A DNA stretch of 63,389 nt, filler included, from Basidiobolus ranarum (taxonomy: Eukaryota), in NCBI GenBank assembly GCA_040143965.1. It is 52 parts of 52 records of this genome, joined end to end, with 100 filler letters (N's around TTAATTAATTAA, not from the genome) between each part and the next. Parts side by side here need not be neighbours in the genome. Positions count along the whole stretch, not along the records: positions 41,588 to 42,706 come from JASJQH010013223.1; 51 more parts are not named here. One strand, 5' to 3'. Of this stretch, positions 1 through 63,389 are shown in pieces. Below the pieces are notes generated by a model. The model was not told where the DNA came from. It searched no databases and was given only the letters and a program-made list of their open reading frames with translations. Numbering within the stretch: position 1 is the first letter of the stretch; each line of letters begins with the position of its first letter. The translations under genes were made by a program, and so were the position numbers.

Positions 1-318
1 TTATCAAAATAGTAAACAGATAATAAACTATGGTAGTGTTTGATTGCAATGGAACATTGTGTCATGTTTATTGCAAGTATGGAATGTTCAACAATCATGT
101 TGAGACTGTGAAGAAGTAACCGTAAGTCACCTTTTGGCAAAATATGTGCCATGCATTACACATTATAAACACTCGCTGTTTCTTACTCAGCAGATCCCTA
201 ATCTAGGTAAGTGTTACTATGGTGCATCAGTCTATTAGCGATTAGGCATGCTAATAAGGGATATAACTTCAATAATTAGTACAAGTCCATGTGTATTTCT
301 TGCTCTATAACTTCAACA

Positions 319-544
319 GTAGATGTACACATCATCAACACCGGAGTCAATGTCAAACATTCCCACTTTGGATGTAGAGTCACTCTCCTAGTCACATTGA
401 TCACAGAACTTATGCTCAGTGAAAGGGTTTAGGTATAAGTCATCTCAGGACGTTGCTCAGAAAGCCAAGACCAGCGGTGGTAAGAGTATTGCCCACGTGC
501 CACTTGGTGGTGGTAATAGTGAGATCTTGAAACAAGCTATTGAT
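319..544 (+). pseudogene. Degraded subtilisin (S8A, proteinase K-like) serine protease fragment
   Basis: 319..381 reads VDVHIINTGVNVKHSHFGCRV (cf. VDVYIIDTG...H.DFGGR, catalytic D->N); 449..544 in another frame reads DVAQKAKTSGGKSIAHVPLGGGNSEILKQAID (cf. ANMSLGGG); the catalytic His segment is missing. Confidence 0.6.
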
Positions 545-1128
545 ATTCATCGTCCCTAAGCGTACATGAAATAATCTACTAGTTATAATAACCCTGAATA
601 GAAAGGATCCTAACCAAAAGATATCTAACCCAAAATCAACATGGGTGCAGGATGTAGGGAAAGAAGGAAGATGTACACCTTCAATATTAAAGGGAGAATG
701 TATTATTACCTAGCCCTAAATGTTGTCGATTGATCCTGCGCTTATATTATTGATTACTGACTGATTGACCAGTTTTTCTTGTTGTTTGCCTAGTCATTGA
801 GATACATGCACATCAATATTGACAAAATAACCCCGGTTCTACTACTCAGCCACATTTGACTCTTCAAAGTGGTTATAGTCTAGCTCTGCATTAATCCGCA
901 ATCCACTCACTAGGCACTCACTGAAACACACTTTCACTATTGGTTCAGTTTGTACCTTTATAAAATTACTATTTCACGCTCAATGCTGATGAAGCCTGGT
1001 GTATCTGGTATCCTTGCAACACCAAGTCTGGCAGCCTGAAAATGTTTCTATCTACTCTATTTTGGCAAACCTACATGATCCTCAAGCTTATATTAGTAAA
1101 TTCTAATCAGCAACTATCTTCTTTTGAC

Positions 1129-1228
1129 NNNNNNNNNNNNNNNNNNNNNNNNNNNNNNNNNNNNNNNNNNNNTTAATTAATTAANNNNNNNNNNNNNNNN
1201 NNNNNNNNNNNNNNNNNNNNNNNNNNNN
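1129..1228. other. Artificial contig spacer, first of 51 identical N44-TTAATTAATTAA-N44 linkers recurring every ~1.22 kb up to 62175..62274
   Basis: Identical 100-nt unit with stops in all six frames; contig lengths fall monotonically from 1128 to 1115 bp. Confidence 0.99.
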
Positions 1229-2355
1229 CAGATAAAATTGATTTGTTCAGTATTGGATCTACCCTTTTGGATTGCAAAACCATCAGAGAACCATCACAAT
1301 TTTGGTGGCTTGCATTCTGCCAGGGAGTTTGATGGTGAGATGATGGATTGATGGTGGTATTTTGGTGGTATTCATATATGGTAAAATATTGATCCTCATA
1401 TTTGGAATGCTTTAATTACTTTCTAACAATTTTCTCAAAATTCTAATTTTTGAATGGAAACTAACTTGGTTTATTGCTGTAGGGATTCAAATTAATATGC
1501 ATGCCTTTATTTAGATATTTTAGGCTCTATAATCCACCCATGATCAGAATCAAAAAATACAAGAATCTTGTTGTGTTTAGTCTCTACATATGCACATACT
1601 TTTACTGAGCAGACATAACTCAACAACATCAGTATGCTTTATCAGCAAACTAATGGTGGAAAAATTGCTAAACATCTGAAATTTTAACTAGCACTGATAC
1701 TTGCCAAAAATATGACTCTTGTAACCATTCCCAATGAGAATATGCTCAAGGACTTTGGCAAATTATCAAAAAGATTTAAGACAAAATATCCTAAACTTGC
1801 AGTCAACAAAAGCCCTGCCACAAGTAGATGTATCATAGCTTGAATAGATTACCCCATTGCTAAAACAATAATTCTGTATATCTTGATCTATCTCACCCAG
1901 AAGTCTGTCTTGCAGCTTTCCTAGAAATACTGTCACATTATCACACATATAAATTAGTCCAAATTATAGAAGTACTTACTCTGTGTTGATGGATTGGGTT
2001 TTGTTGCTGTTATTGTGACCAAACAATGCAAACACCAATGAGCAAGTTAAAAAGAGCCCTTTGTTGAAAGGTTAATATACTCTGGAGTCTGCTTAACCCA
2101 CTTCATTACCTTCATCACTGATTTTGCTGATACATTGTTAATTACATTACCATATGGTAATGCTGACAAATTTGCAAGGAGCATCATTTCACCAGAGGTG
2201 CCCTCCATTAGGAGCTCCCAAAATGTATAGCAAGGGTCTATAATCTCTAAACATTCTGTAAGAAGCAGCAGGGAATGTATTGCATACCAGCACAGATTTA
2301 GTCCATCTTCTTTAGACCAGTAATAAAGTCTTTCATATCTAATTACAAGATCTCT
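1229..2355 (-). mobile_element. CMC/EnSpm element: transposase 3' part and right subterminal region
   Basis: Reverse complement of 56199..56957 and 3683..4680; contig starts a few bases inside the right TIR. Confidence 0.9.
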
Positions 2356-2455
2356 NNNNNNNNNNNNNNNNNNNNNNNNNNNNNNNNNNNNNNNNNNNNT
2401 TAATTAATTAANNNNNNNNNNNNNNNNNNNNNNNNNNNNNNNNNNNNNNNNNNNN

Positions 2456-3582
2456 TAGCCCTGATTAAAATATCAATCAGTCCCAAAATTGGGCCTATGT
2501 CTGCACAGCGCAAATACAAGCACCCAAGACTGGGAAAGAGGCCCTGAATGGCCCTCACACAAAATTTTGGAGATCTGCAATGACTCATGAGTACCAGGCT
2601 TTGATTGATAATCAAACTTGAATTTTAAACAACTTACCTGATGATAGAAAATCAATTGGCTGCTGGTGGGTGTTTAGAGTTAAATACAACTCTGATGGCA
2701 ATATAGAAAGGTACAAGACTAGATTAGCAGCCAAAGATTATTCCCAAACACCAGGAGTAGATTACACAGAAACTTTTGCTCCTGTAGCAAAGTTTAATTC
2801 AAATGGATTGATTTTAGCAATTTCAGCTCAATTTCAGTTTATTATACATCAAATGGATGAGAAAACTGCCTTTTTGAATGGTGAGCTTGCTGAGGAGATC
2901 TATATGGACCTGCCCAATGGATTTGTGGACCCAGAAAACCCAGAAAAAGCTTGCAGACTCCAGAAAACACTCTATGTCTTAAAACAATGTCAAAGAGCTT
3001 GGAATAGCAAGATAGACACTTTTTTGGAAACACTCAAATTCTAAAAGTGTAATGCTGACTATAGTATCTACTTCAGGCCAGATAAGACAAACCCAGTTTT
3101 ATTAGCCTTATATGTAGATGATCTTACTATAGCAACCAATGACTTGAAGACTTTGGAGAACACCAAATCCAGCTTATCTGCCAAATTCAAAATGACTGAT
3201 CTTGGTGAACTGACATACTATCTTGGAATCCAAATTAAGATAGATAGAACTACCAAAACAATAACTTTGAACCAGTTCAAGTATCTTCTAGATATACTAA
3301 AGAAGTTTAAAATGGAAAAATGTAATCCAATATCTACCCCAATAGAGACAAATCTTAACTTGACCAAAAATGGCTCAAATCAGATATTCTTGGATTCAAA
3401 TGAAAGCCAGAAATTTCCTTATCAATCTATGGTTGGTAGTTTAATGTATATCATGGTTGGAACATGGCCAGATATTGCATATTCTGTGGGAGTTATGTGC
3501 CAATATCTTCAAAATTATGGATCTGATCAAATCATAGCAGTTAAGCTGATTTTCAGATATTTCAAAGGTACTGTGGATCTAT
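2456..3582 (+). mobile_element. Ty1/copia reverse transcriptase fragment, decayed (LTR family A lineage)
   Basis: ERYKTRLAAK, DYTETFAPVA, HQMD.KTAFLNG, LYVDD, KMTDLG, PYQSMVGSLMY motifs with stops. Confidence 0.97.
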
Positions 3583-3682
3583 NNNNNNNNNNNNNNNNNN
3601 NNNNNNNNNNNNNNNNNNNNNNNNNNTTAATTAATTAANNNNNNNNNNNNNNNNNNNNNNNNNNNNNNNNNNNNNNNNNNNN

Positions 3683-4680
3683 CATCAACTCACATTGGCA
3701 GATTTCAGGCAGATATAGTGGCTGTGCAAAGATTTTGTAATTGGATATGAAAAGCTTTATTACAGGTTTAAAGCAGATAGACTGAATCTATGCTGGTATT
3801 CAATACATTCCCTAATGCATCTTCCACAATGCTTGAAGATTATAGGCCCTTGCTATATATTCAGGGAGTTCCCAATGGAACACACCTGTGCTGAAATGAT
3901 TTGCAATGTGAAACTATCTATATTACAATATGCTGATCTGATTAATAATATATCAGCCAAATTAGTGATGGATGTAATGTGCTGGTTAAAGGATGCTCTG
4001 GACTATATTAATCTTCCAACAAAGGGTTTTTTTCAATGTGCTCATAGGTTTTTGCATTGTTTGAGCACAATAGCAGCAACAGAACCCAGTCCATGAACTC
4101 AGAATAATTATTGCTTTAATTTGGACTAATTTGTTTGTGTAATAATCTCATGGTATTTCTAGGAAAGCTGCAACACAGACTTCTTGGTGAGATGAATCAG
4201 ATATGCAGTATTATTGTTTTAGCCATGGGGCAATCTATTCAAGCAATGACATATCTACTTGTGGCAGGATATTTGTTGACTGCAGGTTGGGGATAATTTG
4301 GCTGTATTCTTTGTGGAAATTTGCATAATCCAAGAGCTTATTCTCATTGTGAATAGTAACAAGAGTCAGCTATTTGCCAAGTGTCAGTGCTATTCCAAAT
4401 TTCAGATGTTTAGCAATTTTTCCAACATTAGTTTGCTGGTAAAGCATATTGATGTTGTTGAGTTATGTCTGATCAGTGAAGTATATGCATATATGGAGAC
4501 TAAACACAACAAGATTCTTGTATTTTTTGATTCTTGTTATGGCTGGAGTACATAGCCCAAATTGTCTAAATAAAGGCATGCATATTAATTTAAATTCTTA
4601 TAGCAGTAAACCCAGTAATTGGCCATTTGAAAATTAGTTTTTTGCAAAAATTGTTGGAAATTAAATAATGCATGCTTGTT
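3683..4680 (+). mobile_element. CMC/EnSpm transposase 3' half, decayed
   Basis: IHSL.HL..CL..IGPCY.F.EFPME motif (DUF4218-like region); homologous to 8588..9713 and 33050..34169. Confidence 0.88.
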
Positions 4681-4909
4681 GTGTCCAAGAGAAAAGTGGA
4701 TAAAAAGTCTTGAACTTTACTGAACCAAAGAAAACAGTTAAGTGCAGAATCTTAGAACTGTTTAAGCAGGATATATAAGCAGAGCAGATCTAACTAATAT
4801 ATGTCTTGGNNNNNNNNNNNNNNNNNNNNNNNNNNNNNNNNNNNNNNNNNNNNTTAATTAATTAANNNNNNNNNNNNNNNNNNNNNNNNNNNNNNNNNNN
4901 NNNNNNNNN

Positions 4910-6035
4910 CTTTGATCCTATCTCAAATTGCTCATTCATATTGATTTTTGCACTATATAGCTGAGTAAGTAGTTTTGGAATGTTGTTGAGTAATAAATGC
5001 GTAGTGCCAAATGGGAAGCTCTGGCTCTAGCTGATCCCCTTTAGCAATATAATCATAGGCTTCTGGCTAATACCAAGTTTGATGTTAGACTGACTATTTG
5101 GTGAATGGATATCAGTAATCATGTTGAAATCTGACCAGGCTCCTGATAGTAAAATCATGGAGTTTAGTGTTGGATTTGGATAGGAGTAATACAAATGTTG
5201 GATAGAGTAAACTCCATTGATTTGACAAAATCTACAGCAAGATAGTGCATTGTGCCTGCAAAAACCTCCATCTTAACTGATGGCAGGAGAGTCACCAATA
5301 CATACAATGATTTTAGCATTAATAAAACTGTTCAGAAGGAGGAAGATTTAAGTTGATTAAAATTATTGACCCACAAGCCTCTCCAACAGTATATTTGCAT
5401 AATGAGAAACCATCCAGAGCCAATGCAAATGCATGATCATACATGTTCTCAAAGAACTCTGGACTTTTCAGATTCTGGTAGTGATATCAATAATGTATAT
5501 TGATAATACCATCAGCTTTATGGTATGTACTTTGGTATAGGTTTAATGATCTATATTTGGATGATTTCATCAAAACTTTAAGATGGGGAATCAATGGTAT
5601 GTAAGCAAAATATGAGTGATATTTACCTGATTCAGTGATTCCCAATTGTGTGCAAACAGTACATGACTTCAGGTTTTTCAGATCACCGGTGAAAGCCAAA
5701 CAACCATTTCAACATGAAGGTAGTTTAATTACTGAAGGATTATAAGTAATACATTTGACAAGTGTTTTCCACTTGTACCAGGTCTATGGCAAGCAACTGT
5801 TGCCAATCAATTGTGGTAAAAGTGTAAGAAAACCAATAAACACCTGGTTCCTCAGATTGAATAGAATTCTCCACTACTCAATAATCAAGGCTGCTTCCTT
5901 TACAGTAAGTGTTTTGAGTTGACTAATGTTTGCCAATACAAAGAGTATATCCAAAACAAAACTGCCATCTTCTTCTTCAACTTCTGATATACTACTATTG
6001 GTAGTGGAATAACCAAGGTCAACATCTAGTAGCTA
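4910..6035 (-). mobile_element. CMC/EnSpm transposase middle region with internal deletions
   Basis: AFTGDLKNLKSCTVC, YIPLIPHLK and GDSPA..K motifs; homologous to 44026..45144. Confidence 0.9.
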
Positions 6036-6135
6036 NNNNNNNNNNNNNNNNNNNNNNNNNNNNNNNNNNNNNNNNNNNNTTAATTAATTAANNNNNNNNN
6101 NNNNNNNNNNNNNNNNNNNNNNNNNNNNNNNNNNN

Positions 6136-7182
6136 TGGGATATTGTGATGGAACAAAAGGGTTCAGACTATATGACACTAAAGGTAAGGCTAATCAAGTC
6201 AAGGGACATGGAATTTGCTGAAGAAGAAAAATATCCAATCAAAACAATCCAGTATCCCAAAAAACAACAGAAAATTGATGAAAATTCTTCTTTTTCTCAC
6301 CAGAGCCTGAACAGTGAGAAAAACATTGAAAATCTCTCACCTGCAGACTCCTCAACCAAGCCTGAGGTGTTTTCATTGTCTAAATTGATACCAGAAGTTA
6401 TAATGCCAATTTCCCATCTTAGGAGATCCAATCAGATGAGATCTCCACCTGATTACTACTCTTACACTAGTCAAAAGGAGCCTAGTGCTAATTTAGCCTT
6501 TTCTGATGAACTCAAATCAGTACAGGAGGCTATGGAGAGTCCCAACACAAAATTTTGGAGTGTTGCTATGGCAGAGAAGTATCAGTCACTCATAGAAAAT
6601 CAAACTTGGACTTTGGTTAAGTTATATGATGACAAAAATCAATTGGATGCAAATGGGCATTTAAAGTTAAGCAGCAAGCTGATGGATCTGTAGAAAGATA
6701 TAAAGCTAGACCTGTGCTCAAGAATACTCTCAAATGGAATAAGTGGACTACAACAAAACACTTGCTCCTGTAGCAAAGTGTCACTCCATCAGAACTGTAC
6801 TAGCAGTAGCAGCAAAACACAGCTTAAAAATCTATCAAATGGATGTTAAAGCTGCTTTTTTGAAGGGGGACTTGGAAGAGGATATATTCCTGGATCAACC
6901 AGATGGTTTTGTGGCTCCTGAGCACCCTGAAGCTGTGTGTCAGCTTCTAAAATAACTTTGGGGACTTAAACAATCACCCAGGGCCAGGTACACTAAGATA
7001 GATACATACTTGGAATCACTTGATTTCCAAAACTGTATGGCGAATTTTGGGATCTACTTTAAGACAGATAAAGACAGTAAGGTGATGCTTGCCTTATATG
7101 TAGATGATCCAATTATAGTTACCAATAATGATGAAGCTCTCAGGAACACTAAAAGATATCTATCAGTCCAATTCAAGATGAC
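6136..7182 (+). mobile_element. Ty1/copia integrase C-terminus to RT, decayed
   Basis: SRDMEF.E, AMAEKYQSLIENQTWTLV, YQMDVKAAFL.G, LYVDD; same family as 13489..14613. Confidence 0.96.
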
Positions 7183-7261
7183 TGTCATGATTCTGATCTT
7201 GGCATACTGATCCACTACAACAAGAACTTCTCTATTATTAGATTATGACATCATATCTGCT
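7183..7261 (+). repeat. 5' end of the gypsy LTR inserted into copia RT
   Basis: TGTCATGATTCTGATCTTGGCAT matches the LTR start after the gypsy PPT at 63367 and interrupts RT right after FKMT. Confidence 0.85.
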
Positions 7262-7362
7262 NNNNNNNNNNNNNNNNNNNNNNNNNNNNNNNNNNNNNNN
7301 NNNNNTTAATTAATTAANNNNNNNNNNNNNNNNNNNNNNNNNNNNNNNNNNNNNNNNNNNNG

Positions 7363-7470
7363 TCTGTCTCACTCTACCAAATGCTAGATGGTGCATGCTT
7401 ATTGGTTATTACCATATTGACGCTTTCTTGTCTGATCACTCGGATTTATAAGTGGTTGTATCGTAAATGA
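7363..7470 (+). CDS. Possible 3' end of a host gene with a C-terminal hydrophobic helix
   Basis: Open from contig start: SVSLYQMLDGACLLVITILTLSCLITRIYKWLYRK*; CpG-retaining contig; no family recognised. Confidence 0.3.
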   Translation, partial: SVSLYQMLDGACLLVITILTLSCLITRIYKWLYRK

Positions 7471-8304
7471 ACCGTAATGTCGGTAATTTTCTTGTGAATT
7501 CAATAAGAATTCTAAAAAATGAATTACATGTTATTTCTAGCTGATGTTTCATCTTACACTCTCTCCACTATCGGAACAGTGTGAGAAAACCTTGGGACAA
7601 GGAGATGCGGAATATGGGAAGCCTATTGTTGCGACAGGTTTCATGGCTTTGTTGACATTCATCAATGGTATGCAGTAAATGATATACCATTTTGGATGGG
7701 TGGCTACTAAAATAGTCTAGTATCAGTGCGGTATTCATAATGACAAATTTTGCAATTCTGCAGCGATAGAAATCAATACTATGGAATTGGTTTGCTGACT
7801 AAGTACTACACTCTCCAGGTGTACTCATAAGGCTAATACCTATTACGGAAAGGAAAAAATAGACTTGGACTATAGTAGAAAGTTTGCCAGGAAGCGTAGG
7901 AAGTCTTAGGGAGATATCAAGATATTGCTAATATTAGATTGAAATTTATAGCAAGCATGGCCATTTATTCTCGGCTTGTCATTGCAATAAGCCCTTCATT
8001 ACTTCAATGGGATAGTAAACAAGATTTCGATTGAAAGCCAAGATATATGAACAGGAATAGATCGCTTATGAATATAGCAAAGCAGCCACCAAGATCCAGG
8101 ACAAGATGCTTGTCTTAGTATGATGTAGATAGAGGTAACCTTACAAGTGTTTCCATATGACCCGTGCTGTCCCAATCTTTAATCTCTGTTAGCTCAATCG
8201 GGCTTACTCTCAGAAATCTGTATTTACATATGTACTAATCTAATAATGGTCACTGGGAAAGTTTAAGATATTACTATTTTATATCTCTATGTACTATACC
8301 ATAT

Positions 8305-8487
8305 TTACCAATCTTTGTACTGTATACAGTTGAGTCTGGATACTCCTTTAATGAATTTCTGGTTTTTGTTCCTGGGAACGATATTATACAACATACTACA
8401 AATAATTTGCGGAAATTTTTGTTGCCCATATTTACCGTCGGCTTTGGGGGTTTTGTTACATCTGTCCCAAGTGTCTTTAAACTTTGT
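8305..8487 (-). CDS. Possible 3' end of a host gene, unknown product
   Basis: Open from contig end: TKFKDTWDRCNKTPKADGKYGQQKFPQIICSMLYNIVPRNKNQKFIKGVSRLNCIQYKDW*. Confidence 0.35.
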   Translation of the reverse strand, partial: TKFKDTWDRCNKTPKADGKYGQQKFPQIICSMLYNIVPRNKNQKFIKGVSRLNCIQYKDW

Positions 8488-8587
8488 NNNNNNNNNNNNN
8501 NNNNNNNNNNNNNNNNNNNNNNNNNNNNNNNTTAATTAATTAANNNNNNNNNNNNNNNNNNNNNNNNNNNNNNNNNNNNNNNNNNNN

Positions 8588-9713
8588 TACCATCATGAGC
8601 CCGGTTAGATTTCAATATGATCACTGATATCAATTCACCAAATAGTCAGTTTAACATTAAGCTTGGTATTAGCCATCATCCTAAGATTATACTGCTAAAC
8701 GGGATTAGCTAGAGCTGGATCTTCCCATTGGGCACTATGCACTTACTATTCAACAACATTCCAATACTGCTTACTCAGCTATATAGTGGAAAAATCAAGA
8801 AGAATGAGCCATACATAATAGGATCAAAGTTTGAATTGATTAGGAAAATGCTTGAAAACATCAAGAAACCATCATATTTTACCAGCACTCCCATTGATAT
8901 CCATTGATCTAGGCATTTATTCAAATACGAAGACTGGAAGTATTGGATTTGAATATATTCAAGTAGAATTTTGAAAAGAATTCTGCCTGATAAGTATTGG
9001 CAACATTGAGAGTTGTTTGTTGCTATTGTTAATAGATTCTTATGGTATCAACTCACATTGGCAGACCTCAGGCAGATAAAGCAATTGTGCAAAGATTTTG
9101 TAATTGGATATGAAAAATTTTATTACAGGTTTAAGGAAGATAGATTGAATCCATGCCAGTATTCAATACATTCCCTGCTGTATCTTTCACAATGCTTAGG
9201 CTTCATAGGCCCTTGCTATACATTCTGGGAGTTCCGAATGGAGTGCCCCTTTGGTGAAATGATGCTCTGTGTGGAATTGACAGTAATACTGTATGCTAAT
9301 CTGATTACCAATGTATCATCAAAATCAGTGACAAATGAAATGCAATGGGTTAAGGAGACTCCAGAGTTTATTAACCTGATAACAAAGGGCTCTTTTCAAT
9401 GTGCTCTTGTGTCTTTGCATTGTTTGAGCGCAATAACAGCAACAAAGCCCAATCCATGGACACAGAGTATGTACCTCCATAATTGGACTAATTTGCTTGT
9501 GTGAAAATCTGATGGTAATTTTAGGAAAGCTGCAAGATAGACTTCTTGGTGAGATTGATCAAGATATGCAGTATTATAGTCTTAGCCATGGGGTAATCTA
9601 TTCTAGCAATGACACATCTACTTGAGGCAGGACATTTGTAGACTGCAAGTTGGGGATATATTGGCTGAATTCTTTATGGAAACTTGCCAAAATCCATGAG
9701 CTTATTCTCATTG
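8588..9713 (+). mobile_element. CMC/EnSpm transposase C-terminal half
   Basis: ORF 9013..9504 FVIGYEKFYYRFKEDRLNPCQYSIHSLLYLSQCLGFIGPCYTFWEFRMECPFG. Confidence 0.9.
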
Positions 9714-11038
9714 NNNNNNNNNNNNNNNNNNNNNNNNNNNNNNNNNNNNNNNNNNNNTTAATTAATTAANNNNNNNNNNNNNNNNNNNNNNNNNNNNNNN
9801 NNNNNNNNNNNNNAGCGCAGAGGTTCAAGCAAAGTTCCTTCCGTGGAAATATCAAGGAGACAACAAAAGTAATCGAAGCAAATCAGCATGTACTGCTTCA
9901 AACCTAGGCAACTGCTGAATACTCCTGTTAATACTTACATTATCCTATCTTTACTGCTTAGCACATCATGCAAAATTGATATGGATTGCAGTTAAATACA
10001 GCATAAATCACATTAGTTAGATCATGATTGCTTATGTGTTTATGAAACACTGATAGCATGAAATTGTCATATATCAAAAAAATTAGTGATAGACTATTAA
10101 TACAAGCAATTTGGTTACAATCAAATGAAAAATATCTGTCAATAAAAAGCTTGCGCAGCCGTATTGGCTCAATATGGCTCAATCCGTTCACATTTTCACC
10201 CAATTAGAAGCTTACATGTTTGAAAGAATAATTTGCTGATCTAAAAGTGATGAATCAAGCAATCCTGATCACTACTATCATACTGCAGATTGATCCATCA
10301 TCAAGTACTGTGATTTGTCACCAGTGTGCCAAAACTACTGGTGTTTTGTAATACAGGAGCTGTTGTGCCCATTTGAAAATCAGGATACTGTGTTAGTGAA
10401 GGACAAATGATTGGCCTAAAAACATGTGAATGTCTTGGTTATACTCTTGATTGGGTAAGTTACAGTATAAATAGTTTATTGTTACACATTCAGTAATTTG
10501 TAAGTTACACATTAGGGGATAAACTTACTTTGTCAGTTACCCAAAGTTGTAATTTGGCAATAATAAATTGGGTAACTTGGTATGGGCGGGCATGATATCT
10601 CCAATATAATCATTGTGTCCAATTGTGGTGGGATAGTGCCATATTGTTCCTTATTGTGTCCGATTGAGTGCTCAGCCATGGTAATTGACAGATTGCACTA
10701 GATGGGATACTAGCAGGCTGGATCAAGTGGCACAATCTGACCCGGTCCAATGGAACAAGTCTTATGAAGTGAGTAATATAGAGTTGGGCCTGTAGTTTCT
10801 TGATCATCTTTACAGCTCCAAGTAGTTCTCGCTTGCTCTGGGACTATCTCTGCTCCCAGGGTTGAATAAGCAGCTTTCATATCTGCAGGAATGTTGGTTG
10901 CCTGCTTCATCATTCTGGCCTAAAAGGGCACCTGCTCANNNNNNNNNNNNNNNNNNNNNNNNNNNNNNNNNNNNNNNNNNNNTTAATTAATTAANNNNNN
11001 NNNNNNNNNNNNNNNNNNNNNNNNNNNNNNNNNNNNNN

Positions 11039-11876
11039 GTCAGATATACTGGCAAAAAAGCTTAATTCCATCATGGAACCAGGTACACCAGTTGGATGAG
11101 TGCTAAATTTGGAGGTTTATCCAATACCTGGCACTTCTCAACAAGCCAAGACTGCAGCAAATAAAGCTCACTGCTCTCCAATCTCAACTGGTACTTTTCA
11201 AAGTGTTGAAGTTAGCCTCAAGGTTAAAGGCAAGCAAAAAGCTGCACAACAACCACAAAGCACCCTCAGTAGTGTCACACTACAAGGACATACAAAAATA
11301 GTCAAAGTGCTTGAGGAGTATGTTTGAAAGTGTGAAGGGAAAAATGCATTGCAAGTATGTAGAAAGTGGCTTCAGAAGAAGAACATTCAACTTGACATTC
11401 AGTCTGGTGTTGACCATGCATATATCTGGGAAGAACTTAATACAGAGTGGCACAATATTTACGGTATCTGCCAGATAGTTGGAAGAATGATGATTCAGCA
11501 ACATTAAGGCAATGGTGGGCTTTGAGGGAGATATTGATACAAACTTGTGATGAATATGAGCTAAACCTTGGGTATGAAGAACTCTGTAAAAATATTCAGG
11601 AGAATAGATCAAAGAGACTAGGGATTTTGGAGGTGACCAATTAGTGATCAAGTGGTAAATGTTTTGCACATGTATTGATCCATAGTTCTCTGAGATTGTA
11701 GCCAATCATGCGCAACTATTTTGTGAGATCTTGAAATTTCACTCCTGATGCTGAAAAAATTGATCAAAATCATATTTAACTTGACAATTTTATGATGGTA
11801 AGTAAATGGTCAATTGCAAATGGATTAAAATTGTGATAGTTTTCCTGCAATAAAAATCCTCAAATTTCTGTTAGGG
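11039..11876 (+). mobile_element. CMC element ORF2 3' part and left terminus ending TTTCTGTTAGGG
   Basis: Same block and same terminus in 7 contigs, each followed by a different flank. Confidence 0.85.
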
Positions 11877-12163
11877 TTCTTGGAACCTTTGATTGTGGAA
11901 TTTGAATGGTTGTCCAATGGTGCTCAGATGGGTTAAAAATTTTTAAAGTTAATATTGTTGTATGTATTGGTGACACTACCACCATTAGTAAACTTGGAGG
12001 TTTTCATGGGCACAATGCACTCTCTTACAGTAGATTTTGTCAAATCAATGGAGTTTACTCTACTATTCAAGTGCATTACTGCTATCCAAATATAACACTA
12101 AGCTCCATGATTTTACCATCAAGAGCCCAGTCAGATTTCAACATGCTCACTGATATCAATTCA
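11877..12163 (+). mobile_element. CMC transposase fragment acting as the insertion target
   Basis: FLEPLIVEFEW, CIGDT..ISKLGGF.GHNALS.SRFCQ motifs begin immediately after the GGG tip. Confidence 0.88.
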
Positions 12164-12782
12164 NNNNNNNNNNNNNNNNNNNNNNNNNNNNNNNNNNNNN
12201 NNNNNNNTTAATTAATTAANNNNNNNNNNNNNNNNNNNNNNNNNNNNNNNNNNNNNNNNNNNNCACTAGGATCTACATTTTCAAGAGTAGTGAGATAAAA
12301 TCCACCAAATACAAATAGCCATGCATCATTGGCAGCACAACTGTTTCCACCAATTGGCAATCAGATTGCATTTGCGGGAAAGATGGGGATTGCTTGCATT
12401 TGACAACCAATATTACTATAGGTTGCAATTTGCTGAATATAGCAATTTGGTCTTCCTATTCTCCAGTCAATTGTTAAATTCCTCTGCTGTAAACGCTCAT
12501 GTGAGAAGCCACCAAACATGATGACGCACTTCATCAAGGGCGGAACTGCCATGCATGAATAACCTTGTCCAGATATCTCGGCTAACATTATCATAAGTGG
12601 TCCGATCTTTGTGCGTAACTCATAATAGGATACAGCTGACATTGAATAGCTAAGAGAAATTTTCAAACATGTAATCTCTTGTTAGTAGCACTCTATTTAT
12701 TTAACCATCTATGATGGTACAGCAAAACCAATACAAGCCTAATAAGATGAATATTGCATAATAAGCTTCATAATTTTTAAAC

Positions 12783-13388
12783 TTAACTTGTACGTGGCCT
12801 CTTAAACACAGTTGTTGTTTCATCATCATCATTATCATCATCTTTTTCTTCTTCTTCAATTAAACTAGGTTCATTGGAACGATTATGCGTAATGGCTGGC
12901 TCATCTGAGTGTGGATCACTACATCCAGATATTGATATATCTACTTGGCTAATCCTTTGTTTGTCAGACCTATTGCTCCCAATTTCTTCCTCATTGTGAG
13001 TCTGATCAGCAGAGGCATCATCACCAACAAGTGTTGTATTAAGCAATAAATTGCTAGTCTGCACGCCATTCAAAATATCTAATAACATGGTTCTTGTATC
13101 TGAATGAAATCTACTGTCTATATAGCCTTCTAGCTTGGTAATTCTTTGCCTAGCCTCAGTTAGGGATCCCTGTAGCTGCTGAATTTGTCTACACATGTCC
13201 AGAAGAATTTTGTGACGTACTCCCTCTCGATACTCAGTTAATGTTTCCTTGACATGCGCGTAGGCTTCAGCCAAACGATCATTTGTCACAGTTGTAATTG
13301 TACTATGTTCTGAAGTTAGCTGACTTTCTGGAATACTTTGCAAACGTGTTTGCCTATCACTTCTGCCTCTCCTACCACGGCCCCTTCC
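12783..13388 (-). CDS. 3' part of a hypothetical host protein (GR-rich stretch, coiled coil, acidic tail, KRPR end)
   Basis: Frame stays open to the contig end (GRGRGRRGRSDRQTRLQSIPES...), about 200 codons, CpG retained. Confidence 0.6.
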   Translation of the reverse strand, partial: GRGRGRRGRSDRQTRLQSIPESQLTSEHSTITTVTNDRLAEAYAHVKETLTEYREGVRHKILLDMCRQIQQLQGSLTEARQRITKLEGYIDSRFHSDTRTMLLDILNGVQTSNLLLNTTLVGDDASADQTHNEEEIGSNRSDKQRISQVDISISGCSDPHSDEPAITHNRSNEPSLIEEEEKDDDNDDDETTTVFKRPRTS

Positions 13389-13488
13389 NNNNNNNNNNNN
13401 NNNNNNNNNNNNNNNNNNNNNNNNNNNNNNNNTTAATTAATTAANNNNNNNNNNNNNNNNNNNNNNNNNNNNNNNNNNNNNNNNNNNN

Positions 13489-14613
13489 TTTGGTGTTCCT
13501 GAGAGCTTCATCAGTATTGGTAGCCATAATTAGATCATCTACATATAAGGCAGGTATCACCTTACTGTCCTTATCTGTCTTGAAGTAGATCCCAAAATCC
13601 ACCATATTCTTTTGGAAATCAAGTTATTCCAAGTATGTATGTATCTTAGTGTACCAGGCCCTGGGTGATTGTTTAAGGCCATGAAGTGATTTTTGTTGCT
13701 TACAAACTTCCTCAGGGTGCTCAGGATCCATAAAACCATCTGGTTGATCCATGAATATATCCTCTTCCTAGTCCCCATTCAAAAAAGCAGTTAAAACATC
13801 CATTTGATGGATTTTTAAGCTGTGTTTTGCTGCTAATGCTAGTATGGTTCTGATGGAATTAAACTTTGCTACAGGAGCAAATGTTTCATTGTAGTCCACT
13901 CCTTCCATTTGAGAGTATCCTTTAGCCACAAGTCTGGCTTTATATCTCTCTACAGATCCATCAGCTTGCTGTTTAACTTTAAACACCCATTTGCATCCAA
14001 TTGATTTTTAGTCATCAGGTAACTTAACCAAAGTCCAAGTTTGGTTATCTATAAGTGACTGATACTCCTCTGCTATTGTGGCACTCCAAAGTTTTGTGTT
14101 GTGACTCTCCATAGCCTACTGTACTGATATGGGTTCAGTAGAAAAGGCTAAATTTGCACTAGGCTCCTTTTGGCTAGTGTGAGAGTAGTAATCAGGTGGA
14201 GATCTCATCAAATTAGATCTCCTAAGATGAGAAATTGGCACTACAACTTCTGGTAACAGTTTAGGCAATGAAACCACCTCAGGCTTGGTTGAGGTGACTG
14301 CAGGTGAACAGTTTTCAATGTTTTTCTCTCTGATCAAGATCTGGTGAGAGAAAGAGGAATTTTCATCAATTTTTGGTTGTTTTTCTTGATCCTGGATTGT
14401 TTTGATTGAAAACTTTTCTTCTTCAGCAAATTTCATGTTCCTTGACTTGATTAGCCTCTTATTTTTAGTGTCATACAGTCTGTGCCCTTTGTTCCATCAC
14501 AAGATCCCAAAAAAGGACATTTCTGGCTTTTTCAGTCTAATTTTGAACTCATCTGGTCTTTAATCATTGCATATGCAGTACTTCCAAAAGCTCTGAGATT
14601 AGCTACATCAGGT
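13489..14613 (-). mobile_element. Ty1/copia integrase C-terminus to RT
   Basis: [41 protein letters not shown]. Confidence 0.97.
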
Positions 14614-15938
14614 NNNNNNNNNNNNNNNNNNNNNNNNNNNNNNNNNNNNNNNNNNNNTTAATTAATTAANNNNNNNNNNNNNNNNNNNNNNNNNNNNNNN
14701 NNNNNNNNNNNNNTATCTCTCATTCTTTAATATCAGGATAAAATTTTGGATATTCACCAAGTTCAAACATTGTTATCAATTACTTGCCTTTTGTTGTGAC
14801 AATTGTTACATTTGCTATCTGATTGTTATAACATATCAGACTTCTTTTATGTAGGCTTTGTGGTTGTGAATGTTGTCCATGAGGCTCCAAGTATCTCGAC
14901 AAGTACAAACTATGTGACAACCAAAAAATTGGGAATATTTTTAGTCTCTTTAATTCATTGAGTGGGCATATATCTCGACAGCAATAAAAGTGTACCAGAA
15001 CCCGAGAGAATAATGACTATCACCAATGTTTTTTTGTATTTACTATAAAGTTGTATTATCGGACCAAAGAAGATGACAATTTCGGAGACAATCAACTGCC
15101 TCAAACAACCCAATAAGTTGCATACATATAGTGCATAAGCAAACCTCAACCTTCACCAAATTTCATGTTCACACCTTTCCTATACGCCCCGCAATCACCA
15201 AAACAGTCAAAGAAATAAACATATCTTCAGAACTGCTGGACAAATCATTGCTAAACTTGAGGGAAATACTTTCCTACTATTATTCTATCTTAAGTATATA
15301 TTTCGAAACGAACTGACAGTGCAGACAAAAGGTATAGGACATCGGAAACGGGTCGTCATTGTTATATATATATTTCGAAATTATCACACTCCCAAATCCG
15401 GCAGGAATGCTACTCAATTTCCCCCTGATCAACCCTATGAAAATAGCTCAATCGAAATAAAGTTAATCAGTCAATTTTTCAGTGAACCAAGTCCCGAAAT
15501 TGTAATCACCACAGGAAACAGGCTCAATACATCAACCAGGGCTCAATGGTCTAATCGTATGATTCCTCATTCAGGTTGCGGAGGTCCCGAGTTCAATTGC
15601 CGGTTGAGCCCTTTGTTTTACTCACCGTATCTCATTTTTAACAGTGTAGCATTTAGAACAATAATCAATATCGGTAACAAAGCAGAGAATGTTCGAAGAA
15701 GTATGACAGAAATTCCCGGACATGGCAAGTTATTAAAGAAGTAAACACTTTATTCTCTGATCGGGTATTATTTAAACGTAAGAATGTATGACGCTTCATG
15801 ATAATTTGGTGATATTTTCATCAATACATTCCAAAGTNNNNNNNNNNNNNNNNNNNNNNNNNNNNNNNNNNNNNNNNNNNNTTAATTAATTAANNNNNNN
15901 NNNNNNNNNNNNNNNNNNNNNNNNNNNNNNNNNNNNNC

Positions 15939-16058
15939 TGTGGTATTGGCCTTGTCGCCAACGCTGTGTTCTGCTTCTTGGCCACCAAGTATACCTATAA
16001 AGAGGACAGAGATGCTGCGTTACAGGCAGCTGAAGCTGAAAAGAAAGGACAACACTAA
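15939..16058 (+). CDS. 3' end of a membrane transporter, POT/PTR2-like
   Basis: CGIGLVANAVFCFLATKYTYKEDRDAALQAAEAEKKGQH*: last TM helix followed by KYTYK, as in POT/NPF C-termini. Confidence 0.5.
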   Translation, partial: CGIGLVANAVFCFLATKYTYKEDRDAALQAAEAEKKGQH

Positions 16059-16877
16059 GCACTTGTGTACATTTTAGTTATCAACTTTTTTCTATCGCAT
16101 ATTAACACATTTCAACTATATTATATTTTCATCCTACTCATATTAAAGATTTTTCTTATAACACACTCGTGTTGACCTTGAAATGATCTATTACCTATTA
16201 AATGAACGACAACGGTTTTCACTATTCTAAATATAACTATTGTCACATAACTCCATAACGGTATTCTCTCATGCACACTATTTCATTCTGTCTTAGTATT
16301 AGTAATGGACTTGGAGTGCACTCTTTTATTTACAGTGTTCATGTGAAGTTCAATGGTGTAGATTTAGGAATATTGGGTTTGGTAGTGTTATAATTGACTC
16401 ATCCAATCGTTCGATTATTATGTATATATTGGTACCCTGACCGAGATCACGGAGTTTACCTATAGCTTTGTTCTAGAATATATGCCATTTACCATCGGTA
16501 AAATTAACTTAATCTTTCAAACCCAAATTTAGTTAATTTCCGGATCCCACGTGATTGGAATTTTGTACAACTGCGATTAGATGGCTCACTTGACTTCATA
16601 GACTACCACGAATTCCCCTAAATGAATTCCGTAGATAGATTTCCATGCAATGATTGGTAAATACCTAATCCTGATCCTCATTTTTCACGATGTCATCTCA
16701 AAATAGAGTTTGGTTCAACATTGTACGAAGAATAAGTGATAACTGAGGAGCTGGATGACTTGAGTTCGAGTTAGTGAACGTGATCTTCTATTCTCAATAA
16801 TGCTTAATTTGATTTACTCAACTCTTATCACGATCGCCAGTAGTTTGGAACAGTATTAACTATCCGATGTAAGGAGA

Positions 16878-16885
16878 TATATAAA
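16878..16885 (+). promoter_or_regulatory. Candidate TATA box (TATATAAA)
   Basis: 52 nt upstream of ATG 16930. Confidence 0.45.
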
Positions 16886-16929
16886 GGGTGCTTCATCCAA
16901 CTCGAAGTAGACAACATCTCCTCTATATC

Positions 16930-17061
16930 ATGGCCACCGAAAAGGATATTCACGAACTCCAACAGATGGAAATCGGTGCTGCCGATGAGGATCAGCTCAC
17001 TGAACGCGAAAAGGAACTCCTACGTTTGGAACGTGAACTCAATGCTAAACTTGACCAGAAA
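16930..17061 (+). CDS. 5' end of a host gene (MATEKDIHELQQMEIGAADEDQLTEREKELLRLERELNAKLDQK)
   Basis: Good start context (ATC ATG GCC), TATA upstream, open to contig end. Confidence 0.65.
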
Positions 17062-17399
17062 NNNNNNNNNNNNNNNNNNNNNNNNNNNNNNNNNNNNNNN
17101 NNNNNTTAATTAATTAANNNNNNNNNNNNNNNNNNNNNNNNNNNNNNNNNNNNNNNNNNNNCAACCCCTTTGCTTCTATCAGATACACAAACCTATTAAC
17201 TGTGCTACCCCAATGTGTATCAGCTGATTGTAGTGCCACACCTTTATATTGTGCTAGAATCTTACTACCAAATAACCATATACATATAACAAGAGCTATC
17301 CAGGATTCAAGTTTAGAGGGGGCACACTATCTTCACAGGAGAGATATGAAATAGGCAATAGCTCAGTCTAGTTACTACCAAAGCTTGATAAGTGTATAA

Positions 17400-17545
17400 A
17401 TCAACCATCTGGGGAAACTAAAGAAGCTAGAAGCTCTCTTAGTATACAATTTAGTCTTACCAGTTTGACACAAGATATGAAGCATAGACTCCACTTATTT
17501 GAAATGACTAGAAGCTGCAACCATAGAATGCTAAGAGTTCCAACA
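17400..17545 (+). mobile_element. Possible highly decayed non-LTR (LINE-like) RT C-terminal relic
   Basis: Frameshifted LLVYNLVLPV...DSTYLK*LEAA..RMLRV resembles the post-RT region of LINEs; CpG-depleted contig. Confidence 0.25.
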
Positions 17546-18385
17546 TATAAATAAGCATATCATATAATGTCAGGCTAATTCCAGAATAAGCCTAAGCCAT
17601 AAATACATTCACCAAGAAGTGAGAAAAATGGGAGGGCCAACCCATTGCTTCTAAAGTAATGTGAATTAACCATACATTGGATGCAAATACATGAGAAACA
17701 TGCAAAAGTCCAGATGCAGGGTTTCAAAAATCTAAGACTGATGATTGATTTAAGGCTATATATGATTGAGAAGGGGTTTGGTTTTGAGAAGTTCCAGCAA
17801 TTGAAATCTGTATATGTTCTAAACATGTTATACTCAAAATACCAAAAAATGGCTTGAAGTAGAGTCTCAAGAAACAGGAGATATGCGATTTGCTACATGT
17901 TAAGCTTATATAACTCTTTCAGAACTAACATTTAACAACAGTTATCATGCTACAATCTATCAACAAAAACTGCAGTGATAAGAAATGAGAGATACAAAAT
18001 AAACAAGGATCAAGTTTTATCATATAATGTGACATTCTAATTCTCCTGAGCTGCAATATATTGTTCATAAATAGGTCGCATTTTGTCAAGGGACAATGAA
18101 GAAAAAAGAAAGGTAAAGTAATACTAACCGGTGGCAACTATGTAATTTCTTTAGGACTGAGTGCTGCACAGGGTGTTCAAATCAATGATATGAGCATAGT
18201 CTGTGTAGTGCCCTGACTAATATTAACAGGAAAGGGAAATTGCACAATGAATGAAAAGTATAAGAGGAATTAGAAACAAAGTACANNNNNNNNNNNNNNN
18301 NNNNNNNNNNNNNNNNNNNNNNNNNNNNNTTAATTAATTAANNNNNNNNNNNNNNNNNNNNNNNNNNNNNNNNNNNNNNNNNNNN

Positions 18386-19159
18386 AATTAACACAATTGT
18401 GGACTTGGAAAAGACAGAAAAGCAGCTAAAGAAGTACTAAAGGAGCAGGAAGTTAGTAAACCCAAGGAAAAACAAAGGAGCCTATGAGTTTAGGCTCTAC
18501 TGTCCCACTTACCAAATTCTTCACATCATTACAAAGATCTTCATTTCCAGATCCAGATATACTGGAAAAAAAGCTTAATTTCAACATCAAATCAAGTACA
18601 CCAGTCGGAAGAGTGTTAAATTTGGAAGTTCATCCAACACCTGGCACCTCTCAAAAAGCCAAAACACCAGCAAATAAAACTTATGCTCTCCAACCTCAAC
18701 TGATACTTTTCAAAGTGTTGAAATTAGCTTCAAACTTAGAGGCATGCAAAAAGCCACACACACACTATAAAGCACTTTCAGTAGTGTGGCACTACAAGGA
18801 TGTACAAAAATAGTCAAAGTGCGTGAGGAGCATTTTCAAAAGCATAAGGGAAAAACACAGTGCAAGTATGCAGAAAGTGGCTTCAGAAGAAGTACATTCA
18901 ACTTGACATTCAGTCTGGTGTTGACCCTGCAGATATCTGGGAAGAACTTAATACAGAGTGGCATAACAATGCAGGGCATCCACCAGATAGCTGGAAGAAT
19001 GTTGATTCTTATTTTGAAATTTCACTCCTGAAACTGAAATAATTGATCACTATCTAATCAAACTTGACAATTTTATGATGGTCAGTAAATGGTCAATCCC
19101 AAATGAATTAAAATTGTGACAGCTTTCATACAATAACAATCCTCAAATTTCTGTTAGGG
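18386..19159 (+). mobile_element. CMC ORF2 3' part (internally deleted) and left terminus
   Basis: Homologous to 11039..11876 and 40369..41310; ends CTGTTAGGG at 19159. Confidence 0.85.
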
Positions 19160-19509
19160 AGCCCAATCCATGGACACAGAGTAAGTACCTCTATAATTTG
19201 GACTAATTTCATTGTGTAATAATCTGACAGTATTTCTAGGAAAGCTGCTAGACAGAAATTTTGGTGAGATAGATTGAGATATGTAATATTATTGTTTCAC
19301 ACATGAGGTAATCAATTCAAACAATGTCATATCTACTTGTGGCAGAACATTTGTTGACTGCAAGCTGGGAATATATTGGCTGAACTTGTTATGGAAATTT
19401 GTCAAAATCCAAGAGCTTATTCTCATTGTGAATGGTAACCAGAGTCAGCTATTTGCCAAGTGTTAGTACTATTCAAAATTTCAGACGTTAAGCAATTTCT
19501 CCACCATTA
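19160..19509 (+). mobile_element. CMC transposase 3' fragment (insertion target)
   Basis: AGCCCAATCCATGGACACAGAG also at 9447 and 24929. Confidence 0.88.
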
Positions 19510-19609
19510 NNNNNNNNNNNNNNNNNNNNNNNNNNNNNNNNNNNNNNNNNNNNTTAATTAATTAANNNNNNNNNNNNNNNNNNNNNNNNNNNNNNNNNNN
19601 NNNNNNNNN

Positions 19610-20732
19610 GAATTCCTTGGATATAATATCAGCCCATCAGGCATCTCCATGGACCCTAAGAAGGTTGAATCTGTTATGTCTTGGGATATTCCCAAGAATG
19701 TGAAGGATGTCCAATCTTTCCTTGGATTTGCAAACTTTCACTGATGGTGTGTCAAGAACTATTCCAAAAAATCTGCTCCATTAACAAACCTTACAAAGAA
19801 AGAACTCTCATTTGACTGGAACCTATCTTGCCAACAAGCATTTGTAACTTTATAGAGTGCTTTTTGTTAAAGTATTTGGGAGTCTGTTGGAAGTGGTTTA
19901 GAGAATTAGAGGAATGGGTGGTTTTCACTTATTGATTTATTGAGTAGAAAGTTGACATTTTTAGTTTTGTTAATATGTAAACAAACTAATATGTAGAATG
20001 TGTTAAGGGAGGTCCCAGGAACATGTGTGCAAAGTTTGGGGCTTCTAGCACAAGTTTGAAAAATCTATATATCTGAGAACTTCTAAGTTGGTAAAAATAT
20101 TCTAAGTAACATCCAATTTAGAATAATTGATAATATCTTAGTGAATTATAAGATAACTAAGTACCAAGGTATATATGACTATATAGGTGTTCAGTTAATG
20201 CTAATTTCAACACTTTATCTCAGCATCAATCCTGGCACATCCCAAGCTAGACAAGCCATTTATTGTTGAAACTGATGCATCTGACTTTGCTCTAGGAGCA
20301 GTGCTATCACAGTTTGATGATGACAACTTACTGCACCCTGTTGCCTTTTACTCAAGAAAGTTCTCTGCCGCAGAATTCAACTATGACATCTATGACAAGG
20401 AACTATTAGCAATTATTGCTACATTTGAACAATGGTGACAATACTTGGATGGAGCAAATCATAAAATCACAGTTTATTGTGATCACAAGAATCTTCAATA
20501 TTTTAGTACAACCAAATTTTTCAACCATTGTCAAGCAAGATGATTGTTATTCCTTGCCAGTTTTGATTTTGTGATTATATATCAACCAGGTAGCCAGCAA
20601 GGAAAACCTGAAGCCTTATCACATGGAGCAGAATATCAGCATAAAGAAGGGATGAGGCCTTTGGCCAACACAATACTTGCTTACTGAAGCCCCACCAACC
20701 TCAAATTACTACAACTACCCTTTCTCTGCCTA
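19610..20732 (+). mobile_element. Ty3/gypsy RT C-terminus and RNase H, interrupted by a copia solo LTR
   Basis: VQSFLGFANF, ETDASDFALGAVLSQ, NYDIYDKELLAI; near-identical to 51828..52450. Confidence 0.95.
19865..20212 (-). repeat. Copia family A solo LTR (348 bp)
   Basis: TG...CA, reverse complement of 59059..59406, flanked by CTTTT and CTTT(A); empty site visible near 52078. Confidence 0.92.
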
Positions 20733-21082
20733 NNNNNNNNNNNNNNNNNNNNNNNNNNNNNNNNNNNNNNNNNNNNTTAATTAATTAANNNNNNNNNNNN
20801 NNNNNNNNNNNNNNNNNNNNNNNNNNNNNNNNTTTTAGAAGCTACTCATTGTGAATATCATTCTTGTACATACTAAAACAAGTAAACAAAGAACTTGGTT
20901 GATGTTGTGCATAATCAAAATTTTGGATGTATTTATAAGGAAATAAGAAGTAAATAAAGAGCTAGGTAAAGGTTGGAAATAACTGAATATCTATACATAT
21001 CTAGTAATATTGAAGTATTAACAAAAATCTTGCTCATTGTATCAAATAATATATCTTTTACAAATATTCATACAGTAGTTGC

Positions 21083-21402
21083 TGTTAAAGAATTTGGGAG
21101 CCTGTTGGAAGTGGTTTGGAGAATTAGAGAAATTGGTGATTTTCACTTATTGATTGATTGAGTATTCAGTTGACGTTTATACTTTTGTCAAGATGTAAAC
21201 AAACTAGTCCATAAAATGAGTTAAAGAAAGTTTCAGAAACATATGTGCAAAGTATGGGGCTTCTTTAAAAAATCTATATATCTTCAAACTTCTGAGTAAA
21301 TTCCGATATCGAATAATGGGTAATATCTGAGTTCAATATAAGATAACTAAATACTAAGCTATATATGACTATATAGGTGTTTAGGCAATGCGTATTTCAA
21401 CA
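21083..21402 (-). repeat. Copia family A LTR (320 bp)
   Basis: TG...CA, homologous to 19865..20212; no TSD. Confidence 0.88.
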
Positions 21403-21410
21403 GTAAGAGG

Positions 21411-21790
21411 TGTTGAAGTATTTTGGGAGTTGCTGGAAGTGATTTGGAGAACTGAAAGAATTGGTAGTCTTCACTTGATAATTTATTGAGCACAAGTTGC
21501 CATTTATACTTTTGTCAGGAACTAGATATACTAACATGTAGAATATGTTCAGGAAAGTCCCAGCAAAATGCGTACAGTGTTTGGGGCCTCTTGGGTAAAA
21601 ATATTCTGAATAAGTTCTATGTGAAAATATTGAATAATTGTTGAAGTATTTGGAAGTTTGTTGGAGGTGGTTTGGGGAACTAGAAGAGTTGGCGGCTTTA
21701 ACTTGTTAACTCATTGAGTATTCAGTTGACATTTATAGTTTTGTCATGAGGTAAACAAACTAATGTGTTGAATGTATTAATAGAAATCCT
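21411..21790 (-). repeat. Two further truncated, more diverged family A LTR copies in the same orientation
   Basis: TGTTGAAGTATTT.GG starts at 21411 and 21639. Confidence 0.75.
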
Positions 21791-22055
21791 TGTGTAACCA
21801 TAATTTTGTACACAACAATGATGTACAACATAAATCTCATCATAACAACATAAATCTCTTCCATACCAACCGAAAATTATACCACGTTGGTTCCATATAC
21901 TCTCTCTGTTTCACCAAAGTTTATCCCACTAAACAAAGTAAGCTTTTTTGAATTGNNNNNNNNNNNNNNNNNNNNNNNNNNNNNNNNNNNNNNNNNNNNT
22001 TAATTAATTAANNNNNNNNNNNNNNNNNNNNNNNNNNNNNNNNNNNNNNNNNNNN

Positions 22056-22384
22056 TTGGGTATGAAGAACTCTATAAAAATATTCAGGAGAATATATCAA
22101 AGAGACTAGGGATTTCGAAGGTGACAAATTAGCGTTCAAGTGATAAATGTGTAAAATTTGAGTTACGTTTTTTGCACATGTGTTGATCCATAGTTCTCTG
22201 AGATTTTAGCCAATCATTTGCAACTATTTTGTGAGATCTTGAAATTTCACTCCTGAAACTGAAAAAATTGATTAAAATCAAATCTAACTTGACGATTTTA
22301 TGACGGTAAGTAAATGGTCAACCCCAAATGGATTAAAATTGTGACGGTTTTCCTACAATAACAATCCTCAAATTTCTGTTAGGG
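22056..22384 (+). mobile_element. CMC ORF2 end and left terminus, CpG-retaining copy
   Basis: Ends CTGTTAGGG at 22384; retains TGACGG motifs. Confidence 0.88.
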
Positions 22385-22389
22385 TATGC

Positions 22390-22481
22390 AAATAATGGAT
22401 AATATCTTAGTGAAATATAAGATAACCAAGTACTAAGCTATATATGACTATATAGGTGTTTAGGCAATGCTAACTTCAACA
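22390..22481 (-). repeat. Copia family A LTR 5' portion
   Basis: Ends GCTAACTTCAACA, matching the LTR A terminus; another LTR A piece lies at 22846..22992. Confidence 0.8.
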
Positions 22482-23278
22482 CACACAGCTGCATGGCATT
22501 CACCAGCTATATAGAACCTATGACTTAGTGCAGCAGCTGCCATAGGATTTCCTTTCTACATTACATTCAGCATATATACCAATGTTACCTCATTAAAAGA
22601 CCATGCTGAAATCACTCACATACTGATTGATGATACTTTACTGAGATCAATATCAAGAAGTTGAGGAAGTTTCTTCTAAATTAGATGGGAATCAATAGAT
22701 AAAACTCTAAAGTAAGGGTTTTTTCAAAGAATGTTTTGTTCAAGCATTTTCCTTGGCACATCATGGTTTTGCTCTCAGTATGTATATAATGGGCAAGACC
22801 TGTTGGCAAGTATTTCTTCTCAATTTGAATCTTCTCCCAACTAAGTATTAAAGTATTTGGGAGCCTGTTGGAAGTGGTTTGGAAAATTAGAGAAATTGGT
22901 GGTTTTCACTTGTTGATTTATTGAGTAGAAAGTTGACGTTTATGGACTTATTAAGATTTAAACAAACTAACATGTAGAATGTGTTAAGGAAGCTGAGACC
23001 CTCCATACTCAGAATCCAAACCAGGTTCCTTGATTTGTTGCTAGTATTCAAATGGGAGTTTCTCCTTTTGAAAGTAATTAAGCTTTTGAAATAATACAAA
23101 ATAGCCTTAATAGGGCTGTACTTGCAAAATATAGAGAAAGATATTTTTGTGGTCTTTAAGTGCTTTCCAGTTCTATATNNNNNNNNNNNNNNNNNNNNNN
23201 NNNNNNNNNNNNNNNNNNNNNNTTAATTAATTAANNNNNNNNNNNNNNNNNNNNNNNNNNNNNNNNNNNNNNNNNNNN

Positions 23279-24400
23279 AGCGCTTTTTGAATGGCATTGA
23301 AGTTTTCAGATGGTAAACTTGGTGTAATGAAATTGCTTAGAAAGAGCTTATAATTAACCAAAATTGTCATCCATTACTGGAAATATCTTGTAAATTCCTT
23401 GATGACTCATCTGTGACACCATCTCATAATCAGCTGATGATATTGATGGGCTATACCTAAAATACCGCCCTAATGTGGGAGGTGTTCTTTTTTCTACAAA
23501 ATCCTTCTCATGCCGCAACACAAATGTTTAAAGAAGCCCTGCTATTATTGTTGCAAATTCTTGTGCTATGAAAGCTGGAGGCTTCATAGAAAAAATAATC
23601 ACAAGCACAGTCACTGTACAAAGCCACCAGCTGCACAAAGCCTGGTGTATAACAACAGTAATAAGTGCACTAAATTGACTTTAGTTTTGCCTATTGAGTC
23701 CACTGACTGTAGTTTGCCTCAAAGTTTTGGTAACACTGCCAAAAGTCAAGATACTGTGGAGTTACCACAGTTATATGACCAGAATGATGTAGGTCAAAAT
23801 GCAACTTTGGTTGAACCAGTAAGTCCAGACAACTTTGAGGACTTGCTGCTAGATGTTGACCTTGGTTATTCCAGTATGGATGGTAGTATATCAGAAGTTG
23901 AAGAAGAAGATGATGGTTTTGTTATGGACTCTTTGTTATCAGCAAACATTAGTCCACTCATAACACTTACAGTAAAGGAAGCAGCTTTGATTATTGAGGA
24001 GTGGAGAGTTCAATCCAATCTTAGCAACCAGGTGTTTATTGGTTTTGTAACACTTTTGCCACAGTTGATTGGCAACTGTTGCTTGCCACAGACCTGGTAC
24101 AAGTGGAAAACACTTGGCAATCATATGACTTATAATCCTTCAGTAATTAAACTGCCTTCATGTCCAAATGGTTGTTGGGCTTTCACCGGTGATCTGAAAA
24201 ACCTAAAGTCATCTACTATTTGCACACAATTGGCAATCACTGAATCAGGTAAGTATTGCTCATATTTGGCTTACATAGCAATGATTCCCCATCTTAAAGT
24301 TTTGATGAAATCACCCAAATTTAGATCATTGATCCAATATCAATGTACTCACCATAAAGCTGATGGTATTACCAATATACTTGATGGATATCACTACCAG
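23279..24400 (+). mobile_element. CMC element: ORF2 start (minus strand), divergent spacer and transposase 5' part (ATG 23510)
   Basis: Open 297 codons: Cys/His-rich N-terminus, acidic linker, CPNGC motif and YI..IPHLK of Transposase_21-associated proteins. Confidence 0.9.
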
Positions 24401-24500
24401 NNNNNNNNNNNNNNNNNNNNNNNNNNNNNNNNNNNNNNNNNNNNTTAATTAATTAANNNNNNNNNNNNNNNNNNNNNNNNNNNNNNNNNNNNNNNNNNNN

Positions 24501-24699
24501 CTATATAACAAGTTTTTTTATTACCCCCACTTATCTATTATATCTTATTACACAAACTCCTGAATATCTCAAACAATTGATTTACTTTTCTACTATATAA
24601 GTCACCATATGCTCTTAAGAATAAACTAACTAAAACACACTATGATAAGTTGCTTCTAATACTCAAAGTCTACACCCATTGTGTCAAGATCCTCCAACA
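24501..24699 (+). repeat. Copia family B LTR 3' part, inserted in the CMC right subterminal region
   Basis: Matches 42809..43125; ends CCTCCAACA. Confidence 0.88.
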
Positions 24700-24809
24700 A
24701 AAATCCCTGGCAGAATGCAAGCCAACAATATTGTGATGGTTCTCTGATGGTTTTGCTATTTTGGAGAGTGGATCCAATCTGGATCAAATGGATTTTATTT
24801 TTGTTAGGG
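24700..24809 (+). mobile_element. CMC right terminus ending ATTTTTGTTAGGG
   Basis: Matches 56847..56957 and the reverse complement at 45999. Confidence 0.88.
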
Positions 24810-24896
24810 CATTCATTAGTTAAGAAACTACAAAAGTAGTTATGGCCTCTTTGTTTTGTTTGAAATAAAGATTTCACCTGTTGGTGACTATGTCCC

Positions 24897-24920
24897 CCCT
24901 AAGCCTAACCCTAACCCTAA
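24897..24920 (+). repeat. Short telomere-like tract CCCTAA GCCTAA CCCTAA CCCTAA
   Basis: Read directly; abuts a CMC transposase fragment. Confidence 0.6.
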
Positions 24921-25622
24921 GCAACAAAGCCCAATCCATGGACACAGAGTAAGTACCTCTATAATTGGACTAATTTGCTTGTGTGATAATCTGATGGTAT
25001 TTTTAGGAAAGCTGCAAGACAGACTTCTTGGTGAGATAGATCAAGATACACAGTATTATTGTTTTAGCCATGGGGTAATCTATTCAAGCAATGACACATC
25101 TGCTAGTGACAGGACATTTGTTGATTGCAAGTTGGGGATATATTGGCTGAATTCTTGACAAAAATTTGCCAAAATCCAAGAGCTTATTCCCATTGTGAAC
25201 AGTAACAAGAGTCAGCTATTTGCCAAGTGTCAGTGCTATTTAAAATTTCAGATGTTAAGCAATTTTTCCATTGTTGGTTTGCTGGTAAAGCATATTGATG
25301 TTGTTGAGTTATGTCTAATCAGTCAAGTATGTGCATATGTAGAGACCAAACACAACAAGTTTCTTGTATTTTTTGATTCTCTTTATGGCTGGAATACAAA
25401 GCCTAAAATATCTAAATAAAGGCATGCATATTAATTTGAACTTCTACAGCAGTAAACCCGGTAATTTGCCATTTGAAAATTATATTTTGCAAAAATTGCC
25501 GGATATTGAATAATACATGCCAAATTCAAGGATCAATATTTTAACTTGTATGAATACCATAACAATACTGTCAAGAAACCACCATCACACCATCAAAATC
25601 TCTGGCAGAATGCAAGCCACCA
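24921..25622 (+). mobile_element. CMC transposase 3' end (GWNTKPKISK*) and right subterminal region
   Basis: Homologous to 56199..56870. Confidence 0.9.
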
Positions 25623-26944
25623 NNNNNNNNNNNNNNNNNNNNNNNNNNNNNNNNNNNNNNNNNNNNTTAATTAATTAANNNNNNNNNNNNNNNNNNNNNN
25701 NNNNNNNNNNNNNNNNNNNNNNTAAGAAAAATACAGGGCCTACAGCACCAGTATTGTCGGGCAATGCAGGATGTCCGGCTCTAATTGCCAATGCTAAGCT
25801 ACTAGGTATTGCCCATGTTGATGTGTCTCTGTGTCACTAAGTAAAAGTTATGGAGGTTGTTTTGCAGGTCAAAAATATCTCTATCTGCATGAGATTGAGG
25901 TTTAGGTACTAAAAGAAAAAATGAGAGACTTGAGTAATAGCTGATGTACTTTGAATATTTGAAGCAATTTGTATGTAGTAAATAGGTCTTTATAACTGTA
26001 ATTGAACGTAGTGTGAATATCGGGTGGATGAGTGGGCATTTGCAATTAGAATGCACTTACTCTTTTATATATGTGAGTATACTTGTGGAGATGATAAAAC
26101 GAAACAAATTTTGGTTTCAAAAATCTCAGTTTTCTTAACACATTGAGGATTGTGTGTCTGATATTCGATGCTTTATTGCTTATTTAGAATGACTTTAGCT
26201 CCCCATTGCTTTATCTTTTTTCTCCTGTCAAATAGCAAATGATCAGTATAATTGTCAAAAATCAATATTTAACTACCGATATTTCTTAAGGTAACCTCTG
26301 AATTGATAAAACTGAAAGGAGTATGAGAATACGTTTCATCTATAACATGGAAAGTACATGAAGAGATTTGCCTAGAGCTATGATCTGAAATGCTTATAAA
26401 TAGTCCGGTGTGAGAGAGCACAAGAAATTCATGTAGCAGGTGATGAAGCAAGTAGTGTAATTATGACCTTGATAACGCGTTATTTGCCATTACCAATCAT
26501 TAACTATTCACTATCTATGTCCTTTATTATTAGTAATACCCAGAATTATATACGAAGATACTGAAGCGAATCTCATTTAATAAACTCCTCAAGTTATGGT
26601 AAATAATGAACTCGCCTACGTGAACAAGATTCAACCATAATCACTTTACCAACACTTGGATATTTGAGAATAGTTAGTGACCAAGCAATGAATCAATTCC
26701 TACATAATTGTTGATGCTGAATATATTCAAAACAAGCTTTAACAACGAGCAATCTAATACAATTTAGCCATAATAAAGGAATATTATTGAAATCAAAGCT
26801 CAAAGAGCATTTCCTGTCAATCCGATAATCACATTCTTTGTTGCNNNNNNNNNNNNNNNNNNNNNNNNNNNNNNNNNNNNNNNNNNNNTTAATTAATTAA
26901 NNNNNNNNNNNNNNNNNNNNNNNNNNNNNNNNNNNNNNNNNNNN

Positions 26945-28065
26945 ACCTGATTCCTGATTGGCTGGAAAAATATCCTTTTTCTTATTACCATATTTTTCAT
27001 TGGCAGAGATAATATGCTGATTTCTAGAAGCTGATTCCAAATTATCAGTGTCCTGAGAGTAATTATCAGATTTTCTGGTATAAATTAGTGCATTTCAGTG
27101 CTGCCTAATGTATCACTACTCATAGAGCTGCTTGATTCCAGAATATCATATAATAGTTTATTCTCCTTGGTTTCAGTACTTGTAGGGAAGTTTGAGACAG
27201 GATTATTGCTTGTTGATTTTTTGCTAGGAATATTCACCACAGGGATTGGTGATGATTTGAGCATTGTCATATATTTGTTGGTGGCTGATGTTGTAGACCT
27301 TGTCCCAGATGTGATATTTTCTAAATTTGGATAATGTTGATAGATAGTTTCAGATTCCAAATTTGGCCTAATTACAGTATCTATTTCCAATGTATCATTT
27401 TCCAAGTTGGTTTCAGTGCTTGTTAGCTCAAGATTGGTTTCAGAACTTATTAACTCAAAATTTAAGTTATTGAGAAATTGATTTTCAGCCAAATTCAAAT
27501 TCCCTTTATTAGAAGATCTGAGATTTTCTTCAATGAATATAGTATTGCTGGAGTTGATGATTTGATTTGTGCCAGCAAATAGGAGACAAAAGCATTTGTT
27601 CTGATATCCTAGTAGGATACATTTAATTGCCTTTTTGTCCAATTTCCTATGCTGAGGTTTAGGAATATGAGCATATACTATTAATCCAAAAATTCTGAGG
27701 TGATTAAGATTAGGCTTTTTTCCAGTCCAGATTTCAATAGGAGTTTTAGAGTCATCATTGCTATGTGTTGGACTTCTATTTTGGAGATATATAGCTATTA
27801 AAATAGCTTCAACCCAATAGGTCTTAGGCAGATCTGAATCAATCAACACTGTATGTGCTTTTTCTACTAAAGTCCTATTCATCCTTTCTGCAACTCCATT
27901 TTGTTCTGCACTATATGGAAAAGTAAATTGCTGCTGCATTCCCTTTTCTTGACAAAAGCTAGTCATGGCTTCATTGCAAAATTCAGTCCCACTATCACTG
28001 CATAGGTATTTGATTTTTCTTCCTGTTATGGTTGTGACCATTGCTTCATATATCTTGAAGTATTG
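26945..28065 (-). mobile_element. Ty1/copia integrase core and C-terminal region
   Basis: SD.GTEF, QNGVAERMNRTLVEK, TPIEIWTGKKP, KLDKKAIKCILLGY. Confidence 0.97.
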
Positions 28066-28165
28066 NNNNNNNNNNNNNNNNNNNNNNNNNNNNNNNNNNN
28101 NNNNNNNNNTTAATTAATTAANNNNNNNNNNNNNNNNNNNNNNNNNNNNNNNNNNNNNNNNNNNN

Positions 28166-28417
28166 AAGACTGATTGAGGTGAAGCCTGACCCAAATTATT
28201 AATCAACTGTTGTAGTGGCGCGCTGCCTTCTGATCCTATACTTTCTGAGAACGGTACTCGATTTTTAGTTGCATCACCCTCAGAATTATGTGCGACTTGA
28301 GCCATTCCAGAATCAATTCTGGTCCCTTCATTGAACCGAGGGCCTTTAAGTTCACCTTGGTCGGAATTTATCTCATTACCTTCAATGAAATTAAGGTTTA
28401 ATAGCCGGAATCTACAC
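28166..28417 (-). CDS. Exon of a hypothetical host gene
   Basis: Open frame CRFRLLNLNFIEGNEINSDQGELKGPRFNEGTRIDSGMAQVAHNS... to contig end, preceded by a candidate GT..AG intron at 28453..28418. Confidence 0.4.
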
Positions 28418-29133
28418 CTGTTTATATTGTAACACTAAAAAACTATAGGTTACTTGATAGATAATATTCTATGATTGTGATTCTCGGAGTAATAGCACTT
28501 GATTATATCAATACAAGCTACAGCAGCGAAAAAAAAGATAGGATCTGAATCTCGTACAGTATACTAACTTTTTTTGGGAAGGTAAAAAACATACTTAACC
28601 ACTACTTTCTCATCATTATGCATAACATTTGCCTATAAATTAGGCTATTAAAAAAGTTATATTATTTGTCTATGTTTAATACCTTTCTTAATAGTACTTT
28701 TATACTTTAATTTTTATAGGAATTCATGATAGTAATGGTATTTTAAGTAATATAATCTCATTCATCAAAAAGACCTGCAGACAAATACTTAAATTTCGAT
28801 AACTTTAAAGCAACATAGTTTTATATGAAACAAGATCTTGGTATAACAGCCCTATGACAATATCGCGTTAGGTGCCATAATAATGTTGTGTTAAGTAGCA
28901 CAATCCGTTCAAGAATTAAGGCACTCAGTCTAATACTAAGTATCTGATGCAACATGTTGCTATATGAAAGGAAATTTTGGTAAAAGAACCCTTAACCAAA
29001 AGTACGTTAAGTCCTCGTTTTTTTATCAGTCTTACAAAGACAACTAATGAAATTGTCGCATTGTAATATCTCACTTTATTAATATTTGAATAGAGTAGAA
29101 TGCATAACTGCTATAATGCTAAAGGAAACTATA

Positions 29134-29286
29134 TCAATATCTGCGGCCAAAGCGGCGTCTACGACCACAATGCCTGCAACTATAACTTCTATAACCTGAG
29201 TCTGAGTCCTCGGGCTCTTCCTCGTCAGGGGCTTGTGAAGTCTCAGCATTCTGTGATGTTTGAGGCGATTGATATAATGTTTGCTC
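29134..29286 (-). CDS. 3' end of a hypothetical host gene
   Basis: EQTLYQSPQTSQNAETSQAPDEEEPEDSDSGYRSYSCRHCGRRRRFGRRY*; GC-rich, CpG intact. Confidence 0.5.
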   Translation of the reverse strand, partial: EQTLYQSPQTSQNAETSQAPDEEEPEDSDSGYRSYSCRHCGRRRRFGRRY

Positions 29287-29386
29287 NNNNNNNNNNNNNN
29301 NNNNNNNNNNNNNNNNNNNNNNNNNNNNNNTTAATTAATTAANNNNNNNNNNNNNNNNNNNNNNNNNNNNNNNNNNNNNNNNNNNN

Positions 29387-30507
29387 TTGGTGCTGATTCT
29401 TTTGCTACTAGTGCTTTGCAGTGCTTTAATTCTGCAAGGCTTCAGATTTTGATTTGATACATAACACCTAAGTAATTTGTGTCTTGGTATAAAAGAAGGT
29501 CATTGACTACCTTTTCCCACCTAGTGAGACATTTTGCATGGGCCCACATAGGTCAGATTGAAACAGGGCAATGTTCTAGCTGATTTGATGTCTCCAGAGC
29601 TTGAGAATGGCTTTTTGCAATGTTTTCCATATATGCAATCTTCATACGGATCCAATTTGGTAATATATTTAATTTCTAAGCCTGAAACAGGTTGATTTTG
29701 GAACACTTTGGTCAGTTTTTGTTCCCCAATGTTGCCCAATCTGCTATAACATGTTTGGCAACTGACTTCACAGGTTCTGGCCAAGTTTGCAAGCGCAGAA
29801 TGCAAGTTGCTGCTTGCTAGCTTTTATAAGTTTTGGCTTTTACTCCCAGTAGCTATTTTGTATTATTCTGATCTGAGATGGAGCATCCAGCCTGGCCAAA
29901 CACAAAATCTTGTCCATGAGCTGCTACTTGGCTTACTGAGAGTAGATTCTTGGCCATATTTAGTATATAAGGTTCATCATGCGATTTTGCAGATGATGTA
30001 ACTCAATTTTGAGCTAAATTAAGCATAACTGTGCCTTTACCAACTGCATCTAGGACCCAGTCATTACCTTAGTAGACTTTCCATGTTTGGATGTGTTTTA
30101 AGCTAGAAAACCATTTTTTTTGGACTTATGCTTCGAAGCTTGTGAATCAGTGTACCAAATTTTGAAGTCTTCCTGAGTGGTAACTGATAGGTGAGACATT
30201 GATATATGATCCCTATCAGTGCTTCCTTGCTGCAGTATTTATTCAATTTATATGAGTAGGCACTGAATCATTGTATTTCTTCTGAATTGCTCCCAAGTAG
30301 TGTCATGACTAGGTCATCTTGATTTAGTGGTGCACCAATGGATGAGGGCTGATCTGCCATAGTTTTATCCAATAAATATGCTTAAGCATAGAATCATCAG
30401 TATTCATCTGAATTGAGAGTAACTTTTGCCTATGCTATAGCCTATTAGCCAGACTTGTAGTCTCATATAGTTCCTCAAGTGTTTTCCGGACAGCTTAGAC
30501 ATTTTTG
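29387..30507 (-). mobile_element. Heavily decayed copia gag-protease-pre-integrase
   Basis: WYTDSQASKH protease motif, RLGNIG, C..CIYGK, LTYVGP in broken frames. Confidence 0.8.
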
Positions 30508-30999
30508 NNNNNNNNNNNNNNNNNNNNNNNNNNNNNNNNNNNNNNNNNNNNTTAATTAATTAANNNNNNNNNNNNNNNNNNNNNNNNNNNNNNNNNNNNN
30601 NNNNNNNGTAGATCGTAGCTTTGGTTTCCTATAGAGGTATTGCATTGTAGCAGGAAAGTATAGAGGGATATCAATTTGTGAGCCTCAATCATAGATAGCA
30701 AAGTAGTCAAAATCTTGATTAATTGTCCATACAGTCATGCTCAAGAATATCCATTGAGAGCTCCAGATTCAAGACATTATAAATAAAGCTTTCATCATCT
30801 TTTGAATGTGCAATAATGTCTAAAAGCACTTTTCCAAAATACAGATAAGTAAAACTACAGTTTTGGATATTGTAAATAATATCATGCCAGAGAGTGCCCA
30901 ATTGTGCCAATTTGTGTGAGCACACTTTTTAGCTGGTCTGATCTAGCTCAATAAACTGGAATAGGTGTATTGGATCAGTGAGAAGGTTGCACATGTGGA

Positions 31000-31255
31000 T
31001 AAACATCACAGACAGCTGTTTTCAAGATCTGGTAATATCAAGTCCACTCAGATTTTTGCCCTGATCTATTCTGCCCATGAGGCCACATGAAAAGGTTGCA
31101 CTAGGTGGCAAAAGGTACTTTATACACTTTATTGATGACAAAACAACATACACCTGGGCATTCTTTCTCACTTCAAAATTTGAAACCTTAACTTCATTCA
31201 AGCACTACAAAGCAATGGTGGAGAAAGTATCAGCACAAAAAATAAGGGCAATAAG
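31000..31255 (+). mobile_element. Copia integrase fragment
   Basis: GGKRYFIHFIDDKTTYTWAFFL.SK.E...FK.YKAMVE....KIRAI. Confidence 0.9.
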
Positions 31256-31728
31256 TGTTGAAATTAGGTAAATAGCAACTCATTATTTAGCACCCAATTC
31301 TGTCATTTAAAAGCTAGTGTTTATTGCTCTAATTGATAGAAATATCAATTAGAACACTGTCACCAATTTTGACTATTTTCTCAAAACTTCCCCATATCAA
31401 CTCAAATTTACACCCATGCTTAACAGGAATGTTTGTTATGATCTAAGCATGTCCAATAGTCCTATCTCATAGTAAATTATAAATAGGATATATTCAATGC
31501 AACAGAACCAAATCACATAAGCAATTTTATCAGGTGAGAGCCTTGAGCTATCTGTAAAAGGAATGTCTACAAGCACTATTACCAATGTTTTTGATAAAAG
31601 TGTTTAGGGGATTTGGAAGTGTTTTGGAAAAGATTTGGATTTGTGAATTAGACACTTAAGTTTTATTGAATTCAATATGTCCTATTTATAGTTTACTATG
31701 AAATAGGACTATTGGATGTGCTTAGATC
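31256..31728. repeat. Copia family D LTR pieces: forward 31256..~31500 and inverted ~31589..31728
   Basis: TGTTGAAATTAG start interrupts the integrase; both pieces match 36802..37154. Confidence 0.75.
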
Positions 31729-31828
31729 NNNNNNNNNNNNNNNNNNNNNNNNNNNNNNNNNNNNNNNNNNNNTTAATTAATTAANNNNNNNNNNNNNNNN
31801 NNNNNNNNNNNNNNNNNNNNNNNNNNNN

Positions 31829-32044
31829 GTTTCACACATGTTCTGAACCATAGTTCTCTGAGATTTTAGCCAATCATGTGCAACTATTTTGTGAAATCTT
31901 GAAATTTCACACCTGAAACTGAAAAAATTGATTAAAATCAAATCTAACTTGATGATTTTATGATGGTGAGTAAAAGGTCAATCCCAAAGGGATTAAAATT
32001 GTGATGGTTTTCCTACAATAACAATCCTCAAATTTCTGTTAGGG
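31829..32044 (+). mobile_element. CMC left terminus inserted in copia RNase H
   Basis: CTGTTAGGG followed by TCAAGGATGAAACAT (SRMKHIDI). Confidence 0.9.
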
Positions 32045-32566
32045 TCAAGGATGAAACATATTGACATAAGACATTATTTTATACAAGAGAAAGTTCAAGA
32101 CAAAGAAATAACCTTTATTTATTGTAATACTGAAAACATGCTTGCAGATATACTAACAAAGCCACTCAAAACTTCAAGCTTTGAGAAGTTAAGAGCAGGA
32201 ATAGGTATTAGTGAATATAAGCACAATGCTGAACAAGAATTAAGGGAAGGTGTTGGATAATTAATCTTTATTCAACATCATAGTCAACTTTAGTTATGAT
32301 ACATATATCCGAAAAGAAAGTAACATATCTATAGCCCCTATATTCTAAATAGGAATATCACTATATCTATATAGCAAGTATGTCTTATTACCCCAACTTA
32401 TCTATTATATCTTTATACACAAACTCCTGAATATCTCAAACAATTGATTTACTTTTCTACTACATAAGTCATCATAAACTCATACAAATAAAGTAACTAA
32501 AACACACTATCATAAGTTGCTTCTAATTCTCAAAGTCTACCCCCATTATGTCAAGTTCCTCCAACA
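32045..32566 (+). mobile_element. Copia family B RNase H end, PPT (32242..32250) and 3' LTR (32251..32566)
   Basis: KHIDIRHYFI, MLADILTKPL; AAGGGAAGG then TG...CA, 316 bp. Confidence 0.93.
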
Positions 32567-32821
32567 AAAACAACTGTAACATCAGCCAGCAGGGTTTTGA
32601 ATGAGGATGCACTAGTAGTTATTTATCCAAGAATATGGAAAGTTCCCTGCCTATGCAGACAAAGCTAGGGAAAAAATTTAAAGTATCAGAAATATAACAC
32701 CTACCTGTCAGTACTTCCTTTGAGCCAGTCAAGTCCTTTCTAGTTGCACAGTAGGCTCTAACTGCCTCTAGTGGTCTCTCTTGAGCTTCCTCTTCAAAGG
32801 TCTTGTAAGTGGTGATAAAAA

Positions 32822-32949
32822 TGTTGAAGTTTATTGTTTTTATCATATTTGTTATCTCTATCTTTATACACCTAACTATTTCATATATCACATATAAGTT
32901 AGTTAACATTACTTAGTCAAATCTCACAAAGCTATTCACAACTCCACTT
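32822..32949 (+). repeat. Copia family C LTR, internally deleted
   Basis: Start matches the reverse complement of 38153..38246, end matches 60010..60038. Confidence 0.75.
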
Positions 32950-33049
32950 NNNNNNNNNNNNNNNNNNNNNNNNNNNNNNNNNNNNNNNNNNNNTTAATTA
33001 ATTAANNNNNNNNNNNNNNNNNNNNNNNNNNNNNNNNNNNNNNNNNNNN

Positions 33050-34169
33050 GGTAACTATTTTATTAATGCTAATATTATTATATGTATTGGTGACACTCCT
33101 GCCATCAGTAAACTTGAAGGTTTTTGCAGGCACAATGCACTATCTTGCTGTAGCTTTTGTCAAATCAATGGAGTTAACTCTATCAGGCATATGCATTACT
33201 ACTGTCAAAATACAACACCAAACCCCATGATTTTACCATCAACAACTGGGCCAGATTTCAATATAATCACTGATATCAATTGACCAAAAGGTCAGTCTAA
33301 CATCAAACTTGATACTAGCTGTAAGCCTAAGACTATATTGCTAAAGGGGATCAGCTGGAGCCAGAGCTTCCTATTAGACACAATGCACTAACTATTGAAC
33401 AAGATTTCAATACTACTTACTCAGCTATATAGTGGAAATTTCAATATGAATGAGCCATTCAAGATAGAATCAAGTTTGAATCAACTGGGAAAATGCTTGA
33501 AAACATCAAGATACTGTCACATTTTACCAGGACTCCCATCAATATCCACTCATCCAGGCATTTATTCAAATGCAAAGACTGAAAATATTGGATTTGTATG
33601 TATTCAAGTAAAATGTTGAAAAGATTTCTGCCTGATAAGTATTAGCAACACTGGGAGTAGTTTGTGGATATTTTTAATATATTCTTATGGCATCAACTCA
33701 CATTGTCAGATCTCAGGCAGATAGAGTGATTATGCAAAGATTTTGTAAATGGATATGAAAAACTTTATTACAGATTTATGGAAGAAATACTGAATTTATG
33801 CCAGTATTCAATACATTCCCAGCTGCATCTTTCACAATGCGTAGAGATTGTAGGCCCTTGCTATGTATTCTAGGAGTTCCCAATGGAGTGCACCTGTGGT
33901 GAAATGATGCTCCATGTAAAATTGTCAGTATTACCATATGCTAATCTGATTAATAATGTGTCAGCAAAATCAGTGATGGATGTAAAGCAATGGGTTAAAG
34001 AGACTCCAGAGTATATTAACCTTCCAACAAAGGGATCTTTTCAATGTCTTCATGAGATTTCACATTGTTCAAGCACAATAGTAGCAACAAAACCCAATCC
34101 ATGGACACGGAGTAAGTATCTCTATAATTTGGACTTTGCTTGTGTAATAATGAGACAGTATTTCTAGGA
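33050..34169 (+). mobile_element. CMC transposase middle to 3' region
   Basis: GDTPAISKL, EFPMECTCGEMM..VKLSVLPYANL. Confidence 0.9.
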
Positions 34170-34599
34170 NNNNNNNNNNNNNNNNNNNNNNNNNNNNNNN
34201 NNNNNNNNNNNNNTTAATTAATTAANNNNNNNNNNNNNNNNNNNNNNNNNNNNNNNNNNNNNNNNNNNNGATTGTAGAATGATCCAGAAAGTCATGGAAT
34301 ATTCCAGCAAAATCAAGTTATGATTGGTCAAAACTTAATCAATCATCAAATATTCCAAGAATCTTGTTGAATGTTCTGGAAGAATGAAGAATTTTCCAGA
34401 AAATAATAGGGCTAAGGTGGGTTAATACTGATAAATCTGAAGTAATTGGCAATAATACTAATAGTGTGATGTGTTTGGCTAGAAAATGTGAGTAAGTCAA
34501 ATAAGGATAATAAAATAGAAATTGTGCAATAGTAATGATATGAACTTGGAGTGTAAATAAGTCAACCTGCCAGTGGGTAGCAATGCTACCCCACTACAC

Positions 34600-35121
34600 C
34601 ACTGCAAATGGAATTTGTCTAGTATTTGTTTTTGACATCATATCTGATGTGCCATCCTCTCTTGGCAATCTTGTGCTAGTTCATACAGGTTACCTTAAAT
34701 AGAAGTCATGTTCATTGGATTATTGTGTAAAACATAACCAATTTTATTGTCCCACAAATAATATATTTCCACCAAGACCATCCATGGATGGCCATCTGAT
34801 CATCCTTACATCATATCCATTTGTATTGATTGTTGTAGTCCCTAACACCCTAACACTTGAGCTTACCACAGTATATACCCTATTCAGTATATCATATTTC
34901 ACCCTGCAATATCTATAAAAGCCCCCTGATTTGCTTGATGAGAGATCAGTCTAACCATGCCACTTATCCTTAATAATTATTGCCAAAATATCTTCCCTGT
35001 CCATCCTTGTCATGTCTTGTCCTGCCTTGTGGTCTACATGCAACCATTCTCTTGCATTCTAGCCTCCTGTATCTTTTTCCAGTTCTTGTCCAGTTCCTCA
35101 TTGTGACAGTTTGGTCAGACT
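34600..35121 (+). repeat. Diverged gypsy 5' LTR (ends TGTGACA at 35108; left edge approximate) with candidate PBS at 35111..35121
   Basis: Homologous to the reverse complement of 50117..50521 and 35193..35389; TATAAAA at 34914. Confidence 0.7.
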
Positions 35122-35192
35122 ACTTACTCTTGCAAGTAGATCTCTGTCTCTTCCAGCACTCCAACCTTGAAACCCTCAAGTTTTGCTTACCC

Positions 35193-35389
35193 TGTCACAA
35201 TAAGGAACTGCACCAAGACTAGAAACAATGACAAGAGGCTAGAAGGCAGGAGAGTACTTGGGTGTAGACCACAAGAAAAGATAAGACAAGACTGGACAGG
35301 GAAGATATTTGGCAAGAATCTTTATTGATAACTGGCATTGATCAGACTAAGGTCTGATCAAGGAATACATGGGGCTTATATAGCTATTG
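35193..35389 (-). repeat. Gypsy LTR 3' part, inverted
   Basis: Starts TGTCACAATAAGG; overlaps in sequence with 50117 onward. Confidence 0.8.
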
Positions 35390-35589
35390 NNNNNNNNNNN
35401 NNNNNNNNNNNNNNNNNNNNNNNNNNNNNNNNNTTAATTAATTAANNNNNNNNNNNNNNNNNNNNNNNNNNNNNNNNNNNNNNNNNNNNTACAGTACATC
35501 CCAGAGTTATTCAACCATGGTTATTGCACCCTTTGGACACCTCACAAAACCCTTAGGATATTGCAGTTATAGTTGCTGCTTACACCCTA

Positions 35590-36609
35590 AAACAACTACA
35601 ATGGCTAAATGCGGCAAGATAGTTCATTGTGCCTGCAAATTCCGCCAAGTTTGCTGATGGCAGAATTGTTACCAACACATACAATGATATTAGCTTTAAT
35701 AAAATATTCACCCCACTGAACCCCATTAAATAATAGTTCAAATTCTACAATCAAAAGCTCTAAGAAGCTATCTATGAATACTGATGATTTAGGTCCAGAT
35801 ATGATGTATGGTATCAAAATATTATGAATCTTATACCATTCACAAGGAGGAAGCTTTAAGTAAATTAAAACTTTTGGCCAGCAAGCCTTTCGAACAAAGT
35901 ATTTGTTTAGCAAGAAACCATCCAGAGCTAATGCAAATGCATGAACATACATGTTCTCAAAGAAACCTTGACTCTTCAGATTCTGGTAGTGATGGCCATC
36001 AAGTATATTGATAATGCCATCAGCTTTATGGTGAGTACTTTGGTATTGGATCAATGATCTATATTTGGGTGATTTCATTAAAGCTTTAAGACAAGGAATT
36101 GATGGTATGTAAGCTAAATATGAACACTATTTACCTAATTCAGTGATTGCAATTGGGTGCAAACTGTACATGACTTCAGGTTTTTTAGATCACCGGTGAA
36201 AGCCAAACAACCATTTCGACATAAAGGTAGTTTAATTACTGAAGGATTATAAGTCATACAACTGACAAGTGTTTTCCACTTATACCAGGTCTGTGGCAAG
36301 CATCAGTTGCCAATCAACTGTGGTCAAAGTGTAAGAAAACTAATAAACACTGGGTTGCTAAGATTGGATTGAACTCTCCACTCCTCAATGATTAAAGCTG
36401 CTTCCTTTACTGTAGATGAGATGAGTGGACTAATGCTTGCTGATAACAAAGAGTCCATAACAAAACCATTGTCTTCTTCTTCAACTTCTGATATACTACC
36501 ATCAGTACTGGAATGACTGAGGTCAACATCTAGTAGCATGTCCTCAAAGTTGTCTGGACTTACAGGTTTGATCAAAGTTGCATTTCTAGCTACATCATTC
36601 TGGTCACAT
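35590..36609 (-). mobile_element. CMC transposase (Transposase_21-like core)
   Basis: LALDGF, CWP, LPP, ISGPK, DSFLE.LI.EF. Confidence 0.92.
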
Positions 36610-36801
36610 NNNNNNNNNNNNNNNNNNNNNNNNNNNNNNNNNNNNNNNNNNNNTTAATTAATTAANNNNNNNNNNNNNNNNNNNNNNNNNNNNNNNNNNN
36701 NNNNNNNNNATTGAATTACACTGTAATTGGGGGATTGTAATCTCTTTACTTGCACTATTTCTAAAAAGGAACACATCTTGTAAATGAATTAATGCAGCAT
36801 C

Positions 36802-37829
36802 ATTGATAAAAATGTTCAGGGGACTTGGAATTGTATTGGACTAGATTTGAATTTGTGACTTAGACACTTAAGTTTTATTGAATTGAATATGTCCCATTTG
36901 TAGTTTACTCTGAGATAAGACTATTGGTTATGTTTGGATCATAACAAACATGCCTGTTAAGCATGGGTGAAAAATCAAGGTGATTTGGAGAAAATTTGAG
37001 AAAATAGTGAAATTGGTAAAAATGTTCAAATTGATATTTCTATCAGTTAGAGCAATAAACACACATTAATGAGTGACAGAATTGAGTACTAAACAAACTG
37101 ACTATGAATAAACTAACTACTAAAGAATGAGCTGCTATTTAACTAATTTCAACATTCCCACTCAACTAATTATTTTGTATTTCTCTTAAACCTAACTTAT
37201 ATCTTGATAATTCAAATTGTGCTTTAGCCAAAGGTTTGGTTAAGATGTCAGCAATTTTTTCTTGAGCAGGGCAATAGACAAGTTCAGTTATATCATTCTC
37301 TATTGCTTCTCAAACAAAACAATGCCTAATATCAATATGATTTGTTCAAACATGACATGTTGGGTTTTTAGCTAATGAAATACAACTTTGATTATATTCA
37401 AGTACAGTAATAGCACATTTTTGCATGTTTGTTAAGTGTCTATATAACCTTCTTAACCATTAATAGCTTCTTGTGTAGTAGCAGAGGCAGCCATATACTC
37501 TGCCTCTGTAGTTGAAAGTGCTATGGTTGGTTGCTTCTAACTATTTCAAGGTATGACTCCATTACCATAGAGAAAAGTGCACCCAGTCATCGATCTTTTA
37601 TCATAGAGGTTTCTTACCCAGTCTACATCACTGTAGCCATCAAAATTTCATGCATCAGGAGTGGCAGAGTATTCCAGAACTAGATCTACAGTTCCTCTCA
37701 AATACCTGAATATTTGTATTACTGCAGTTTTGTGCTCAGATCCTGGATTTTTGAGATATTGGCTGACAGTTCCCACTGCCACAGCAATGTCTGGACGTGT
37801 TCCAACCATTGTATACATTAAACTACCAA
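36802..37829 (-). mobile_element. Copia family D RT end and RNase H, PPT and 3' LTR (~36802..37154)
   Basis: TRPDIA, GYSDVDW, ALSTTEAEYMA, ADILTKPL; GAGTGGGAA then TGTTGAAATTAG. Confidence 0.9.
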
Positions 37830-37929
37830 NNNNNNNNNNNNNNNNNNNNNNNNNNNNNNNNNNNNNNNNNNNNTTAATTAATTAANNNNNNNNNNNNNNN
37901 NNNNNNNNNNNNNNNNNNNNNNNNNNNNN

Positions 37930-38246
37930 TGAGATAATTATTTATTGTCCAGAAATATAGCATTTATACATTTTAGTGGAAATACAGAAAACTAACACTG
38001 GGATTGTGTTCAGAACATCTGGGGGAGTTAAATGAGCTACCTTTGGGGCAATTTGGTCAAGTTTGAAACTTCCAATATATAACTGCTCATTCTCACATTA
38101 TTCAAATGCATATATAATATATGTTCTGCTTTTCAGCTAAGGGATAATTGACCAAGTAATGTTAACTAACTTATATGTGATATATGAAATAGTTAGGTGT
38201 ACAAAGATACAGATAACAAATATGATAAAGACAATAAACTTCAACA
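37930..38246 (-). repeat. Copia family C LTR 5' part, inserted in another copia gag
   Basis: Ends CTTCAACA; next bases match gag at 46781. Confidence 0.82.
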
Positions 38247-39049
38247 AAATTATGTATTTGGCAGACTTCTGGATGCAGATTTACACAAATCAGGATCCAA
38301 CCAAAAGAATGAGGAAAAATCTTTAATAGCTATGGGAAACCTTTCTTCAAAGGTCAAAAGCACTTGAAGAAGAAAAGTAACAAAATCTGTGATTACAGTA
38401 AAAGAACTGGCCATTTAAGCAAAGATTGCTTTAAAAGAATTGCAAAAGAAGAAAAACATACTGAATCTGGAAATGTGATTACAACAGAAGAGTGCTTGTT
38501 CATATCTGCTCCATCTATGACTACCAATAATGATTCTCAGAAATGGTATATTGATTTTGGAGCTTCCCAACATTTTACAAATGAAAAACATTAGTTTGTG
38601 GAATATGAAGAAATCCCAATTAGAAAGGTTTTCTTAGGAGATGCCTGCACATTGGATGCTGTTGGAATGGGAACAATTCAACACAATTTAACTGGAGCTG
38701 CTGAAGAGAAAGTATATACTTTTAAGGATGTACTACATGTTCCAGATATTCCCAAGAATTTAATATCTGTATGCAAGGCCACCTCAGAAGGGCTAAAATT
38801 CAATTTTGCTAAGTCAGGATGCACCATCACTGATCAAAATGGGATTATTTAGCTTTGGGAGAAAAGGATCAATACTTATACAAGCTTATATTATCCAAGA
38901 GATTTATGTTTAAATATAAGTAATTCCAATCAAGAACCTCTTCAATTATGGTGTAAGAGATTTGGCCATATTAGATTTAATGATTTGAGCAAAATTATTA
39001 AAAATTGCCTAATTTCTTGAATTCAAATTGACCCCCCAACCAAAATGGA
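38247..39049 (+). mobile_element. Copia gag zinc knuckle, protease and pre-integrase
   Basis: CDYSKRTGHLSKDC, WYIDFGASQH, DVLHVPDI.KNLISV; paralog of 46463..47580. Confidence 0.93.
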
Positions 39050-39149
39050 NNNNNNNNNNNNNNNNNNNNNNNNNNNNNNNNNNNNNNNNNNNNTTAATTA
39101 ATTAANNNNNNNNNNNNNNNNNNNNNNNNNNNNNNNNNNNNNNNNNNNN

Positions 39150-40098
39150 AATACTTTAGCAGGTTATGAGCCCCAAGTCTGACAAATCAAAGCAGTTAAT
39201 CAGATTTTCAGATGTTTGAAAGGTACTGTGGATCTGTGCTTAAAACACAGATACTCTGGATCAAACTTTGATCTGGTGGGATAATCTGATGCAAATTGGG
39301 GAAGAGATATTAAAGATAGGAGATCCACAACAGGAAACTTATTTCTTTGCTGTAATGGATTTATTTCTTGAAATTCAAAAAAACAACCTATCATTGCACT
39401 TTCAACAACAGAAGCAGAAAACATAGCTGCCTGTAAAGCAACAAAAGAAGCAATATGGTTAAGAAAACTCCTAACAGATTTATGTTATTCTCTAAGCTCA
39501 CAAACTACAATATTTCAAGATAATCAAAGCTGTAACAAATTAGCTAAAAATCCCATGTTTCATAATAGAAGCAAACATATATATATTAAGCATCACTTCA
39601 TTAGAGAGACCATAGAGACTAAGTTTATTGACTTAACTTATTGTTCTACAGAAGACAAGATTGCTGATATATTAACCAAACCATTAGCTAGACAGAAATT
39701 TGAGAAATTTAGACCTCCCTTGAAATTATTTTATATGACTATTTAGTTCCAGGAGAGTGTTGAAATTAGTTTTGCCTAAGCACCTATATAGTCATATATA
39801 GCTTAGTACTTAGGTATCTCATATTTCACAAGATATTACCCCTTATTCTCAATCAGAATTTGCTTAGAATATTTTTACCAACTTAGAAGTTCTCCAATAT
39901 ATAGATTTTTTAAACTTATGCCCCAAACTTTGCACACATGTTCCCGGGGCCTTCTTCAGCATATTGTACACATTAGTTTGTTTACATCTTAACAAAAGTA
40001 TAAATATTAACTTTCTACTCTATAAATCAATAAGTGAAAACCACCAATTTCTCTAATTCCCCAAACCACTTCCAACAGGCTCCCAAACTACTTTAACA
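39150..40098 (+). mobile_element. Internally deleted copia family A element: 5' LTR end, PBS, RNase H, PPT, 3' LTR (39758..40098)
   Basis: AATACTTTAGCA + GGTTATGAGCCC joined directly to RT-end/RNase H sequence; an inverted LTR A piece follows at 40193..40268. Confidence 0.85.
39162..39173 (+). promoter_or_regulatory. PBS complementary to the tRNAiMet anticodon arm (half-tRNA priming type)
   Basis: GGTTATGAGCCC directly after the LTR CA; complement of GGGCUCAUAACC. Confidence 0.8.
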
Positions 40099-40368
40099 AT
40101 TAGTAGGATATTCAGCTTCCTGTCAATTGCACCCTTCAGATTAAGCAGCCTAATCTTGATAGCATCATGTTTAAAGTGGGCTACACAATAACTGTTAAAG
40201 TACTTTGGGAGCCTGTTGGAAGTGGTTTGGAGAATTAGAGAAATTGGTGGTTTTCACTTATTGATTTANNNNNNNNNNNNNNNNNNNNNNNNNNNNNNNN
40301 NNNNNNNNNNNNTTAATTAATTAANNNNNNNNNNNNNNNNNNNNNNNNNNNNNNNNNNNNNNNNNNNN

Positions 40369-41310
40369 CCTGGGTTTTTGCAAGCAAATGGCAATTTTGC
40401 TAGTATAGGCCTATTCATGACACATCTTGAAAATGCATGCATTTATCAACTTAGAAAAGAAAGAAAAGCAGCTAAAGAAGTACTCAGGGAGCAGGAAGTT
40501 AGTAAGCCCAAGAGAGAAGCAAAGCAGCCAGTGAGTTTAGGCTCTACCATCCTACCAACCAAATTCTTCACCCCATTGTGTAGATATGTATTTGCAGAGT
40601 CAATTATACCAGCAGATATATTGGCAAAAAGGCTAAATTTTACTATGGAACCAAGTTTATTGGTTAGAGGAGTGCTAAATTTGGAAGTTTCTCTACCAGA
40701 ATGTATAAAAATATTAAAAGTGCTTGTGGAGTATTTTCAAAAGTATGAAGGGATAAATGCAGTGCATGTATGCAGAAAGTGGCTTCAAAAGAAGAGCATT
40801 TTATTTGACATTTAGTCTGGTGTTTTACCATGCAGATATCTGGGAAGAACTTAATAAAGTGTGGCACAATATTGCAAGGTATCCACCAGTTATCTGTAAC
40901 AAAGTTGATTCAGCAACATTAATACAATGGTGGGCTTTGATGGAGTTATTAATACAAACTTGTGTCAAATATGAACTTAACCTTTGGTATGAAGAACTAT
41001 ATTAAATTAATCATGACAATATATCAAAGAAACCAGGAATTTCAAAGGTGACAAAATTGCTTTCAACTGGTAAATGTGTAACATTTGAGTTACATTTTTC
41101 AAACATGTGTTGATTCAGAGTTTTGGGACATTGTAGCCAATTGTGTGCAACTATTTTGCAAGATCTTGTAATTTTACTCCTAAAACTGAAAAAATTGGTT
41201 AAAATCAAATCTAACTTGACAATTTTATGATGGTAAGTAAATGGTCAATCCACAACGGATTGAAATTGTGATGGCTTTCTTACTATCACAATCCTCAAAT
41301 TTCTGTTGGG
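40369..41310 (+). mobile_element. CMC ORF2 3' half and left terminus
   Basis: Homologous to 18386..19159 and 11039..11876; ends TTCTGTTGGG, followed by inverted transposase sequence to ~41470. Confidence 0.85.
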
Positions 41311-41587
41311 TAATAGCTGACTCTTGTTACCATTCACAATGATAAAAAACTCTAGGATTTTTGCAAATTTCAAAAAGAATTCTGCCAATAAATCCATGAC
41401 TTGCAGTCAAAAAATGTCCAGCCACAAGTAGTTGTGTTGTTGCTCAAATAGATTACCCAATGGCTAAATCAAGAAATCTACCAATATNNNNNNNNNNNNN
41501 NNNNNNNNNNNNNNNNNNNNNNNNNNNNNNNTTAATTAATTAANNNNNNNNNNNNNNNNNNNNNNNNNNNNNNNNNNNNNNNNNNNN

Positions 41588-42339
41588 TGGTTTGCCGGTT
41601 TTCCTATGAGATTTCTACTTTCATGTGCCCAAGCAATTTTGGGTCTTTGTGTAGGCTTAATGGTCCAACACATATTCTGCTCTGCTAGGTTGTCACGGTG
41701 ACATTCATATGTATGGTGTGGGATTGATTGAAATCCCATATGAGTACAGACAGAGTGAGCAGCATGTTGCCATAGCTAAAGTACAGCATTCTGATGGTCT
41801 TGTATCATTGTTGAGTGACTCTCCAACTGTTGACTAGTTGCTTCTAAAGACTGCATCAATTGCAATATTGTGGCTATATTGCTTGTCATAGCCTCTATAG
41901 CAATTTCATAGTTTTTACTTATGCTTGCATACAAATCATTGCGGTGTTCTGCCTGCAATTCCCTTATTGTGATAATTCTATCCAATTTTTCTACCAATGG
42001 TTGTTCAATAGTGGGCAAAGTAGCCATTTGGGAAGTTGATGGCCTTGACGGTGTTTTGGTTGAACTTTGCTCAACTATTGATTTACTACATAATTTGGGG
42101 ATTACAATTTCTTCTCTTTCACTATTGCTTGAAAGGAGCACATCTGGTAAATTGATTGATGCTTCATCATTGCTTGAGTTAGTTTCTGGCATATTAATGC
42201 CTTCCAAAGTGGATAGTGGAGCACTAGACTGCTCAACAATTAAGTCCTCTGTTCTTGCTGGTTTTTTTCCTTTTGTGCCAGCAGGCTTTAGCTTGGAAGC
42301 TAATTTTGACTTAGATTTTGAACACTTTCTGAATGGCAT
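41588..42339 (-). mobile_element. CMC ORF2 N-terminal part (MPFRKCSKSKSK...), unknown function
   Basis: 187-aa ORF plus read-through; head-to-head with the transposase ATG at 42552; second copy at 57415..57923. Confidence 0.8.
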
Positions 42340-42551
42340 TGAAATTTTCAGATGGTAAATTTGGTGTCAAGAAGTTGGTTTGAAACAGCTTATAATAAAC
42401 CAAAATTACCATCCAATACCAGAAAAATCTTGTAAATTCCCTGATGACTCATCTTTGACACTGTCTCAGAATCAGCTGATGATATTGATGGGCTATACCT
42501 AAGATACCACCCTTACGTGGGAGGTGTTCTTTTTTCTTCAATATCCTTCTC
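42340..42551. promoter_or_regulatory. Candidate bidirectional promoter of the CMC element (212 bp)
   Basis: Lies between divergent ATGs in three copies; conserved palindromes GATGACTCATC and ATCAGCTGAT. Confidence 0.55.
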
Positions 42552-42706
42552 ATGCCACATCACAAACATTTAAAGAAGCACTGCTACTACTGTCACAAAT
42601 TCTTGTGCTATGAAAGCCAGAGGCTTCATAGAAAAAATAATCACAAGCACAGTCACTGTACAAAGCCACCAGCTGCACAAAGCCTGGTGTATAACAACAG
42701 TAATAA
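42552..42706 (+). mobile_element. CMC transposase N-terminus
   Basis: MPHHKHLKKHCYYCHKFLCYES, same as 23510. Confidence 0.88.
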
Positions 42707-42808
42707 NNNNNNNNNNNNNNNNNNNNNNNNNNNNNNNNNNNNNNNNNNNNTTAATTAATTAANNNNNNNNNNNNNNNNNNNNNNNNNNNNNNNNNNNNNN
42801 NNNNNNAT

Positions 42809-43925
42809 TGTTGGATAATTACTCTTTATTCAACATCATAGTTAACTTTAGTTATGATACATATATCAGAAACAGAAAGCAATGTATCTATAACCAGTAT
42901 ATTCTAAATAGGAATATCTCTATATCTATATAAAAAGTATGTCTTATTACCCTCACTTATCTATTATATCTTATTACAAAAACTCTTAAACATCTCAAAC
43001 AATTGATTTACTTTTCTACTACACAAGTCACCAAATACTCTTAAGAATAAAGTAACTAAAACACACTATCATAAGTTGCTTCTAATACTCAAAGTCTACC
43101 CCCATTAAGTCAAGATCCTCCAACATGGTAGCAGCAAGTGAATTAGAGTTTTCTCCCCAAAAGGAGATTACTAATCTTTAAACTTTCAATGGGGAAGATT
43201 TCCATGAATGGAAATTCAAGATGCAACTTGCTCTTCAAGGGAAACATGTCTGGGAAGTAGTTCAACCAGATGAAGAAGAAGAAACTTCTGAAGAAGAAAG
43301 TACAGATTCTGACACTAAAACAAAGAAGCCAACACGTAAAGAAGCCAGGGCAGTCTTGGAATGGAACATCATGAGCAAAAAGGGCTTGCTCCCTTGCTGA
43401 TGCTACAAAGAAATTTCTTAAGCTCTTGTATGTCTGAGGAATCAGATATTAGGACATATGTAAATGGTGTAAAGAAACTTGCCCAACAACTGGAATCAGT
43501 GAATTATGAAGTACCTGAAATGGATATAATTCTTACCATTATCAATGGTTTCCCTGAATCATATTCAGCCTTTGTACTCAATTTGGAATCAATTGTGGAT
43601 AAGTTTACTCAGCATTATCTGATCTCTTGTCCATGTCAAGAAGAATTTAAAAAGAAAGACAAAAGTCAGCTCACAGATGAAAGAAAAACTACACAAGCAT
43701 TTTATTCTCAAAATAGCCAACCAGAAGGGAGCACTGTGAAATGTCACAAATTTGGAAAACTGGGACATATGCACTTTACTGCAGATCAAAAAAGAAATGG
43801 GTTTCAAAGAAAAAGGAAGCATATAACCCCACTAAAAGAGGAAATGAACACTATGTACTTATGGCAACCTCTAAATTAGGAAATGAATCTGCTGATGTAT
43901 GGATTCTAGATTCTGGTGCAAGTGA
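42809..43925 (+). mobile_element. Copia family B 5' LTR (42809..43125), PBS TGGTAGCAG (43126) and gag to protease
   Basis: TG...CA 317 bp; FNGEDFHEWKFKM, UBN2-like gag, CHKFGKLGH knuckle, WILDSGAS. Confidence 0.93.
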
Positions 43926-44025
43926 NNNNNNNNNNNNNNNNNNNNNNNNNNNNNNNNNNNNNNNNNNNNTTAATTAATTAANNNNNNNNNNNNNNNNNNN
44001 NNNNNNNNNNNNNNNNNNNNNNNNN

Positions 44026-45144
44026 TTACTACAGTTATATGACCAGAATGATGTAGGTCAAAATGCAACTTTGGTTGAACCAGTAAGTCCAGACAACTTT
44101 GAGGACTTGCTGCTAGATGTTGACCTTGGTTATTCCAGTACCAATGGTAGTATATCAGAAGTTGAAGAAGAAGATGATGGTTTTGTTACAGAGTCCTTGT
44201 TATTGGCAAACATTATTCCACTCATAACACTTATAGCAGAGGAAGCAGCTTTGATTATTGAGGAGTGGAGAGTTCAATCCAATCTTAGCAACCAGGTTTT
44301 ATTGGTTTTCTTACATTTTTACCACAGTTGATTGGCAACTGTTGCTTGCCACAGACCTGGTACAAGTGGAAAACACTTGTCAATCATATGACTTATAATC
44401 CTTCAGTAATTAAACTGCCTTCATGTCCAAATGGTTGTTTGGCTTTCACCAGTGATCTGAAAAACCTGAAGTCATGTACTGTTTGCACACAATTGGCAAT
44501 CACTGAATCAGGTAAATATAGTTCATATTTGGCATACATACCATTGATTCCCCACCTTGGAGTTTTGATGAAATCACCCAAATATAGATCATTGATCCAC
44601 TACCAAAGTACTCACTATAATGCTGATGGTATTACCAACATACTTGATGGATATCACTACCGGAGTCTGAAAAGTCAAGGTTTCTTTGAGAACATGTATG
44701 ATCATGCATTTGCATTGGCTCTGCATGGTTTCTCATTAAACAAATATACCATTGGAAAGGTTTGCTGGCCAATAATTTTAATCAACTTAAATCTTCCTCC
44801 TTCTGAACAGTATAAGAGTCAAAATATTTTGATACTATGCATCATATCTGGACCTAAATCACTAGTGCTTATAGATAGCTTCTTGGAGCCTTTGATTGCC
44901 AAATTTGAATGGTTATCTAATGGGGTTCAGATGGGTGAATATTTTATTAAAGCTAATATCATTGTATGTATTGGTGACACTCCTGCCATCAGTAGACTTG
45001 GAGGTTTTTGCAGGCACAATGCACTATCTTGGGGTAAATTTTGTCAAATCAATGGAGTTTACTCTAACAGGCATACGCATTACTACTATCCAAATACAAC
45101 ACTAAACTCCATGATTTTACTATCAAGAGCCCGGTCAGATTTCA
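44026..45144 (+). mobile_element. CMC/EnSpm transposase core, best-preserved copy
   Basis: CPNGC..CTVC, L(D>H)GF, CWPIILINLNLPP, ISGPK, DSFLEPLI, CIGDTPAI, HNALS..KFC: Transposase_21 (PF02992)-type motifs. Confidence 0.93.
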
Positions 45145-45244
45145 NNNNNNNNNNNNNNNNNNNNNNNNNNNNNNNNNNNNNNNNNNNNTTAATTAATTAA
45201 NNNNNNNNNNNNNNNNNNNNNNNNNNNNNNNNNNNNNNNNNNNN

Positions 45245-45998
45245 AATCAATCAGCATTGTAAGTGCTTTCTCTACTAAAGTCCTATTCATCCTTTCTGCA
45301 ACTCCATTTTGTTCTGCAATATATGAAATAGAAAATTGCTGCTGAATTCCCTTTTCTTGATAAAAGCTAGTCATGGCTTCATTGCTAAATTCAGTTCCAT
45401 TATCACTGCATAGGTATTTGATTTTTCTTCCTGTTATGGTTGTGACCATTGCTTCATATATCTTACAATATTGAAACATTTCTCCTTTGCTCAAAAGAAG
45501 ATATGAAACTGTGAAGTGAGATTTATCATCAATAAAGATGAGTAAATATCATTGCTTACTAGGTGTCAGAGTTTGCCTTGGGCCACATAAGTCTGTATCA
45601 ATAAAATTTAATAAATCTTTGTTTTTGCTAGCTCCTTCTTTTGGAAATGGCTTTCTGGAGATTTTCCCTTAAATACAGCTTTCACATTTAGTAATATCTG
45701 AGGGCTTAAGATCCATTCCAGTACACAGGCTATTTTTATATAATAGTTTCACACTATTATAGTTTAGATGACCCAAGTGCTGATGCCAAGTCATCAAGTT
45801 TCCAGAAGTAATTGTTGCAAAGTTAGAAACAGTCTCAGTTATTGGTGCAATATCCAGGTGATATAGATTCCCAATTCTTGTTCCAGTTGCTACTATCAAG
45901 TCCATTGATTTGTATATGGTTGCTTTTCCACAGCTGAATTTGACATCATACTGTTTCTTTTCAATTGTTCCAATTAAAAACAGATTTGTTGTAAATGA
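45245..45998 (-). mobile_element. Copia pre-integrase and integrase core
   Basis: WHQHLGH, CESCI, DLCGP, SDNGTEF, QNGVAERMNRTL. Confidence 0.95.
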
Positions 45999-46362
45999 CC
46001 CTAACAAAAATAAAATCAATTTGATCAGGATCAGATTCACTCTTCTAAATTGCAAAACCATCAGAGAACCATCACAACACTGGTGCCTTGTATTCTGCCA
46101 GGGATCCCTGGCAAAAATAAAATTGAATTAATCCGGATTGGATCCACTCTTCTAAATTGCAACAGGCTTTGTTGCTGTCATTGTGCTCAAACAATGTGAA
46201 AGCCTGTGAGCACATTGAAAAGAGCCCTTTGTTGGAAGGTTAATATACTCTGGAGGTTCTTTAACCCATTGCATTACATCCATCACTGATTTTGCTGATA
46301 CATTATTAAGCAGATTAGCATATGGTAATACTGACAATTTCACATGAAGCATCATTTCACCA
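45999..46362 (-). mobile_element. Two stacked CMC right termini (45999 and 46106), the second fused to transposase interior
   Basis: CCCTAACAAAAATAAAATC at 45999 and CCCTGGCAAAAATAAAATT at 46106; transposase sequence resumes ~46163. Confidence 0.82.
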
Positions 46363-46462
46363 NNNNNNNNNNNNNNNNNNNNNNNNNNNNNNNNNNNNNN
46401 NNNNNNTTAATTAATTAANNNNNNNNNNNNNNNNNNNNNNNNNNNNNNNNNNNNNNNNNNNN

Positions 46463-47580
46463 CCTGCCTTCCATCAAACACAAAATACAGCTCAAGCAGA
46501 TGACCCAACGCAAGGTATGGATAGCCTTGGAAGACACCTACCAAACAAGTTCTGCTACAAACAAGATGTTTCTAAGAAGACCATTCTTTAACTCAAAGAT
46601 GAAGCCAGGAGAAGACACTAAATCACTAATTAATACAGTCACTATTTTAGTGGATGAAATGGAATGCATTGGTGTGCCTACTACTAATCAAGATATCATG
46701 GTTACAGTCCTGAAAAGACTGCCACACAAGTTTAGGAGCCTAGTAATTGCTCAAGAATCAAGAACTGAGAATTTGACCTTAAATTATGTATTTGGCAGAC
46801 TTCTGAATGAAGATTTACACAACTGAGGACTCAACCAAAAGAATGAGGAAAATGCTTTAATAGGCTATGGGAAATCTACCTATAAAGGTCAAAAGCACTT
46901 TAAGAAGAAAGTAAAATATTCTGTGTTTACTGTAAAAGAACTGGCCATTTAAGCATGGATTGCTTTAAAAGAATTGCAAATGAAGAAAACATACTGAATC
47001 TGGAAATGCGGTTACAACAGAAGATCACTTGTTCATATATGCTCTATCTATGACTGCCAACATGAATTCTCAGATGTGGTATATTGATTTGGCAGCTTCC
47101 CAACATTTCACAAAGGAAAAACATTGGTTTGTGGAAGATGAAGAAATCCCAATTAGAAAGGTTTTCACAGGAGATGATCACTCATTGAATGCTGTTGGAA
47201 TGGGAATAATTCAAGTCAATTTAACTAGAGTTTCTGAAGAGAAAGTGTATACTTTTAAGGATGTACTACATGTTCCAGATATTGCTAAGAATTTAATATC
47301 TGTATGCAAGGCCACCTCAGAAGTGCTAAAATTCAATTATGATAAGTCAGGATGCACCATAACTGTTCAAAATGCAAATTATTTAACTTTGGGAGAAAAA
47401 GATCAGAACTTATACAAATTTTCATATAATCCCAGAGGTTATGTATAATACAAGTTATTCCAATCAAGAAACTATGCAATTATGGTGCAAGAGATTTGGC
47501 CATAATGGATTTGATTATTTGAACAAAATGATCAAAAATTGCCTAATATCTGCAATTCAAATTAACCCCCCAACCAAAAT
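46463..47580 (+). mobile_element. Copia gag-protease-pre-integrase
   Basis: UBN2-like gag, CVYCKRTGHLSMDC, WYIDLAASQH, LWCKRFGH. Confidence 0.94.
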
Positions 47581-47680
47581 NNNNNNNNNNNNNNNNNNNN
47601 NNNNNNNNNNNNNNNNNNNNNNNNTTAATTAATTAANNNNNNNNNNNNNNNNNNNNNNNNNNNNNNNNNNNNNNNNNNNN

Positions 47681-48770
47681 TTGCCAATTGTGTGCAAACA
47701 GTACATGACTTCAGGTTTTTCAGATCACTGGTGAAAGCCAAACTACCATTTGGACATGAAGGTAGTTTAATTACTGAAGGATTATAAGTCATTCAATTGA
47801 CAAGTGTTTTCCACTTGTACCTGGTCTGTGGCAAGCAATAGTTGACAATCAACTGTGGTAAAAGTGTAAGAAAACCAATAAACACCTGGTTGCTAAGATT
47901 GGATTGAACCCTCCACTCCCCAATAATCAAAGCTGCTTCCTTTACAGTAAGTGTTATGAGTGGACTAATATTTGCCAATTACAAAGAGTCCATAACAAAA
48001 CTGGTGTCTTCTTCTTCAATTTCTGAAATGCTACCATTAGTACTGGAATAACCAAGGTCAACATCTAGCAGCAAGTCCCCAAAGTTGTCTGGACTTATTG
48101 GTTCAACCAAACTTGCAGTTTGACGTACATCATTCTGGTCATCTGGCCATGCTAACTCCACAGTATCTTGACTTTTGGTAGTATTACCAAAACTTTGAGG
48201 CAAACTACAGTCAGTGGACTGATTAGGCAAAATTAAAGTCAATTTAGTGTACTTATTGGACTTGTTCTCTGTGATAGTGCCAGATTGTGCTGTATATATC
48301 ATATTGGATAAATTATTCTAAAATTTATGCGGCACAATTTGGCACTATTCTTTACCCTCTGGCACAATCAATTTTAATCACACTTAATGTAATATATTGA
48401 TCTAAGGTCCAATAAATCCTGGCACAATGGAACAAGTCCATTACTGTTGTTATACACCAGGCTTTGTGCAGCTGGTGGCTTTGTACAGTGACCGTGCTTG
48501 TGATTATTTTCTCTATGAAGCATCCAGCTTTCATAGCACAAGAATTTGCAACAATAATGGCAGGGCTTCTTTAAATGTTTGTGTTGCAGCATGAGAAGGA
48601 TATTGTGGAAAAAAGAACACCTCCCATGTAAGGGTGGTATTTTTTGTATAGCTTATCAATATCATCAGCTGATTCTAAAACAGTGTCACAGATGAGTCAT
48701 CTGGGGATTCACAAGATATTTCCGGTAAAGGATGGCAATTTTGGCTTTTTATAAGCTGTTTGGTAGCATT
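47681..48770 (-). mobile_element. CMC spacer and transposase 5' part, interrupted by a MITE
   Basis: Reverse complement of 23330..24230. Confidence 0.9.
48258..48439. mobile_element. 182-bp MITE with 10-bp TIR GGACTTGTTC and 3-bp TSD ATT
   Basis: att|GGACTTGTTC...GAACAAGTCC|att; empty site in the copy near 23660; second copy at 53428..53609. Confidence 0.9.
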
Positions 48771-48898
48771 TTCAGGACTCGAAGGTTAGCAGCTGACANN
48801 NNNNNNNNNNNNNNNNNNNNNNNNNNNNNNNNNNNNNNNNNNTTAATTAATTAANNNNNNNNNNNNNNNNNNNNNNNNNNNNNNNNNNNNNNNNNNNN

Positions 48899-49058
48899 TG
48901 TGTATAAAGAAAGTCCCAGTCAGATCGCGCACCAAATCCTGGAAGGGAAGAGAGGTTCTACCATCAGTACCTTCAATACTAGTGATTGGTCGGAAGATTT
49001 GTCCTTCGGTTGTTGCAAGGGACAAACCTAAGATCAAAATTGAACCATTAATCTTCAT
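48899..49058 (-). CDS. 5' end of a putative secreted protein (MKINGSILILGLSLATTEGQIFRP...)
   Basis: Signal-peptide-like N-terminus; TATAAATA at 49165..49158; CpG-retaining upstream DNA. Confidence 0.55.
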
Positions 49059-50116
49059 TATGGACCTATCAAGTGGGTGATGAAAAGGTGATGGAGAACT
49101 GAGGAGCGCGAGTGGACGACTTGCTAATGGCAAAGTTCAATATTCTCTGATCATGGCTATTTATACTCTCCAGGCTAGATACTCTCAAACAATCTTGAGC
49201 TTTGAAACAATGTATAGTGGTTGTATTTGATAGAGAATGCAGGATAGGTCAATCATGAAGATCGCATACAATGCACTCCGTGTCGTCTTGCCTTCAGTCG
49301 GTCTTCGATGCCCTACTAAACGTTACCAGATAGTTCTCATACATTTTAAAATCATCAAACATCACTTATAAGTGAGACGTTCATGGATTGGAGAAGAAAC
49401 TCTCTCCTAATTATGATCGCACTTCCTGACAGCTGATCTTCCCACACCTGTTTGTGAGAGAGGAGCATATGACTTTAGTGGATGCTTGTATGACAAGAGG
49501 AGAGGCCCCTGAAAGGTCATCTAGGCATGCTCTCCGCAGAAGCCTCACCAATACCCAATCTAATTGAAGGACATGCGATGCGTAAACCTTTTTTTAGATC
49601 AACATGCAACCGTAACGATGCCGAACTGAAACTTGTTTGGATCATTCCTGACTGCTCTTTGAAATAAGCCATCTATCTGAAATAGCTACGATTCAAGGAT
49701 GAACTACTGGCGCATGAAAGCATTATCCTATTTAGAGACTTGATCGCCGACTATTCTTTGCCTCTTGGTATACTTGGGGACGAAATCAAACACATTGTAC
49801 ATTAGTATCATCTCTAATATCTATACCTCTACCAGAATTATGCTATAGCATCCCGCACCAGGAATCTTCCTTAGCGCTCTACAGACTCTCAATTCTCATA
49901 AATTTGTGAGTTGCATCCCAGCAATGGGTTATGATGTACCTCAAATTTCTGTTAGGGCAAACATTAGTCCACTCATAACACTTACAGTAAAGGAAGCAGC
50001 TTTGATTATTGAGGAGNNNNNNNNNNNNNNNNNNNNNNNNNNNNNNNNNNNNNNNNNNNNTTAATTAATTAANNNNNNNNNNNNNNNNNNNNNNNNNNNN
50101 NNNNNNNNNNNNNNNN

Positions 50117-50521
50117 TGGCATTGATCAGACTGAGGTCTGATCAAGGAATACATGGGGCTTTTATAGATATTGCAAGATGAAACATATTATACTTAATAG
50201 GGAATATACTGTGGCAAGTTCAAGAGTTGGCGTGTAAGGGACTACAAGGACCAATACAAAGAGGGAAGAAGTAAGGATGATGTAGGGATGATCAGGTGAC
50301 CTTCCATGGCAGGTCTTGGTGGAAATACACTATGTGTGGGATGACATGATTGGTTAGGTTTCATGGAATGTTCCAAAGAATATGACTTCCATATAAGGTA
50401 ATCTGGACGAACTTACACCAGATTGCCAAGAAGGGATGGCATAGCAGATATGATGTAATAATCTAATAATAGAAGAGTTCTATTTGTAGTGGATCAGTAT
50501 GCCAAGATCAGAATCATGACA
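50117..50521 (-). repeat. Gypsy LTR 5' portion
   Basis: Ends AGATCAGAATCATGACA, the reverse complement of the LTR start at 7183 and 63367. Confidence 0.85.
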
Positions 50522-50529
50522 TCGTAATC

Positions 50530-51233
50530 TCAATATTATATTGCAAAAGGGGATCTGCTGGAGCCGGAGCTTGCCATGAGGCACTAGTCACTTATTATTC
50601 AACAACATTCCTTTACTACTTACTCAGCTATATATTAGAAAATTCAATGTGAGTGATCTATTTGAGATAGGATCAAAGTTTCAATTGATTGGGAAAATAC
50701 TTGAAAGCATCAAGATACCATCATATTCTACCAGGACTCCCATAAATATCCACTAATATAGGCATTTATTTATATGCTAAGACTGGAAGTACTGGATTTG
50801 TACATGTTCAGGTGGAATCTTGAACAGATTTCTCCCTGATCAATATTGGTAATATTGGGAGTTGTTTGTGAATATTGTTAATATATTCTTATAGCATCAA
50901 CTCACATTGGAAGATCTCAGGCAGATACAGCAACTGTGCAAGGACCCTAACAGAAATTTGAAGATTGTTATTGTAGGAAAACCATCACAATTGTAATCCA
51001 TTTGGGATTGACCGTTTACTTACCATCATAAAATCATCCAGTTAGATTTGATTTTAATCAATTTTTCAGCTTCTGGAGTGAAATTTCCAGATCTTGCAAA
51101 ATAGTTGTGTATAATTGGCTAAAATCTCAGAGAACTATGGATCAACACATGTGCAAAAAATGTAACTCAAATTTTACACAATTACCACTTGAATGCTAAT
51201 TTGTCACCTTCAAAATCCCTAGTCTCTTTGATA
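50530..51233. mobile_element. CMC transposase fragment (+, to 50944) hit by an inverted CMC left terminus (50945..51233)
   Basis: CCCTAACAGAAATTTG at 50945 interrupts sequence homologous to ~9090. Confidence 0.88.
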
Positions 51234-51333
51234 NNNNNNNNNNNNNNNNNNNNNNNNNNNNNNNNNNNNNNNNNNNNTTAATTAATTAANNNNNNNNNNN
51301 NNNNNNNNNNNNNNNNNNNNNNNNNNNNNNNNN

Positions 51334-52450
51334 CAAAGTCCCTAGAAGGCTCTCCAATCCTATTTGTTAAGAAAAAAGATGGATCCCTCCATCTCTGTGT
51401 TGATTATCAAGGCCTAAATAGCATTACAGTCAAAAATTGGTACCCCTTGCCATTGATCACCTCATTCTTGGATCAACTTACTTCAGCCAAGGTGTTTGCA
51501 AAGATTGATCTAAGAGGTGCTTACAATCTTATAAGAATCAAACCCGGAGACCAATGGAAAACTGCCTTTCAAACTTGCTATGGACACTTTGAATACACTG
51601 TCATGCCATTAGGACTTACCAATGCCCCTGCAGTCTTTCAACACATGATGAATGATATCTTCAGAGAGTATCTTGACCAATTTGTGGTAATCTACCTTGA
51701 CAATATTTTGGTCTTCTCAAGCTCTCAAGAAGAACATAATATTCATGTTTCCAAAGTCCTAGAAAAGTTGAAAACCTCTGGGCTCTATGCTAAACTTGAG
51801 AAATGTGAATTTGATCAAGCTCAAGTTGAATTCCTTGGATATAATATCAGCACATCAGGCATCTCCATGGACCCTAAGAAGGTTGAATTGGTTCTGTCTT
51901 AGGATATTCCAAAGAGTGTGAAGGATGTCCAATTACTCGTTGGATTTGCAAACTTTTACTAAAGGTTTGTCAAGAACTACTCCAAAATATCTGCTCCATT
52001 AACAAATCTCACAAAGAAAGAACTCCCATTTGACTGGAACCAATCTTGCCAACAAGCATTTGTAACTTTAAAGAGTGCTTTTACCTCAGCACCAATCCTG
52101 GCACATCCCAAGCTAGATAAACCATTTATTGTTGAAACTGATGCATCCGACTTTGCTCTAGGAGCAGTACTTTCACAGTTTGATGATGACAACTTACTAC
52201 ACCCTGTTGCCTTTTACTCAAGAAAGTTCTCTGCTGCAGAAATCAACTATGACATCTATGACAAGGAACTATTAGCAATTATTGCTGCATTTGAACAATG
52301 GCGACAATACTTGAATGGAGCAAATCACAAAATCACAGTTTATTGTGATCACAAGAATCTTCAGTATTTTAGTACAACCAAAGTTCTCAACTGTCATCAA
52401 GCAAGATGGTCATTATTTCTTGCCAGTTTTGATTTTGTGATTACATATTG
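51334..52450 (+). mobile_element. Ty3/gypsy (Tf1/chromovirus-like) RT and RNase H
   Basis: [46 protein letters not shown](D>N), TDASD. Confidence 0.97.
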
Positions 52451-52550
52451 NNNNNNNNNNNNNNNNNNNNNNNNNNNNNNNNNNNNNNNNNNNNTTAATT
52501 AATTAANNNNNNNNNNNNNNNNNNNNNNNNNNNNNNNNNNNNNNNNNNNN

Positions 52551-53060
52551 CATTCTTCCCCAACATATGCCAAAGCAGCCATAGTCTTCTCATATCTTAC
52601 AAATGGTGTGTGCCTCTCAACCCAAAGCCTTTTGTCGTGGTGTCTCCTGGGATGTGGCCCACTAAACCAAATGATGTATTCATCCAAATCAATAAAAGCC
52701 TGGAACTTTACACAATGAGATTTGTACTTGCCAAAATAGAATAACTTTTGGTTGCTTTTGAGCCTGATAACTCTCAAAGGAAATGTGTTGAGAATACACT
52801 GATATGAGCTCTATTGGGAAATACTCCAGGAAATGGAAGGAAATCAGAGTCTCTGAATCTTTTGTTCCAGGCACCTTGAATATCTCACATCACTGAAGAT
52901 AGATAATTCTCACTTAGTTGAAGCCTGGTATGTAAGCTTTTCCCACTTTTATTACCATTAATAGTGCACTGAGATCTGATTGGACAATAGTTCTTGTAGT
53001 AACAAAACAAATTGCCTAGCTGCTTTCTGGTATGTATTGGAGTGAATGAGACATACTATT
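52551..53060 (-). mobile_element. PIF/Harbinger-ISL2EU (DDE_Tnp_4-like) transposase relic
   Basis: CIL(D>N)TFPLRV...QKLFYFGKYKSHCVKFQAFID...IIWFSGPHP..HHD...MA(D>A)LAYVG. Confidence 0.75.
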
Positions 53061-53427
53061 TCTCAAATATAGCTTGCAGGGTGGTGATAGGAGAGCCAGC
53101 AGTTGCTTTTGGCTTAATGAGGAATGACCATTTAGAGTAGATGGAGAGCATTATACTAATCTTGTGTTGGGCTGGCACAATACTGATTAATCCAGCTTAT
53201 GTGAGATATCTATCTAAGAATTTCAATTATCATGGTAAAATTCCCTACATTCTGTATAATAAAACTTCTGTTTGCAATTATTATCCTAATTGTTTCAATT
53301 ATGTGTAATTGCATTGAAATTATAAATAAACTGCATCAGCAAAGTTAATCTTAGTTTGATCTGAATTAATTTATTTTGCATACATATCAAAACAGCTCAA
53401 TGCACAATGCACAATTCACAATTCATT

Positions 53428-53609
53428 TGACTTGTTCCATGGTGCCAGGATTTTTTAAACCTTGGATCAATATATTAGAGTAAATGTGATTGAAATTGAT
53501 TATGCCAGAGGGTGCTCAATAGTGCCAAATTTGGCCACATAAATTTTATAATACTTTATCCAATATGATATAGACAGCACAATCTGGCACTATCCCAGAG
53601 AACAAGTCC
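53428..53609. mobile_element. Second copy of the 182-bp MITE, opposite orientation
   Basis: (T)GACTTGTTC...GAACAAGTCC, same length and colinear with 48258..48439; TSD not clean. Confidence 0.85.
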
Positions 53610-53766
53610 CATATATTTAATCACACTATAGGAAATTAACTTCAACATTTTAACCAAAAATATAAANNNNNNNNNNNNNNNNNNNNNNNNNNNNNNNNNN
53701 NNNNNNNNNNTTAATTAATTAANNNNNNNNNNNNNNNNNNNNNNNNNNNNNNNNNNNNNNNNNNNN

Positions 53767-53808
53767 GATGATGGCTACGATGCAGCATAGAATGGTGAAA
53801 AATCTCAT
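53767..53808 (-). CDS. Start of putative secreted protein MRFFTILCCIVAII
   Basis: Signal-peptide-like; TATAAA at 53915..53910; paralog of 54841..54882. Confidence 0.65.
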
Positions 53809-54840
53809 GATGTTAAATAAAGCGGAAGTAGTAATAATGATTTTAAGAAGGCAAAGGAGTGAAAAGATTGACGCTGAGTTGTTTTTGAAGAGAATGAGAC
53901 TTGAACTTCTTTATATGTTAGTTTTTTCACATGTTAAAGATTCAATTGACTCGAGGTTCTCCTAAATGCGCAGCGATAGGCTCATAATTGAAATACCTTC
54001 CAAGACAACGGTTATTTGACATACTGAGATGCACTATGGCCTGGATTTAGAGTAAATACATCTCGATTCTGTTGCAACCTCTAATATCTCTAATCTAGTG
54101 ACTAATTGACTCTATCACCTTCTGTGACAATAAGCGATGGGATAGGTTAGGATTCGTACCTAGGGGCGATCCATCACGTTTACATTTAAATGTTGTCCAT
54201 ATATGGTTACGATTGGCTTTGGTACTAATAATTTAAGGTCAAAACATTGCGATCCCTCCCTCCCCTTTTTTGAATTCTCCACATGATCACCAGCTGGTCA
54301 ACCATTTTTCTGTCTGTAAAAGCCTTGGAGGCATCTTATCATCAGTATAGCGGTTTGCGTGGATGGAGAGGTGATACATAAAGCATGTATTCTGTAGTGA
54401 TCTCATAATAAGATAGATGTACTGATAACACGGAGCAAATTCATTTGATAGAATGAGGCATATCAAGGCAGGAAGGTGAGCGTTTAGAAAGGTAAGATCT
54501 CTATAAGGAGTGCATTGCGATTTTGGCCCTAGCAGCATTAACTAGTTACTACAATTTAATTACAACCTGCATTTATCCTGCGTCATGTAATACTCCACTG
54601 TATCCCTTTTTTTCTCAGTGAATAGAAGGCTTATCATATCGATGCATTTGCATTGTATACTGCCTAAATTCTCCTATTTGTGCCTTGTAGAAATATTATT
54701 ATTCTTCGGTCTCATTTTGCAGGATATGACCTTGTTAGTATAAAAGGCTCAAGTTATGTATGATCTTCCATAAGTCAAGTCAATCAGCTCACCCTTTATT
54801 AGCATTTGCAAATACATACACTACTAATTCTCACGACATC

Positions 54841-54882
54841 ATGAGATTCTTCGCTATTCTATGCAGTATCGTCGCCATCATG
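54841..54882 (+). CDS. Start of putative secreted protein MRFFAILCSIVAIM
   Basis: Signal-peptide-like; TATAAAA at 54739; 11/14 aa identical to the copy at the other contig end. Confidence 0.65.
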
Positions 54883-54982
54883 NNNNNNNNNNNNNNNNNN
54901 NNNNNNNNNNNNNNNNNNNNNNNNNNTTAATTAATTAANNNNNNNNNNNNNNNNNNNNNNNNNNNNNNNNNNNNNNNNNNNN

Positions 54983-56098
54983 GATTATCTTGAAATATTG
55001 TAGTTGGTGAATTTTGAGAATAACCCAAATCTGTTAAGAGTTTTCTTAACCATATTGCTTCTTTTGTTGCTTCACAGGCAGCCATGTATTCAGCTTCTGT
55101 TGTTGAAAGTGCTATGGTAGGTTATTTCTTTGAATTCCAAGAAATAGATCCATTATAGCAAAGAAATAAGTATCCTGTTGTAGATCTCTTGTCTTCCATA
55201 TCTTTTCCCCAATTTGCATCTGAATATCTAATCAGATCAAAGTTTGATCCAGAATATGTGTATTTTAAGCATATATCCACAGTACCTTTCAAATATCTGA
55301 AAATCTGCTTAACTGCTATGATTTAATCAGATCCATAATTTTGAAGATATTGGCATATAACTCCCACAGAATATGCAATATCTGGCTGTGTTCCAACCAT
55401 GATATACATCAAACTACCAACCATAGATTGATAAGGAAATTTCTGGCTTTCATTTGAATCCAAGAACATCTGATTTGAGCCATTTTTGGTCAAGTTAAGA
55501 TTTGTCTCCATTGGGGTAGATACTGGATTACATTCTTCCATTTTAAACTTCTTTAGTATATCTAGGATATACTTAGACTGGTTTAAAGTTATTGTTTTGG
55601 TAGTTCTATCTATCTTAATTTGGATTCCAAGATAGTACGTCAGTTCACCAAGATCAGTCATTTTGAATTTGGCAGATAAGCTGGATTTGGTGTTCTCCAA
55701 AGTCTTCAAGTCATTGGTTGCTATTATAAGGTCATCTACATATAAGGCTAATAAAACTGGGTTTGTCTTATCTGGCCTGAAGTAGATACTATAGTCAGCA
55801 TTACTCTTTTGGAATTTGAGTGTTTCCAAAAAAGCATCTATCTTGCTATTCCAAGCTCTTGGAGATTGTTTTAAGCCATAGAGTGTTTTCCGGAGTCTGC
55901 AAACTTTTTTAGGGTTTTCTGGGTCCACAAATCCATCTGGCTGGTCCATATAGATCTCCTTAGCAAGCTCACCATTTAAAAAGGCAGTTTTGACATCCAT
56001 TTGATGTACAATAAACTGATATTTAGCTGAAATTGCTAAAATCAATCTAATTGAATTAAACTTTGCTACAGGAGCAAAAGTTTCTGTATAATATATTC
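54983..56098 (-). mobile_element. Copia family A RT and RNase H
   Basis: HQMDVKTAFLNG, LYGLKQSPRAWN, LYVDD, SDANWG, ALSTTEAEYMA. Confidence 0.98.
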
Positions 56099-56198
56099 NN
56101 NNNNNNNNNNNNNNNNNNNNNNNNNNNNNNNNNNNNNNNNNNTTAATTAATTAANNNNNNNNNNNNNNNNNNNNNNNNNNNNNNNNNNNNNNNNNNNN

Positions 56199-56957
56199 AG
56201 ATTAAGTACCTTTGTAATTAGTCTAATTTGCTTGTGTGATAATCTGATGGTATTTTTAGGAAAGCTGCAAGACAGACTTCTTGGTGAGATAGATGGAGAT
56301 ATGCAGTATTATTGTTTTAGCCATGGCATAATCTATTCAAGCAATGACACATCTACTTGTGGCAGGACATTTGTTGCTTGCAAGCCAGGGATATATTGGC
56401 TTAATTCTTTATGGGAATTTGCCAAAATCCAAGAGCTTATTCTCATTGTGAATGGTAACAAGAGTCAGCTCTTTGCCAAGTGTCAGTGCTACTCAAAATT
56501 TCAGATGTTTTGCAGCATTTACACCATTAGTTTGCTCTTAGAGCATATTGATGTTGTTGAGTTATGTCCAATCAGTCAAGTATGTGCATATGTAGGGACT
56601 AAACACAACAAGATTAGTGTATTTTCTGATTCTCATTATGGCTGGAATACAAAGCCTAAAATATCAAAATAAAGGCATGTGTATTAATTTGAATTCCTAC
56701 AGCAGTAAACCTGTAAGTTGCCTTTCAAAAATTATATTTTGGCAAAAATTGCTGGATATTGAATAATGCATGCCCAATTCAAGTATCAATATTTTAACAT
56801 GTATGAATACCATTAAAATACCATCAAGAAACCACTGTCACACCATCAAAATCCCCGGCAGAATGCAAGCCAACAATACTGTGATGGTTCTAAGATGGAT
56901 TTGCTATTTTGGAGGATGGATCCAATCTGGATCAAATCAATTTTATTTTTTTAAGGG
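56199..56957 (+). mobile_element. CMC transposase 3' end and right terminus
   Basis: ORF stop at 56672, then 285 bp to ATTTTTTTAAGGG. Confidence 0.9.
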
Positions 56958-57314
56958 AATATGGAGAAAGGTATATCCAGTGATGGATCTTCTGTCCTCA
57001 ACATCACATCCCCAATCTGCATCACTAAGCCCAATTAGATCCTCATTCTCATAGGAATTTGAGTATCTTAATCCCAGACCAATTGCCCTCATCAAATATC
57101 TGAAAATCTGCTTAACTGTGACATAATGTTCAGATCTTGGGTTTCCACATGTTTGCTAGCTACTCACACTGCAAACAAGTTATCTGGCTAGGTTCCAGTC
57201 ATAACATAGATCAATCTACCTGCCATAGTTTGATAAGGGAACTCAGGGCTTATGAATGACATATTTTGAGCTATATTTGGCCAATTTTCATTTTTATAAT
57301 GGGATTTATGACTT
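56958..57314 (-). mobile_element. Copia RT-end/RNase H fragment (CMC insertion target)
   Basis: PYQTMAGRLIY, KQIFRYL, SDADWG.DVEDRRSITGY. Confidence 0.9.
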
Positions 57315-57414
57315 NNNNNNNNNNNNNNNNNNNNNNNNNNNNNNNNNNNNNNNNNNNNTTAATTAATTAANNNNNNNNNNNNNNNNNNNNNNNNNNNNNN
57401 NNNNNNNNNNNNNN

Positions 57415-58529
57415 CTGTTGACTAGTAGCTTCCAAATGCTGCATAAATTGCAATATTGAGGCATTATTGCTTGTCATGGCCTGTATAGCAACTTTGTAGT
57501 TTTTACTTCTGATTGCATACAAATCACTACAGTGATATGCCTGCAACTACCTTGTAAGAATAATATCCAAATTTTCTAAGGAGGGCTATTCTGTAGTGGG
57601 CAAAGTAGCCATTTTAGAAGTTGATGGTCTTGATGGTATTTTGGTTCAACTTTGCTCAAGTTTTGATTTAATATCTAATTGGGGGATTACAATCTCTTCA
57701 CTTACACTATTATGGAAACAAACACATCTGGTAAGTTGATTTAGGCTTCATCATTACTTGAGTTAGTGTCTGGCATGTTAATGCCTTCCAAAGTGGAGAG
57801 TGGATCACTAGACTGCAGATCAATTAAGTCCTCTCTTCTTGCTGGTTTTTTTGCTTTTGTGCCCACAGGCTTTGGCTTGGAAGCCAACTTTGATTTATAT
57901 TTTGAATCCTTTTTGAATGGCATTGAAATTTTCAGATGGTAAACTAGGTTTAATCAAATTGCTTAGAAACAGCATATATTAAACCAAAATTGCAATCCAT
58001 TACTGGAAACATCTGGTAAATTCCCCAATGACTCATCTGTGACACCATCTTAGAATCAGCTGATGGGATTGAAGGGCTATACCTAAAATACCACCCTGAC
58101 CTTGGAGGTGTTCTTTTTTCTACAATATCTTCTCATGCTGGAACACAAATGTTTGAAGATATCCTGCTATTGTTGTCAAAAATTCTTGTGCTATGAATCC
58201 AGGTGGCTTCATAAAAAAAAATAATCACAAGCACAGTTACTGTACAAAGCCACCAGCTGCACAAAGCCTGTTTTCTAACAACAGTAACAAGTGCACTAAC
58301 TCAACTTAAGCTTTGCCCATTAAGTCCACTGACTGTAGTTTGCCTCATAGTTTAGGTAACACTGCTAAATGTTCAGATACTGTGGAGTTACCACAGCTTT
58401 ATGACAAGAACAACATAGGTCAAAATGTAACTTTGGTCAAACTAGCAAGTCCAGACAACTTTGAGGACTTGCTGCTAGATGTTGACCTTGGTTATTCCAG
58501 TACTGATCATGGTATGTCAGAAGTTGAAG
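57415..58529. mobile_element. CMC ORF2 N-terminus (-, ATG 57923), spacer, transposase N-terminus (+, ATG 58135)
   Basis: Colinear with 41826..42706 and 23279..23900. Confidence 0.9.
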
Positions 58530-58629
58530 NNNNNNNNNNNNNNNNNNNNNNNNNNNNNNNNNNNNNNNNNNNNTTAATTAATTAANNNNNNNNNNNNNNN
58601 NNNNNNNNNNNNNNNNNNNNNNNNNNNNN

Positions 58630-59406
58630 CAAAATGACTTTATTTTTGGTCTGGGGCTCAAGGCAGATGTTCTTGGATTCAAATGAAAGCCAAAAATTTC
58701 TATATCAATCTATAGTTGGTTTTTTGATGTATATCATGGTTAGAACACAGCCAGATATTGCATATCTGATGTCTTACCAGATTTAGGTTATTCTCAAAAT
58801 TCACCAACTATAATATTTCAAGATAATCTAAGTTGTATCAAATTAGCTAAAAATCCCATGTTTCATAATAGAAGCAAACATATAGATATTAGACATCATT
58901 TCATTAGAGAGACTAGAGAATAAGTTTATTGACTTAACTTATTGTTCTACAAAAGATATGATTGCTGATATATTAACCAAACCATTAGCTAGACAGAAAT
59001 TTGAGAAATTTAGACCTTGCTTATGATTAGTTTATATGACTATTTAGTTGAGGGAGAGTGTTGAAATTAGCATTGCCTAAACACCTATATAGTCATATAT
59101 AGCTTAGTACTTAGTTATCTAATATTTCACTAAGATATTATCCATTATTCTCAATTGGAATATACTTGGAATATTTTTTATCAACTTAGAAGTTCTCAGA
59201 TATATAGATTTTTCAAACTTATGCTAGAAGCCCCAAACTATGCAAACATGTTTCTGGGACCTTCCTTAACACATTCTACATGTTAGTTTGCTTACATCTT
59301 GGCAAACTATAAATGTCAACTTCCAACTCAATAAATCAATAAGTTAAAACCACCAATTTCTCTAATTCACCAAACCACTTCCAACAGGCTCCCAAATACT
59401 TTAACA
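58630..59406 (+). mobile_element. Copia family A 3' end with deletions, PPT GAGGGAGAG and 3' LTR (59059..59406)
   Basis: FHNRSKHIDIRHHFIRE, IADILTKPL; TG...CA 348 bp. Confidence 0.93.
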
Positions 59407-59844
59407 GCATAGAGGGCATTGATGGGCTTGGAAAATCATTAACCACTGAACCAGAATACATAGAAGTATCATAAGCAACTAGTACCAGCTGTTTATTATC
59501 GTTATCATTATTATTACCTTTGTAAACAGGTATCTAACCTCTCGGATTTTTCGCTTATCTTATATTACTTAGTATTACTGGCAATGTGCTCTTATTTCCT
59601 CAACGCTTATCTTTATACCATGTCTGTATACAATTCGTATCTTGCCTCACTACCTATCGAAACAAATTCTTGTAGTATGTAAACATTATATGCTGTAGAA
59701 TTGAGATTGAGAATTTATCCGAAATGGTGATTTCAATATCAAAANNNNNNNNNNNNNNNNNNNNNNNNNNNNNNNNNNNNNNNNNNNNTTAATTAATTAA
59801 NNNNNNNNNNNNNNNNNNNNNNNNNNNNNNNNNNNNNNNNNNNN

Positions 59845-60959
59845 AATTTGAGAATTACCAATTCCATATTGGAAATTTCAAACTTTTCCAAATCACCCCA
59901 AAGAAACCTCATTTTACTCCCACAGATGTTCTGAACACAACCCCAGTGTTAATTTCCTGTATTTCCACCAAAAGGTATAAATGCTTTATTTCTTGACAAT
60001 AAATATTTATCTCACAAAGCTATTCACAACTCCACTTTTCTAAAGTTCCTGCAAACAGCCCATATTTTTCCAATAGGCTATGAGCCCCATGTTCTAATCT
60101 TTACAGCATGACAGAAACCACCACTACCACTTTTTTTAACTCAACTGTTGAAAAGCCTGATGGGGAAAATTACAATTTCTGGAAGTTCAAGAGATAAATC
60201 ATGCTGGAAGACAGGGAGCTTTGGTATATAGTCTCTGGAGATGAAAAGGAATCTTCTGACCCTTCTTTACTAGATGCTTACAAGCAAAGAGACAAGAAGG
60301 CCATGAATGTCATTTGTCAAAGTTTGAAGGTTTCACAACTTGTTATTATTCAATATGCAAAGACTTCCCATCAAGCTTGGACTATGTTGGAAGAGTGTTA
60401 TCAGGCAAAGATTCTTGCTAATAGACTCTTTCTCAGACAAAAATTCTTCAAAATAAAGATTGAAAATTCGGAAAGCATGGTTACTCATGTTCCAAATGTG
60501 AGATCTTTGGCAAAACAACTGGAAAATATTGGTGCAACTTTACAGGAAGAAGATGTCATTATGACTCCTCCAAGTAGTCTACCAGAACAGTATTCTAACT
60601 TGGTCACAGCTTTGGAAGCAAGATCTAACAAGTTGTCTTTGGAGTTTGTGGTAGCAAGGCTAATGGATCAACACCTCAGAAGTAAAAGTTTGAAAAAAGA
60701 ATCTGAGGAAGTGGCTCTTTTTGGAGTTGGAAAAATGTAGCTTTGGCAAGTACAAAGTTTACAAAAGAAGGAAACCAAGTTTATGCTATGGTTGTAATAA
60801 TCTAGGAAACCAGATAACTGATTGCAAATCAAGAAATTATAACAAAAATGAGAAGTCAGAACAAGCAAATCAGGTTTCAACCAAAGAGGAAGTTTTATTC
60901 ATTTCTGCTCTATCAGTGACCTCTGAACAAGACTGTAGGTTGTGGTATTTTGATTCTGG
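59845..60959 (+). mobile_element. Copia family C 5' LTR end (to 60075), PBS GGCTATGAGCCC (60076..60087), gag from ATG 60108 to protease
   Basis: DGENYNFWKFK, UBN2-like gag, CYGCNNLGNQITDC knuckle, WYFDS. Confidence 0.92.
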
Positions 60960-61059
60960 NNNNNNNNNNNNNNNNNNNNNNNNNNNNNNNNNNNNNNNNN
61001 NNNTTAATTAATTAANNNNNNNNNNNNNNNNNNNNNNNNNNNNNNNNNNNNNNNNNNNN

Positions 61060-62174
61060 AAATAAAGTTCACTTCTTTGTCTTGAACTTTCTCTTGTATA
61101 AAATGATGTCTTATGTCAATATGTTTCATCCTTGAGTGATGCTCAGGATTCTTGGTGATCTGAATACAACTAATATTATCTTGATATATTGGGGTAGGAT
61201 TAACTTGATCATATCCTAGTTCCTTGAGAAGACTCCTTAGCCATATAGCTTCTTGAACAGCCATAGAGCTTGCCATATATTCTGCTTCTGTAGTTGATAA
61301 TGCGACAGTTTGTTGTTTCTTGCTAATCCAGCTTATTGGCCCACCTGCTAGCTTAAACACATATCCAGTTCTGGATTTACGGTCTTCTGTATCGTTAGCC
61401 CAGTCTGCATCAGCATATCCTTCCAAAATAAGTGACATGTTGTACTGCTTACTAAATTGAATTCCATGATGTATTGTTCCTTTCAGATAGCGTATTATCT
61501 GTTTCACAGCTATCCAATGTTCCATTGCAGGATTTTCCATATATTTGCTTACTATGCTTACTGCTGTAGCAATATCAGGCCTAGTACCAGTTGTTGCATA
61601 TATGAGACTTCCAACTGCACTACGGTAAGGAATATATTTCATGATTTCAATATCTTCAGAGGTCTTTGGTTCCATATTCTTAGTGAGTTTCCACATACAT
61701 AGTGGATTTGAAGCTGTTTTACATTCTGACATATTTAATCTGTTTAAAACATCTCCAATATATTTTTCTTGTGTAACACTGAGTGTTCCAATAGTGGAAT
61801 TTTGATGTATCTGCATTCCAAGACAATATGCTAGTGATCCAAGATCTTGTATTTCAAACTTGCTAGATAGCCAGGTCTTAGTTTGTTTCATTAGATTTGA
61901 GCCATTACTAACTATTATGATATCATCAACATAGAGAGCAATTATCACTTTAGTGGCTTTGATAGTCCTGAAGTATATGCAGTGCTCAGCTTTGCTAAGG
62001 TGGAAAAGATGTTTCACAAAGATCTGATTGATTTTGGTATTCCATGCGCAAAGAGCCTGTTTCAGACCATATAGACTCTGCTGTAGTTTGCATACTTGAT
62101 TTTCTTTTCCTTTTGCAATATATCCCTCTGGTTGATCCATGTACATATCTTCATCAATTTCTCCATTAAGAAAT
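61060..62174 (-). mobile_element. Copia family B RT and RNase H, uninterrupted frame
   Basis: LYGLKQA, LYVDD, YADADWA, ALSTTEAEY, KHIDIRHHF; C-terminus matches 32051. Confidence 0.98.
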
Positions 62175-62274
62175 NNNNNNNNNNNNNNNNNNNNNNNNNN
62201 NNNNNNNNNNNNNNNNNNTTAATTAATTAANNNNNNNNNNNNNNNNNNNNNNNNNNNNNNNNNNNNNNNNNNNN

Positions 62275-63389
62275 ATCCATATCCCTGGATTTCATAACTG
62301 ATCTACCCATGTCTGCCAAATATGATTCAAATCTAGTAGTTGTTGACCATCTAACAAAAATTGCCCACTTTGTGTCCTGAAACAAGTCAATTGATGCAAA
62401 ACAAACAGCAGAATTTGTAACAAAAAATATCTTCTGCCTACATGGACTCCCTGAAACTATCATTTTTAACCAAGGACCTCAGTCTCCTTCCAAATTCTGG
62501 AAAAGTCTCCTCCATACTTTGGGTATCTCTGCCAATCTCACCACTCTCTACCACCCCCAATCTGATGGCCAAACAGAAAGAGTGAATCAAGCTTTGGAAC
62601 AATATTTGCAATGCACTATCAACTATAATCAGGATAATTGGACACAACTCTTGCCTCTTGCTAAATTTGCTTACAACAACTCTTATCATACCTCAACAAA
62701 ACAAACTCCTTCCTTTGCAAATTATGGGTTCCATCCTTGTTTCACAATTCACCCACCATCTAATCTACAATGTCCTGCTGCCTCAGACAATGCCACTTTC
62801 CTTAATAACATTCATAAACAATTAATATCTGAGTTGGGGCATGCTCAATCCCAATACAAGAACTTTCCAGATAAGAAAAGAAAGCCAAGCCCAGATCTCA
62901 AGCCAGGAGATTATGTTTGCCTACTCCGGAAAAATATCAAAATCACTAGATCCTGTGAAAACTTGATTGTAAAAGACTAGGGCCTTTTAAGATTATTAAG
63001 CAAATCAACTCAGTAGCCTTCTGCCTTGATCTCCCAGGCCATTACAAAGTCCATAATGTATTCCATGTGTCTCTCTTAGAGCCACATGCTGGAAACACCT
63101 TCCAGGGCAAATCCATTGACCCACCCCCAGCAATCCAAGTAAAAGAACACTCTGAATATGAAGTTAGCAAAATTCTAGATTTCAGAATTTATTGATGTAA
63201 ATTGCAATATTTAGTGGACTGGAAGGGACACTCAACAAATGATCAATCATGGGAGCCAGCAACAAATCTTTCCAATTCCAAGAAACTTTGCCAGGAGTTT
63301 CATGAAGCCTACCCAGAAAAACCTGGCCCTATAATGTCTGGAAGCCATCACTAAAGAAGGGGATACTGTCATGCTTCTGATCTTGGCAT
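62275..63389 (+). mobile_element. Gypsy integrase, chromodomain, PPT (~63353..63363) and 3' LTR start (63367)
   Basis: [45 protein letters not shown]...YLVDWKG.....SWEPATNL. Confidence 0.96.

Follow-up and report, generated by a model that had tools for sequence, protein, structure and literature searches.

The contig at positions 41588 to 42706 carries the start of a transposase gene and, upstream of it on the opposite strand, the start of a second reading frame (ORF2). It raises the question of whether the two are the centre of a single transposon whose genes are read outward from a common spacer, each towards its own terminus. We addressed this question in the whole 63,389-nucleotide stretch of Basidiobolus ranarum DNA that was analysed (the window), which consists of 52 contigs of 1115–1128 bp, arranged by length and joined by N/TTAATTAATTAA spacers. 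The contigs are AT-rich, with GC contents of 31–41%, and strongly depleted in CpG (observed/expected 0.17). Many Copia- and Gypsy-type fragments lie across them, and all-against-all blastn joins 38 of the 52, retroelements included, in one repeat graph.

To delimit the family, the contigs were compared by blastn (E ≤ 1e-8) with ten reference contigs, seven of the right arm and three of the left block. Family sequence was found in 21 of the 52 contigs and accounts for 18,607 of 58,289 bp (32%), which agrees with the initial annotation's estimate of about 21 contigs; the count takes in c41, which has only 61 bp plus a 19-bp terminus of the family, and leaves out c31, with its 94-bp fragment of ORF2. 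In-frame stops interrupt 10 of the 14 contigs having transposase HSPs, and one of the transposase contigs, c37, has a frameshift; because of these stops no intact copy is seen in the window. Intact transposase and ORF2 frames were not found together in one copy among the window contigs, which are only 1.1 kb each, and none of the 52 contigs holds both ends of one copy. Taking the evidence below together, we consider it likely that these sequences represent a high-copy, mostly dead family of cut-and-paste CMC/EnSpm (Transposase_21) elements laid out as left TIR, ORF2 pointing left, spacer, transposase pointing right, and right TIR.

The transposase gene

The transposase was assembled from the following segments, together with further copies that overlap them.

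23510..24400, plus strand: N-terminal 297 codons of the transposase, open (c20); no stops over a 239-aa HSP to the related protein P0001
42552..42706, plus strand: transposase start in c35, MPHHKHLKKHCYYCHKFLCYESQRLHRKNNHKH..., with a C2H2-like Cys/His pattern
44026..45144, plus strand: core of the transposase (c37), containing the Transposase_21 domain; one frameshift
33050..34111, plus strand: distal part of transposase exon 1 (c28), ending ...NPWTQ; putative GTAAGT 5' splice site at 34112
56260..56672, plus strand: putative transposase exon 2 (c47), ...KLQDRLLGEID..YYCFSHG..., about 137 codons plus stop

Contig c20 overlaps c37 over 637 bp (93.6% identity), c37 overlaps c28 over 211 bp (88.6%), c28 overlaps c8 over 940 bp (83%), and c47 is overlapped by both c8 and c4 (86–88%). 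P0001, a related protein of 698 aa from an ENA assembly, shares 86% identity with the c37 frame, and its alignments to c20, c37, c28, c8 and c4 are colinear. The blastn overlaps and this colinear mapping confirm that overlapping copies tile one transposase ORF, as had been proposed from the sequence.

The Pfam Transposase_21 domain (PF02992) was detected in c37 with an E-value of 9.2e-13 (48.3 bits, against a cut-off of 28.6) and also in c30 (6.8e-9) and P0001 (1.9e-16), so that the cut-off is passed in all three and the CMC/EnSpm-type identity first assigned to the family holds. The Atlas clusters nearest to the transposase (score 0.97) carry the same domain, and the protein resembles the usual Transposase_21 proteins found in arthropods, Basidiomycota and Mucoromycota. 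Motif I (LDG...WPI), defined as D-G-x3-[FY]-x7-9-W-P-[ILV] in the part of PMC1636069 that deals with it, is present as ALALDGFSLNKYTVGKACWPI in P0001; its Asp is kept in c30 and is replaced by His in c37. A C-R-F-C motif occurs in P0001, c28 and c5. Searches with P0001 gave 588 pattern matches in a metagenome scan, none of them related, and no match among the viral contigs scanned or in a PDB sequence search.

At the N-terminus, c20 is the sole transposase-bearing contig that is open over its whole frame (309 codons), and the frame of c20 and c35 extends about 70 codons beyond the N-terminal end of the P0001 model. Read by eye, this N-terminus has the C2H2-like form MP(Q/H)HK...C-x2-C...H-x4-H; Pfam returned no match for the pattern.

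At the other end of the gene, the GTAAGT that follows ...NPWTQ is kept in c16, c28 and c21 and is GTATGT in c8. About 65 bp past GTAAGT lies a ...TTTTTAG acceptor, beyond which the frame is restored into ...KLQDRLLGEID..YYCFSHG.... From the conserved GTAAGT...YAG and the continuity of the frame we infer one intron in the transposase. The putative second exon, for which Pfam gave no match, runs to a stop at 56670-56672 in c47. The transposase would accordingly be spread over two exons of about 738 and 137 aa; the resulting ~875 aa are close to the roughly 900 aa that the initial annotation had given, and the positions it named for the transposase start (23510) and the right terminus (56957) are exact.

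ORF2 and the divergent junction

The features that bear on the second gene are these.

41588..42339, minus strand: 5' part of ORF2 (c35), MPFRK..., 187 codons, an in-frame TAG, then 62 codons to the contig edge
42340..42551, no strand: 212-bp spacer between the divergent start codons (c35), from an alignment of four copies
57415..58529, no strand: second copy with the same layout (c48), 83.9% identical to c35 over 881 bp
23297-23295, minus strand: ORF2 start codon upstream of the transposase in c20

In c35 the ORF2 ATG lies at 42339-42337 and the in-frame TAG at 41776-41778, both on the minus strand; P0003, a B. ranarum copy, has Glu (E) at the place of the TAG. The c35 frame contains one stop in 250 codons, versus 9–23 stops in the other five frames, and its 196-codon open stretch was reached in 1 of 1000 dinucleotide shuffles. 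In c48 the two start codons are at 57923-57921 (ORF2, minus) and 58135 (transposase, plus), and ORF2 has decayed, with one frameshift and at least four stops. Only the first six ORF2 codons are present in c20, while c40, when reversed, supplies the spacer and the transposase start. A second ORF on the opposite strand some 210 bp upstream of the transposase had been reported for three contigs, and we find it in c35, c48 and c20, across a spacer of 212 bp.

The junction of ORF2, spacer and transposase is kept in four independent copies at 84–90% identity. Aligned across c35, c48, c20 and reversed c40, the spacer has a mean column identity of 84% and is as conserved as its coding flanks. Within it, ATGACTCAT (42444-42452 in c35) is invariant in four of four copies; the window holds five matches to this sequence, four of them within spacers, where 1.15 would be expected. 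We presume a resemblance of ATGACTCAT to a bZIP (Gcn4/AP-1) site. The 212-bp spacer is a candidate bidirectional promoter, which would drive both genes.

ORF2 itself appears to be confined to this element. A phmmer search of 1.84 billion representatives returned two matches, both of them B. ranarum copies of the same element, and gene predictions for ORF2 exist in B. ranarum copies of 72–77% amino acid identity. Comparison with longer proteins revealed no homolog, and a Pfam search that included TnpA-type families gave no match. PDB sequence searches returned only HSP82 rows for alignment A2, with E-values of 0.44–0.55, and none for the C-terminal alignment (A3). The best Atlas score for ORF2, 0.81, is at noise level, and the Myb-like rows found there are a lead only. 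AF2, given three sequences, predicts that residues 1–113 are disordered and that residues 114–187 form one 74-residue helix (pLDDT 87–97), and the C-terminal region (alignment A3) was modelled with a pLDDT of 49, too low for the model to be used. The disordered N-terminus is basic and includes the Lys-rich start KSKSKLASKLKPAGTKGKKPAR. We also calculated pairwise dN/dS for ORF2 (0.46, p 0.0065), and rejected it as evidence of selection because off-frame and non-coding controls elsewhere were equally low (0.27–0.51). By analogy with TnpA and the ORF2 proteins of plant CACTA elements, we tentatively propose that ORF2 may encode an element-specific nuclear accessory protein that associates with itself through its helix and aids the recognition or pairing of the transposon ends.

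Termini, left-end block and overall layout

Sequences from both ends of the family are present in the window, along with one non-coding element that has the same terminus.

40369..41310, plus strand: left-end block in ORF2 sense (c34), comprising the 3' coding part of ORF2, a subterminal region and the terminus ...TTTCTGTTGGG at 41310
11039..11876, plus strand: left-end block (c10), in which the 3' part of ORF2 ends ...SKRLGILEVTN, with its stop at 11642-11644
56673..56957, plus strand: right subterminal region and terminus (c47), ...TTTTTTTAAGGG, with ACTGTGATGGTT at 56878-56889
48899..49957, plus strand: non-coding element with an unrelated body (c41) and the 19-bp terminus CCTCAAATTTCTGTTAGGG, inside a transposase copy

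Each arm terminates in CCCTAACARAAAT, a 13-bp inverted repeat that the two have in common. The left blocks (c34, c10, c16, c19, c27 and c42 reversed) end ...CAAATTTCTGTTAGGG, and the transposase arms (c47, c21 and c38 reversed) end ...ATTTTATTTTTGTTAGGG, the right terminus in c21 and c38 reading ...TTTTTGTTAGGG. Written as an inverted repeat, the TIR is CCCTAACA(G/A)AAAT, 13 bp long and imperfect, and the element termini read CCCTAACA...TGTTAGGG in eight exact and three diverged copies. A search for CCCTAACARAAAT gave the eight exact matches plus the three diverged real termini, and with up to two mismatches 17 matches versus 5.5 expected. It is at these TIRs that the DDE transposase would excise and reinsert the element.

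The two arms also have a subterminal motif in common. ATTGTGATGGTT occurs nine times versus 0.83 expected, five times in left blocks, at a distance of about 35 bp to the end, and four times in right arms, where the distance is about 68 bp; it faces the terminus in every case. TRTGATGGT gave 15 matches versus 1.7 expected, 11 of which are subterminal. A shared motif of this type points to each end of the element. Beyond this single shared motif, no dense subterminal repeat array in the style of plant CACTA elements was found.

All termini of the family in the window are of either the left or the right type. What lies beyond the left-type termini varies by contig; in five of seven cases it is the family's own transposase arm, met at varied positions and in varied orientations. 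Because the flanks vary in this way, the left-type termini mark nested insertions and not deletion junctions. One such case is c10, whose terminus (...CAAATTTCTGTTAGGG at 11876, after a 232-bp subterminal region) adjoins a transposase fragment of another copy. The flank of the c41 element is identical at 60 of 60 positions to c20 (positions 664–723). Since the body of c41 is unrelated, its terminus shows that the 19-bp sequence is not exclusive to the ORF2 block. Two further candidates were rejected. The sole metagenome match to the 19-bp terminus, L001, is GC-rich, has no blastn similarity to any contig and is a chance match; and the idea that the terminal 113 bp of the right arm form an independent MITE was dropped, since a Copia LTR insertion in c21 and a rearranged copy in c38 account for most of it.

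The left-end block contains a reading frame of about 280 codons directed towards the terminus, ...VLNLEV...IWEELNTEWHNI.GY.PDSWKNVDSATLIQWWAL...YEELYKNIQENISKRLGI.KVTN, which closes about 230 bp from the terminus at a stop common to c10, c19 and c42. In c34, ATTGTGATGGCT lies at 41265-41276 in the subterminal region, and, in comparison with c10 and c16, this copy lacks about 160 bp at position 325. The only proteins matched by the block ORF are four B. ranarum hypothetical proteins.

As the initial annotation had stated, no contig in the window bridges the 41588 edge of ORF2 to the 40369 edge of the block, and searches that included a word size of 7 and tblastx found none. Two gene models from another assembly join the parts. 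P0003 (KAK9674757.1; B. ranarum, 189 aa, on a 2613-bp contig) contains 155 aa of ORF2 followed by a 33-aa tail, ...EHLHTEWPNITGYLPDRWKNVDSAMLIQ; on the ORF2 strand, this tail aligns with the left block of c16 (E 8e-6) as well as with those of c10 and c34. P0006, a partial B. ranarum model on a 1284-bp contig, begins with 20 aa of antisense transposase (c37 451>392, E 3e-7; also c20, c5, c30 and c40) and continues directly into the block ORF (c34 103-321, E 3e-26). Both junctions are internal to the two partners, and their orientation is as the layout predicts; they have the form expected of internally deleted derivatives of a single element. Because P0003 and P0006 are automatic gene models on short contigs, and one of the two models skips sequence (a deletion or a called intron), we regard them as good and not as conclusive support; in a repeat family, a chimeric contig from short reads could conceivably lie behind them. 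A third model, P0004, extends the c34 frame by 20 aa upstream without overlapping the c35 tail, and because these extra residues do not reach that tail, the gap between c35 and the block is at least 60 bp. The order of segments in a further model, P0007, is without explanation.

In the layout that these pieces suggest, ORF2 (more than 500 codons) would lie on the minus strand between ~230 bp of subterminal sequence next to the left TIR and the 212-bp spacer; to the right of the spacer would come the two-exon transposase, on the plus strand, then ~285 bp of subterminal sequence and the right TIR. The parts add up to at least 5.1 kb, plus the gap of at least 60 bp, and the full element is probably somewhat over 5 kb; the ~5 kb first estimated was near, if probably a little short. 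The order of parts and their orientations stand as initially drawn, supported by the junction in four copies, the shared termini and the two gene models, and the left-TIR block can be placed in the same element on the strength of its shared terminus and subterminal motif and of P0003 and P0006.

Two other readings have to be weighed against this one. The left-end block (of the c34, c10 and c16 type) might be a separate, perhaps non-autonomous family that shares only its TIR with the transposase-bearing element, which we consider unlikely; on that reading the left arm proper of the autonomous element would lie outside the window. Such a family would account for the want of a window contig bridging block and ORF2, for the identical 19-bp terminus on the unrelated body of c41, and for the five of seven left-type termini that abut transposase fragments in varied ways, as a nesting independent element would. 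Against it stand P0003, which joins ORF2 to the block at an internal point, and P0006, which does the same with antisense transposase. A long frame in the direction of ORF2 inside the block also argues against it, as does the finding of only two terminus types in the window with a subterminal motif common to both.

It likewise seems improbable to us that ORF2 is non-functional, being either a low-complexity frame that is open by chance or a decayed captured fragment, and that the transposase alone suffices. A fortuitous frame would hardly show one stop in 250 codons against 9–23 in the other frames, run on for some 280 codons in the block to a stop common to three copies, and keep its start codon and spacer in four. 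The orphan status of ORF2 (two matches among 1.84e9 representatives and none among longer proteins) would fit such a frame, but second proteins of the CACTA type evolve fast and lack detectable homologs, as described for the elements treated in PMC1636069. The predicted disorder of the first 113 residues, the pLDDT of 49 for the C-terminal part, the inconclusive dN/dS and an Atlas score (0.81) at noise level are the other points on the side of a non-functional ORF2.

We thus retain the reading of one element with two divergent genes. It is possible, though we would not presume it, that this element represents a Zoopagomycota-specific CMC lineage absent from libraries and was perhaps recently active; the hallmarks of such a lineage would be the CCCTAACA terminus, a compact bidirectional promoter at the centre and, in place of TnpA, a coiled-coil orphan protein exceeding 500 aa. 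The ordinary look of the transposase, the CCC-starting TIRs already described for Transposase_21 elements and the published expansions in Basidiobolus do not speak for the undescribed lineage that the initial annotation considered. The suggestion of recent activity comes from c41 and c20, which with their 60/60 flank resemble one site with and without an insertion.

Comparison with known elements

The superfamily, a CCC-type terminus, an unrelated second gene and the expansion in this host are all precedented (PMC5751038, PMC1636069, PMC12730594, PMC4158355), and the transposon is an element of a known superfamily and not a new kind of element. In the published literature we found neither a divergent gene arrangement for a CMC element nor an element-level description of a CMC-EnSpm/CACTA transposon in Basidiobolus. 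The finding opens no long-standing question. What it offers is element-level anatomy (termini, subterminal motif, two genes, an intron and a non-autonomous relative) for an expansion that has so far only been counted. This anatomy is useful for repeat masking and gene annotation because several B. ranarum 'hypothetical proteins' are pieces of the transposon, and a compact two-gene relative of CACTA elements could serve as a test bed for the role of the fast-evolving second protein.

The expansion itself is known from Muszewska et al. (2017, PMC5751038), who reported that CMC-EnSpm elements have greatly expanded in Basidiobolus. Their host group and superfamily are those of the present family, and the 32% share of the window taken by the family fits their report. 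In the part of that paper that treats the expansion, transposase domains are counted without element structure, TIRs or a second ORF, which are given here.

Among fungal relatives of EnSpm, Plavaka elements of the CMCT clade (Kojima 2025, PMC12730594) are likewise multi-gene DNA transposons. According to the sections of that work on termini, Plavaka elements end in TGT..ACA (A) or CATCA..TGATG (B), whereas the ends here read CCCTAACA..TGTTAGGG, and CA..TG termini with 2–5-bp TSDs are typical of the CMCT clade. Compared with Plavaka, no TET/JBP gene was seen in the transposon described here. The same source describes gene order and orientation as variable among multi-gene fungal DNA transposons.

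Plant En/Spm (CACTA) elements resemble the present one in having a DDE transposase of the Transposase_21 type, a 13-bp TIR, a similar size and a fast-evolving second protein-coding gene; the cut-and-paste mechanism (PMC4158355) is common to both. The first five TIR bases, CCCTA here and CACTA in plant En/Spm, are one base apart. EnSpm/CACTA elements in the strict sense have a 3-bp target-site duplication, and their termini read CACTA...TAGTG (or CAC..GTG), in contrast to the CCCTAACA...TGTTAGGG found here. Full CACTA elements carry a transposase plus an ORF2 of unknown function in the description of Buchmann et al. (2014, PMC4158355), and Spm is described in PMC1636069 as a single transcription unit that gives tnpA to tnpD. 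The second gene of CACTA elements is co-directional with the transposase or alternatively spliced, whereas ORF2 here lies on the opposite strand across a 212-bp spacer.

The TRC elements, SmTRC1 of Schistosoma and its counterparts in Tribolium and Aedes (DeMarco et al. 2006, PMC1636069), resemble the Basidiobolus element in several respects in the sections that characterize the group. They are elements of ~5 kb with a Transposase_21 transposase and motif I. Their TIRs are characterized there for animals only, where they are flanked by 2-bp repeats, the TIRs of fungal copies not being definable. In TRC elements a single unit yields the accessory proteins through alternative splicing, in contrast to the divergent gene found here; the accessory product is nevertheless one without detectable homologs, as is ORF2. 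The combination that marks the TRC group in that source, a Transposase_21 transposase with a TIR starting CCC, is also that of the Basidiobolus element, and the Tribolium TRC TIR, CCCTAGTA..., starts with the same CCCTA.

Insertions within and beside the transposon

The contig c41 carries a non-coding body that is unrelated to the CMC/EnSpm (Transposase_21) transposon family despite an identical 19-bp terminus. The 60-bp flank of c41 matched positions 664–723 of c20, the contig with an open N-terminal part of the transposase, with 100% identity, and c20 is uninterrupted there. These two contigs may represent filled and empty versions of one site, in which case the non-autonomous relative would have been mobilised recently; alternatively, the identity of the flank may reflect an overlap of contig ends. 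A MITE was located within the transposon copy of c40; set against c20, where this site is empty, the insertion shows a 3-bp duplication, ATT.

Non-autonomous elements
48899–50016 (c41): non-coding body, 41.5% GC, ending in the 19-bp terminus of the family, together with its 60-bp flank
48259–48444 (c40): MITE, ~186 bp, with 10-bp TIRs GGACTTGTTC / GAACAAGTCC
about 53429–53613 (c44): second copy of the MITE

Retrotransposons were also present, and the long open frames of the Copia-like and Gypsy-like contigs contained reverse-transcriptase, integrase and gag-like sequence. Judged by sequence, the window shows several putative families of LTR retrotransposons. Some of them are nested with the DNA transposon; in c21, for example, 5 bp lie between an LTR end and a 113-bp right-end unit (the right end being the transposase side).

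LTR retrotransposons
Copia-like: c3, c6, c12, c23, c33, c36, c38, c39, c46, c50, c51
Gypsy-like: c43, c52

Rearranged and telomere-like ends

24897–24920 (c21): four telomere-like CCCTAA units, adjoining a truncated transposase arm
45995–46165 (c38), minus strand: rearranged right end

The 12-mer of the telomere-like repeat in c21 had 3 matches relative to 0.17 expected, and the transposon TIR likewise opens with CCCTAA. This arrangement may be a coincidence or may mark a healed break. At the right end of c38, a 58-bp partial end terminating in TGCCAGGG is followed by AT and then by a full 113-bp end beginning with CCCTGGCA, such that both pieces form the palindrome TGCCAGGG-AT-CCCTGGCA. An internal deletion joins the transposase arm to this rearranged end.

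CpG depletion and sequences outside the family

Across the whole window, CpG observed/expected was 0.17 and TpG+CpA was 1.32, and among copies of the family C>T and G>A changes were, per site, twice as frequent as T>C and A>G. These patterns fit heavy methylation and deamination of cytosines. Therefore, a plain majority consensus of the transposon family will have lost CpGs.

12786–13388 (c11), minus strand: open-ended frame, 201 codons
22570–22845 (c19): transposase-like piece, found by tblastn with P0001, a related transposase of 698 aa

The c11 frame is RG-rich at its start, helical in the middle and acidic in its tail. It displayed no similarity to the transposon family, and its sole Pfam row was a sub-threshold one, Fib_alpha (E 0.0015, 19.1 bits versus a cut-off of 29.9). 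The c19 piece shared only 40% identity with P0001 in tblastn and contained 5 stops; on its sequence, it points to another putative CMC family of this genome, one of greater divergence.
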